From assembly GCA_951406725.2 (NCBI GenBank), contig OX597831.1, positions 60,202,001 through 60,266,000 of the forward strand: a DNA stretch of 64,000 nucleotides, given 5' to 3'. This stretch comes from Octopus vulgaris (taxonomy: Eukaryota). Below the pieces are notes generated by a model. That model had not been told where the DNA came from and searched no databases. It saw only the letters and a list, made by a program, of their open reading frames with translations. Numbering within the stretch: the first letter of the stretch is position 1; the number at the start of each line of letters is the position of its first letter. The position numbers and the translations under genes are program-made. Positions 1-64,000 of this stretch are shown here, in pieces.

Positions 1-39
1 TTATTCATGGCTAAAATTATTTCACATATAATTTTAGCT

Positions 40-720
40 AGGAAATACCTACATTGCTGGAACAAAAAAGCTAAACCTCTGTAATACTGTAGTTAACGCA
101 CATAAAGAAATATACACTAACAGTGACCACAATCGTCCTGAATGTGCCGCTCGAATATTCTTCATATCACCAAAATGTTTCGGCAATTTTCCTTGCCTGA
201 TCACAGAAGATAACTTGACTGTTCAGCTCTTCCCGAATTCGGCACGCCATTAGTATTTATCATTTCGTCATAAATATGTTTTCATTCATGTGCGATAAGA
301 ACAGAATTAGAGCCGTTTAACTCTTATATCTAACAATGTAGGTGTTTTCCAACACGCTAGTGTTGCAAATGTCATTTAGTGACATTTATAATTCTCGTTT
401 TGGTGAAATATTGCAACCTACTGTTTGTATTAATTTTATACATACACATTAGTAAATCGCTAAATCGTCCAAGGTTTTGAATGACGAGAATATGAATATT
501 AATAGTGAAGCTAGTCAGTAAATGGTCGAACAGCCGAGCTGTTTTAAGTGAAGAGGCATAGGAACTTGTCGACACTGACGCCTCAATATTAAGCATTCTA
601 AATCGGAACTGCTCGGATGATAATGGTCACTGTTCGTGGATACGTTTCCATTCATGTGCATTAACTACACCATTTGAGCAGTTTAGCGCCTATTTCAAAA
701 AGTGTGTTTCCTAACACTCT
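40..720. repeat. Old diverged foldback/MITE-like element
   Basis: gctaaac..tgtagttaacgcacat..aacagtgacca (~70-130) is the diverged reverse complement of tggtcactgtt..atgtgcattaactaca..gtttagc (~585-690). Confidence 0.45.
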
Positions 721-820
721 AGTCACATTTAGTGACATGTGTAACTCTCCTTTATGGTGAAACCTAACAAACTGCTGTTTATATTAGTTTTAATTATACA
801 TATATATCTATGCATGCATG

Positions 821-856
<36 letters not shown>

Positions 857-3800
857 CTCATCGCTCTCAGATCTACGTTTATTATTTAAATACTCGTATG
901 TATATGCACCCGCACCACATAATAGATATGTATTAATGTGCAAATTGTAACGGGGAAAGTAATTTTCTTTTAAGAAAACTGAAATACTATCCGTAAGAAT
1001 TTATTCTATAAGATAAAATAAGTAGAATTTTGTAACCAGCAACATGGTTGAATAATGCTGGTTTTCAAATGAGGAAGAATTGGAATGGGGCGAAACTTTA
1101 TGCCTAAATCTCGAGAAATTTAATGGTTTTATTTGAATCTAGAAAAGATGAAAAACATTAGCCTTTAAAACGATGACTGCACACAAGGAAATCTTAGTAA
1201 CAGTACCTAGAAATTGCCCTGAGACACAGACATAATCGTGAGTTTGAACGAGTGTGCCAGAGTGTCACATGAACACTTATGTGTTAATCAAAGAGGATAG
1301 AGAGCCTGATATGCAAGTAAAAGAAATATACGTCAGTAATTACAACCCAATGGGAAATGCACATATGTCTTATAATGCATTTAAACAACTGACGTAGATC
1401 ATCTTAACGTCAATGTGGAAAATGTATTGCTACAATAAGAAGTCTTGAGAATCTAGAAGTATGTACTTTTTAGATGTGTGCGAAGTCTACTTAGGATACT
1501 GGAAGCCACTTCTAAAATCTATGGCGATGGAGAGATTCGGCGTAATATCGAGTGATTGAGCAACTCTGTGTAACCTTGTCCGATTTTTGAACTGTTCGGC
1601 AATCATGTACTTCGAAACATTTGTGGCACTGAAATGGTTAACTAAAATAGAACTAACACAATCCTGGGCTAAAATAAATTACCACCTTCTCGGATAGGTG
1701 ATAAACGTTCCAGCCTATGTGATAATGCTTTCAGCATATGTACACATTTAAACACATATCATTTAATTTATACTTCCTGACTCGTTATGTTCCACGATTC
1801 AGTCTCTATTTGTTTCTTTCATATTCATTTCTGCTCTATTTTAATTCTTCTTTTTGGATATTTATTTTAACACTCCAGAAACCTTGTGAAATGTAAAAAT
1901 GACATGTAAAAGCTTACCGACATACTACCCATGAACAGACATTGTGAAGAATTTGACTTTAGCACAAATTTACTGTCAGATACGAAAATTTATCTCAAAA
2001 AATTTACAGATTCACTATATTTTTCATTTAATTCAATTTGTAACGTATTCTTATAGAAAATTATTAAAAGATAGTTTGAATTAACAATGTAGATATTTTG
2101 TATTATCAATCTTGGTCCATTATATTATTTATGCAAGTTATAAATTGTCTGGCATAATAAGTTTAGGTAGTATTTTTCGGAGATATGGATATCTTCTAAT
2201 GTTATCTTATGTTGGCATCATTAAATGTACTATGGGTGATGACTAACTGACATTCAAACGGCGAGGGCAAACATTATGAGAGTAGCTCTCCAAAGCTGCA
2301 GGCTGCTACCGTTTTTGCTGATGATACCTAAAATATGATACCTAAAATACTTTACGCGTTTTACACTTTGTTGATATATGCTTAGATACTCTTTTTAGTA
2401 ATAATATATTTAGTAATGTTTTTTTCAGATATACATTTCGATACTTAAGAAAATAAATATTCATCTCTAGGCTTACTTATATCTTCCTACCAGCAAGCAA
2501 AATGGGGCATTTCATGCTATAGAGTTATAAGACTCAGATGTAGTTGTATATATTCTGTTTGAGGACTGATGTTTTGTTAAGTAGTCAGACATTTTGTATA
2601 TAACTATACCTTGTGAATTTTGAATAATTCAGTATCAAAATGCATTTACACTCGGAATCCTCACAATTGTTTCATAATATGCTTATATTCAAGTAGTACA
2701 TCACTTCTATCACATCGTACTACATCACTTAGCTGAAAATCTTATTAATTGCGTCTTCGGTGCATCACGTCATTTAACAGAGTTTCTTGCCTGTGGTGAA
2801 TGTAGCTATGTATTTTCGGGTGGTTGTGCCTTTTAGAGATATGGGTCTAATCTTTAAAAAAATGAAGTGTACATATCTGCGAAAGATTGTATTCCACTAC
2901 TTAATTCACACGAAATATTGGAGATAGAGTTTAACAACTGTATTTCAGAATTTGTTATTTAGTTGCTGTTATTGTTATCGCTGTGCATGCGACGGTGTAC
3001 AACTTACCGTAGACCAGATTACATATGCCGAATTTTATCTTAATACATACATGATACATCTTCCTTATTAAGGTATTAGTTTCTGCGCACTATTATATCC
3101 AATGTGTCATCATTCAAGACATTCTGATTCAAGGGAGATTATATTTCACTATTTCTATCCCGTCACGAGAACAAATAGTGAACACTCCGTTGGCTCCATC
3201 TATCAAACATTGTGTAAGGCTGTCTTGAAGCTCAGTCTGTCAAATATTGTGTAGTGTTGTCAGGAAGATTGATGTTCATATACAAGTGCGTAAGTGACGG
3301 ATGGAAGGAGAGGACAGGGGAGAGTAGTAGTCATTCAAACTGAAATGGAACGAGATGTGAGAGAAAAGTATATATTATTCTATATGCACATATATAAATT
3401 TTGGGACGAATATAACTTAAAATCACCAGTCCTGCAAGCGTTTGGCAAAACTAGAAAAATTAAGCAGCCTACTCAATTATCTACACTTCAGATCGCATAA
3501 CAGCCAGCGGTGTGCAACAGACTGTCTCTCACAGATATGTAAGAAATTTATCAAGAGAACGATTAACCAAACTGGGACCCATACAATATTGTATTTCTGC
3601 ATTGTATTTCAGACATCTCACAGGATTTCTATGCATTAAGAAAAGATATTTGAGACTGTGACTTATATAAAACAATCAATATTCTTTACATAGATGTGAT
3701 GTGAGTAATGATGTATATCTTGTTGCATAGATTGCAAATAAGAATATAAAATAGAACTTTTAATATGCCAGCCACATTCATTGAGACTGAAGATCACAAT

Positions 3801-4341
3801 AATCATTATCTATATAATCATCAAGGGAGGTAAATTACGACATACCCATCGACAAGCGCGAGCACACACACACACACACACAGATACACACAAACACACA
3901 CACACAAACGTGATTGTTCTTAAAAGTAGAAATAGACAAAACGATTTCTTTTAACACTTAATTTTTTTTCTATATAGCGTTTTACACTTTTTTCTTTCGT
4001 ATAATCGGACCATCGGCATAGAACTGAAATATATAGTCTAACTGACCATACTTTTGTCTATTTCTTATTTCTGAATCTTGTATTTTGATTATAATTATAT
4101 TTTGTCCGCCATTATAATAATGGCTGTAGTTTTGTCTGTAAGTGGATAAAAACAAAACACAGCATTTTGTATGCATCCTCATGATTTATGAAATGAATGT
4201 TTGGCAGAAAGAAGGACTTATTTTAAAAAATCATCTGAGGAGGCACATTTTACGCATTACTGGGACAATAATGATTACGTATCTCGTTTTTGGATTTGGT
4301 TTGCAAAATGCTTTATATGAGTTCGCGTGTTGAAGCATATT

Positions 4342-4568
4342 CTGTTGTGTCTGGGGAGAGTCATTTTCTATTTGTGTCTTATAATGTAACACTCACCGGT
4401 AAAATTTTTCTTTTCCTAAAATTTTCCTAAAACAGTCCAGACTATTGAAAAGGTTGCAAGACGAAACAAAAATTTTAGGAAAATAAAAATAAGAAACAAG
4501 TGGGAATTTTACCGGTGAGTGAGTTATAAGGCACAAAAAGAAAATGTCTCTCACCAGAAACAACAGAG
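4342..4568. mobile_element. Foldback element, probably inverted copies of a PLE terminal repeat
   Basis: ctgttgtgtctggggagagtcattttc..ctcaccggtaaaatt..cctaaaatttt pairs with aaaattttagg..aattttaccggtgag..gaaaatgtctctcaccagaaacaacag; a one-armed copy lies at ~15400-15490. Confidence 0.65.
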
Positions 4569-4794
4569 TGATTACATATTATCTCAACAATTTACTACGG
4601 AACAATTGTAGTGATTTTAAATAAAGAATGAGTTTCTTTCTATTTTCTATATTATCAATTTATATAAACATTGGTGATACTGTGGAACTCCTGATGTACA
4701 TTAACTAGAAAGCCCGATTCGCTTGAATAAGATCACCATGTAGCCAGTGACTGTGGGCGAGCTATACATAACATACAACAAAGGGTTTATATAT

Positions 4795-5099
4795 ATGGTC
4801 CAGGGGTTAGGGCAGTGGACTCGCGGTCGTAGGATCACGGTTACGATTCGAAAACCGGCGTTGTGATTGTTTATTGAGCGAAAACACCTAAAACTCCACG
4901 ACGCTCCGTCAGGGTGTGGGGGCAATTCCTGCTGTACTCTTTGGCCACAATTTTCTCTCACTCTTTCTTCTGTTGGCCTACTCGCTTAGCCAGCGCGTTG
5001 ACGTCATTTGAACGCAAAACCAATACGAAGCGCATTGTGACCAGTGATGTCTGATAACAATATCTGATAGCCTGGTCGGTCACGGTGATCACGGTGATA
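4795..5099 (+). mobile_element. tRNA-derived SINE (family A)
   Basis: tRNA-like head with A/B-box-like segments; ends in cacggtgat repeats; homologous copy at 28883-29137 (-). Confidence 0.75.
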
Positions 5100-5358
5100 T
5101 ACATACATATATTACACATATATGTGAGTAAATGTATATATACATATATATATACATATATATATACAAATTAGTAAATAAATGGCACAACTAAGTACCG
5201 ATATTTACTGGAAATAGCGAACGTAAAAATACGACGCTAATGTGTAGCTTCACCGCGTATGTATTAGCAAAAATGCGTGTGTGCAACAAAATAGAGAAAA
5301 ACAACCGTCTTACCTCCAGGGAGAGCATCTGAAAGATGAAACACCCGGAAAATGGATA

Positions 5359-5436
5359 ATGTGGTACCTGCAGGTTTCAGGTTTTGCAAGATATGTCTCT
5401 CACCCATATTTTGCTTTACCTTCTTCAGCCAAACAT
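5359..5436 (-). ncRNA. Type I hammerhead ribozyme, canonical core
   Basis: Minus strand: ugg-CUGAAGA-aggu[extended stem II]accu-GAAA-ccugcagg-UA-cca; palindromic stem III ACCUGCAGGU; GUA cleavage triplet. Confidence 0.85.
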
Positions 5437-5699
5437 ATACCAAGACGAAATCTACGATGTTACCACATTAATACTAACACACTCGACTGAAATACGGAAC
5501 GCTAACAGTACGAGAAACGGTGAAGAAGTTTCAAAATATCAGTAATGCAATACAAAGTATTGCCTTCCAGTAAAAAGTACTTTGTATTGCATTACTGATA
5601 TTTTGAAATTCTTCACCGTTTCTCGTACTGTTAGCGTTCCGTATTTCAGTCGAGTGTGTTAGTATTAATGTGGTAACATCGTAGATTTCGTCTTGGTAT

Positions 5700-5777
5700 A
5701 TGTTTGGCTGAAGAAGTTAAAGCAAAATATGGGTGAGAGACATATCTTGCAAAACCTGAAACCTGCAGGTACCACAT
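5700..5777 (+). ncRNA. Type I hammerhead ribozyme (mirror copy, one stem II mismatch)
   Basis: tgg CTGAAGA agtt...acct GAAA cctgcagg TA cca. Confidence 0.8.
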
Positions 5778-6028
5778 TATCCATTTTCCGGGTGTTTCAT
5801 CTTTCAGATGTTCTCCCTGGAGGTAAGACGGTTTTTTTCTCTATTTTGTTGCACACACGCATTTTTGCTAATACATACGCGGTGAAGCTACACATTAGCG
5901 TCGTATTTTTACGTTCGCTATTTCCAGTAAATATCGGTACTTAGTTGTGCCATTTATTTACTAATTTGTGTATTTTTCCCTCACGGGCTACTTTTTACTG
6001 GAAGGCAATACTTTGTATTGCATTACTG

Positions 6029-6065
<37 letters not shown>

Positions 6066-6892
6066 ATATATATATATATATATGTGTCTGTGTGTGTATC
6101 TCTATAAATCTAACAACCCATTATTTTCTCCCACTCAGCCGCCCTGCCTCTACACATACACGTATATATGTATATATATATATATGTATACATATATATA
6201 TATATATATATTTATACATATAAATATATATGTATATGTATCTATATGTATATCTTTCTATATCTATCTATCTATACATACATACACATATACATGCACA
6301 TATATATGTGTGGTGCGAAACGATATCACTATTTTAATACGTCTTCATATAAATGCTTATCGCAGCTTCAATCAAATAAAGTCACACGTGAAATTGATAG
6401 AAAAACATAAACACACAACAAATTAGACTTAAGATTTTAAACCTCTTATTTGAGAAATATTTCCCGAAAATATTTTCCAGTTTTTATTTTCTAATCCTAA
6501 TTAATATTTGCATTAAGGTAGTAAATAAAACAAAATTTTCGTAAACAAATATATGTATTTCAAAACAGTATTTAGATTATAATACACTAGAATATCAACT
6601 TCATATCTTTTCGGTATTAAAATATCTCATTTTTTATTTTTGTTTGTTTCCTCGATTGGATTAAAGAATGTAATTAGAATATTTTGTCGATAATATGCAC
6701 TCTGTAGGCAATATGCAATGCATTACAGCCATAAACACACAACAAAATTAAGCATATGCATATATATTCAGGCAATTATATACATGAGCATATGTATTTA
6801 TATGTATGTGTGTGCATATAAATATATGTATGTGTGTGTATATATATTTATATATAGATATAGATAAATATAGATGACTAGACGTATATATG

Positions 6893-6945
<53 letters not shown>

Positions 6946-6954
6946 GTGTCTATG

Positions 6955-6986
<32 letters not shown>

Positions 6987-7339
6987 TGGATAGACATATA
7001 TATGTATATATATATACATATATTTATACATATATGTATATATATATATATATATGTGTGTGTGTATTACATAATTTCTTTAAATAGAAATGATATTAAA
7101 AAATAACCAAAAATATGTCGAGGTTTGCGAGACAGCAACTCAATCCGGAGCGCGTGGTATCCTCCAAAATCCCAAAGAGCAAATCCTGTCCATGTGTTCA
7201 CCACTGCTGAAAAAATCACATCCGGAATTAAGCAATTGGTTGGAATTACTGGATCTACGTAGAATATGAGAACGTTCCGCTACGCATAATTTGCATTGAT
7301 AGAGCCGTTAACATATGGCTTCGATTTCTTTACTATAGT

Positions 7340-7870
7340 CCAGAATATATAGTCCAGAATAGTTGTGGAGCATACGTGACTATACAATAGTATTCGTGAC
7401 TAGACAATAGTATACGTGACTAGCCAATTTAGTTTCACTAGTTTTATTGATGTACCGGAAACAAAGTATGTTGTTTGCATAACATCGATTGAATCCCCTT
7501 CCACATAACTGAATGTAATTCTTTTCAATTAAGTTATCTTGAAGCGTAACTTTAGCCTCGTATATGAGGGTGTTTATCCAACACGTCTCATCCAGTGGTG
7601 AAATTCCTGGGACTCGTCTGATACAGCTGGGAATCTGTTGCATGTGATTTTTATGAATTATGATGTTCTTCATATCTAGGATACAGTTGTGTGATATTTT
7701 GATAGGGCGTCAGTTGATAAATCCCTTGCATTTATGACGCATTGGGAAATGTTTATCTAAAAGAGACAGTAATTTCTTGTCTACGTCAGAGTTGTAATAT
7801 ATTTTAAAAGTTTTCTCCATTCTAATGCCGATTCCAAATGCATTGCAAGATGCAGAAAACATGGGCTGTG
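7340..7870 (-). pseudogene. Penelope-like element C-terminal remnant (linker + GIY-YIG endonuclease)
   Basis: Translates to LLSLLDKHFP..IKISHNC..MKNII..PLDETC..LIYEAKV..KNYI..ETKLASHV, matching the PLE linker/GIY-YIG pattern; stops present. Confidence 0.7.
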
Positions 7871-8027
7871 CGTGTGCTTATGTGTAGTTCTGAACACATG
7901 TACTTGATAATGTGTGTGTATATAGTTCATATATACATATATAAATGTACATGCAAGTGTCTACTGAACGAATTCATATAGCAATTACTTAAAGCTCACC
8001 AACCACCACTGATACAATAACACATTC

Positions 8028-8092
<65 letters not shown>

Positions 8093-8096
<4 letters not shown>

Positions 8097-8298
8097 ATCC
8101 AAACAAGAAAGCACAAAAGAAACACTACAACGCGAGGACGTGGAACAATTATAGTATTATTGGACGCTCAGGAAAGAAGGAAAGAGGGAGGGTTCAATGT
8201 TTCAAGCGGAGCTCTTCGTCGGAAACATAGGAGAAGGAAAGATCCAGAGAAGGGAAGACAGAGGAAAAAATCGCCAACGGTACACACGCGGTCACATT
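8093..8298 (-). mobile_element. Solo PLE-type terminal repeat with hammerhead-like motif (~8191-8225, core CCGACGA)
   Basis: Close homologue of 36140-36345; embedded in (TA)n. Confidence 0.7.
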
Positions 8299-8794
8299 TA
8301 TATATATAGTTTAATGAAATTTATTTATAACGGAAAATATCCCTTAATGTGCACTACATTCCACATTATTTGATGCGTTTAATAAGACTTGTATCGATAC
8401 GAATATATGATTTACTCACCTGCACCACCTTCGACATCAACACTACTGTACATTTATCTATGTATGCCTTTAATGCCCTCGGTATGCCATTAAGCTGCTT
8501 CCTATGGTGAGGTGCTAGTTCAGCTGCTCAGGATTTGCGGGGAGCGCGGAGTTGCACCGTAATTACACTTACTCCTTATTACCCAGAATGATAGCACCTG
8601 CCAGTGTCCCATCTAAGAGTTCCATTGCTTTCCACAGTATAGAGGAACAGTTATTTCTGGTTCATCTGTGGGAAACCTGCTCATAATATTTCAGATCCCA
8701 TCTTCCTCCATCTTATTGTCAGAGTAATGCGCCCTCTGTGAGGTGATATTACTTTTCATACCTGCGAGTAACGATCTCTCTTATTTACATTACA

Positions 8795-9000
8795 ATTGGT
8801 GGATATTTGTCCCCAAATTGTTTGTTAACACAACGTTTCAGCAGATATACCGTCCAGCCAACATCAGGTTTCTTGGGGAAATTTCGAAAAATACCTTAGG
8901 AATGAGAACCCAGGTTCGAAATTTCCCCAAGAAGAAGACTGGGGGTATATCAGCCGAAACGTTGTATTAAAAACAAACACGATGATGACAAATATCCGTC
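8795..9000. mobile_element. Foldback element with two decayed hammerhead motifs
   Basis: aacgtttcagcagatatacc..ttcttggggaaatttcgaa / ttcgaaatttccccaagaa..ggtatatcagccgaaacgtt; minus strand reads CUGAUG..ggcug..GAAAC. Confidence 0.65.
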
Positions 9001-10391
9001 AATTCTATATAATGTAAATAACGTAAATAATTCATCTCTTAAATATAGAACTGAATAAGCTCTCTAGTATTGTGAGCATCGCATATCTTCGTGTTTCCGT
9101 CTCCAGTGTGATTTGCTGAGTGATATCGAGCATACATGTTTTTTCTTTGTCTGATTCTGCAATTTTGATAATACTTGGAAACACAAACTCAGTGACATTT
9201 TGCTTCACTATCAACGAAAACAATCATTCCATTTCTAGTTAACGCGGAATAAAAAACATTCTATGCAGTTGGTCGTTTAAAATCATCTTAAAAGCATCTT
9301 ATCACACAAAGGGTGAAAAAATAAAATACCAGATAACTGCTGAGTTACATCTAATTCAATACCACCATTGCTTTAAAACTTTGAACCTCCTGCCGAAATA
9401 AAAAACAACATTACATGCTGCATCATTTATTCCAGTTCTTCTTCTCTTTCATGATTATGTTTTATCTGACAGTTCAGATAAAATTTTCGTATATTAAATT
9501 TGTGTAGTCAAAACATATAGTATTCATGGGAGAAACTTAGTGAAGGTTGAATTATACAATCATTGAATGTGAAAAAAGTGAAAAATGGTATAATGATTCC
9601 ATGAGTATTTGATTTCTCTCAAACACATGTGTAATTTCATTCCATGACTGATTCAGTTTATACATTCTTATAGAGCATCTCGATACTTCGAAAATAGTTA
9701 TCTCAACAGGTTTTGCTGACCTCATATTTCATAATTTATTCTAAAGTACATATGACGATAATTATGATTACAATTAGCAGCCGAACAATAACGTATCATC
9801 ACCTGAAAACTATCGGAATTTGAATTGACAGCATGACACCTCCTTGTGACATATCTTATGCAAATGATGTCGATTCTGTTGAAATAAGTATTGCGATTAC
9901 TGATATTCCTTTCATCAAATACTTTATACATTGTTGTAACTCATATAAAGGTCGGTGTATTAAAGCATATACATTTTTCTTGTATCGTAAGTAATCGCAA
10001 TAATAATGTGCGTGTGCATTTAGTAATTTGATAATTCCACAGTTACTTGAGATTATAGTTATACAATAAGTCTGTTATGGATTCGCCATGCGTCTTTCAG
10101 GCAGTCGGACTTTTGTCACATGTTTACCTATGGTATCTATTGATATTATTCGAAGAACCCCTTTTGTTAACTCCCATATTTCATCGAGCTTCAGATCACC
10201 GCCTTCGGTATATTTGTATTCTCCAAAAAGACGGGTTGTCGATTTGTTTTAGTGATTTGCCTTAATTCAGTGAATATCACATTAAAATAATTGTATTTAA
10301 CATGTTTGTTTTGTAGTCGCGAGGGGATGATATGTGAATTTAAAGTAAATAATTGTTGTGAACTAAGATAAATACCGAATGCATTTTACAT

Positions 10392-10621
10392 TTTTCTTTA
10401 CTGCCCACAAGGGGCTAAACACAGAGAGGACAAACAAGGACAGGCAAACGGATTAAGTCGATTATATCGACCCAGTGCGTAACTGGTACTTATTTAATCG
10501 ACCCCGAAAGGATGAAAGGCAAAGTTGACCTCGTCGGAATTTAACCTCAGAACGTAAAACAGGCGAAATACCACTAAGCATTTCGCCCGAGGTGCTAACG
10601 TTTCTGCCAGCTCGCCGTCTT
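10392..10621 (-). mobile_element. tRNA-head Meta-domain SINE (family M)
   Basis: Core gcctttcatcctt-cggggtcga-taaataagtaccag on the minus strand; diverged TSD accgaatg(c/t)atttt at 10374 and 10624. Confidence 0.85.
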
Positions 10622-11445
10622 ACACCGAATGTATTTTGCCATTCAGGGAATAAACGAGCATGAAAAATTCTGAGTGATACTTGTAGAATATGCATTTCTA
10701 AAACACGTAACTATGAAATCCCTTTTTCGGTGAAAAGAGGAGTTTCCATGCTTACCCTACATTTACGCTCTCCGACATTGATGGCATTAATGTAAGCATT
10801 GCTTACGTTTGTATAGTAAGACTGAAATGAATAACTGATTTTAAGACAACTTTGTAAAAAGTTAAATAAATTGTGTCATCTAGGAAGATGTACAATAAAA
10901 GTGGTAGAATAATATCTATGCTTTCGTTTTCAGAACTATGCAATTTACTTGATTATTGTAGATTAATCGTCCCTCATCCAATAATAGTCATCCGATAGAT
11001 GACTACTTAACCCTGGATTGCTCAGTCCGCTTCTCACGGACATGCAAGGATAACACATTGAACGCAGCTACATAGGTATGCCTTCCCTCGATCAGTATGT
11101 ACTACAATTGCACCAGGTAAATGCACACAAATACTAAATTAAAGGGCATTAGGACACAAATGCAGCAGAGATTACTTGTCGGATTGGAATTTTATGTGAA
11201 TGTGAAGAGAAAAAAACCCTTCGCCTACAGGGAACTTCTCCCATGTTATTGAGAATAATTTTGCCGATTTACTGATAATCATTTTTCTCTGTAGACGAAG
11301 ATGATTTATGTAGCGAACACATTTTTTCAAATAAGTGGGACAAAGGTGCTGAGGCGTGTGGTATAGTTATATATACGTACACACACACACACTCACATTT
11401 AATCGATATATAACGTATATAAATAAATATATATATATATATATG

Positions 11446-11492
<47 letters not shown>

Positions 11493-11496
<4 letters not shown>

Positions 11497-11720
11497 ATTT
11501 AGGAATGGTCATTTTGCCCGTTTAGCCAATAAAAATACACACGCACTATATATTTGTTGTTACTTTGCTTCAGCGTTATTTATTTTTTACGAAATAAGAT
11601 GAAATAAGATTAAGATTAATGTAAAAAATAAATAACGCTGAAGCAAAGTAACACCAAATATATAGTGCATGTGTTTTTTTTATTGGCTAAACTGGCAAAA
11701 TGACCATTTCTAAATACAAA
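11493..11720. repeat. Foldback palindrome with ~95-bp arms
   Basis: ttgtatttaggaatggtcattttgcc..ttcagcgttatttatttttt / aaaaaataaataacgctgaa..ggcaaaatgaccatttctaaatacaa; next to (TA)n. Confidence 0.85.
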
Positions 11721-11791
11721 GATAAGACAAATACAACAATATCTGTTTCAACACACGATTTCACATAAAAAATCTTGCAAAACAAATATAT

Positions 11792-11891
<100 letters not shown>

Positions 11892-12961
11892 CTAACCCTA
11901 ACATTCGAGTAATATCGGTAAGAAGTGAGAGTAACGCTTTATCAATGATTTTAAAAATCGCTCTGAAAAGAAAACTATTTACCACTAGTGATAACTATTA
12001 TGGAAAGAATAACAGCCGATCCGTGATTTCAAGATGATGGGAAATTGAACATGTCTATGTGGTTTGGATGAGCATATGTGTCGTTAAGCACGAATACATA
12101 TTACCTAAATTTTGTTATAAATGTTACTGTGCATAAATTGTCAGGTAATCAATGGCGATATCATATTCACTATGCAAAACAGGAAGACATTCTAGACTTC
12201 TAGACAGGCAGCACTGTTACTAGCAATTTTTCGGTAGGCATTAGTAAATGATATATATTAAAATATCATTACCAAAATGTACCATTCAAACAAAATATTC
12301 ATTAACAATCTGATGCATAAACAGAAGAAGCATCATACGTTTTGAATGATTTAAAAACAGATAATGGGTCTCTGTAAAACCAGATGGAACTGAAAACTGT
12401 AATTGGTTGAAACTTGACAGTAAACCTGGAGAATATGTGCAATATAATCCTTGCATTCTCTCTCAATGTACGACTGTTTAAATCATTGAATAAAAAACGT
12501 TTTTTTTTTATTAACATTAACTATACCAGAGAGTCAGTATTTTTCCCTCAGATTTCCATCGTAATTGAGAAATAAATACGGCTTATACACAGAATTTAGA
12601 AATTTGGAATTCGCCCAACGTAATGTCCTATGAAGTGATGGTAATTGCCCAAGATTATTGATTAAAAAGCTGGAACAAATACAGAATATATTTATTTTCT
12701 GACTTTTCTAATAATAAAAGGAAGAAATAAAAGAGTTGAATAAATATTTAAAGATATATTAAGTTTTAATTAACGAAAACAGAACCAGAATCGAATTATC
12801 TCCCGGAGGAAAAAAATATATATGATAAATTTTGAAAACATTGAGAGAAACCAGCCGATTCTCCCACACACACATGCATAAAAATATATACTCATATATA
12901 GATATATACATACGTATGCAAGAATACGTATATTTGTATACATTCGCACACACAGTCACAG

Positions 12962-12997
<36 letters not shown>

Positions 12998-13538
12998 ACG
13001 CACACATATATACATATAGCACGAGGAGTTATAGGCGGGCAATTTAAACTGGTTGTGTACATACGTGCATATATATGTATCTATACGTTCGTATATGGAT
13101 GTATTCATATGTTATATGTATATATATACATATGTGTATTTATGTTACTATCTGTGTACATTCCATTGATGAGGCAAAGCATTTCTTATGCAAACCCAGA
13201 AACCTGGGATCTGGAATTATCCGGTTATTTTTGGTAGTTTATTTTGTTCTTTTGTCTTCTCTCCTTGGTGCTGTATGAACATTTCATGTGGTTTTAGAGT
13301 CAAATTTTGGCTGTTATTTCCAGCGTGGAGTTATCTCTCAGATACGCTAAATTATAATATATATAACAATAATAAATCTCTGAACGAGATATAAACAGTA
13401 ACCGCTCGACAACGTAAGGGGAATTAGCCATCTGAATGTGGCTAGCCACTGGGGTGGGGTGGGGTGTTACTGATGCTTTTAGCCCCAGGCGATCAACGTC
13501 ACCAGAACGACTTTAGACACTATCTCAGTGCCCTTGTG

Positions 13539-13669
13539 TTATTTGCAAAGGGAGATCATCCTCCCTCGAAGACCCGAGTACTACATACGGACTATAGTTT
13601 CAAGGTAATTGCCTCTCGTCAACGCATGATAAGCACCGATCTTCGATGAAGGAGTCCCCTTGCAAATAA
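13539..13669. repeat. Small MITE-like inverted repeat
   Basis: ttatttgcaaaggga..tcgaaga / tcttcga..tccccttgcaaataa. Confidence 0.5.
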
Positions 13670-13698
13670 TATATAACGTTTTTCACAGCAACCACTGT

Positions 13699-14700
13699 CA
13701 CTGATGTAGAAACACTGTCTGAAAGACAGTGTTTCTACATCAGTGCAAGAACTGCAAGAACTCAAAAACACCCTAATTGACAGACATTACCCAGCTCACC
13801 TCATAGAAGATGGGATCAGATGTGCAACAGAAATCAACATAGAAACTTTAAGAAAAGTTCAACACAACAACACATCTTCCCCGAAAATACTACCTTACAT
13901 ATCTACATACAACCCCAGAAACAAAGAAGCCTTCACCATCATCACCCAGAATTTACCAATACTTCATAAGGACCCCAAATTAAAGGAAATTCTAAACATA
14001 CACCAAATCATTAAAAGCTACAAACAACCTAAAACACTCAAAAAATTCTCACAAAGGCAAAACTGTTTTCTGAAATTACAGATGCAAAAGTAAAAAAAAT
14101 GTCGTAGATCGAACTGTGCAACATGTCCAAACCTGCTAGAAGGATCAGAATTCCTCTTTAAAGAGGGACAGAAATTCAAGATCAAATCTAACTTTACTTG
14201 TGCCTCTGAAAACATAATTTGCTGCCACCAAGACTACGTGGGATCCACGGGACTATCACTCAGACGTAGATGCACACTGCATCGACAACAGATTGCATTC
14301 CCAGAATACAGAATAATACCTTTTAGTGAGCACATTGAGAAATGCGCAAAGCAACTACTACCACAATTTTTAATCTTTCCATTTTACCAATATGCTATCG
14401 GATCATCAACACAAATTAGACTAAACAAGGAAACATTCTTCATTGAAAAGTACAAGCCCAGACTTAACCATGCCAACATACTGATACAGAGAAATTCACA
14501 CCAAGAGAAAGGAAAAAAAATTAAGCGATTATCTCCCTTACACCGGAAGAAATCACTCATTACCTCCCCTTATTTAGAACTCTTTTAAACATAAACATAA
14601 CGATAACTCTATTCAACATAAACATAACGTCGTAAGAAATTTGAAAAGCTAAACGCGAAACCGGTCTTTCTTCTAAACTATGTCATTGTAAGGAAAAAAA
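13699..14700 (+). mobile_element. 5'-truncated Penelope element (RT thumb + Cys linker + GIY-YIG), frameshifted
   Basis: LQELKNTLIDRHYP..LPYISTYNP..SYKQPK..C..C..NFTCASEN..YVGSTG..HRQQI..IFPFY..ETFFIEKYKPRLN; same architecture as 35060-36120. Confidence 0.85.
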
Positions 14701-14814
14701 AAATTTAATATTGTTCACACATATTGACGCAAATATATATATTTTTTAACCTTTAAGCCTTCTGTAGTTTTTTCACTTTTTACTATTTTCTATAAATATA
14801 TATATATGTAGAAA

Positions 14815-15615
14815 ATTGTACAGGGTAGGAAAATAATAGAATGTTTTCTACCAGTAGCCTAGCATGTATTACATAGTTAATAGACAACATATCATATAAA
14901 ATTAGTGTATATTTAAACACAAAAGAGGTTACCTTAACAGTACGCCTTACATGCTAGAAGGAACAGTGAAAGTCCAAACGACGGTTAAGAGCAATTTCGA
15001 AGAGAGTGAAAAGTAAAAACATTTACCATATTTTTTCTGCCGGACCTAGAGTTCGAACTTTTAATTGACTATTTTATACATGGTAGGCCACTAGTAGAAA
15101 CATTTTGTATAATATTCCTACCCTGTATCGTTTGCTTAATATGATTTTAGTAAGTCGAATATTTCACTTGTAGCCGACTAAAACTGCGCCCGCGCAGTGG
15201 ATTTGAAAATCTATAATATATAAAGATGAGGCATATGCTATTTTGTCTCATCCGCTGATGAGAACTTTCCCTGGTAAATTATTTTATTTGCTAATTAAAT
15301 TTTCGAATCCGTGGTCCGGCAGAAAAATATGGTAAATGTTTTGATTTTCATTCGTTTTTGGATTTGGTTTGCAAAATTATTCATGTGTGTTAGTGTGTTG
15401 AAGCATATGCGTTGTGTCTGAGGAGAGTCATTCTCTTTTGGTGACTTATAATTTAACACACTCACCGCTAAAATTTCCACTTATTTCTTTTATTTATTTT
15501 TAATTCCCTTCGAAGTTGTTCTTAGCCGTGGTTTGGACTTTGTCTCTTCCTTGTATCATGTAAGGCGTCCTGTTCAGGCTACCTCTTTTGTGTTTAAATT
15601 TACACTAATTTCATA
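14815..15615. repeat. Interlocked inverted-repeat cluster of PLE-type terminal-repeat fragments
   Basis: Three inverted pairs: ~14818-14882/15062-15128, ~14890-15003/15505-15615, ~15007-15066/15293-15350. Confidence 0.7.
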
Positions 15616-15629
15616 TATATATTGCTGAC

Positions 15630-15690
15630 ATTCGCTATCACTCGGCGTAATTCCTCAGATCTGAGATGTCACGTCGAGTGATAGCGAATT
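15630..15690. repeat. Short palindromic hairpin
   Basis: attcgctatcactcggcgt..ctcagatctgag..acgtcgagtgatagcgaat. Confidence 0.85.
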
Positions 15691-17234
15691 ATCTATAATT
15701 ATCAATTACTATAACCACTGACACGGTACTCAGTAGGTAAATCCTGATTTGATACAGAAATCTGGGTATATAATCAAGGCATCATAAATGACGGGGAATT
15801 ATATATCTTCAGTTGCCTTATTTTTATTACAGTATTATTCTCATTATATTCACAGTAGCATCTATTACGGCGCGTTTCTGCTGCATACGTAATGCAGCAG
15901 TTATGTGCATTTAATAGATGGAGTTATAGTACATATTTATACGGGGTAAATGAAAAGAGGAATCCAGTGTTACATAGTCTTTGTTAACGTGCATTCTAGA
16001 TCAGGGATCATAAACTGTTAGTGAACTGGTCATTAGATATTATTTTCAAATAACTTATTCATGCTATGGTTCTGGGGTCATTTATTGTATTGCTATGTTT
16101 CTGATACATTTTAAACATAGAAAGACCTGTGTAGAGTTTCAGAAAATAGATTATCCTATATACTAGTAGAGGATAGCTTTATTCGATCAGAAGAGGCATA
16201 AAGTGGAAGAGGGAATTTAAAAATGTTTTTTGTGGGGTTGCTAAATTCTAACTAGGTTAACTCTGGTTCAATATATTTATGTGATATTGTGTTAAAAATC
16301 CTTATTTGGAAAGTATTTAAATACTTCTGCAAACGAGTATATCTGTTATATATGTAAGGGTTTGAGCGTATATTTGTGTGAGTTTGAGAGTATGTTTGAG
16401 TGTATGACATCCTTTGTGTTCTGTTTTTGATTTCATTTGATACATATACCCTCTCACCTCTGCTACCCTCTCACCTCTGCAACTAGCTGGCGTATACAGG
16501 TGCTTACACTTATCAAGTGTTCACCCTACATTTATTATATATATATATATAAGAAAGTATTTTAAGTATATAATTTAAGTTATAGAATGAAGTTCGACAA
16601 CAAAGTCAATCACATTTTTCGTAAATGGAGATTATATGTTAATATGGAAATATGAAATAAAATCTTCTTTTATTCATTTCAATATACGATTGTTTCGTAA
16701 AGCATGACAATACATTTAAAGATTACTAAAACTAGCACAATATGAAAAAGTAATAACATTTAAATAAAGAAAAGGGGGGGGGGATTTAGATTGACATGGA
16801 TATGGTATTCTTACTAATTTTTGTAATGTGTAATTGTTCTTGGACTCATGTCTATTTAAAACACGAGTCGAGTTTTGTACTGATGTGTACTCTTTGACAA
16901 CACAAATTCTTAAAATTAATTTATTGTCTTTCTGTATGAAACGCTCGTATACCGAAATGAATAAATATATTTTATCCATATTACAATCTAATCCCATGTA
17001 TTTACGGAAAATAAGATCGAATATGTCGAACGTCGTACTATAACATAATTTATATACTTAATATACTTATATTACCTTTCATATCTACGCCAATTTACAT
17101 CAGTACATTCAAAGTAAAGTATAAAGAATCAACGATATAAATCTTAGGAAACTACTACTCCAATTAATGGAAGAATCCACATTCAACCTTTTAAAAGTCT
17201 ATATACTTACGTATATATATATACATAGAGAGAG

Positions 17235-17303
<69 letters not shown>

Positions 17304-17331
17304 ATAGATAGATAGATAGATACTTAGATAC

Positions 17332-17381
<50 letters not shown>

Positions 17382-17426
17382 CATAGATATAAATATAGAT
17401 ATTGATATAGAAGTATATATATATAG

Positions 17427-17557
17427 TTCAAGGTTGCAGAAAAAACAAAAGAAGGCAGGTGTATAAACAAAAAGCAGATGTATAATTTGGCGCTCGGGCA
17501 ACAGAAAGGATCACGAGGGATTTATATGTAGGCTGAGCAAATGGTGTCCGTATGGTG

Positions 17558-17559
<2 letters not shown>
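17427..17559 (-). mobile_element. Internally deleted copy of the pLTR family at 32757 and 60530 (hammerhead missing)
   Basis: aaaaaacaaaagaaggcaggtgta..cagatgtat..cgctc joins directly to acagaaagga; inside microsatellite. Confidence 0.5.
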
Positions 17560-17604
<45 letters not shown>

Positions 17605-18717
17605 CAATCGCACCCATTCGTTTGAGTGTTTATTCTTCTCTTCATATCAGGATTTCTCTTGTATTCACAAGGGAACATAAATATACACACAATTGTGTGT
17701 TAATTTATTTATGTGCGTAAGAATAGAACACACATGCTCATTACTAGGCGCGCAATCACTGTAGTAAACATGATAGCATAATGTGGAATCCAGGATATAT
17801 TCGCATGGCAAATCAGATTATTTAACGAAACTGAACAGTTTTAAAACCTGACAGTTTAATCAAGATTTACTTGTTTATTATTAAATAGATTTCTGAAAAC
17901 AAAACCCTGGCTTATTTATTTCTAATTAGTATGTTTCAATGATACGTTTTCATTTGTTTATTCAATTGTAGAGTATCTGTTAGAATAGATGCCAGGATTG
18001 CTAGTTTTAATTAAAATACATCTTTGTTCCTCACAAAAATTCTTTGATACTATAACAATATTACCACAGTACACACACTTCAGTCAAGTATAGGGCATTC
18101 ATATTCACAGTAACTATTTTTATGACAGCTAGAAGCCACTCAGATAAAAGGGAAATATTTTCCGGATAAACCTAACGATATATCAATCCTGCTTCTTTTA
18201 CGTTACATTGTACATCCTAAAATGAGTGATGTGGCCTTTCTTGTTTTTCTTAACACAGAAGATACGTTGGCAGCAAATTATCTATGTGTTCAGTAGCATC
18301 TAAATGGAATATAGAACAACTGAACTATTATCTCGTTACAGCTGTGACGACATGATATATCTTAAAGAATATTTGTGTAACAATTGCTCGCTTTCTTTTT
18401 CCTTAAATGACATTGTATACGCATGTATACGCATAATGCGTGTGCGCACAATTTCCATATTGTATTCGAAAGAATGATTTTGAATATTTCTACGCTCACA
18501 TTGCATCAACTGCTATATATCCTGCACAACAAAAGGTGTTAGATTTCCTTGTTCAAAGTGGTGAATCATATATCAGGACTGGAAAAACTTTAGAAATGTT
18601 TTACTACCAGTGGCCTAGCATGTAGAAATTAACCCTAATAGTGTTTTTGATTTTGACTACTCCTTCTAGCATGTTAGGTGTCCTATTATGGCCATCTCTT
18701 ATGTGTTTAAGGTCACA

Positions 18718-18771
<54 letters not shown>

Positions 18772-18773
<2 letters not shown>

Positions 18774-19155
18774 GCAAAATATTATGTGACAATTATTCGG
18801 TAGCCAAGATAAAACTCTGAGTTTCGGATGCCACTAAGTTCATCTTAAGACTGTGAGTTATCAAAGATTACTCAAAGTAGCAAATTATGAAAAATCAATA
18901 AAATCTAAATAAAGAAAAAGGGGGGAATTTAGATTTACCTGGTTATGGTATTCTTACTAATTTTTGTAATGTGTAATGTGTAATGTTCTTGGACTCATGT
19001 CTTTCGGATGACACTAAATTCATCTTAAGACTTTGAGTTATCAAAGATTACTCAAAATAGTAATTGTCACATATTATTTTACAGGTAAATTTCCTCTTTT
19101 TACATAATATTGCGGTATCTTTCTTTCTTTTGTTATATTACCATTTTTACCAATA
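18772..19155. mobile_element. Composite PLE terminal-repeat remnant with inverted flanks and a ~60-bp direct repeat
   Basis: tttcggatg(c/a)cactaa(g/a)ttcatcttaagact repeated at ~18822 and ~19002; flanks match 34126-34290 and 36690-36900; interior matches 16720-16855. Confidence 0.6.
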
Positions 19156-19864
19156 TATGTATATATATATATATATAAAACACAAGAAATTAATTGCTTA
19201 AGTTTCCTTATATTATGGATATTTGTATTTTGCATGCACAAAGATATGTATACTGAAAGATAAATGGATACGAAATCCGGCGAAGCTTGATTAATTCATT
19301 TTAATATGTGTATTAAGGATTCATTCCTTGGTTAATTTGGCCTCTAAAATTGCACTTGTTCTACATTCCTAATAAATTTCGTTAGTTTTAAATGCTGTAT
19401 GCTATTAGCCATTGCTTGAAAGCAGCTGTGTATCTGTTTTAACAAGTACATTAGTAAAATTTTTACAGTATTAGTAAGGCAAATGAAAATAATAAACTAC
19501 TAATCATAGTTAAGTCAATTTGTTGGAAGTTTCCTGTGATATTTCGTTGTATGTTTCTATGAATTAGATAACTGCATTCTTTTACATTTGAAAATTGCTG
19601 TACAATTGCATCGGGTGATTGACTTTCAGTCGAAGAACTTAAAAATGTACTTAAAGTCAAAGGCCAGTTCCGATGAGACCAGTATATATTGAAAGTCTTT
19701 ACAGCTAACATTTTCCCGTGAGTTTATTAATATAGTGTATCCAGGCTTCCCTATTCGATATGATTCATTACCTTCTAGGATAGAGTGTTATTTAATGGGG
19801 ATATCATGACTATATCCATGGAACTGTGCAAATTTGTACAAATTTATTTGCACATTTCCAACAG

Positions 19865-20130
19865 CTGTGATCCGATACGGAGCACACCAAGTTTTTCTCA
19901 CGCCACTTACGTATCAACAATTACAAATCAATATTGTCCAAAGCACACGCAAGCCCTTAGATAACAAGTTCCCTTTGAAGTTAGGGTTTGCTATAAATAT
20001 AGCGGTAGAACATATAGCCTTAAAAGCATAGCAGGTAATCGAATCATAGATATGGGTGTTAATATTAATCCACTAGCATATATTTTTCGGGAGAGAAAAC
20101 CTGACATATCGAATTCAGTACAAGATGAGG
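19865..20130 (+). pseudogene. Possible Helitron Pif1 helicase C-terminal remnant
   Basis: KFPLKLGFAINI..KA*..MGVNI resembles the Pif1 motif QFPxxLAFAxTINKxQG; heavily decayed. Confidence 0.35.
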
Positions 20131-21244
20131 AATCATCATACCACCTAGAAAACACTCTAAGGCTAATTGAATACGATTCGAATGGGGATCAGAAATAATG
20201 TAATATTGAGAAATTTTGTGCGACTGTCACTTTAACTTTACCGTTCTACGTTGCAACAGAAATGCGGATATTAGTCATTCACATTTGTATTCACTCATAT
20301 GTATACAAATACATTTGCACACTTATTCCTAAAAGGCTTTCATGTTTCCAAAATCACCCCCAAAATTCCGTTGTGCTCTGAATACAAACAGACGCACACA
20401 CTCACAAAAACACGCATATATGCATGTGTTTCTCTCTGTGTATGTACGTATGTATCTATTTACGTATGTTTCAATGAGTATAAGAATTAATATATGAAAT
20501 CTAATGGAGTATTTGCACAGTAAGTTCCTATAGCAAGTAAATGTGATAAACCTATTGCAGAAGTTATAACAAAACAAAGTCATGTGTGGCTGAAAATCGT
20601 CCCCTTCATACTGCACTCTTACTTAAGATAAATGTAGATTTAATGTAAGCATATAACCAAGATATACTCAGCTATGACCAAACTGAGTATCAATGAGATG
20701 TCATAAGTTCTTTGTTTTACCTTTCTTGCAACGTACCTATTTCGGTTACCTTTGGGTGGTCACGGAATAGAAAGAAATATATATTACTAACATTAAATCA
20801 TATCTAGCTTAATATGTCAGTTTGCGAGAAAGAAACAAATGGAAAATATGTTTCAAAATATTAGAATTTGTTTTCTCACAATGGCACAACTTAATGCATT
20901 TTCCTTCCAGCATAGTCTTTGTTATTCCTATCATTATATCCTCAATATTCATCTTAGAGAATATTAAAAAAATATCACCTCGACAGTATGTGTTACTTCT
21001 GTTAATCTCATCTAGTAATTCCTTTACTTTTGTTTGGTCCATAAAGTTTGCCAGCTAATGAACATGAAATTGTTTTAGCATCCCGTCTCCAAAGTATGTA
21101 TGCATGCATGTATGCATCCCCACTCCAAAAGTGTGGGGATGCGTGCTAATTCAAGAAAAGAGAAATAACATAAAAAAATAGCCTTGCTAATGGGTTTGAT
21201 AGACTGAAACTGAAAGAAGCCTGTAAGCCTGTCGTATACATATG

Positions 21245-21790
<546 letters not shown>

Positions 21791-21809
21791 TATGTATATA
21801 TATATGTTA

Positions 21810-21840
<31 letters not shown>

Positions 21841-22292
21841 GTCTGTATATAGAATAAGTACCAGGCTTAAGAAAACAGTACTGGTGTTGATTCATTCGTC
21901 TATAGATGCTTCAAGGCGTTGCCCCAGCGTGGCCGCTGTCTAAAATCTGAAAGAAGTAAGAGATACTAGCAACTTAGAATTCAACATTCTTCTTGTCTTC
22001 TAGATACAATAAATATTTAGTACTAGCCAGGCAATTTATTACTCAGTGTAAAAATAAACATATTTTTGCTGGAAGTGTTTAGGGAATAACTATGAAAACC
22101 GAAAATAAAATATATATGGCGTATGACATATACAAGTGAGTTTGAAGGTTCGTCATATTGCCGAAATATCATAGACAACTCGTATCTCGTCTGTGTTAAT
22201 TAAATTAATCTGTGTGCAATCAATGGTAATGCGTATAGTTGAAAAAACAAAGTTGCTATGAGAGATTTCGAGTGAAGATATTGGTGACTTCG

Positions 22293-22524
22293 AAGGCGGC
22301 GAGCTGGCAGAAACGTTAGCACGCCGGGCAAAATGCGTAGCCATATTTCGTCTGCAGTTACGTTCTGTGTTCAAATTCCGCCGAGGTCGACTTTGCCTTT
22401 CATCATTTCGGGGTCAATAAATTAAGTATCAGTTACGCACTGGGGTCGATGTAACCGACCTAATCCGTTTGTCTGTCCTTGTTTGTCCTCTCTGTGTTTA
22501 GCCCCTTGTGGGTAATAAAGAAAC
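22293..22524 (+). mobile_element. Full-length Meta-domain SINE (family M) with 17-bp TSD
   Basis: A box tggcagaaacgtt, B box gttcaaattcc, Meta-like core, tail gccccttgtgggtaataaagaaa; TSD agatattggtga(c/g)ttcg at 22276-22292 and 22525-22541. Confidence 0.9.
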
Positions 22525-22701
22525 AGATATTGGTGAGTTCGTAGAAGGAACGTCTATGATAACGTACTTCGATCTAATCAAAAGTATAATCACAAATTAT
22601 GGTACTATGAATATTACTTGTTCTGAAATATATCAGTTATAATTTTCGAGCCCGTGGCCAAACAATAGCATATAACCGAGGAAACTGACATAGTATTATA
22701 T

Positions 22702-22933
22702 ATTTCTTTACTACACACAAGGGGCTAAACATAGAGGGAACAAACAAGGAGAGACACACGGAGTAAGTCGATTACATCGACCCCAGTGCGTAACTGGTAC
22801 TTATTTAATCGACCCCGAAAGGATGAAAGGCAAAGTCGACCTCGGCGGAATTTGAACTCAGAACGTAGCGGAAGACGAACTACCGCTAAGCATTTCACCT
22901 GACGTGCTAACGTTTCTGCCAGCTCGCCGCCTT
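22702..22933 (-). mobile_element. Full-length Meta-domain SINE (family M) with ~20-bp TSD
   Basis: TSD aaactgacatag(t/c)attatat at 22682 and 22934. Confidence 0.9.
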
Positions 22934-23696
22934 AAACTGACATAGCATTATATTTCAGTACTTAAGTATACTAAGCTACTGTAGTTGAGTTAGAATTTCT
23001 GCCTACGTAAACGTTAATATAAGGAACTATCTTTAGAGAGTACATAACGTCATCAGGCTGCGAGTTTTTTTTTAACATTGAAAACATTTAAATTTGAAGG
23101 AATATACATAGTTTTAGCTTACATAACTCTTCTCTCAGCGCTTAAATACACACTTTACAAATAATTAGTTATATAAATTGTATATTTGATAATTGAATCA
23201 AGCCTACAACTCTTCCTTATTTAAATCGTTTACTGATATAATAACGGTGTCTAATGAAAATTACAGTTAAAATTATAAATACATTCTTTCAAAGATATCT
23301 TCGTAATTTCAAATATAATATTGAAAGTTCCTCTCATTAGGTTTTTCAAACATAGAAAATTTATTAATTTGTTTTTCAAAAATTTAATTGCATTTGTTTA
23401 TATATTAATATTTACATCTTTTTATTGTGATTTTCATACTAATTACTCAATATTTTCCTCTCAATGTTTTAAAATCAAAAATACTAATAACTTATTAAGT
23501 TTATCGCTGATCTCTCACTACTTTATTCTTACGTATTTTTTCTAACAATTGTTAATTTTACATACATTTCATATCTACTTTCATTACCAATTCTTTCTTT
23601 TCTGCCTAATAAAATTTTCTCTCAGTCATTTAATAGAACAGGGGATGTTTCACCACTCTCTGAGTCTCACTTTGTCTGTCTGTCTGTCTCTCTGTG

Positions 23697-23745
<49 letters not shown>

Positions 23746-23776
23746 GTTCGTCTGTCTATCTATCTATCTACGTATG

Positions 23777-23845
<69 letters not shown>

Positions 23846-23847
<2 letters not shown>

Positions 23848-26800
23848 TGGTATAACCAGGTGGGCAGACTGGGCTCGTTAGCCTTGGCTGGCAGCCAGTC
23901 TAGGAGAAGGAAAACTCTGACTCCAAACCCTCGCTCCGCTGCCTTGCGGATGCTCTTGGGAGAGGGAAAGGCTATGGGAGTAAACCCAGACAGAAAATCC
24001 GGAGTGGAGCCCCGAAGGCGGTAGGGTGTCGAATCTCGACCCCTTCCCGGCAACTCCTGCAGCCAATTAGATTGCAAACGTACTGCACTGCATTCCTTTG
24101 GATTATGTCTGGGGGGCCGAGAGGGAGATTCTGGTGTCTGGGCAGCCCAGTGTCTTCGTTTCTACCGCCCAGGCTTGCGCCATGGAGAAACTACTCCATC
24201 GATGGAACAAGCTGAGATGGCAGTTACGAGTTATAAACCAGGGTGAATTGGCGTAATCCCGGGCGCTACGGTGGGAGGGATCATTTAAGTCCCACTGGTC
24301 AGCTACCGCCCGCCTTAAGCTGGGCAGCCCCCGGCCAATAATGGTGCTGACCCGCCACAGACTGCCCGCTTCAATGGGTGCTTGGAGCTAGGACAAAATC
24401 TGAAAAGCAGACTGAAAACCCTGCACCAGCATACAAAGGAAAAACAAACACCCAGTCACCAGTCTTGCGACTGGCCACCTGGAAGGTCAGGACCATGTGC
24501 CCTGGCATCATTGACGATCTACGACAGATGAACGACAGTAGGAAGACAGCAGTCATCAACACCGAATTGAAAAGGCTGAACATCGACATAGCGGCGCTGC
24601 GAGAGACCAGGCTCGCCGCAGACGGCATGCTAAGGGGAGAAGGACTACACCTTCTACTGGCAGGGGAGACCCGTCGAGGAGGCCCGCCAGCATGGCATGG
24701 GGTTTGCAGTGAGGAACAGCTTGCTCCCCATGGTGATCCCTCCTTCAAATGGCTCAGAGCGCATCCTCACTCTTAACCTTGCAACATCAACGGGGAAGGC
24801 AAACATAATTAGTGCTTATGCCCCAACACTCCACTCTCCTCAGGAAATAAAAGACCGGTTCTATGAGTAGCTCGACGCCACCATCAGCCAGATACCAGGG
24901 TCAGAGCCCATCTTCCTTCTGGGCGACTTCAACGCAAGGGTGGGATCCGATCATGGGGCATGGCCAGATTGCCTTGGACGCTTTGGCGTGGGGAAGGTGA
25001 ATGAGAATGGCCAGAGACTGTTGGAGCTTTGCTCTTACCGGAAACTCTGCGTTTCCAACACATTCTTCATGACTAAGCCGCATCACCAGGTCTCATGGAG
25101 GCACCCAAGGTCCGGACACTGGCACCGACTGGACATGGTCATCACCCGGCGAGCCCACCTCGGCAGTGTGCTTCTCCCACGCAGCTACTATGGTGCTGAC
25201 TGTGATACAGACCACTCTTTGGTGTGCACCAGGGTCCGATTGGCCCCAAAGAAAATCAACCGTCCCGTAGGGAAAAGTCGCCCACGCATCAATACCGCCA
25301 GGACAACCAACCCCGATCTCCGCTCGGAATTCACCAACCGCATGGAGGAGGCCCTTAAAGATCACGCAGCCAAGACTGGTTTGAAGCTCACCTGCCTGAG
25401 ATGGAGCCTGTCATAGCTGCCAAGAGGGAAGCACTGGTCAACTATAAGCGCGACCCATCAGAAAAGAACCTGGCTACTCTGAGAACAGCCAGAAGCGACG
25501 CCCAGAGGACGGCCAGACGTTGCGCCAACATCTACTGGCAGAACTTATGCCAGAACATCCAGTGCTGTGCTGACAGTGGTAACGTGAAAGGGATGTACGA
25601 GGGGATGAAGAAAGCATTCGGGCCCACTGTCAGAAAGGTTGCTCCACTGAAGTCCAGAGATGGCGAGGTCATCAAGGACCAAGCGAAGCAGATGGGGAGG
25701 TGGGTCGAGCATTACCAGAACCTCTACTCCACTGTGAATGTGGTCACCAGGTCTGCCCTCGCCGGCATTCCTGCTCTGCCTGTCATGGAGGAGCTTGACC
25801 TGCCTCCAACAAAGGAAGAACTGAGCAAAGCAATTGACTCACTCGCTCGGGGCAACGCACCAGGGCAAGACGGCATCCCCGCAGAAGTCATCCAGTGCGG
25901 GAAGCCAGCCCTTCTGGGCCATCTCCATGAGCTGCTCTGTCAGTGCTGGGAGGAGGGCTCTGTCCCTAAGGATATGCGTGACGCAAACATCATCACACTG
26001 TATAAAAACAAAAGGGACGGAAGCGACTGCAATAATTACAGGGGCACATCATTGCTCAGCACTCTTGGTAAGGCATTTGCCAGGGTGGTCCTGAAGAGGT
26101 TGCAAATACTTGCAGAGCGTGTGTACCCCGAGTCTCAGTCTGGCTTTAGGGCAGAGAGGTCTACAATTGACATGATCTTCTCACTCAGGCAGCTTCAAGA
26201 AAAGAGTCGAGAACAGAGACAGCCCCTATACGTGGCCTTCATCGACCTGGCTAAGGCGTTCGACTCAGTCAGCAGGGAGGGGCTGTTTGTGCTCCTGGGT
26301 AGGATAGGTTGCCCTCCCAGACTGCTGAAACTCATCACCTCCTTTCACGACGGTATGCAGGGAACAGTGCAGTTTGACGGATCGCCCTCGGAGTCATTCT
26401 CCATCCAGAGTGGAGTGAAACAGGGTTGCGTTCTGGCGCCGACGCTCTTCGGAATTTTCTTCTCCCTTGTCCTGTCCTATGCCTTCAGAACGTCCGACGA
26501 CGGAGTGTTCCTCCACACCAGGGTTGATGGTGGATTGTTCAATCTTGCGCGCCTCAGAGCTAAGACCAAAGTCCGTCAGGTGCTGATCAGAGAGATCCTC
26601 TTTGCTGACAGAGATCATGGGCCAGGACGTCGGAGGGGTCCCCAGCATCAGTGTCGGCGACCACAGCTTGCAGGTGGTGAACGAGTTTACTTACCTGAGA
26701 TCGACGGTCTCCGGCAGCCTGTCCCTCGAGCCGGAGCTGAACAGACGGATTGGGAAGGCTGCTGCTGCCATGGCTAAGCTCTCCAGGAGAGTGTGGGAAA

Positions 26801-27491
26801 ACAACATGCTCACAATAACCACCAAGATCGCAGTGTACCGAGCCTGCGTGCTGAGCACCCTACTCTACGGCAGCGAGAGCTGGACAACATACACCCGGCA
26901 GGAATGCCGCCTCAGCGGCTTGGACATGCGGTGTCTTCGACGGATCCTTGGCATCTCCTGGAAGGACCGAGTACCAAACGGATTCATCCTGGAACAGACT
27001 AATATGCCAAGCATGTATGCCCTCCTCGTTCGGAGACGACTGCGCTGGCTCGGACACGTCTGCCGCATGCAGGACGGTCGCATGCCTAAAGACATCCTGT
27101 ACAGCGAACTCACCACGGGATCCCGACCCAAGGGACGTCCACAGCTACGATACAGGGACGTGTGCAAGCGCGACCTGAGGACTGCCAACATCTGTGTGGA
27201 CACGTGGAAGGAATCAGCTGCTGACCGCTCTGCCTGGCGTCGGACGGTGAGGAAAGGCGTTTCCATGGCTGAGGAGAGGAGAGCACAGCTGTGGTTGGAC
27301 AGGCGGGACAGGAGGAGGACAACTGCAGCAACACACCACACGTACCCATCGATGTTCGTGTGCAGCAAATGTACCAAGGACTGCCACTCTAGAATTGGAC
27401 TGTTCAGTCACCGCAGACGCTGCACATCATCAAAGTAGGCCCCACCCTTGGCGCAACCCATTGTCCATCAAGACAGACGGGGAAGAAAGAA
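23846..27491 (+). mobile_element. RTE-clade (BovB-like) non-LTR retrotransposon, both ends present, inactivated
   Basis: ~530-nt 5' UTR, APE + RT + C-terminal Zn motif, short 3' UTR ending gaagaaagaa; flanked by (TA)n; much more GC-rich than the host. Confidence 0.95.
24378..27438 (+). pseudogene. RTE ORF: APE endonuclease, reverse transcriptase and Cys/His motif, disrupted
   Basis: LATWKVRT, DIAALRETR, SAYAPT, LLGDFNARVG, DCDTDHSLV; APGQDGIPAE, NYRG.SLL, SQSGFR, FIDL.KAFDSV, GVKQGCVLAPTLF, ILFAD; CSKCTKDCHSRIGLFSHRRRC; frameshifts, a stop at ~24868 and two internal deletions. Confidence 0.95.
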
Positions 27492-27744
27492 TATATATAT
27501 TTATTAGGGAGTATAGCTCCAAACTTACAGGGAAAAATTCGATTTAGTATTAAATCAAATTTCACAGTATAAATACATAAAATATAAAATATGTATTAGA
27601 GATAAAACTACAATTATGCAACTCAAACATATTATATATTAATTATATATTAATTATATTTATATTATTTGTTATTTATGTATTGGTTTATGTCTATCAC
27701 TGTTTGAGTTCATATCTTATAAATATATATATATATGTAAATTT

Positions 27745-27793
<49 letters not shown>

Positions 27794-28842
27794 CACGCAT
27801 ACACACGTGTGTGTGTTTGTGTGTGTGTGTGCATATTTGTATAACTTTATAAGATTAAGGTTCTTCGAGTAAAATGTACGATTACTTCTGGTAGGGACAA
27901 CGCACGTATAAATAACGAAGTATCAGACAATCAACAGTAAATACAGTGTATTTAGTAATATAATATCTCTCATCCACTTAGTACCATAAGGCAGAAATTC
28001 CGATGCCCACCACTAAAACCTCGGTAACATAGTAACAAATGATGCATAGTATGTGATACATAATTCTATGATTAAGAAGAATGGATCAGCTTGCTATGTA
28101 CTACACTTGTTTCAGAATGAGTACCGAACGGCTATTGGCTAACTTGAAGGTGCTAACAAGTTATTCAATTTTCTTCTTCGTCAATTGCTTTCCACCTTTC
28201 AATTAGGAATTTTGAGCCGTAATGAATTCGTCAAGAAAAACTTGGATAAACATTTATCCATTTAAACAGTGGAAAGTTGAGTGGAAATATAAATTGAACA
28301 TGTAGTAAAGATTGTGCCTCTTCTGCAGATAACTTAAACATAATAGAATGTGTTGTGGTTGTATGATTAGATACTTCTCAATTAGATGTTTCTATGGGGT
28401 GACTTTTAGAGAGTTCATTGGCGCTTAATGTTTTCACTAATTGGTTATATACCTGAACAAATGGCGCCATTGTTGAAACGTCATTATATACAGGATGGGG
28501 TGTTAATTACATAGGTAAGACAATGCTATACAGGAAAGTGGAAACGTGAAGGGGAAACGATAAAACAATGACAAAATACAAGATATAGTGCCATTTATAA
28601 TTTACTTGTCCTCACACATTCCAACAAACAGTCATTTGTACTTAAAATAAAACTAGAGAGGTGCAATTATCCACAATATACATATAAAGAATATATATAT
28701 TCTACTCATCACTCGCTCATGCCACATATTTGCTCATATGTGCACGCGCACACATATAGTAAATATATGCATATATATGCACGCACACACTCTCACACAC
28801 ACACAAACACATGAGCATGCACACACTCACATACATACACAC

Positions 28843-28876
<34 letters not shown>

Positions 28877-28882
28877 ATTGTT

Positions 28883-29137
28883 TATCACCGTGACCGATCA
28901 GGCTATGTAGCCTTGTTTTAGCCTTCAGATGATGCCACACAGCTGGCTAAGCGAGCAGGCCAACAGAAGAAAGAGTGAGACAAGTTGTGGGGAAAGAGTA
29001 CAGCAGGGACCGCCACCCTCTCTGCCGGAGCCTCGTGGAGCTCCGCTCAATAAAAACTCACAACGACCAGTCTGGGTATCGAAACTGCGATTCTACGACC
29101 GCGAGTCCGCTGCCTTAACCACTGGGCCATTGCGCCT
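28883..29137 (-). mobile_element. tRNA-derived SINE (family A)
   Basis: Minus strand starts ggcgcaatggcccagtggttaaggcagcggactcgcggtcg; homologous to 4795-5099. Confidence 0.8.
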
Positions 29138-29144
29138 CTACATA

Positions 29145-29182
<38 letters not shown>

Positions 29183-29210
29183 TAGATAGATAGAGAGAGA
29201 GGAGAGTATA

Positions 29211-29250
<40 letters not shown>

Positions 29251-29270
29251 TAGATATAGAGAGAGAGAGA

Positions 29271-29344
<74 letters not shown>

Positions 29345-30136
29345 GTATGTATATATCTATATGTAAAATTGTCATGTCAACTAACGTTACACCACGGTAT
29401 TTAGTGGCTATTTAAGCAAGGTTTTCGTAGATGATAAACGGACTGTGGTGGTGATGGAGAAAAATCTCTCGAAATATAGCACGCTTGTTCGATATTATTG
29501 TTTATTTATATCTGCTGTCTCGAATACGATGCATCGTAACAAAAACCTATACTGGGTATTATTTTTATGGAATATCAGTAGAGATAACCTTGACAAGTGT
29601 TCTACATTATATCTCCTTCGCTCCAAACTTTAATAGTGGTAACACTATCAATAAAGCTGAATGGCAACGTTTTTGATCGTATGAAGAAACTGGATACAAA
29701 TGCGAAATATATTGCGAGATATCCAGAAACAGATGTCGGACAAAGATTTAAATTGAATATATTGTATAAATGACTGCAATAAAAAAAATCTGTAGTTGTA
29801 TTATTTTTCATTATATACTTTATTTATACAGTAGTAAACAACGTATAATCAAACAATGAGAACTGAGGCTTTACACATCGGATAAAATACAATGGGATTG
29901 TTTACCTCGAATATTCTTAAGTTATTCACTACAGTTCGATGTGGTTTGACATAAACTGAAGTACGCAAGGTTTACGTAAGCGAGAGAAGCCTGGACTTTT
30001 AAATTGCAAAATCGATTTATTCTAAATGGGTGTTAGACCTCATGTCAGTCCAAATAATTTTTGCAGATGTATGTTTCTAGTGTTAACGCCAGATAGATGT
30101 TATAGTATTTTTATTAATATTATATATATATATACA

Positions 30137-30188
<52 letters not shown>

Positions 30189-30196
<8 letters not shown>

Positions 30197-31003
30197 GTTA
30201 TCCAAAAGTAACCGAAAATATTCTGTGTAGGAGACAACGCCGTTGTATGTTATACCTTCGACACTACGAGCCATTTGATACGACCCTCAGGAATCAGTCT
30301 GTCTATCGGCCGAAGTTCTTTAGTGGAGCCATAATGACAGGCTGCGTGTTTTTCTTTTACCATGCTCCTCCCTTGTTCATCGATTTTTGCGATGGATGAA
30401 AAGAGGGAACAGTATGTTTCCATCATATTCACTTTTCTACATTGGAAAACAGCGACCGAAACTTTTCATGCTTCTGACAGCTTACAAAGACATTGCCATG
30501 AGCAGAACAGAAGTTAACTAGGGGTTTCACTTGTCGCTTGAAAAGGAAACCTGTTCTAGAGAATCGTAGACGTCTCAAACCAAATAAAATATCGTGAAAA
30601 TTATAGAACGAAACTTGGAAGACCGTCATAATAATTGACGAATATATCGATATGGCTGGTGTGTCCTGGAGCTCTTGACAACGAATTTTGAGCGGGGAAT
30701 TGTGAATGCGAAGAGTTGCAGAAGAATTTGCCTCTCGCTTGCTCACGGAAGATCAATTGCCTTCATGACTGAATGAATATCGTGACCTAAAAGAACATTT
30801 GTAATTTGATATAGATCTTTTGTTTTTAAGGTCATCGTTGGTGACCGAAATTTGCTGTTGTGCGAGAGGTGAAAAGAAAAACGGCGGAGGTGTTGTAAAG
30901 GCACCACTACGTAAGAGTTCCAGCACTGCTTTGAATAGTGGAAAACGCGCTTGGACAGATGTGTCGCTTCAAATACAGAATGTTTTGACGTCCATAAACT
31001 CGT
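30189..31003 (+). mobile_element. Mariner (Tc1/mariner) remnant, internally deleted
   Basis: Degenerate TIRs tatgagaggttatccaaaa / ttttgacgtccataaactcgta; fragments [40 protein letters not shown] (WVPxxL-like) and VIVGD (ITGDE-like). Confidence 0.8.
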
Positions 31004-31006
31004 AGA

Positions 31007-31069
<63 letters not shown>

Positions 31070-32451
31070 ATGTATATGTATATATATATTTATGTATGTA
31101 TTTATGTATATATATATATATACATAAACATATATAACACAAAAGTATTATGTGTATAAATGTATGAGTATTTGTAGATGAGTATGTGTGTGTGAGAATA
31201 TATATACACATATACATATTTATTCGCGAACGAGCACACACACATACATAAATAGATAAGTTGATAGATATAAATTACGCCGTAATTGGATCTCCATGTA
31301 TGCGAAACCTATAAATATAGGCATGTAAATATTGGTTTCAAAAACTCTGAAGAACCTTTGTAGATAGAAAAATTCGAAGATACTCTGTGTGACACGAACT
31401 CACATCCTTTTAAGCTATGCATATTTGACAGTGGTGGAATGTCAATATTCATATGCTATTATTTATTGCATTGTATGTGTTTCGAGATCCAATTCTCAAA
31501 AAGAGCCATTTCCCCATTTTCTCGAAAGTTTATAAACTTCTATATACACGTGTGTGTGTGTGTGTGTGTGTAATATGTATAAGTACATATAGATAGATAG
31601 AAAGATAAATAGATATTTACATAGATAGATAAATGGACGGACACACACACACATATATGTACTTATTCAGCCATGCATGCATACACACTCACACATGCAC
31701 ACACATACACACATATACACACACACACAATATATATATATATATATAAAACATCTGCGTAAACACACGCTGCCAATTTATGTCTTGTGACGTAATTATA
31801 ATGTTTGTAATTTTCTTTATAACCTGAGATATATTGAATTATTAAAGTGAACTTTTTTCGTAGGTGCGATGTTCTATCATTAATAATGTACGTTAAAGAC
31901 AATGTGCTGGCAATATATTAGCTATTTAACTGATTTTAAACTGAATTTTATTGATGGTGAAAGATATCTTATTATCGTAAATTAAATAAATATATTAAAG
32001 TCACAATATTATGTAGACATAAGAGATTAATAGCAATTTATAAGGATATTTATTAAATTTTTTCTTTATTTTCTTCTTCATTTTGGTTATTTACGTTTCA
32101 TTATTTCATATTCTCAGCTTCAATTATGTCTTCATCTCATGTGCATAATAATTTTTGATTCAAATAATAGTAGTGGGTATATTTTGACGGAACAGTGTGT
32201 TTGGGCACGAATTCGCTATTTATGCATCGTAAGCGGGACTTTACACCCAAATCTAAATTGGACATGTGGATGGTGGGCGGAAAGAAATGGATGACGATAG
32301 GCAGACACAAACTGAAAATGTTTCTCCCGTCTTACATTAATATACACGACGTTCTTGACAATGTCGGCCGACGGCGAATGTTATCACTTCTTCAAGGGTG
32401 GAATGATTAGGAATAGCAGTTACTGCAACAGCAGATCTCATGTCACCGAGC

Positions 32452-32523
<72 letters not shown>

Positions 32524-32756
32524 CATACTTATATATATATAAGCAGAGTCTGGATAGATTTCTTCAAGGAATACCGGATAAGGCAACCATGATTGGATAC
32601 AACTCACCCAACAAGAACTCACTACTTGAATGGACCATAAACAAATCTTGACTTAAACAGGATTTAGATAATCCTATCAGGTGCTGCTATTAAGTTAGAC
32701 AGGGTCTGGACCAATCTTTGATCGAAACATATCTAAGTTTATCTATGTATTATATA

Positions 32757-32941
32757 GGGAGAATTCACAAAAAAAAACAAAGGCAGAGAAATGTGGTGTT
32801 GACAAGAAACAGATGTATTAGTATAACGCTCAGGAAGTGAAAAAGTCTTTAACGTTTCGAGCCTACGCTCTTCCACAGAAAGGAAAACAGAGAGAAACAA
32901 GGAGACAAAAATGTTTAGTGGCTAGCAATCTATCATGGCGA
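32757..32941 (-). mobile_element. Solo PLE-type terminal repeat with hammerhead-like motif (32846-32883, core CUGUGGA)
   Basis: Reverse-complement homologue of 60530-60740. Confidence 0.7.
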
Positions 32942-33084
32942 ATAAGAAACAAACGAAACTCCATCAACCACTCTGCTTCTATATCTGTGCACACATTTCA
33001 GTGGCATGTACGCCATGAGCCGCAACTGAAACGAAGGCCTTAAAAGACATTTTAGAATTCATACAGACACACATTTATTTATTA

Positions 33085-33412
33085 TATTTTATTTTGTGGC
33101 AGTCAAAAGGCTTAGGGGAGGGGAAGAGTATCTTTTTTTCTTCACAAATGTAAATAAACCTAATCTGTTTCTTAAACGAGGGACATATTCATACGGTACA
33201 GAATGTTTTTTTTTTACCTCAATACACGTCATTGATTGGTTGGAATTGCAAAAATTGAAGAAAAATAACAACAAATATCTTACAAACTATAGAATTTTAT
33301 CAATAAAGCTAAGAGAAAAAGATGTTTAATAAATACATTCTACCAGTATACGAAGTTTAAAATTCTTTAGTTACCTAGAAATTATGTTAAAAACTGCCAT
33401 TCAAACCAAGAT
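33085..33412. mobile_element. Non-autonomous element, possibly Helentron-like
   Basis: End aaaaactgccattcaaacc is shared with 37228-37250; ggcagt/actgcc subterminal inverted motif. Confidence 0.35.
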
Positions 33413-33545
33413 CCAACAAACATATGTGGAGAATATGAAATTATAGCTTGTAACATTGGTTTCAAATTTTGGCAAAAATCGACCATAGCGGCATTTGGAA
33501 CCAGCCACGGAAAGACAGACACTTTTTCCCGGCTTACTGATTATA

Positions 33546-33777
33546 TATTTCTTTACTACCCACAAGGGACTAAACATAGAGGGGACAAACAAGGACAGAC
33601 AAACGGATTAAGTCGATTACATCTACCCCAGTACTAAATTGGTACTTAATTTATCGACCCCGAAAGGATAAAAGCTAAAGTCGACATCGGCGGAATTTGA
33701 ACTCATAACATAACGGAGACGAAATACAGCTACGATTTCGCCCGGCGTGCTAACGGTTCTGGCAGCTCGCCGCCTTT
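33546..33777 (-). mobile_element. Meta-domain SINE (family M) with 15-bp TSD
   Basis: TSD cggcttactgattat at 33530 and 33779. Confidence 0.9.
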
Positions 33778-34128
33778 GCGGCTTACTGATTATCCTGCAA
33801 TCGGGCATCCTTATATTATTTATAATACTGAAAAGAGAGAAAGGGTTCATTTGATATTTTGATCATATTTACATTATGTCTGAAAAAGAAATACTGGAAT
33901 GTATCCAATGAGATATTTACAAAGAAAAATAAACTTTCGAAACGTATTAATTTCAGACAAAAGAGATATTCACATAGCATGCGTACAACTATGTGTGTAT
34001 ACACAGGCACCCACAAGCACATTCACACACATACACACACACATATGTATGTATAAGTATGTATGAATATGATTATACGTTCATACATATATATGTGCGT
34101 AGATATATCTATAAATATATATATAGCC

Positions 34129-34191
34129 AGATATCCGAAGAGATGGTGTTGTGGATTTCCACTTCGGCATCTGAAACTCAGAGTTTTATCT
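34129..34191 (+). ncRNA. Hammerhead-like motif (core CCGAAGA) in a solo pLTR (34126-34290)
   Basis: agata-t-CCGAAGA-gatg..catc-t-GAAA-ctcagag-TT-ttatct. Confidence 0.55.
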
Positions 34192-34289
34192 TGACTACCG
34201 AGTAATGTAACATATTGTATAGATAAATTTCCTCTATTTACATAATATTGAGGTCTCTTTCTTTCTTTTGTTATCTTACCGTTTTATCA

Positions 34290-34338
<49 letters not shown>

Positions 34339-34515
34339 TATATATATATATGGGTGTGTGTGATTGTGTATAGAAGAATATATTAATAAAAAGAATTCCA
34401 ACCTTGTCTGATTTTCACGTTTTATTTACAATCTTATAATGATATATTATAAGATAATATATTATAATTGAGTAAAATAAAATGAAATAGTAGAATGTTA
34501 AATATTCATTCTGAT

Positions 34516-34560
34516 TGAACTAGTACTTTCATGCATTGAATTCTGCAATCTTCGGGTTCA
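34516..34560 (-). ncRNA. Type I hammerhead motif (core CCGAAGA) in the Penelope 3' repeat
   Basis: ugaac-CCGAAGA-uugca..ugcau-GAAA-guac-UA-guuca; perfect 5-bp stem I; palindromic stem III AGUACU. Confidence 0.75.
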
Positions 34561-35059
34561 TGTAGTAGTGTTGACAGTCATGCTTCACAATTTTTGACTG
34601 TAGCAAGATGAGTGATTCTGTGCTATAAATACAGCTGGGTAGGCTCCAGAGTGCTAGGTTTTGCAAACTGTATTCTGACCAATCAGTGTGTAGTATCACT
34701 CAATTACTTAAGCTGATTGGTTGGTTGAGCTGATTGGTTTAGGCATCACGCTTTGTTGGACAGGTCAAGAGTCCTGTATCTTGACCCTGGCCGAAGCAGC
34801 AATTGTTGGGTTATTTTTAGAAATGTTGTAAATATCCTTTGTCAGAGATTTTTATATTTTTATATTTCAATTGTCATCATCATCATTGTCAGCACCTTAA
34901 TTATTGTTGCTAGTGGTGATGGTGGTGGCAATAGAACTTTTAACCCTAAATAAGATAATTTTCCTGCTATCTTCGTCTTGATCACCTTTAGTATTGTTGT
35001 TGTTGTTAGTGGTCATGGTCGTAGCAGTGGAAGTAATACCTCTAAGTATTATTATTATT

Positions 35060-36120
35060 GCTTATTTAGCTTGGGTTCGAATTTATCAATAAAATTCTTT
35101 TCTCTGATTTTCCTCTCGATTTCACTTGGGCTGTGTAATTTGTAGAATGGAAATATTATATATATTTTCCGACCACATATTGCTAGGTGGTTACTCAAAG
35201 GTATCTGACGGACCTCTGGGTCTCTAATCTGTTGCCGGTGTACACGTGAGCGTTCTAATAGTGCGTTTCCCGTCTGACCTACATATATTTCTTCACAATT
35301 TGGGCATTTGATGCAGTAAAATTAAATTTCTGCTTTTGCAGTTCATATTCGCGTTTGTGAATATTTTCCCGGTTTTTGTGTTTATATATTGACCGGTATG
35401 TATGGATTGGCATGTGCCACATCGGCTATCATTGCATTTAGATACCGTGAATGTTTGGTCTTTGTTGCTGAGGTCAAATTTTGCCTTTGTTAGTAATGTT
35501 TTCAAGTTTTTAGGCTGTCTTTTACTAAGCACCATAGCTCGATCCTTGATTATGTCTTTTAATTCATTACTTTGGGCAATGATTGGAAGGTTTGCTTTGG
35601 CAATGTTGAAGATATTCTGGTGACATGGGTTGTGTGTCACTATGAATGGTATGACTTGTTCTTGTTTTCCTCTTCCTTGGGTTGTCCTAAGTTTTTGTAT
35701 AGGTATTTTTATAGCCCGCTGTATGCCATTTTCTATAAGTAGAGATGGGTATTTTTGTTTGAGCAAAAATTCTCTTAGTTCTATTAGGCGTTTGTTCCTG
35801 ATATTTGCATCTTCTACAATAGTACAAATTCTTCTGGCTGGGCAGTATGGGATGTTACGTTTTGTATGTGGTGGATGGCACGACTTAAAATTTAGGTATT
35901 GATGTGTGTCTGTGTGTTTATAGTATATATCTGTGGTGATGGTGGTGTCTTTTTTAATTACCATTATATCCAGGAATGGTAATTTGGTACTACTCATCTC
36001 CTTTGTAAATTTGAGAGATGGGTGTAGGTTGTTCAGGAGGATATTGAACTCTTCCAGAGTATTTAGAGATTCTGTCCAGATTATGAAACAGTCGTCTAGG
36101 TATCTCTTCCATGCCTTTTC
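35060..36120 (-). pseudogene. Penelope RT (YLDD) + thumb + GIY-YIG remnant
   Basis: WKRYLDDCFIIW..LHPSLKFT..LPFLD..TDIYYK.TD.HQYL...SCHP.HTKRNIPY; CNDSRCGTC; after a frameshift IYVGQTG..HRQQIRDP..FIDKFEPKLN. Confidence 0.92.
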
Positions 36121-36139
36121 AATATATATATATATATAT

Positions 36140-36345
36140 GGTTAATCCAAACAAGAAAACACAAAAAAAACACAGCAACGCGAGGACTTGGAACAAATAA
36201 AGTATTATTGGACGCTAAGGAAAGAAGGGAAGAAGGAGGATTTAACGTTTCGAGCGGAGCTCTTCGTCGGAAACATAGGAGAAGGAAAGATCCCGAGAAG
36301 GGAAGACAGAGAAAAAAAATCGCTGGCGGTACTCACGAGGTCACA
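36140..36345 (-). mobile_element. PLE-type terminal repeat with hammerhead-like motif (36241-36275, core CCGACGA)
   Basis: uuu-CCGACGA-a-gagc ucc gcuc-GAAA-cgu-u-aaa; homologue of 8093-8298. Confidence 0.7.
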
Positions 36346-36362
36346 TATATATACATATATAT

Positions 36363-36574
36363 TGGTGCAGGAGTGGATTTGCGGTATGTAGCTTGGTTAA
36401 CGTCCACATGGTTCCGTGTTCAGTCCCACTACGTTGCACCTTGGGCAAGTTCCTTCTACTATAACCTCAGACAGCCCTGAGCCTTCGGACTGGATTTGGT
36501 AGATGGAAACTGAAAGAAAGCGTATATATATATATATATGTATACATATATATAAATATATATATGTATGTATA

Positions 36575-36605
<31 letters not shown>

Positions 36606-36636
36606 GTATACATATATATAAATATATATATGTATG

Positions 36637-36676
<40 letters not shown>

Positions 36677-36900
36677 TAGTAATGGTATGACAACAAAAGA
36701 ATGAATGCGACTTCGCTATTATGTAAATAGAGGAATTTATCTGTAAAATAATGTGACAATTATTCGGTTGGCATGATAAAACTAGGGGCACTTTTGTTTT
36801 GTCTTAATAATTGACGAGATGCCGGACCAGATATTCCGCCCCGTCATCCGAAACTTGGAATGTTATTATGGCTACCGAGTAATTGTCACATAGTATTTTA

Positions 36901-36971
<71 letters not shown>

Positions 36972-37127
36972 TTGTCTATGTTTGCTCCCCGCGAACCATT
37001 ACTTGACAACTGATATTGGTATGTTAACATCCCTTCAACCTAGCGGTTCAGCAAAAGAGATCAATGGAATAAGTACTAGTCTTACAAACAAAAAGAGCTG
37101 GGGTCCATTCGTTCGACTAAAATCGGT
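36363..37127 (+). mobile_element. Bipartite tRNA SINE (family C) interrupted in its internal microsatellite
   Basis: Head 36363-36520 and tail 36960-37127 match 42948-43350; insertion at ~36690-36900. Confidence 0.75.
36690..36902. mobile_element. Foldback pLTR fragment with decayed hammerhead (UUGACGA..GAAAC, ~36805-36870)
   Basis: taaaataatgtgacaattattcggt / accgagtaattgtcacatagtatttta inverted pair. Confidence 0.6.
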
Positions 37128-37255
37128 GTTGCCTAACCCTAGCCCTAACCCTAAAACAGATTGAAATGCAATAGATGGATACTAGGGTCATAATTATGGG
37201 TGACATTTTCATATGACACTGCTAGAAAAAACTGCCGTTCAAACCGAAAAGATTC
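37128..37255. mobile_element. Fragment with telomere-like CCCTAA units, possibly a Helentron-type non-autonomous end
   Basis: cctaaccctagccctaaccctaa; terminus shared with ~33390-33410. Confidence 0.4.
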
Positions 37256-38666
37256 TGTTTGTTTCGTATATGTTTTAGACATCCTTTAAAAAACCCACTT
37301 ACAGTCAGTAAATGTTCTAGTTGATGGTTTCCCCTAAGTCCCTGTTGTAGAAAATATTTTAAGCAAGAACTTGCGTGAATTTTAGAGTGACTTGTAATAC
37401 ATTTTTATCAATTCAGCCGGTTATCATTTCTCTTTGATTGACTTGAAATTTGGAATTACCCTTTCAGATGCAGCTGGATAACTTAACAATAATATTTATA
37501 TACAGAAATTAATAAAAACCTATGGCTAGTCTTAATTAAACACCACTGAAGATATTGGCTCAATGTAGCCGGTAAAAATATAAGCAACGCATAAAATGTC
37601 CAAAGCAAAATACAGTTAATAATAAACAGCGATTACTTCATAATATACATAATCACCGTTTATTGTAACACTTGTTACAATATGAAAAATATCCAAACAT
37701 TGCATTTTTGGAACAATTGCCAATTACATGAATATTCCTCTAGATGTTAAGAAATAATGTGCTCCCTATGATCTTGCGGAATTAATTTCTGCCGACTTCT
37801 AAGGTATAGCCGTTATAAGTGCAAGCTTAAACAATCATATTAGTTACTTAGTACAATGTATAACGGATGTTCAATTGATTTGCAGGAGGTTTGATGTTGT
37901 TGATAAGATTGTATGAACTACGAATCCAACTCCATGGTGGAATGTTTATTTTATTTTTTTCGTTAAGATTAATGTTTTCTGGTCGGTTTATTACAATTTG
38001 TATAATGGAGCAATATTAACGTTAAATATAGAAATATACCTTTTTATTACTGTTGCTTGTCGTGAAGTTTACTACGAGAGAATTGGTTAAGTAATTAATA
38101 ACACCAATATCCCTTTATATATTATACATTTTTCACGTTTTAAGGAACTGATTGTCGTTTATTCAATAGTATTCTTTTTCAAAGAACTACGATTATTGCC
38201 TTTTACTGCTCTGATTAAGCAGAAAAAATCATTCTTTTAGGTTCATGCTCCAGGTAATATTTGAAGTGTATATTTTCATCTCTTATTCTTTATTCTACTC
38301 CAAATATTTACCGGAATCTGTTTTCTTTAAAAGCATTATCTTACACGCAAAAAACATAAAGCGTATGGGTGAACAGATTCACTTTCGAGTCTGTCAAATG
38401 GAGAATCTTCCAGCCTTTGAGCAGAATAAGGTCTAAAATCAGAGAATTTCATAGGTTTCCAAATGGAGGCTCGCCACTTGCGCGTTATAAATGAAGCTGA
38501 GACATAAGAGATCATAGCGTTACAACAAGCGAAAGAGCTGTGATTATATTCAAAATATAACATATCTAAGTATTGCAACAGTCCCGAATATTCTCCATCA
38601 TAGAAACAGAAGGCATGGCAAAATGGAATAAAACGAAAGAATACAATGAAAGTTTATGTGTGTCTT

Positions 38667-38766
<100 letters not shown>

Positions 38767-38886
38767 TAAGATTGTAGTGTAACAACAACAGGATGAAAGG
38801 CAAAGTCGACCTCGGTGGAATTTTAACTCAGAACGTAGCGGCAGACAAAATACCGCTGGACATCTCGCCCGGCGTGCTAACGTTTC

Positions 38887-40597
38887 TGATTTCTTTATTA
38901 CCCACGAGGGGCTACACAGAGGGGACACTACAAACATTGGGGACATAGAACATCACAATTACAAAGAATGAAAAATGAATTTTGAAAAATGATATTATGA
39001 AAGTAATGCTAACGGCCCCATCCGCTAGCATCACTTACCTGTCCTTCGTACCCTATCATCCATTGTTCTCCCCAATTTCAATACACATATTCTCCAAGTC
39101 CATAGCATATAATTTTTTTAAAATAATTCTTTATATTATCCCCAACTACCCTCTCCTCCACTATCACATTTCTATTTTCGCAACTCACTAACAGTCCATC
39201 CATTTGTTCCCTCTTCACCATTGCATATTTCCAGACCCCCTTTTCATACCCTAGATAACCCTCTAACATGTCTTTTATGACCTCTCTTTCTTTTTTTAAC
39301 CTACACAGAACAAAGCGCCCGGATTCGGTTTCAGTCTCTTGTCTGTGTGTATTACTTTTTTGTTTTCTTGTTGGAGGAGAGCGGGTGGGTTCACTGTCTG
39401 TAGGGATAGGGTGGGACTCAGAGGGTGTGGGTGGTGTTGGGTTGGATTGGTGTAGCGTGTTGTTTACCTTTCTCCTTCTTCTCTTTCTTTTTTCCTTCCT
39501 TCTTCCCACTCTTGCTGGATCTCCTCTTCTTATGTCGTTTCCTTCTCTGTCTGGATCTCTTCTTCTTTATTTTCTTCCTCCCTTGGGGGTTCCGCAACAA
39601 TTTCCTTTTCTCTTGGTGGGGCAGGGCAGAAGGCTCTTATGTGACCCCTCAGGCCACACTTATAGCAACTGGGCGCCCTGCCCTCCACCCACACTCTCAT
39701 AATCACGTCTCCCAATCTGATGTTTTCTGTTAGGTCCACCAGTACCTCGTTCTCTGCCTGCACATTCAGTTCCACTGTCACGCCTCTCCAGCCCTCGGTC
39801 TTAACCGAGGCATGGAGGATGTCCACTTCCGCCTCGTGGCCGCTAATCACAGCCGCCACTATCCACTCAGCCTCAACGTTTGGGGGCACTCCCTCGACCC
39901 TTACTCTAGTAATTTTTCTATTTAGATACGTAGGCAAAAGTATTACCTTCTCGGATTTCACCGCCTTCGCCGCCATCTTCCCTGCTGCCTTCTCACTTTT
40001 GAACTGTACTACTACAGTACCATATTTTGAACCTCTCGAAAGAAATTCGATTTCCTCTTCCGTTCTTCTTAGCGCCTCATTTATCCATTCCATATTCACC
40101 ACTTCTATCTTTTTCTTTTCGCTTGCGAACACCCTGTATATGATGGTCCTTTTCTCGTACCATTCCTTTCTCTTTGGTGGTGGTGCCAGTTCGACCTCAC
40201 CGCTGTCCTTCCTCATATACCTCTGGAAACCTGGCAATTTTTCTAGGTTTATTTCCTTTTCCTGTGCCGTCTTCTTTTTTGCAACTCATGCGTACGTTTT
40301 CCTGTTTTTTATCTCCACATTATTTACATCACTGATTTGCTCGTCTTCAGAGGTCGATGTCTCCGACAAGTTCTCAAATATCCATTCCTCCTCCGACTCC
40401 TCCACTAGGGAGTGGTCGTCCATTTCCCTCTGTCTGACAGGCCGAAAACGGCCGCCCGAACAGAAACAGTGTAACGCGCAGAACCAGTGAAACGCGAAAC
40501 CGCATCAACGACGTTAAAAATTTCTACAACAACAACAATTCTTTTTGTTCTTTTTTACAAATTTTCACGAGCCGAGAAAAACACAACCGACGTCAAA
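38887..40597 (-). mobile_element. ORF1-only (HAL1-like) non-autonomous non-LTR retroelement
   Basis: 17-bp TSD cggcgtgct(a/g)acgtttc at 38870-38886 and 40598-40614; single gag-like reading frame; no RT or endonuclease; 3' end cccctcgtgggtaataaagaaat. Confidence 0.85.
39078..40423 (-). pseudogene. L1/Tx1-type ORF1 protein: acidic N-terminus, RRM-like repeats, CCHC knuckle, extra C-terminal region
   Basis: ATG at 40423 (MDDHSLVEESEEEW); VVVQFKS..TRVRVEGVPP; CYKCGLRGHIRAFC; two stops and one frameshift near 39490; about 448 codons when repaired. Confidence 0.85.
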
Positions 40598-41379
40598 CGG
40601 CGTGCTGACGTTTCGTCCAGCTCGCCGCCTTATAAGTATGATATTGTTATTACCTTAGAATGGGTTACAAGATAAGTTTCGTTAGAGATTTATTCAAAAC
40701 TGTTAGACGAAATATAAGCAATATACAAATCGACTGACACACCTGTTTAGGTAATACAGTCAAGCTGGCAGACAACAATCTATTTTTATACTTGTAAAAT
40801 TTTGCATTATTGCAACGATGTGGCATTTTAAAATAATCGGGGGCCTTATATTTCACTCTGAAAGAAATTCAACTTGAAAAAAGCTAGAACTACCAATAAA
40901 GCTATTATTTAAAGTGCATACATTTAAAATGAGTGAGGAGTGTTAGAATTTGTTTATCATATTAAATACTATAATTACTGTCTAGACAATAACGTTTTCA
41001 CAAAAGAATTTCTTTGATAGTTGTCGGGAAAGAATCTTCTTACGTTACTTCCAAATAATATTTAATCGAATTCTGCCACACTGTTTCTCCCTCGAAGGGG
41101 GAAGCAGCTAAGTATTAAAATGTCAAATAGAAGAAAAGAAAACAACTAAACAAAACAGAAAAAAAAGCAAAAGGAGAATGTTTGTATTGTTATTCAAAAT
41201 CTATTTTATTTTTTATTGTCTTATTCTATATATAGCGTGTAAATAAAATTTCTTATCCTGTTTCTTCATTTTTCGGATTGTTACATTTGATAAAATCTTT
41301 ACATTTAATATCTTAATTCTCTCTTCCTGTTGTCGGGAAGTTTCCCAGGTGTTATTTTTGTGTTAATAATTTTATATTG

Positions 41380-41412
<33 letters not shown>

Positions 41413-42159
41413 GTATTGAATATGTTTGATGTGTTGGCTACTATTGCTAATCGCGCGGATTTTGTTTCTACCTATAGTGGTGATGACGGTGGCTGATGTT
41501 GCTGTTGTTGTCGTTGTTGGCTGAAGGGTATATGACAGAGTATTATATGAAATACTTGTCTGCAACAGCAGTAAAATATTGTGTTGTTACTGTTAATGTG
41601 TATATTTTATAGTAACGTAGCCTGGACTTAGTAAACACTAACAGAAAATTGTCATTGGCATGGCGCAGCTCTGGTTATTTCCGTGAGTATAGAATTCTTT
41701 AATTTCGTTGCTTGTAATGTTCGAAATTATATGTGCATTGCGCTTTCTTACACTGTAGAGTTTTAGTAGCAAAGAATACATATATATTGTAAACATATTG
41801 GCTAATAGTTTCAAATATCGTTAAAATAATTGTTGATAGTGATAGTGTAGATAGTTTCCATCCTCTTGTCAAGAGATAATTTATTCATTGAAGCGTTGAA
41901 GTAAGTTATTCATTTTTCTCACCTAATATAGTCTTGTGTCTCGCAGAATACGGAAACAACAATAAAATTAAAGCGTAATTACTAGAGCACCAATATCACT
42001 ACTAAAAACCAGTCTTTCAAAAAAATCCTTAGATGTATAGGAATATGGATTAATTTGATGGAAATTTTGCTGCTGTTGTTTGAACCTGTATTAATAGATA
42101 ATTAATGTCTCTTCATGTGTGCTAAGAGCAAATGTCTCAATTGCACTCAACAGTAAAAC

Positions 42160-42219
42160 TCGCAAACTCATTCCGCCTTGTGAGTGGATTTGGTGGACGG
42201 AAACTGAAAAAAGCCTGTC

Positions 42220-42251
<32 letters not shown>

Positions 42252-42296
42252 TTAATTTTATCTATTTTCAACTCACGAGCTGTGGCCATGCTGGGG

Positions 42297-42337
<41 letters not shown>

Positions 42338-42565
42338 GTATGTATGTATATGTTTGTGCGTCTGTGTGTGTCCCCCCAACATCGCTTGACAACTGATGCT
42401 GGTGTGTTTACGTCCCCGTAGCCTAGCGGTTCGGCAAAGGAGACCGATAGAATAAGTACTAGGCTTACAAAGAAATAAGTACTGGGGTCAATTTGCTCGA
42501 CTAAAGGCGGTGCTCCAGCATCGCCGCAATCAAATGGTTGAAACAAATAAAAGAATAAAAGAAAT
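42160..42565 (+). mobile_element. Bipartite SINE (family C), 5'-truncated
   Basis: gccttgtgagtggatttggt..gaaactgaaa, microsatellite, tail ending gaaacaaataaaagaataaaagaa. Confidence 0.8.
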
Positions 42566-42947
42566 AAAACAGAAGTTGTTTAAATGTCTTCTGTTGTATC
42601 AGTTGTATTCGTAAGAGACTGCCTTTAAAAGTTTTATTGATAAAGGAATCCAAAGTGGTGCAGAATTTGCTAAAATATCTAAGGAATAATATTCACTGTT
42701 TCACGTTTTTGTTTTTCTATGTACCTAGTATAAACATTTTAGGGTTCAAACAATCTCTTTTGACTGGTATTGTTGAACAGCATAATCCGGCATGAAAATT
42801 GATGTATGAGCATAGGCGATCCCCTTTTAAGAATTGTATCATATTTTAGGTTATTGTAACAATACAAATCTATTATTAAAAATGTTTAGCTATCTTAATG
42901 ACATTAGAAATTAATTAAAAGCAACTAAATGGAGATTTCGTTGTTAT

Positions 42948-43350
42948 ACTCTTTTACTTGTTTCTGTCATTTGACTGCGGCCATGCTGGAGCACCACCTT
43001 TAGTCAAGCAAATCGACTCCGGGGACATATTCTTTGTAAGCCCAGTACTTATTCTATCGGTCTCTTTTCGCCGAAGCGCTAAGTGACGGGGACATAAACA
43101 CACCAGCATCGGTTGTCAAGCGATGTTGGGGGGACAAACACAGACGTACAAACATACACGCACACACATATATATATACATATATACGACGGGTTTCTTT
43201 CAGTTTCCGTCTACCAAATCTACTCACAAGGCTTTGGTCGGCCCGAGGCTATAGTAAAATACACTTGCCCAAGGTGCCACGCGGTGGGACTGAACCTGGA
43301 ACCATGTGGTTCGTAAACAAGCTACTTACCACACAGCCACTCCTGCGCCT
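42948..43350 (-). mobile_element. Full-length bipartite tRNA SINE (family C)
   Basis: Minus strand: ggcgcaggagtggctgtgtggtaag (A box), ggttcagtccc (B box), microsatellite, tail gaaacaagtaaaagagtat. Confidence 0.85.
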
Positions 43351-43484
43351 ATATATAGTTATATATAGTTATATATAGTCTTTTAATTATCGTGTAAGTT
43401 CACGTCTTGAATATAGATTGAATATGACAGAAATTCTGAGTTGAGCCAATAGTTGTAGATAGCATGTTATATTTCATGTTTAAG

Positions 43485-43920
43485 GCTACCAGCTGGTTGA
43501 ACCGTTAGGACACGGCAAAATACTTACCGGCATTTTGTCCTACTTTTTGTTTGGAGTACATATTCCACGGAGGTCACCTTTGCCTTCCATCCTTTGGGAG
43601 CTTCATTAAAAAGTACTTGTTGAGTAGTGGGGACGATGTAATTGACTTACCCCTTCCTTATATTGCTGGCCTTGTTCGAAAAAATTTGGAAAGCAATAGT
43701 TCATTAAACTAAGGCGGAAAACCGGCAGAATTCTCACCACACAAGACAAAATGCTTAGCATCATTACATCCGTTTTTATGTCCTGAGTTTATATTGTGCC
43801 GAGATCAAATTTGCCTGTAATCGTTTCGGAGTGGATAAAATATGTACCATTTGAGTAGTCCGGTCGATGTAAAATGGCTAACACTTTCCCCGGAAACTGC
43901 TGGTATTATGCCAAAATTTC
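43485..43920 (+). mobile_element. Two old decayed Meta-domain SINE copies in tandem
   Basis: gaggtcacctttgccttccatcctttggg..aagtac and aaggcgg..ggcagaat..tttcggagtggataaaatatgtacca. Confidence 0.55.
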
Positions 43921-45106
43921 ATCACTTCATCTAACCTCGTGTGGTCATTATTACCTTTATCTTATACTTGTTTTAGTCATTAGACTGCGGTAAGGCGGGT
44001 CATCACCTTCAATTTTTTTTTTAGTGGAAAGAATTGACCCCAGTAACATTTTTTTTTTCAATATAATTTTGCAAGCTGAAATTTTTGTCAAATTACAGCA
44101 TTTAACTTATCAATGCGTCTTACGGTCATGTAGGCAATCCATACCAATACATGGAGAATAAAAGTAATACGTAAAATAGTGGAGTATAGTTGATACTACT
44201 ATGGCCTTATAGGCGTATTTCTGGTTACAATCCATTTTCATTCTTTTTATATTATGTTAACATTGATTTTTCGTTGTTGAAAAATGTAAGCACAGAAGAA
44301 ATAAAATAGTAAATTATAAAATAAAATAAATACAAGAAGATGAAATAAATAGAATGATATAACATATATTTCTATATGAATAATATTCTGCGACGGAGAA
44401 ATGAAAGAGGAAATACAAAATAAGAATGGTTAAAATATGTTCTATAAATGAAATATGACGCATGAATTTAGTTGGACTAATTCAATAACGGGCTTCCAAA
44501 TTATTACTTACTGTGTGAGCTATTTAACTGTTAAGATCTAGTGTCATGTATATCTTAGTTAAAATCAGTTGGAAGCGCTAGGTCACTCCGGTAACGGTTT
44601 TTAGTAAACTACGGTAACAAGAAAATAAATAAATAACAGATCAACAATATATAACGATGTGAAATAGACAGGTAGGTCAGAGTTTCTATGTATAATGTTG
44701 AGATAAGATACAAAAAAAATTTGACAGGCAAAACAAAAAATGTTCAGAAAGAAAACAATGAAAATTATTGAAAAAGAATGATGAAGTAAACAACATTTAT
44801 TAATAAAACCGTGGGCGTTTTATCTCAGACGTTCAAAAAGGTGCAAACTGAAATCACGTGTGTTCATCACCATTTATATTTCAGATATTTCGTATTATAA
44901 TGTTTCCTATTTTTAAAATGTAGGATGGGATGATATCGCAACATTTTCTAGAGAATGATTTTCAATGAAATCGAAACCATACAGGTTATAAAGTTGCCAC
45001 GGTGAGAATCCTCCACAGCTTACAAAGGATGTTATTCAATGAATAATATCATTTTTTCAATGTCCCCCTTGCATAGTTCATGTCAAAATATGCACCATAT
45101 AAGATT

Positions 45107-46400
45107 TTAACCCTTCGTGTACCAGACAAAATATATGTCATTAATTGCCAACTGGGTCCAATGGACCCAATATTTTTCTTTTGTGTTTTATTGAAACTAC
45201 CACTGTTTCTTAACTACATTATATATGCCATCAGGTAAATGAAAAATTACTGTTTCTAACAAATTTAAATATAAAAACTACGGCTTTCAGAATATATTAT
45301 AAATTTTTTAAATGACAAAATGCAGAATTACAGCATCTCATGGCAGGGAATGCTGACAGCATTGGAATGTTCTTGGCAAACAGGGATATGGATATTACAA
45401 TTCTTACATGTAGGACGAGTTTTCCTTCCTGTCTTCTTTGGGTCACACAAAGAACATCTTTCTTTGTTCTTTAGCTAAGGGATCGCAAATGGGGTTGAAG
45501 ATCGTTTTCTTTTCTAGTTCGTTTGAGAAGTGTTAGCGGAACTAGAAGATTGTTTGTCATGTTCTTGTTTAGCATTAACTCCAGCAAGTTCCTTCCTAAG
45601 ATAATTAGGCACTGTCTTCTTTTATCCAAGAAACTTTGAAAGTGAAGCTGTTTAGCAACGATGAAAGCATTGGCTGCAATTATATCAATAATGTATAATA
45701 TAACCATAGGCCGTCTTCAAGTAATTCTTTTGCAACCGTATGTCCTTACCATCTTATCTAGGGTATCTACGCCTCCTTTTGTTTTGTTGTAACATATAAT
45801 AGCCTCAGGTTTCTTTTCAGCACTTTTTGAATCAATTGAAGGCTGCGAGTGCATTGTACTCATAAGTGTGACTACATAATTTTTCTTGGGACAATAAGCT
45901 AGGAACATAAAATTCTTTTGAAATCCAACTATATAACACGATAAACAAACCTGGAGCGTTCCAAGTCAAACCTTAGTCCGGTACCCGCATTGGTACCACC
46001 TTTTACCATGCGAGATGTGATGTCAGTGCGATTAATCTAAAAAGACAGATTTGTTGGAGGTGCCAGTGATTTTCCACTTCCCATACAAATGTATATAAGA
46101 AAGACTCAGAATGCATAAATAATTCAGAACGCACTAAATGAAACAAATTCGAGATTTTTGCACTTCCGAAGTTCCTACAACAGGTATTTTTCTATATCTA
46201 GATGAAATAATTTTAGAGGAACTTATTAAACTTTGTTCCTCAGCCCAGGACTTCATTAAATTCAGTCTAAACAAGTTGATATCATATCTAGGTTTAGAGG
46301 AAATATCTTTAAATTTTAGAAAGCTCAGTTTTCACAAATGCATCCACCATAAACAATATTCTCCTTCTCATGACGGCAATTACAATTAGGTGAATTTTGA
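45107..46400 (-). mobile_element. piggyBac transposon remnant
   Basis: TTAA+CCCTT end at 45107; VTLMSTMH..KKPEAI..YNKTKGGVDTLDKM, IAANAFIV, C-terminal RCSLC..CKNC..VCQEH; extent beyond ~45930 uncertain. Confidence 0.85.
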
Positions 46401-46458
46401 GAACCGTGTGCAGTGACAGAGGAGGTAGTATTGTCAGAAGAGAGGTGAAAATTTCTAT

Positions 46459-46495
46459 ATTATTATTATTATTATTATTATCATTATTATTATTA

Positions 46496-46559
<64 letters not shown>

Positions 46560-46560
46560 C
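46459..46560. repeat. (TTA)n microsatellite
   Basis: Direct observation. Confidence 0.95.
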
Positions 46561-49500
46561 ATCACCACCATTACTAATGTTATCGTTACTATCACCACCA
46601 CTACTACAATTGTTACTATTACTTCTGCTATGTGTAGGGATGTTAGAGATTGTGTTGGTGTTCCAGGAAGTGTCAGTAGAATGGGTTGGGTTGGGCACAG
46701 CTCTCCAACACTGCTTAATAAACATAACGAGGCACTAAGCACATGCAACCACCGCTTTTATCACACATTTAAATTCTACCGCAAATCGAAATGCCAGAAT
46801 GACCATACAGTACATTTCCACAATACTCCTTAGGTAATCCCAATAACATTATAAACTTACACTCTAACTCCTAATCCCTATCTAGTTTTTCACATATAAA
46901 ACCATCTGATTATATTCGTATATATGTGCATACACCCATGCGAGCGTGTATATGTATGAGTGAGATTATGCTTATATGTATGTGGGTATGTGTAAATATA
47001 CGTACGCATGCAATGTATATATACCTGCATATACAGGGGCGATGACACATCCACATGGACGTATAAGTGATCGTGTATGAGTGCATATGCATGCGAATAA
47101 GGATTGTGTATGCAACTTATCTGATATATACATGTATATACATCGTCACATATATATTTTCTCATATTACTAAGCACCGGACTGCTAAACATATAAATTC
47201 CTCTACTACTACACATTTGTCATTCCTTTACCTCTAAACCCTCTCATTCCTCTATCTTTTACTCTATAATACCTTTCTCTCTCTTTCACCCTTCATATCT
47301 CCACTCCTACTTTCAAATTATTTCCACAGACCACTGACTGATCTATATCTTCACTTTTCTTTTTTCTTTATTCCCTTTATTCTTCACTTTAGGGTTTTTA
47401 TTTTTTTATTATTTTATTATTTTGCTAACCTTCTTCTTACTTTCTTCTCCCTCTTCTCTCTCTTTTCTCCTTCGTTTTTTCTTTCTCTTCCTTTTTTTCT
47501 CTCTTTCTTCAATCCTCTCTTCTTGTTTTCGATTTGACCTTACTAATACACTCTATATTTTTAGGTCACTTTAAATAAAAACCTTCGACTCTGCAATATT
47601 GTATATAAATTCTCTACTGGGAATGACCAAGTTTAAAAATGCGTCTAGGACCTGGTCCCGGAAGATCGCTGATTGATCCAGTTCTTTCAAACCGCGTATT
47701 ATTTTCCAAATCATGATATGGCGATGAGATACTCTGACAGTAAAATGTTACTGGTATTTTCTCTGAGTTTGAATAATTGATCTTTCATTGGACTAGAAAA
47801 TATCAATGTGTTTTACTCGTTCTTGTATTTCATTCGTAGACATTTTAATCTCCAAGTCATTTTCTATAATATGCAAAAAAAACAACAACAAAATAGCAGG
47901 AGAAAAAAATGATTGAAAAGGAACATGTTATGACTTCATCAAACATTTCAGTTTTTAGTGGTCATCCTCTATATATAAGTATACATATATAATCGTCACA
48001 AAATATTCAAATACAAGAAATTTAGAAATTTTTCCATTCACTATGGCTCTAATTTCCAAGCAATCGAAACGCTTTGTTAATGATAACATGAAAATAGTTT
48101 GAAATTGGTTGGTAAGTCCTTCAATTATTAATACTGTGATAACTATATACGATCTTAGAGTTTTTAATCTTTTCGTTTCTTTATTAAGATGCGGATTGCA
48201 ACAAATCTACGTTAATGTTGAATTTTGCTCACATATTTTTTATTCTTAATGATTTCTGCTGTTTGCAGCTTCACTCGTTCACCGTAATTCTTTTTTTTTA
48301 TTATTGGTTTACATCTATTAAAGTTCCTAGCAAGAGTCATTTGCTTTTGGCTCGTAATTATGTGGCTGTTATTGTTGGTTAGTCACAGGTCAGAGCTGAC
48401 TGAGTACACCAATCGTAAAAATGTTTTCTAGCCTCAGCGAAAGACGCCTTCTTCGAACGTAATTCAGACTGAATTATCTAATGTCTGCAATTTAACGACG
48501 GTAGGAAGTAATTAGAGGCTGTTATTCATATCTGGATGAGTGAGCACTATAAAACTTACCCGTCAGAAATTTCAAAGCAGCTTACTGGTGTCGATTTAAT
48601 GAATGAAGCATTTCTTCAAATGTGAAAGTATTATGCCAATAGGAAAAAAAAATCAATATTGTCTTTGGCTTTGTTGCATATATTCTCTCTTCTGTTGCTG
48701 TTATCATTGCAAACACTTTCCTGTAGTGCATATACGTAAAATATTGTTGAATTGCTTATGTCTAACTGCTTTGTCGTGATGACGCTTCTTTTCCTTAATG
48801 TAAACTAACGCACAATTTGCCATTTAATATTATTATATTATCATATACTGATACGATATGTATGATGTATGTCGCCACAACTTTCCCACTTCAATGTTTC
48901 TTAGCCATAGGTGTTTTCGAACATGAAAACAGGAAACTTCTGCAACGAAGCACGAAACATAATAGCTGATAACAACGTAAGAGCATTTTCAGACGAAATA
49001 TACAATACGTTTACTGCCGTTGCAGTATAGAAAACATTATGTACCCTTTACTTTAATATTTATGGCTATCAAAATAGCGCTCCTGTTTTGTTTGTTTCGG
49101 TTTTTGTTTTGATGTTGTTACATTGTTGAAATATCAACGTAATGAATGAAAAATAAATAACGAAAATGGAATTTAAAGGCAAGAAGTATGTAACACTGTA
49201 TAATTCACGTTTCATAACCTAATGTAAAGAAGCAAATATAGGGAAAAGAGATAGGAAATGTAGGGAAGCGAAGTAGGAAATAGAGCGAAGAGAGATGTAA
49301 AACATTGAAAATGATATTCGGAAATAAAAAGAAATATATATTCGGGGGCATTATGAAATTATGAAAGCATCATGAAGATGGAAGTAAACGTTTGTTTTTG
49401 GCTGGATTTATGGAAAGTCGAACCTCCAAAACTGAATTTATATTGTTTTCTTTAAACGAGAGGCGTCAACTATGAGTTCTGTCTCCAGTTAGTTGTATGT

Positions 49501-50354
49501 GGAGTATCAAAATGTTCGTATTTGTTTCTCAATCCAAAGCTATGATAATACTATAATAGCAAAGACGAAATTACAAGTAAATAAATCCTATATTTCACTT
49601 TTTTATCCACATTATTAATCTGTGCGTTTAAATTACAAATCGCAATAGGTATAATGAGAAACACTAATGGGAATTATATGAATTGTGGAAAAGACGACAT
49701 AACAGAAAATTATGTAATCAAAACACCGGATCATTCTTAATATTTTGGCGGATGATACGCTAAAATGATTTGCATACCCGAACATATTTCTTTATATATT
49801 TCCCTATATGTGTCAAGGGCTACAAAATAAAACATTCAACACTCTAGAAAGAAGACCGACAAAGAAATGGTCACTCGTTCTAACATATCAAAGAAGCATA
49901 CACAGGCTGATATCAGAGGTTCTCAAGGATACTAGGCTGGGCAGAATAGCATATACATTTCATTATAATGAAAACAATATGTTCATATGTGAGTATATAA
50001 ACGCTGATATATACGCAAATCTACTAAATTCTATAAAGTGCACAAAAATTTGCGTATCGATCACTATATTCACAACAATCACATTTAAACATTCTTTCGA
50101 ATACCATACACACTATTTCGCATTTTTACTGTACACATTCCACGTTCATCAATAACAATTATATTCCCGAATACATTGCACCAGCAGCAGCAAAACAGTA
50201 CCGTCACTTCAGATACTTTATCTCTCTAACATAGACTATCTTATTGTGAAATATCATCATAACACTTGGGTCTCCTCCCACATATTAAGAGTTTATACAT
50301 GTATATCTTTGATATAATATAATTACCCTTTATTCCACCGGCACCATTTTTATC

Positions 50355-50605
50355 GAATCCCGGACCGGGCAGCGTGTTGTGTTCTTGTGCAATATAATTC
50401 ATTTCACGTTGCTGCAGTTCAATCAGATGTAGAAATGTATTGCGACGTCACAGATACCAAGATGTATCTGTTTTTGCTTTTCCCTGGGATAACACTGGTG
50501 GTGTGGAGAGGGTAGGCCGGTATGCATGGCCGACTGCTGGTCTTCCATAAACAACATTGCCCGGACTTATGCCTGGGAGGGTAACTTTCTAGGTGCAATC
50601 CCATG
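50355..50605 (+). mobile_element. tRNA SINE fragment related to family B with a different tail
   Basis: tcgaatcccggaccgggcagcgtgttgtgttctt matches ~21595-21660. Confidence 0.6.
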
Positions 50606-52016
50606 CAGCAAATATCTCGCTGTTAACAAAATGGTGTAAATATATCGAGTCAGTCCACAGCCAACCTAGCTAGACTGTTGGGAGCACACATTTCGGAATT
50701 GTTATTTGATCTTAAACATCGGCGGCCAGAAAGGCAGGGGTAGTTAACGATCAGTACTTGGGTATCATATTATAGCTACGATGGAACTTCAAAGTTGTTT
50801 ATTAAAAATTCTACCACTAGTTTAAAAGAAATACCCAAATTTTGAAAATTTTGTAATCGGCCTCTGCGGTAGACTAGACTATGTGAATGGAATGTGTGAC
50901 TGACTATGCTTTGCAGTGCAACGTTTCTCTCTCGACGTTTTGACGTGTAATAACATATATTTTCTATTGCTGTCATGGGCCATATCTCTTTCGCTATTTT
51001 GATCCAGTTTATCTTTAATAAGCAATAATTTCCTTGTATTCATGCATTGATTATAATGGCTACATCGTTAATAATATCAGCTTTACTGAATTCGAGGAGC
51101 TGCAAGAAAAGGAGAACATTTATGAAGATGGTAGGGTTAAAACTCTACGAATTTGAAATGGATAAACATGTGTTTGGGTTTTCACATTATATTATAATTA
51201 CGTATATATGTAAATATTGCAAGTGGTGGTGATATATTATCAATTGAAAGGAGTCTAGGTTTCACTCATCATCGTGTGATTAACATAAATATCAAAATTC
51301 TACGAAGTAATCGCTGCTACGTAATGGCTCTTAATTAAATAGTCCTTACATAAATAGTCAATCCTAATGGGAGACTGTTATAGCAATTTGATTACCAGAC
51401 ACTATTACCAAGTAGGTACAGATTATAATAATGCGTATTTAGTTAATGAATTGATATCGTAGAGCAGTATTATATATGTAAGTCTTTTGACTTCACAATG
51501 TTTCGAAAGAAATAAAAGCATACAAGCAAATGAACATTTCCTCTTCATGTAGCTCCACCGTGTGCTAATACACTGTTTATAATATTTTAAAAGCGTTGTT
51601 ATCTCCGCTACATCTAATTATATTAGTTATCTTTGATTCGTATTACACTTTCTATAACATATAATATATGCATATATTATATTCACAGATATATTCCAAT
51701 TAGGACCGATAGAATTAATTCAATCCATATGAAATATCTCGATGGTATTGATTACAAAATATGAAAGCTATAAAATTTAATAATTAAAAATGTATTTTAC
51801 ACCTGGTAGGTGTCAGATGAGAATCTCCTGGTACATAACAGTCACGTGCAGGTTTTAAAGCAGCTATATATATATGTGTGTGTATGTGTTTATATATATA
51901 CACATATATATATATACATATATTTACACATATATATAAACATATATACATAGACACTTACACACACATATATACATATATCCATGTATATATATGTAAA
52001 TATATATATGTGTATA

Positions 52017-52062
<46 letters not shown>

Positions 52063-53742
52063 AGTATCCTTAATAATGCACTGCTAGGCAAATAGTGGTG
52101 GCAAATTGGCAGACTTTTAAAACATCGGCTAGCATGTTATATGCTATATTTTTGCAGTCGTTGCACTCTGAGTTCAAATCACCTTTGCTTAATTCTCATT
52201 CCTCTCTGTCAATATTTCCCGCTCGAAGCATTGTATTAACGGAATAGTTCTACTGACGGAACAGTTTTTTACACTGTTTTGTTTTGTTCTCTTTCCATCG
52301 GCTTCTTAATGTTCAGCTTTACTTAACTTTTACCAATACCATGTGTATTGCAACTCATTGACATCAAGCAAATTGCTTATAAATAATGGTGTACCTGTGA
52401 AATTGTACTGTGTACCCAAAGTAATGTAGAATTAATATTAAAGAATTATGTCTGTGCAAAACCACAGCGTTATTTTTAAATGTATGCCCAATATTATACA
52501 CGTGTGCATGCGGTGATACCTATGCATTCGATCAATCTAGTAAATATTGACACAAGTCGCAAATCCCACATTAATATCTAGAGTATAATGTAAAAGATGA
52601 CATTTACATTAGAAAATTCCTGGAGAGTCTGATGGAAATGAATATGGAGGATTATGGAGGATTGAGTGTTACAACTTCCCATTACTGATATATTAGCGCA
52701 GGAATGTGAAACAAGGATCCTCACAGAATTAAACTTCATTTCATTTGAAATGCAAGATATAAAAGCAATTTATTGAGAAGAGCGATACGTCTATTTGAGA
52801 AGGTTAAATCTCATATGTAACTGGTATCTTCGTATTTTTCTTTGCTTTGTTTCAGAAAGTTTTAAACAACATAGCATAAGTCTACACTTAGTTGCATTCC
52901 ATGTTACATTTATCTCAGAATATGCCTTCTGTGAATTCATTACCTTTTAAACCAGCTCTATTTTATCGAGGACGAAACCTGTACATTTTTGGAAAGCGAA
53001 ATGCATTATACTGACTTTTCCCATTTCTGCATTAACTGTTACACAAATAAGTAAAGAAGAAAAGAATTTCAACCAAGTTTTCAAATACAGGCTTAGCGTG
53101 ATAAGAATTTAATCTACATTATTTGCTACGGTGCATTGTGAAATATTGATTTGTTTTATACCAGCCTTGACATCCTCAATATTGTCATTCAACATTGCGT
53201 CTTTATTCTATAAAAGTGATTACAATAACACAATGAATGCTGCAATGTATTATCTTTAGATAAAAGTATACCAGGGAGACTCTACGTTGTCACTTGACCT
53301 TCTAGAACTGGAAGCAAAATAACATTAATACTACAACAGACTTAAAAATCGAGGTGATACTTACTTTTGGAAAATTTTGGTCACAGGTCTTTTCAAACAT
53401 TCTTTGGCAAACAGAATAAGAACAGCAACAACAACACGTTTTTATACTGTTTTATTTGTAGATGAATATATTTCACTAATACGTTTAACATGCTGCCTTT
53501 TAATTTGATATTTGTTCCGATAATTAAATTTTAATTCCCGAGGAGAAAACTACAATATTTTATGACTATAATCTCCTTATATTAAAGAATATTGTATTTA
53601 ATGCCCTTGGAAATCCCTTTTTGGGAAGTAAAATTTATGAGCAGAACATAAAATGTCTTAACGAGTATAGTGAGGCCTTTTCATTTATCATTTGAAATAA
53701 TACCCAATATTTTGATCCATTACCCGATTATATTAAATATCT

Positions 53743-53966
53743 ATTTCTTTACTACCCATACGGGCTAAACACAGAGGGAACAAACAATGACAGACAAACG
53801 GATTAAGTCGATTACATCGACCCCAGTGGGTTACTGGTACTTAATTTATCGACCCCGAAAGGATGAAAAGCAAAGTCGACCTCGGAGGCATTTGAACTCA
53901 GAACGTAAAGGCAGGCGAAATACAGCTACGCATTTCGCCCGGCGTGGTAACGTTTCTGCCAGCTCA
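53743..53966 (-). mobile_element. Meta-domain SINE (family M)
   Basis: High similarity to 22702-22933. Confidence 0.88.
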
Positions 53967-55524
53967 AATATATGTCACAAATATGTCAAATGAATAACTC
54001 AAAACCCTTTCTGGATGAGTAAAACGTTTAGCAGAATTTTTACCTCATCCGACTAATTTCTCTTGGGTATGTACTAATACTGGTTTAAAATTTAAGCACA
54101 AGGCCAGCAAATCTGAGGGATGGAGAGAATGTCAGTTATAGCTTCCTCGGTGCCCAAGTAGCACTTACTTTATTGGCTTCGAAATGAAGACTGTTAAATT
54201 CAATTTCTGTGGAATTTGAACTCAAAAAGTAATTTACTCTAAGCAATTTGCACCACCTTGGTATTTACTGATCAATTTAGTTTTTATTCCAAATGATGCT
54301 GTGTTCATCACATGTTAGTCTTTCTTCTGAGATACTCGATGTAAAAACAATCGGACACAGGAATGAATTCGTATCAAATATATGTGACTCAATATTTATT
54401 GGGTAGTCAATTGTAGAAATAGGCCCCAGTTTTTAGTTTTAAGCTTCAAAACACATCATAAGTATGTACTACTATTTGTTATCTACAATACGTGCTTAGG
54501 TTCGATATTATCTAACATAACTCTTATCACTTATATAATCCGATTCAATTCATTAAATCACATTAAAAGTAAAAACTAAAATCCTGGTACATTTTTTATA
54601 ATTAGCGCTACATAAAGCAACTCAATTTTAGTAATGTGTGTATAATATTCGAGAAGAAAATATCTATTTTACTCGAAATTATGACGTGATGAGATTACAA
54701 ATAAGAAAATAAAACTTTTACTCATTCAGACAAAACGTGTTATATATTTCAATGATACCTTACTATTTAGGGTTAGATCCGTTCACCTCCCCGATCAAAA
54801 TGTAACACCCATTTAAATACGCCCACTTGCAATGATCGCTTTCACGAGATATCTACTCGCCAGATATCTAAAAAAAATCATGGTAACCAGTATAGAATCG
54901 TCTACATTTGCTTATTGATATTTCCGTTATTAATGCAGAGAATATGTTAGAGCATATGAAGCCATAACAAAACTAAATCCTGTCCAAAACGGTCTTCCCA
55001 TTCATACCGAAATACATTACAAAATATATTTTTTCTTGACTAATATCGATTTTCTCTTTAACCCATATAAATGGAGTCAGATTTTTAAGTTTTCATTTAT
55101 TACGTGAAAGCTCTCTCAAAATAAATTAAAATGAAATAAAAAGAAACGGAATTTGTAGAAAGGAATTTTATTGCATTTGTGAAAATTAAATTAAACATGT
55201 CTTCTGCAAAAATTTTCTACCCACAGTGGATACAAAAGTCACAACGTTTTTTTTCTAGTTCTTGAACGCATCCTCGAATACTGTTTGAAGAGTAATACGT
55301 AGTTGTAGTGAATTAGATTCAACAACATCAGGCATATTTCACTAATGAGCAAAAAATGCTAACGAAGAAATAATGTGGAAATTAAGATGTCTGGGATACC
55401 TCAGATGTTGCGTGGTATGTCAGAAACTTAAAATGTTGACATCTGTTGCGTTGTCAAATATTTTATCCAAAGTAATATACATTCATTGCTTAGTTAGCAA
55501 GCTTCATTAATATACTACTATGCA

Positions 55525-55700
55525 AAGGTGGCAAGCTGGTGGAATCGTTACTTCGACATGAAAATTTTAAAATCTGCCGAGGTCGACTTTGCATTTCATC
55601 ATTACGGGGTCTATAAAATAAGTACAAGTTGAGCATTGGGTTTTGTGTGATCGACTCATCCCCTTCGTCGAAATTGCTGGCCTTGTGCCAAACATTTGAA
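55525..55700 (+). mobile_element. Old Meta-domain SINE
   Basis: aaggtggcaagctggtggaatcgtta..ccgaggtcgactttgcatttcatc..ggggtctataaaataagtac. Confidence 0.65.
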
Positions 55701-56999
55701 CCAATATACTTGCAAGCATGCATAGCAGTGCTACTGTTTGCATTCATAGTTATGTGTACTTACAGTAAAGGTATATACTTCCATGCGTATTATCTTCAGC
55801 TTTCTGTTCGCTGTCTCGAATGGGACGGTAATCTCTACAAATTACTTTGCATGCCTCTATAACATGTCTATCGCTTTATATCTCACACATATGTATACAC
55901 ATATCTATACAGAAGCATGCATATGCATGCATGTATGCAGACTCACACTTATAAATGGATAGATGCATTAGATAAGAAAATGTCAGATAGATAGATCGAT
56001 AGATAGAGAGATAGAGACAGGCGTAGATAGATGGTCATATGATTGACAGATAGACATAAAATTTATAAACAGATATATAGAGATAGTTTTGAAATTGCCG
56101 AGATAACAGATTGTAATCATTTATTGACAAGGTGTATTATAAATAAACATATCAATTTTTAGTTACAACACCTTGTTTGTTTGGTTTTTTACATATGACC
56201 CTATTGAATTCATATTCATACGCGTAATTAGGTAGTTTGAAATTGACCATTATAACTTGCGATAACGAATTGTAGCTTAAAGTTATCATTTCCATTAAAA
56301 TTATCAAATGGAGAATCATAAAATTATTTGAAAAATTCGAACATTTTTCTACTAAATTATACATAAACTTTTTACTAAACACTTTAATATTCTCATTAAT
56401 ATATATTTTTGATACAGTTCACTTTTTTTGTTTCTTGTTTTTGTTCTTTTCTCTTCATACAAGGAAGCAAAAAACCAATTGATAATGTGCTGCATAACGA
56501 ATTTTTATAGCAAGTTATTTTATACACATCATTAAATTATTGAAGCAGCATCAGTCCAGAACATGATTTTTTTTTTCGTGATGGTTTCTTACAGATTTTT
56601 TTTTTTATATTTTGTAAGTCTTAAACTGAAAAATTAATGCTTTCCAAGTTGTATAATGCAGAGCATAATAATTGAAGAATATGTCGAGCATACAATATTC
56701 AGCGTATAAAAATAGATCTTAAAATATGACGTAGGATGAGCACAATTCATGTGCATTTCTTACTTTCTATCTCTCCCCGCTTTCTCCCACTATGTACATG
56801 TGTGTGTGCGGGTGTACTTATACATGTGTATATGTGACTGAAAGTGTTCTTGCGTGTGTCTATTTATCTCTACATTGTAAGCGGGTATATATATATCCTT
56901 GTCTGAAACACGATGTGTTTTTGTTTTCTACAGCTGTCAATATGAGACATATTTAGCAGAATATGTACGTTGTCGCGTAAATAATTGCGTATACTTACA

Positions 57000-58050
57000 T
57001 GCATGAGTATTTAGAATGATATTGCGACTCACTGAACACTTTCTTAAATCCATTTTTTAGCCCGTATGTTTTACTTTATGTAGTAAGATACAGACTGTTT
57101 ATCAGTCATATATTTATAAGTTCCACACAGTTTGTGTCAAATTTATTGGGTAATAGATATTTCTTAGCCTTTAAGATATTGAAAACAAGCAAGGTTTACC
57201 AAGATTTCTTTCAACAACCATTTGACTCAAATTTTTTTTCCATTACTGAACGCAAGCAATTAGTATTTTCAGCCACTTCACCTCTTGTTTGTAAGGTTTC
57301 TTTAGAATCAACAACATAGAGTTGAGCATATCTTCTAGGTGCATTGTTTTTAGGATGTAAGTTGTTTACATGATGATAGACTTGTCTTTGCAAGTGGAAA
57401 CAGTATAGGCCACAACCGGGGGATGATGTAATATTGGCTCCAAATGAGGCGCTTGAATACATTGTATAATAGTTTCTGATGTTCTGTCCAAAGTTCATTC
57501 CTTCAATGTCGGTATTCTCCAAAAGTAGTTTTAACTGGTCAGGATATTCTTGTAGATTCGGGAAGGAGACCTTACCATTATGGCAACAATTAAGTACTTC
57601 CTGCGGAAATCTACGTGCATGACAGTTTGAGCATACTATGTTCATCTCACTAATCGTAAATTGAGAATTTTGTTGTTCTTAATTTATATTCCATCTTCTT
57701 ATTTGAGCTCTGTCTGTCATAAGATAATTATGTGTTTCAGCTTCTTCAATATTTTTCCTTCTTAAACTCAGTTTCTCATATTTTCTAAGTACAGCAGCTT
57801 CTGCTCTTAACTCATGTGTTCTCGATTCTGTTGATCACTATCTCTCTTATTTTGAAAATACACTTCTCTTTGATCCTGGCTGATTTATTTCCCTCCCATC
57901 CCGTAGGATACGCTCCTTCTCCCCTTGACTTATTTCGTTCCGTCTGTGTCTCATCCTCGCATGATTTGTATTCCTTATTTCCGACTGCTGGTCTTCGCGC
58001 AATCGTTCTCTCCTTCTGCGCTGATGGTCACGCACTGCGTCTCACATGTG
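57000..58050 (-). pseudogene. Helitron RepHel N-terminal remnant
   Basis: MNIVCSNCHARRF..NCCHNGKV..FGQNIRNY..ASFGA..YCF.LQ.QVYH..LHP..PRRYAQLYVVD, preceded by an R/E-rich helical region. Confidence 0.85.
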
Positions 58051-58069
58051 ATTATCCATATTTTATTTA

Positions 58070-59980
58070 AACATGTTAAACGTGTTCTTTAAACATGTTT
58101 ACAATAGTATTCTCCGAGAAAAGGATTAGAAATTGTTCTTCGTTGCAGAGCGGACAAAAAAACTTACATTTGTCATATGGGAAGGATCTAGATGGAATAT
58201 CCCATTCCAAATCGAATTGTTTACTGTTTCTTTAGAGACCAGATTGATTTACTAAGCCCAGTATTGTTGCGTTTATGAATATATCTCAATGTAGAGTAAT
58301 GGATCGATATTCTTTTCGATAATTGAGACGATGAGCTATATAAATAAAAAAGACATCAGAACCGGAAGTAACTTTATATTGATAAGCAGAGTTTCTAGTT
58401 TTACAATAACTGTTAAGGAAGCGAATCCGATTCGAATTCATATAAAAAATACTTATATTGTTGTTATTATTGCCCAAATAATTATTAGCGTTAATAAACT
58501 CACTGTTATTATATTCATCAAGTTGATTTGTATCTAACAACTTATTGCTATGGGAAGAGATGATTTGTAAAACGTTTTTCGTGTTTGAAAACCCTATTCT
58601 GATTCGGTGTGAATTGATAATATGATGGTGTCTTGAATTTGGAGGGAAACTCATAACTTTAGTTTCACGAAAGTGGTAAAGGAGGTTGGATTTGATCTGC
58701 TTATCATGTGGAATGATCAGCGAAAGATTTACTATGATACATCTCGTTATTAGGGTAATTAGCTTTGAAAGACCCACACTTATTGTTATTATGCATAAAG
58801 GTATAAAAGGATGGTTAACTCCCTTACGCTGGAAATTACATTTTTCGATTTAGTGTTGTTAATCGACCTAAAATTTATATTGTTATTACCGTTATGACGT
58901 GTTTTCATGTCCTGATTAATAAGGGTAGAATTAATGTCAATAGAGTTAATATAGGTATTTCTTTTTCTTTATAGCCTGCTTTAAGTAAGATAGACTTATA
59001 AAATTCCGGGTTTATCGTTGAAGACACCTACATTAGCAGATAATCTACAAAGTCTCAGTGAAATGTTTCTAGGTTTCTTGCAATACCCTGTGCATAAGTA
59101 CTGAAAGAGCTAATATATTTCAATTTAGTTGTGGGAAATATGTGTCATTATATAAGTTAAGAGTAATAACCAAAAAGTTGGCTTTAGTTATATCATCATC
59201 AAAAATAATGTTCATCCCATGTTTCGGAAAAATTAATCAACCTAAATTTTACCCTTTGTAACTTTCGGTTTAAAATATCTTGAATATTAAGTAGGAAATC
59301 ATCACAATATAAACCTCCATTGATGTTTGGGAATTGGTCAGCCATCTCATAAACGATATACATACCGCCCAAATCAGCCAACTGTGTTAAGTCAGAACTT
59401 CCCGTCGTGAAATCAAAACTTTCAGGCGTATCTTTATAGAGGAATAGCTGATTTTCAAATTTGATGATTGATTTTCTTTCAGCTAACACCTCATTAATTT
59501 CGTCTCGGGTGAGATCTGGTTTTTTGTGTGAAAACCAGAGTGCTTTGTTGAGTACAATCGGGTTAATTGACGAATAGTAATTACAAAAGTCGAACTGAAT
59601 AAACTTAGTGCGCTTCTTCTTATTAATAGAATTAAACCAGTCGCCCGCTTGGAATGAAGTAGACACTAAATTAAGCTTTAACTTTTTAACTAAAGAACGA
59701 ATATATTTATCTAGAATATTTTCGCTAAATACACCGATATCAGAACTAGAAGGACAAATAAATCATAAGGTTTGCTTGTGGTCTTTTAAAATGAAAAGTG
59801 GTTGTTTGGGATCATGAGGTTGAATCTTCATCTCTAAGTCATATTTCTCCATAATTTTCTTGGCCTCAAGGTTGGCTTTCCTGATAGCACTTTTACCAGT
59901 AATCCTGTAAGTATTTTATATTTCTTTCTTGAGAAGTTCTAGATATTAATCTTTGTAACTCTGTTTTTTATTTTCTGTTT
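58070..59980 (-). pseudogene. Decayed Penelope-like element (RT, linker, GIY-YIG, CxLC tail)
   Basis: LICPSSSDIG, WFNSI..KFIQFD..NYYSSI, FDFTTGS.D, GGLYCDD, AYQYKV..IYI, PYDK..CPLCNEE; same type as 7340-7870. Confidence 0.85.
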
Positions 59981-60167
59981 TATCAGATTGAGCCAGTATG
60001 CCATGTTTTACTCCATTTCTGAATTGTAAGTATCTTATCAGTTTTAAAATGTCGAGCAATCTTCAGCGACATATAGAACTTTTCAATTAAACGGACAATG
60101 CACGTTCTTATACTTATTTCATTTGCCAGCATTACAAAGAGAGTCGTGTTAGTATGTTTATTGTATA

Positions 60168-61180
<1,013 letters not shown>

Positions 61181-61439
61181 CACATACACCTACGAATATA
61201 TAATATAATATTATTTAGTGAACACAATATGATTTCATATGCTGCTATTAGTTTCATTCGATACGAATATGCCAAACGTTGTTTTATAATATGTTTTTTG
61301 CCCCAGCACAATCTTCACTCAACGCCCACATGGCATAACGAACTAATAATATGGCGAGAGAAAATGCGATAAAGAAGTGTATAAAACTTGAATCTTAAAA
61401 AAAAACAAAAGAAAAGTGTAATTCAAAGGATAAGGGACA

Positions 61440-61690
61440 AAAGCAAATCTATTAAGTTTGCTTGCTAAGTATGCAGTTTGAAATTGAACACAACACCATA
61501 TGCGATAATGTGGAAAATAATCGAAAATCCACACCATATGTTAACAGATCAAAAATATGCACGCTATGCGTAGCTGAAAGAACTCAGATCCTTTTCAGAT
61601 CTAAGAACTCTATCTCACTGGGGAAGTTTAGATCCGTAATTTTCTGACATTTTAAACATATGCCTAAGTTTCTTTAGCAAATTGAGAAAT
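61440..61690 (+). pseudogene. Penelope-like C-terminal tail remnant
   Basis: IMWKIIE..STPYVNRSKICTLCVAERTQIL..KH..KFL. Confidence 0.65.
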
Positions 61691-62107
61691 ATATTCCCGA
61701 CACATTATATATGTACTATAAGCGCTAAGCCACTCTTCTATGAGTCTTATAAATTTTTGGGAAATAACTGTCATTACTCCTTTGTTTATTCTTCCTGAAT
61801 ACTTTTCCGTTTTCAGGTTTTTTAACCTCCCACTTTTTATATATACTTCCTTATCTTCTTTTCTTGCTTATCCTCTCGCCCCAATTTTACTTCGTTATGC
61901 TATGTGGACAGTACCTGAGTATTGTGCTGCGATAGCAGACATGTTATAAAACGACATTTGGCATATTCCCAGCTCATGACAATAATGTTATTCTCTTTAT
62001 TGAAAGTATTTATCTCTCAAAAGATGGATAACATTTTTGTTGATCTTACCATCATGGTATAATACACTACACACACACATACACACACACACAGAGACAT
62101 ATACACA

Positions 62108-62201
<94 letters not shown>

Positions 62202-62241
62202 TATATATATATACATAAATATATATATACATATACATATA

Positions 62242-62523
<282 letters not shown>

Positions 62524-63672
62524 CACACGCTCTTTGAATTCGGCAGCTGTATCACAGACAATAAATCCGTCCAGTTGATTTAACACCATCTAGCTTTCTA
62601 GCATTACTCTCAATGAGGACATAACTCTAGTTTGTTTTCTTCTTCCTTTTTTCTGTCTTCTTTGAATTTTTTCACCCTTCCACATTTGCATACTCAATTC
62701 TCTGGTATTTTCTTGTAGCATCTCTCGTTCTATTATCCTCATTTTTAATTTGTATATGCCGTGTGCTATGAGCCGGGAGATTGTTTGGGGACACTAGGCG
62801 TGATATTAAAATATCCCTAGACAACACCTCTAATCTATGAGACTATTACTAGGTTATAACTCTATACTGTGTACATTAAGCAATATTTCTATCTTATCTG
62901 ATGGTATATGATTTTGTTGATCTTACTTTCACGGAAAAACGAGATGTCATTTAGAGTTGGCTTTTTATATTCCACAGCCGTATACCGTAAATGGCCAGAA
63001 AATCAAAGTAGTTACGATTTTCTTATTCAATAATGTTAATATGTATTATCAAATATCTGCAACTTCTTCCTTCGCACCTTTGATGTATATTTTCCTTATG
63101 GTATTGGACAGTGTTGTGAATAGTATAACGTGCATAATATAATATTTCAGCATTCGAGTGCAGCTTTAGTTATGAAGGTGAAAGATTGTTCGTAACATGT
63201 CCGAAAGTATTGAAGAAAATAGTTATTGAAATTACTTATATATACTACATTTCTTGCGTTTAATTCTTTTATTTTCAAGAAAAAGTATAATCCAGATTAG
63301 TTATGTGTTTGATTTTTATTTGTTTTTATTAAAGGTAATTTGAAATGAATTCCTTTGGCTGGCCTATTATGATCAAAATATTTTATTCCTGCCTTCTTAT
63401 ATTTTCTAATAATTTTCAACTCACGAAAATTTTATTTGTTCAATCTTTGATTCTTACCACATGTGGAATTGCCAGAACAATTTTGATGATTTCTCCTTAT
63501 AACAAAAGCCTTGAGAAAGAGAGAAAGCGAGAATTATCGGCCTCAATATATACCAAAACGCTATTTTTGCCTCAAGGAAGTTGAATATTGAATATAAGTA
63601 TATATTTTGGTCTTTGCCAAACTTTGAAACCAATACACGGATATATAAGTATGATTATATTTGTAATAATGT

Positions 63673-63757
<85 letters not shown>

Positions 63758-63844
63758 TTTTCTGAATCGTTAGATTTTTCAATATGGTAGGCCACTGATA
63801 TTAATCAAATTAATATTCAATTTTTCACCCCTGATATTTAAATT

Positions 63845-63890
<46 letters not shown>

Positions 63891-64000
63891 ACGTATATGT
63901 ATATATATATTTATGCATATAAATACATTATATATATATATATATATCGATATTCATAATTTGATATACATACATACATATACAAGTGTTGGACAAAATA

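What the first reader, a model, noticed from the sequence alone, without database searches (positions are those of the whole stretch)
38790..40631. ORF1-only retroelement that shares its 3' tail with the SINE family it has inserted into
Seen: a 1711-bp unit bounded by a 17-bp TSD (1 mismatch) splits a family-M SINE in its tRNA head, in the same orientation. It holds one gag-like frame (RRM-like + CCHC) and only ~190 nt of 3' UTR, with no RT or endonuclease. Its last ~40 nt (gtcccctctgtgtagcccctcgtgggtaataaagaaat) nearly match the family-M tail (gtcctctctgtgtttagccccttgtgggtaataaagaaa). Established: SINEs take 3' tails from partner LINEs, and HAL1 elements encode only ORF1. Inference: a three-part system in which an unseen autonomous L1/Tx1-like RT mobilises both an ORF1-only helper and the SINE through one 3' signal. 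It could also be a split LINE with ORF1 and ORF2 on separate elements.
Basis: partly seen in the sequence, partly recalled or inferred. Interest (0 to 1): 0.85.

Follow-up and report, generated by a model that had tools for sequence, protein, structure and literature searches.

The report
Octopus half-LINE sharing the SINE tail
This is a broken copy of a repeated octopus mobile element that encodes a predicted RNA-binding protein but no copying enzyme, ends in the same 40-base tail as an abundant short repeat, and so likely borrows the same, still unidentified, reverse transcriptase to spread.

Summary
Anatomy confirmed: a 1711-bp minus-strand insert (38887-40597) between 17-bp duplications (1 mismatch) splits a family-M SINE head. 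Its last ~40 nt match the tail of all 5 other family-M copies in the window, far above shuffles. Correction: the ORF is broken here (two stops, one frameshift). It has two predicted RRM-like domains plus one CCHC knuckle. Named relatives are octopod proteins; 0 of 150 best hits carry an EN/RT domain.

Both proposed refutations largely fail. Contigs from 4 public runs show other copies with other 3' flanks, and one contig runs from the ORF end through the UTR to the tail with no ORF2. The same call shows tail-to-5'-end joints, a hint of tandem copies.

Verdict: an ORF1-only non-autonomous LINE family that works like HAL1, likely Tx1-related and likely mobilised in trans through the shared tail. 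The RT partner was not found, and a helper role is untested. ORF1-only LINEs are known from three other clades. I found no report of this octopus family, but Repbase and Dfam could not be searched. New variant of a known kind.

The parts
40615..40631 (-). 5' piece of the host family-M SINE head
   Evidence: 85-91% identical to the heads of 5 other copies; coordinates
40598..40614 (-). upstream copy of the 17-bp target-site duplication (SINE head sequence)
   Evidence: 1 mismatch to 38870-38886
38887..40597 (-). ORF1-only non-autonomous LINE copy, 1711 bp, 45% GC, near full length
   Evidence: a joint in run X2 suggests the family 5' end is only about 6 nt longer (table 5c)
40424..40597 (-). 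5' UTR, 174 nt; internal promoter inferred; T5 runs at 40581 and 40520 would stop Pol III read-through from the SINE head
   Evidence: promoter role is inference
40289..40423 (-). ORF1 start and acidic N-terminus, cut by a stop at 40288-40286 that the laid contigs of all 4 runs do not show
   Evidence: table 3
39926..40180 (-). predicted RRM-like domain 1 (residues 36-120 of P0003)
39674..39925 (-). predicted RRM/ferredoxin-like domain 2 (residues 121-204)
39623..39670 (-). single CCHC zinc knuckle
   Evidence: Pfam zf-CCHC E=0.025, below the curated cut-off; 19 of 30 aligned members match
39331..39532 (-). acidic/basic and proline-rich linker with a stop (39532-39530) and a frameshift
   Evidence: the shifted frame matches O. 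sinensis protein P0005 (E=4e-11)
39078..39330 (-). 83 open codons plus stop, of unknown origin: not the C-terminal domain of the full-length relatives; possibly the tip of a deleted ORF2 (recalled resemblance, untested)
   Evidence: no informative hit
38928..39077 (-). 3' UTR upstream of the tail; below about 39046 it is shared with a far more abundant set of sequences
38889..38927 (-). 3' tail shared with family-M SINEs (short predicted hairpin, then AATAAA-containing end)
38870..38886 (-). downstream copy of the target-site duplication
38790..38869 (-). rest of the host SINE (B-box region inferred), 3'-truncated at 38790
10393..10621 (-). other family-M SINE copy (TSD 14 nt)
22293..22527 (+). 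other family-M SINE copy (TSD scored 20 nt, end overlaps the SINE head)
22697..22933 (-). other family-M SINE copy (TSD scored 20 nt)
33542..33776 (-). other family-M SINE copy (TSD 15 nt)
53736..53965 (-). other family-M SINE copy, 5'-truncated (TSD weak, 8 nt)

Best explanation
The 1711-bp unit is a near-full-length, now broken copy of a repeated octopus non-autonomous LINE that encodes only an ORF1-type protein (two predicted RRM-like domains and a zinc knuckle) and ends in the same ~40-nt tail as the family-M SINE, and it is likely copied in trans by the reverse transcriptase of an unseen, probably Tx1-related LINE that would recognise that tail. Shown: TSD, tail sharing, ORF1-only layout in a second copy, other insertion sites, ORF1 fold prediction. 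Inferred steps: (1) the family arose by internal deletion of a two-ORF LINE, keeping the 5' UTR, most of ORF1, possibly the tip of ORF2, and the 3' UTR; (2) it is transcribed from its own 5' UTR; (3) the partner's ORF2 protein binds the tail, nicks the target and primes reverse transcription, leaving a 14-20-bp TSD as for the SINE; (4) this copy landed in an older SINE and then decayed (about 2% from its nearest relatives). Whether the ORF1 protein helps the partner or only packages its own RNA is untested.
For: TSD and A-rich end. Tail similarity far above shuffles in 5 of 5 SINE copies; SINE TSDs 14-20 nt in 4 of 5. 20 of 24 listed runs, in 10 studies and under 4 organism labels, hold part of the insert interior. 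In the 4 runs laid: X6 record 26 (525 nt, 11 differences, 1 gap) runs from 39384 through the stop and UTR to the tail and then has 26 letters unlike this locus. X4 record 18 crosses the stop at 4 times the flank depth with 13 differences. X1 record 1, X4 record 17 and X6 record 27 carry UTR plus tail with 64, 231 and 459 other flank letters. Summed depth stays 5-39 times the flank over 39047-39318 in X1, X2 and X4, with no dip at the ORF-UTR junction. All 10 of 20 looked-up relatives that name a species are octopods. 0 of 150 best hits carry EN/RT. Model pLDDT 90.8 with two RRM-like domains, the type I ORF1 layout of PMC4120745. 12 of 20 listed differences in the ORF1 core are synonymous, against 27% expected (P=0.002). 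O. vulgaris has 13 recently active L1-Tx1 families averaging about 5.4 kb (PMC13282606).
Against: No RT-encoding element with this tail was seen anywhere. The only contig that spans the whole ORF-end-to-tail stretch has depth 2 and comes from a run only guessed to be RNA; no contig spans the whole element. Summed contig depth is not a copy number. The Tx1 link is weak: Atlas score 0.90 with 163 shared features (under the 170 typical of true members), and no member of alignment A1 matched the ZCCHC3 Pfam models among the 25 of 29 families shown. Type I ORF1s occur in several clades. The synonymous test rests on 28 coding sites from the 40 best-supported of 212 differences; the C-terminal segment gave 0 of 8; the synonymous excess may come from two-ORF relatives. 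Absence of RT fusions is expected even for two-ORF LINEs. The tail hairpin is short and unstable in 1 of 6 sequences.
Confidence: 0.65

Rival explanations
1. Split LINE: ORF1 and ORF2 sit on separate, mutually dependent elements that share the tail; this unit is the obligate ORF1 half.
For: No EN/RT fusion in 150 hits or in two length-class searches. Synonymous excess in the ORF1 core. Summed depth over the 5' UTR is comparable to that over the 3' UTR in X1 and X2, a weak hint that ORF1 relatives are short and mostly full-length. The last ~160 nt are shared with sequences that differ upstream.
Against: Recently active O. vulgaris L1-Tx1 insertions average about 5.4 kb, which fits two-ORF elements. 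This copy's ORF1 lacks the C-terminal domain kept by full-length relatives. No ORF2-only partner was seen.
Confidence: 0.1
2. Chimera with a borrowed tail: an ORF1-bearing transcript picked up the SINE's 3' end by template switching and then spread using whatever RT moves family M, which need not be related to this ORF1.
For: Similarity to the SINE stops after about 40-50 nt. ORF1 and tail swapping is described in PMC4120745 and PMC4824008 (passages).
Against: The ~120 nt of UTR upstream of the tail belong to a much more abundant non-family-M set (600-1400 times flank), as expected for a LINE 3' UTR. The tail has a 2-nt indel against the SINE copies, so it is not a recent copy of one.
Confidence: 0.13
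3. One-off deletion of an ordinary two-ORF LINE at this locus, seen elsewhere only as alleles or segmental duplicates.
For: The ORF is broken; the C-terminal segment may be an ORF2 remnant; only one low-depth contig spans the full 3' part.
Against: That contig has a different 3' flank. The junction region is held at 23-25 times flank depth in three runs under three organism labels, with diverged contigs (13 and 22 differences) across it.
Confidence: 0.07
4. Two independent SINE pieces mimic a TSD, and the tail is a stray SINE fragment.
For: The duplicated 17 bp occur in every family-M head.
Against: The 5' piece ends exactly where the repeat ends and the 3' piece begins exactly where it begins. 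UTR and tail are joined in contigs with other flanks in 3 of 4 runs.
Confidence: 0.03

Closest known systems
HAL1 (half-L1), mammals
   Same: Non-autonomous LINE derivative encoding only ORF1p (PMC5753468 and PMC5786205, passages)
   Different: HAL1 derives from L1, whose ORF1 is type II (coiled coil, one RRM, CTD). This one has two RRM-like domains and a CCHC knuckle, has no poly(A) run, and shares a specific tail with a SINE
HeT-A (Drosophila, Jockey clade) and Ag-Sponge (Anopheles, CR1 clade)
   Same: ORF1-only LINE derivatives. Head-to-tail arrays are recalled for HeT-A; tail-to-5'-end joints are seen here
   Different: This copy is interstitial with a 17-bp TSD and a 191-nt 3' UTR; the telomeric role and long UTR of HeT-A (recalled) do not apply
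Tx1-clade LINEs, including Tx1-Mar with SINEU in crocodilians
   Same: Tx1 elements often prefer other repeats or RNA genes as targets and can mobilise SINEs (PMC4494074, abstract and passages). Atlas lead to ZCCHC3-like tandem RNA-binding domains; the link of that family to Tx1 ORF1 is recalled
   Different: No RT here, so clade membership cannot be tested. SINEU was tied to Tx1-Mar by target preference; here the tie is a shared tail
Stringent SINE-LINE tail pairs (e.g. bivalve SINEs with CR1 or L2)
   Same: Shared 3'-terminal sequence with a possible stem-loop (PMC4824008, passages)
   Different: Here the tail is shared with an RT-less element, so a third party is required
Octopus tRNA-derived SINEs OK/OR1/OR2 (Ohshima and Okada 1994)
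   Same: Family M is an abundant ~235-nt octopus SINE and may be one of these (citations only; the name OK is recalled)

Membership tests
Non-LTR retrotransposon insertion (TPRT product) | Variable-length TSD, A-rich 3' end, no terminal repeats | tested here: met
   17-bp TSD, AATAAA-containing end, no terminal repeat in self-BLAST
ORF1-only non-autonomous LINE (HAL1/HeT-A/Ag-Sponge type) | Encodes ORF1 but no endonuclease or RT | tested here: met
   second copy without ORF2 (X6 record 26)
ORF1-only non-autonomous LINE (HAL1/HeT-A/Ag-Sponge type) | Amplified as a unit, with independent insertion sites | tested here: met
   Other 3' flanks in 3 of 4 runs; junction held at 23-25 times flank depth. 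TSDs of other copies could not be read
ORF1-only non-autonomous LINE (HAL1/HeT-A/Ag-Sponge type) | Related autonomous LINE with matching 5' and 3' parts | not testable with these tools
   No genome held; pattern and locus scans of viral, prokaryote and metagenome collections were empty
ORF1-only non-autonomous LINE (HAL1/HeT-A/Ag-Sponge type) | ORF1 kept under purifying selection within the ORF1-only lineage | tested here: inconclusive
   12 of 20 synonymous in the core, 0 of 8 in the C-terminal segment, from a partial list mixing subfamilies
HAL1 proper | L1-type (type II: coiled coil, single RRM, CTD) ORF1p | tested here: not met
   Two RRM-like domains plus CCHC; types as in PMC4120745
Type I LINE ORF1 | At least one RRM immediately upstream of a CCHC knuckle | tested here: met
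   Predicted domains 36-120 and 121-204, knuckle 206-221
Tx1 clade | RT/endonuclease phylogeny | not testable with these tools
   The element has no RT
Tx1 clade | ORF1 similar to ZCCHC3-like tandem RNA-binding domains (link recalled) | tested here: inconclusive
   Atlas rank 7, score 0.90, 163 shared features; no direct Pfam match shown
Tx1 clade | Target-sequence preference | tested here: inconclusive
   One further SINE-head-to-5'-end joint in X1 at 2 times flank depth; other copies have other flanks
Stringent SINE-LINE tail pair | Shared 3'-terminal sequence | tested here: met
   5 of 5 copies
Stringent SINE-LINE tail pair | Conserved stem-loop with compensatory changes | tested here: inconclusive
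   A 4-bp hairpin is predicted in 5 of 6 tails; covariation not tested
HeT-A-like telomeric element | Telomere-specific head-to-tail arrays | tested here: inconclusive
   This copy is interstitial with a TSD; tail-to-5'-end joints occur in X1 and X2, location unknown
LTR retrotransposon or provirus | Long terminal repeats and a 4-6-bp TSD | tested here: not met

The most novel reading that the evidence does not exclude
Octopuses carry a split LINE system: RT-less ORF1 elements, some in head-to-tail arrays and some aimed at SINE heads, supply the RNA-packaging protein in trans to an ORF2-only partner, and together they drove the SINE expansion through one shared 3' signal.
Probability: 0.1. Interest if true: 0.85.

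Novelty: new variant of a known kind. Interest (0 to 1): 0.52.

Why it matters
SINEs make up 11.6% of the O. vulgaris genome (PMC13282606), and my searches found no paper naming the LINE that moves this family. The element ties the SINE tail to an ORF1 type and to about 120 nt of extra 3' UTR. That gives a specific probe for pulling out the partner, and points to a two-ORF, Tx1-like LINE rather than the single-ORF RTE and Dong elements highlighted in octopus brain work (PMC9115989). It would also add a probable fourth origin of ORF1-only LINEs, after the L1, Jockey and CR1 cases listed in PMC5786205, in a system where ORF1 action in trans and competition for one RT can be tested.

Tried and rejected

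Word-indexed protein searches were nearly blind: 0 hits for the read-through protein, 0 for alignment A1 at 1508-4305 aa, 2 at 88-1507 aa. They are weak evidence on fusions. The top phmmer hit P0004 and P0145 match only through zinc knuckles and were left out of the alignment; 29 of 150 hits were aligned.

Tail patterns found nothing in metagenome, viral or prokaryote collections. Locus searches found nothing.

The ORF2-remnant idea for 39081-39330 could not be tested: no Pfam hit, Atlas scores 0.82, one likely chance PDB hit, single-sequence model pLDDT 38, not searched.

The window's RTE-type LINE was rejected as the partner: its 3' end scores 15-16 against the tail, the level of shuffles. 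Rfam and ARAGORN do not call the SINE head. A motif search of the MetaSINE supplement did not identify family M; file 1 of 2 was not searched. No RNA holder listed; X6 is only guessed to be RNA, so expression is not claimed. Whether the insertion is present at this locus under organism labels B and C could not be told (contigs end at 40610). Earlier findings of the scan: none. Bao and Jurka 2010 is not held. Repbase, Dfam, SINEBase and the Zenodo library of PMC13282606 could not be searched; the family may already be there as an L1-Tx1 or unknown consensus.

Full report
Observation. On the minus strand the sequence reads: SINE head (40631-40615), 17-bp repeat (40614-40598), 1711-bp insert (40597-38887), second copy of the repeat with 1 mismatch (38886-38870), rest of the SINE to 38790. 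Five other family-M copies lie in the window, 87-89% alike. The 5' piece ends where the repeat ends and the 3' piece begins where it begins, which is TSD geometry. The host SINE has lost its 3' half. The insert has a 174-nt 5' UTR and a 191-nt 3' UTR. Its last ~40 nt align to all five SINE tails with scores of 44-59; none of 500 shuffles per test exceeded 30. Four of the five SINE copies have TSDs scored at 14-20 nt; the fifth, 5'-truncated copy gave a weak 8 nt.

The ORF. It is broken: stops at 40288-40286 and 39532-39530, a frameshift near 39465-39530, and a final stop at 39080-39078. The shifted frame matches the proline-rich linker of O. sinensis protein P0005, so the pieces were one gene. 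phmmer found 340 proteins at E<=0.001. Of 20 looked up, 10 name a species: nine Octopus and one Argonauta. I therefore infer an octopus genome. None of the 150 best hits has a Pfam endonuclease or RT domain (28, 122); this is weak evidence, since two-ORF LINEs also give separate proteins. The AlphaFold model (pLDDT 90.8) has two tandem RRM-like domains. All 25 Foldseek hits at E<=0.001 are RRM-domain RNA-binding proteins; VIA-align gives best Z 8.2, rmsd 2.6 over 76 residues, to a Ro60/La complex chain, with ACT-type folds scoring similarly for the second domain. A CCHC knuckle follows. This is the type I ORF1 layout, found in several LINE clades (PMC4120745, passages). The Atlas gives a borderline lead to ZCCHC3-like domains (0.90, 163 features); their link to Tx1 ORF1 is recalled. 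The last 83 codons are open (chance 3e-4 per frame) but do not match an HMM of the C-terminal domain of six full-length relatives. From memory they resemble an L1/Tx1 ORF2 tip; four attempts to test this gave nothing.

Family or accident? No genome is held. 20 of 24 listed runs, in 10 studies and under 4 organism labels, hold part of the insert interior. I laid 4 of them at 82% likeness; all are assembled contigs, so depth is only an order-of-magnitude guide. X6 record 26 runs from 39384 through the stop and UTR to the tail (11 differences, 1 gap in 499 nt) and then continues with 26 letters unlike this locus: a second copy with no ORF2, though at depth 2. X4 record 18 crosses the stop at 4 times flank depth. 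X1 record 1, X4 record 17 and X6 record 27 join UTR and tail to other flanks. Summed depth over 39047-39318 is 5-39 times the flank in X1, X2 and X4, and 23-25 times in the junction bin. The stop at 40288 is not shown by the laid contigs of any run, and close relatives differ by about 2% (X6 record 26, X4 record 23), so this copy likely decayed after insertion. No contig spans the whole element. Among the listed coding differences, 12 of 20 in the core are synonymous against 27% expected (P=0.002), but 0 of 8 in the C-terminal segment. Only the 40 best-supported of 212 differences were shown; I classified 28 coding sites and left out the stop site.

Two leads beyond the finding. (1) Depth jumps from about 24 times to 600-1400 times flank below 39046, and X6 record 27 leaves the alignment at 39044 with 74 other letters. 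The last ~160 nt are thus shared with a far larger set that differs upstream: sibling families or the RT partner. (2) Joints from a tail directly to the element's 5' end occur in X2 (40599 to 38887, 51 times flank) and X1 (40591 to 38891, 3 times). One further X1 joint (40599 to 38876, 2 times) puts a SINE head directly before the 5' end. These hint at tandem arrays and at repeated use of the SINE head as a target. The tail in those joints could be the SINE's, and side lengths were not shown.

Mechanism. Shown: TSD, shared tail, ORF1-only layout, other sites. Inferred: transcription from the element's own 5' UTR (T runs at 40581 and 40520 would stop Pol III read-through from the SINE head), tail recognition by a partner ORF2 protein, and target-primed reverse transcription, as established for SINE-LINE pairs (PMC4824008, passages). 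The window's RTE-type LINE has an unrelated 3' end. O. vulgaris has 13 recently active L1-Tx1 families with 421 insertions over 2.29 Mb, about 5.4 kb each, and 80 L1-Tx1 families in all (PMC13282606, parts 1-2 of 3 and a supplement search), so plausible two-ORF partners exist. Whether they carry this tail is unknown. I put 0.65 on a non-autonomous derivative moved in trans, 0.13 on a borrowed tail, 0.10 on a split LINE, 0.07 on a one-off deletion and 0.03 on a false TSD.

Comparison and novelty. ORF1-only LINE derivatives are known: HAL1 (L1), HeT-A (Jockey), Ag-Sponge (CR1) (PMC5786205 and PMC5753468, passages). This element works like them but fails the L1-type ORF1 test for HAL1 proper. Tx1 elements can prefer other repeats as targets and mobilise SINEs (PMC4494074, abstract and passages). 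Searches for an octopus ORF1-only element or a named partner of this SINE found none (listings). Passages read in PMC9115989, PMC4758252 and PMC8967140 do not describe it. Ohshima and Okada 1994/2005 and Bao and Jurka 2010 were not readable, and Repbase, Dfam, SINEBase and the Zenodo library could not be searched, so an existing unlabelled consensus is quite possible. Verdict: real, multi-copy, a new variant of a known kind; interest 0.52. Its value is as a probe for the RT behind an abundant octopus SINE.

Noticed in passing
window 24871-27480 (+): Frameshifted LINE with endonuclease (Exo_endo_phos) and RT (RVT_1) pieces; RTE type judged from recalled C-terminal features; its 3' end is unlike the family-M tail
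   Followed up: partly
window 35058-36141 (-) and 13710-14588 (+): GIY-YIG domain next to a 282-aa frame, Penelope-like; a similar-looking fragment near 14.1 kb had no Pfam hit
   Followed up: no
window 45720-45965 (-): DDE_Tnp_1_7 transposase fragment, piggyBac-like by recall
   Followed up: no
window 43482-43649 and 43711-43872 (+): Two adjacent older SINE-related copies, about 69-70% to the family-M head and body, apparently with a different 3' end
   Followed up: no
window 57211-57678, 58286-58849, 59199-59762 (-): Decayed frames that look Helitron-like and Penelope-RT-like by eye; no Pfam hit
   Followed up: no
window 38887/40599 joints: Tail joined directly to the element's 5' end at 51 times (X2) and 3 times (X1) flank depth: possible tandem arrays
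   Followed up: partly
window 39450-39633: A contig in X1 and one in X2 skip 182 nt that include the acidic linker: an internally deleted relative at about single-copy depth
   Followed up: no
window 39112-39113: Several relatives have one base less in a homopolymer run near the ORF end, so the last codons differ among copies
   Followed up: no
proteins P0054, P0101, P0115, P0128: Gene models that include pieces of this ORF1 family next to unrelated sequence (LDLa, C2H2 fingers, WD40 in three of them): annotation artefacts or exonised copies
   Followed up: no
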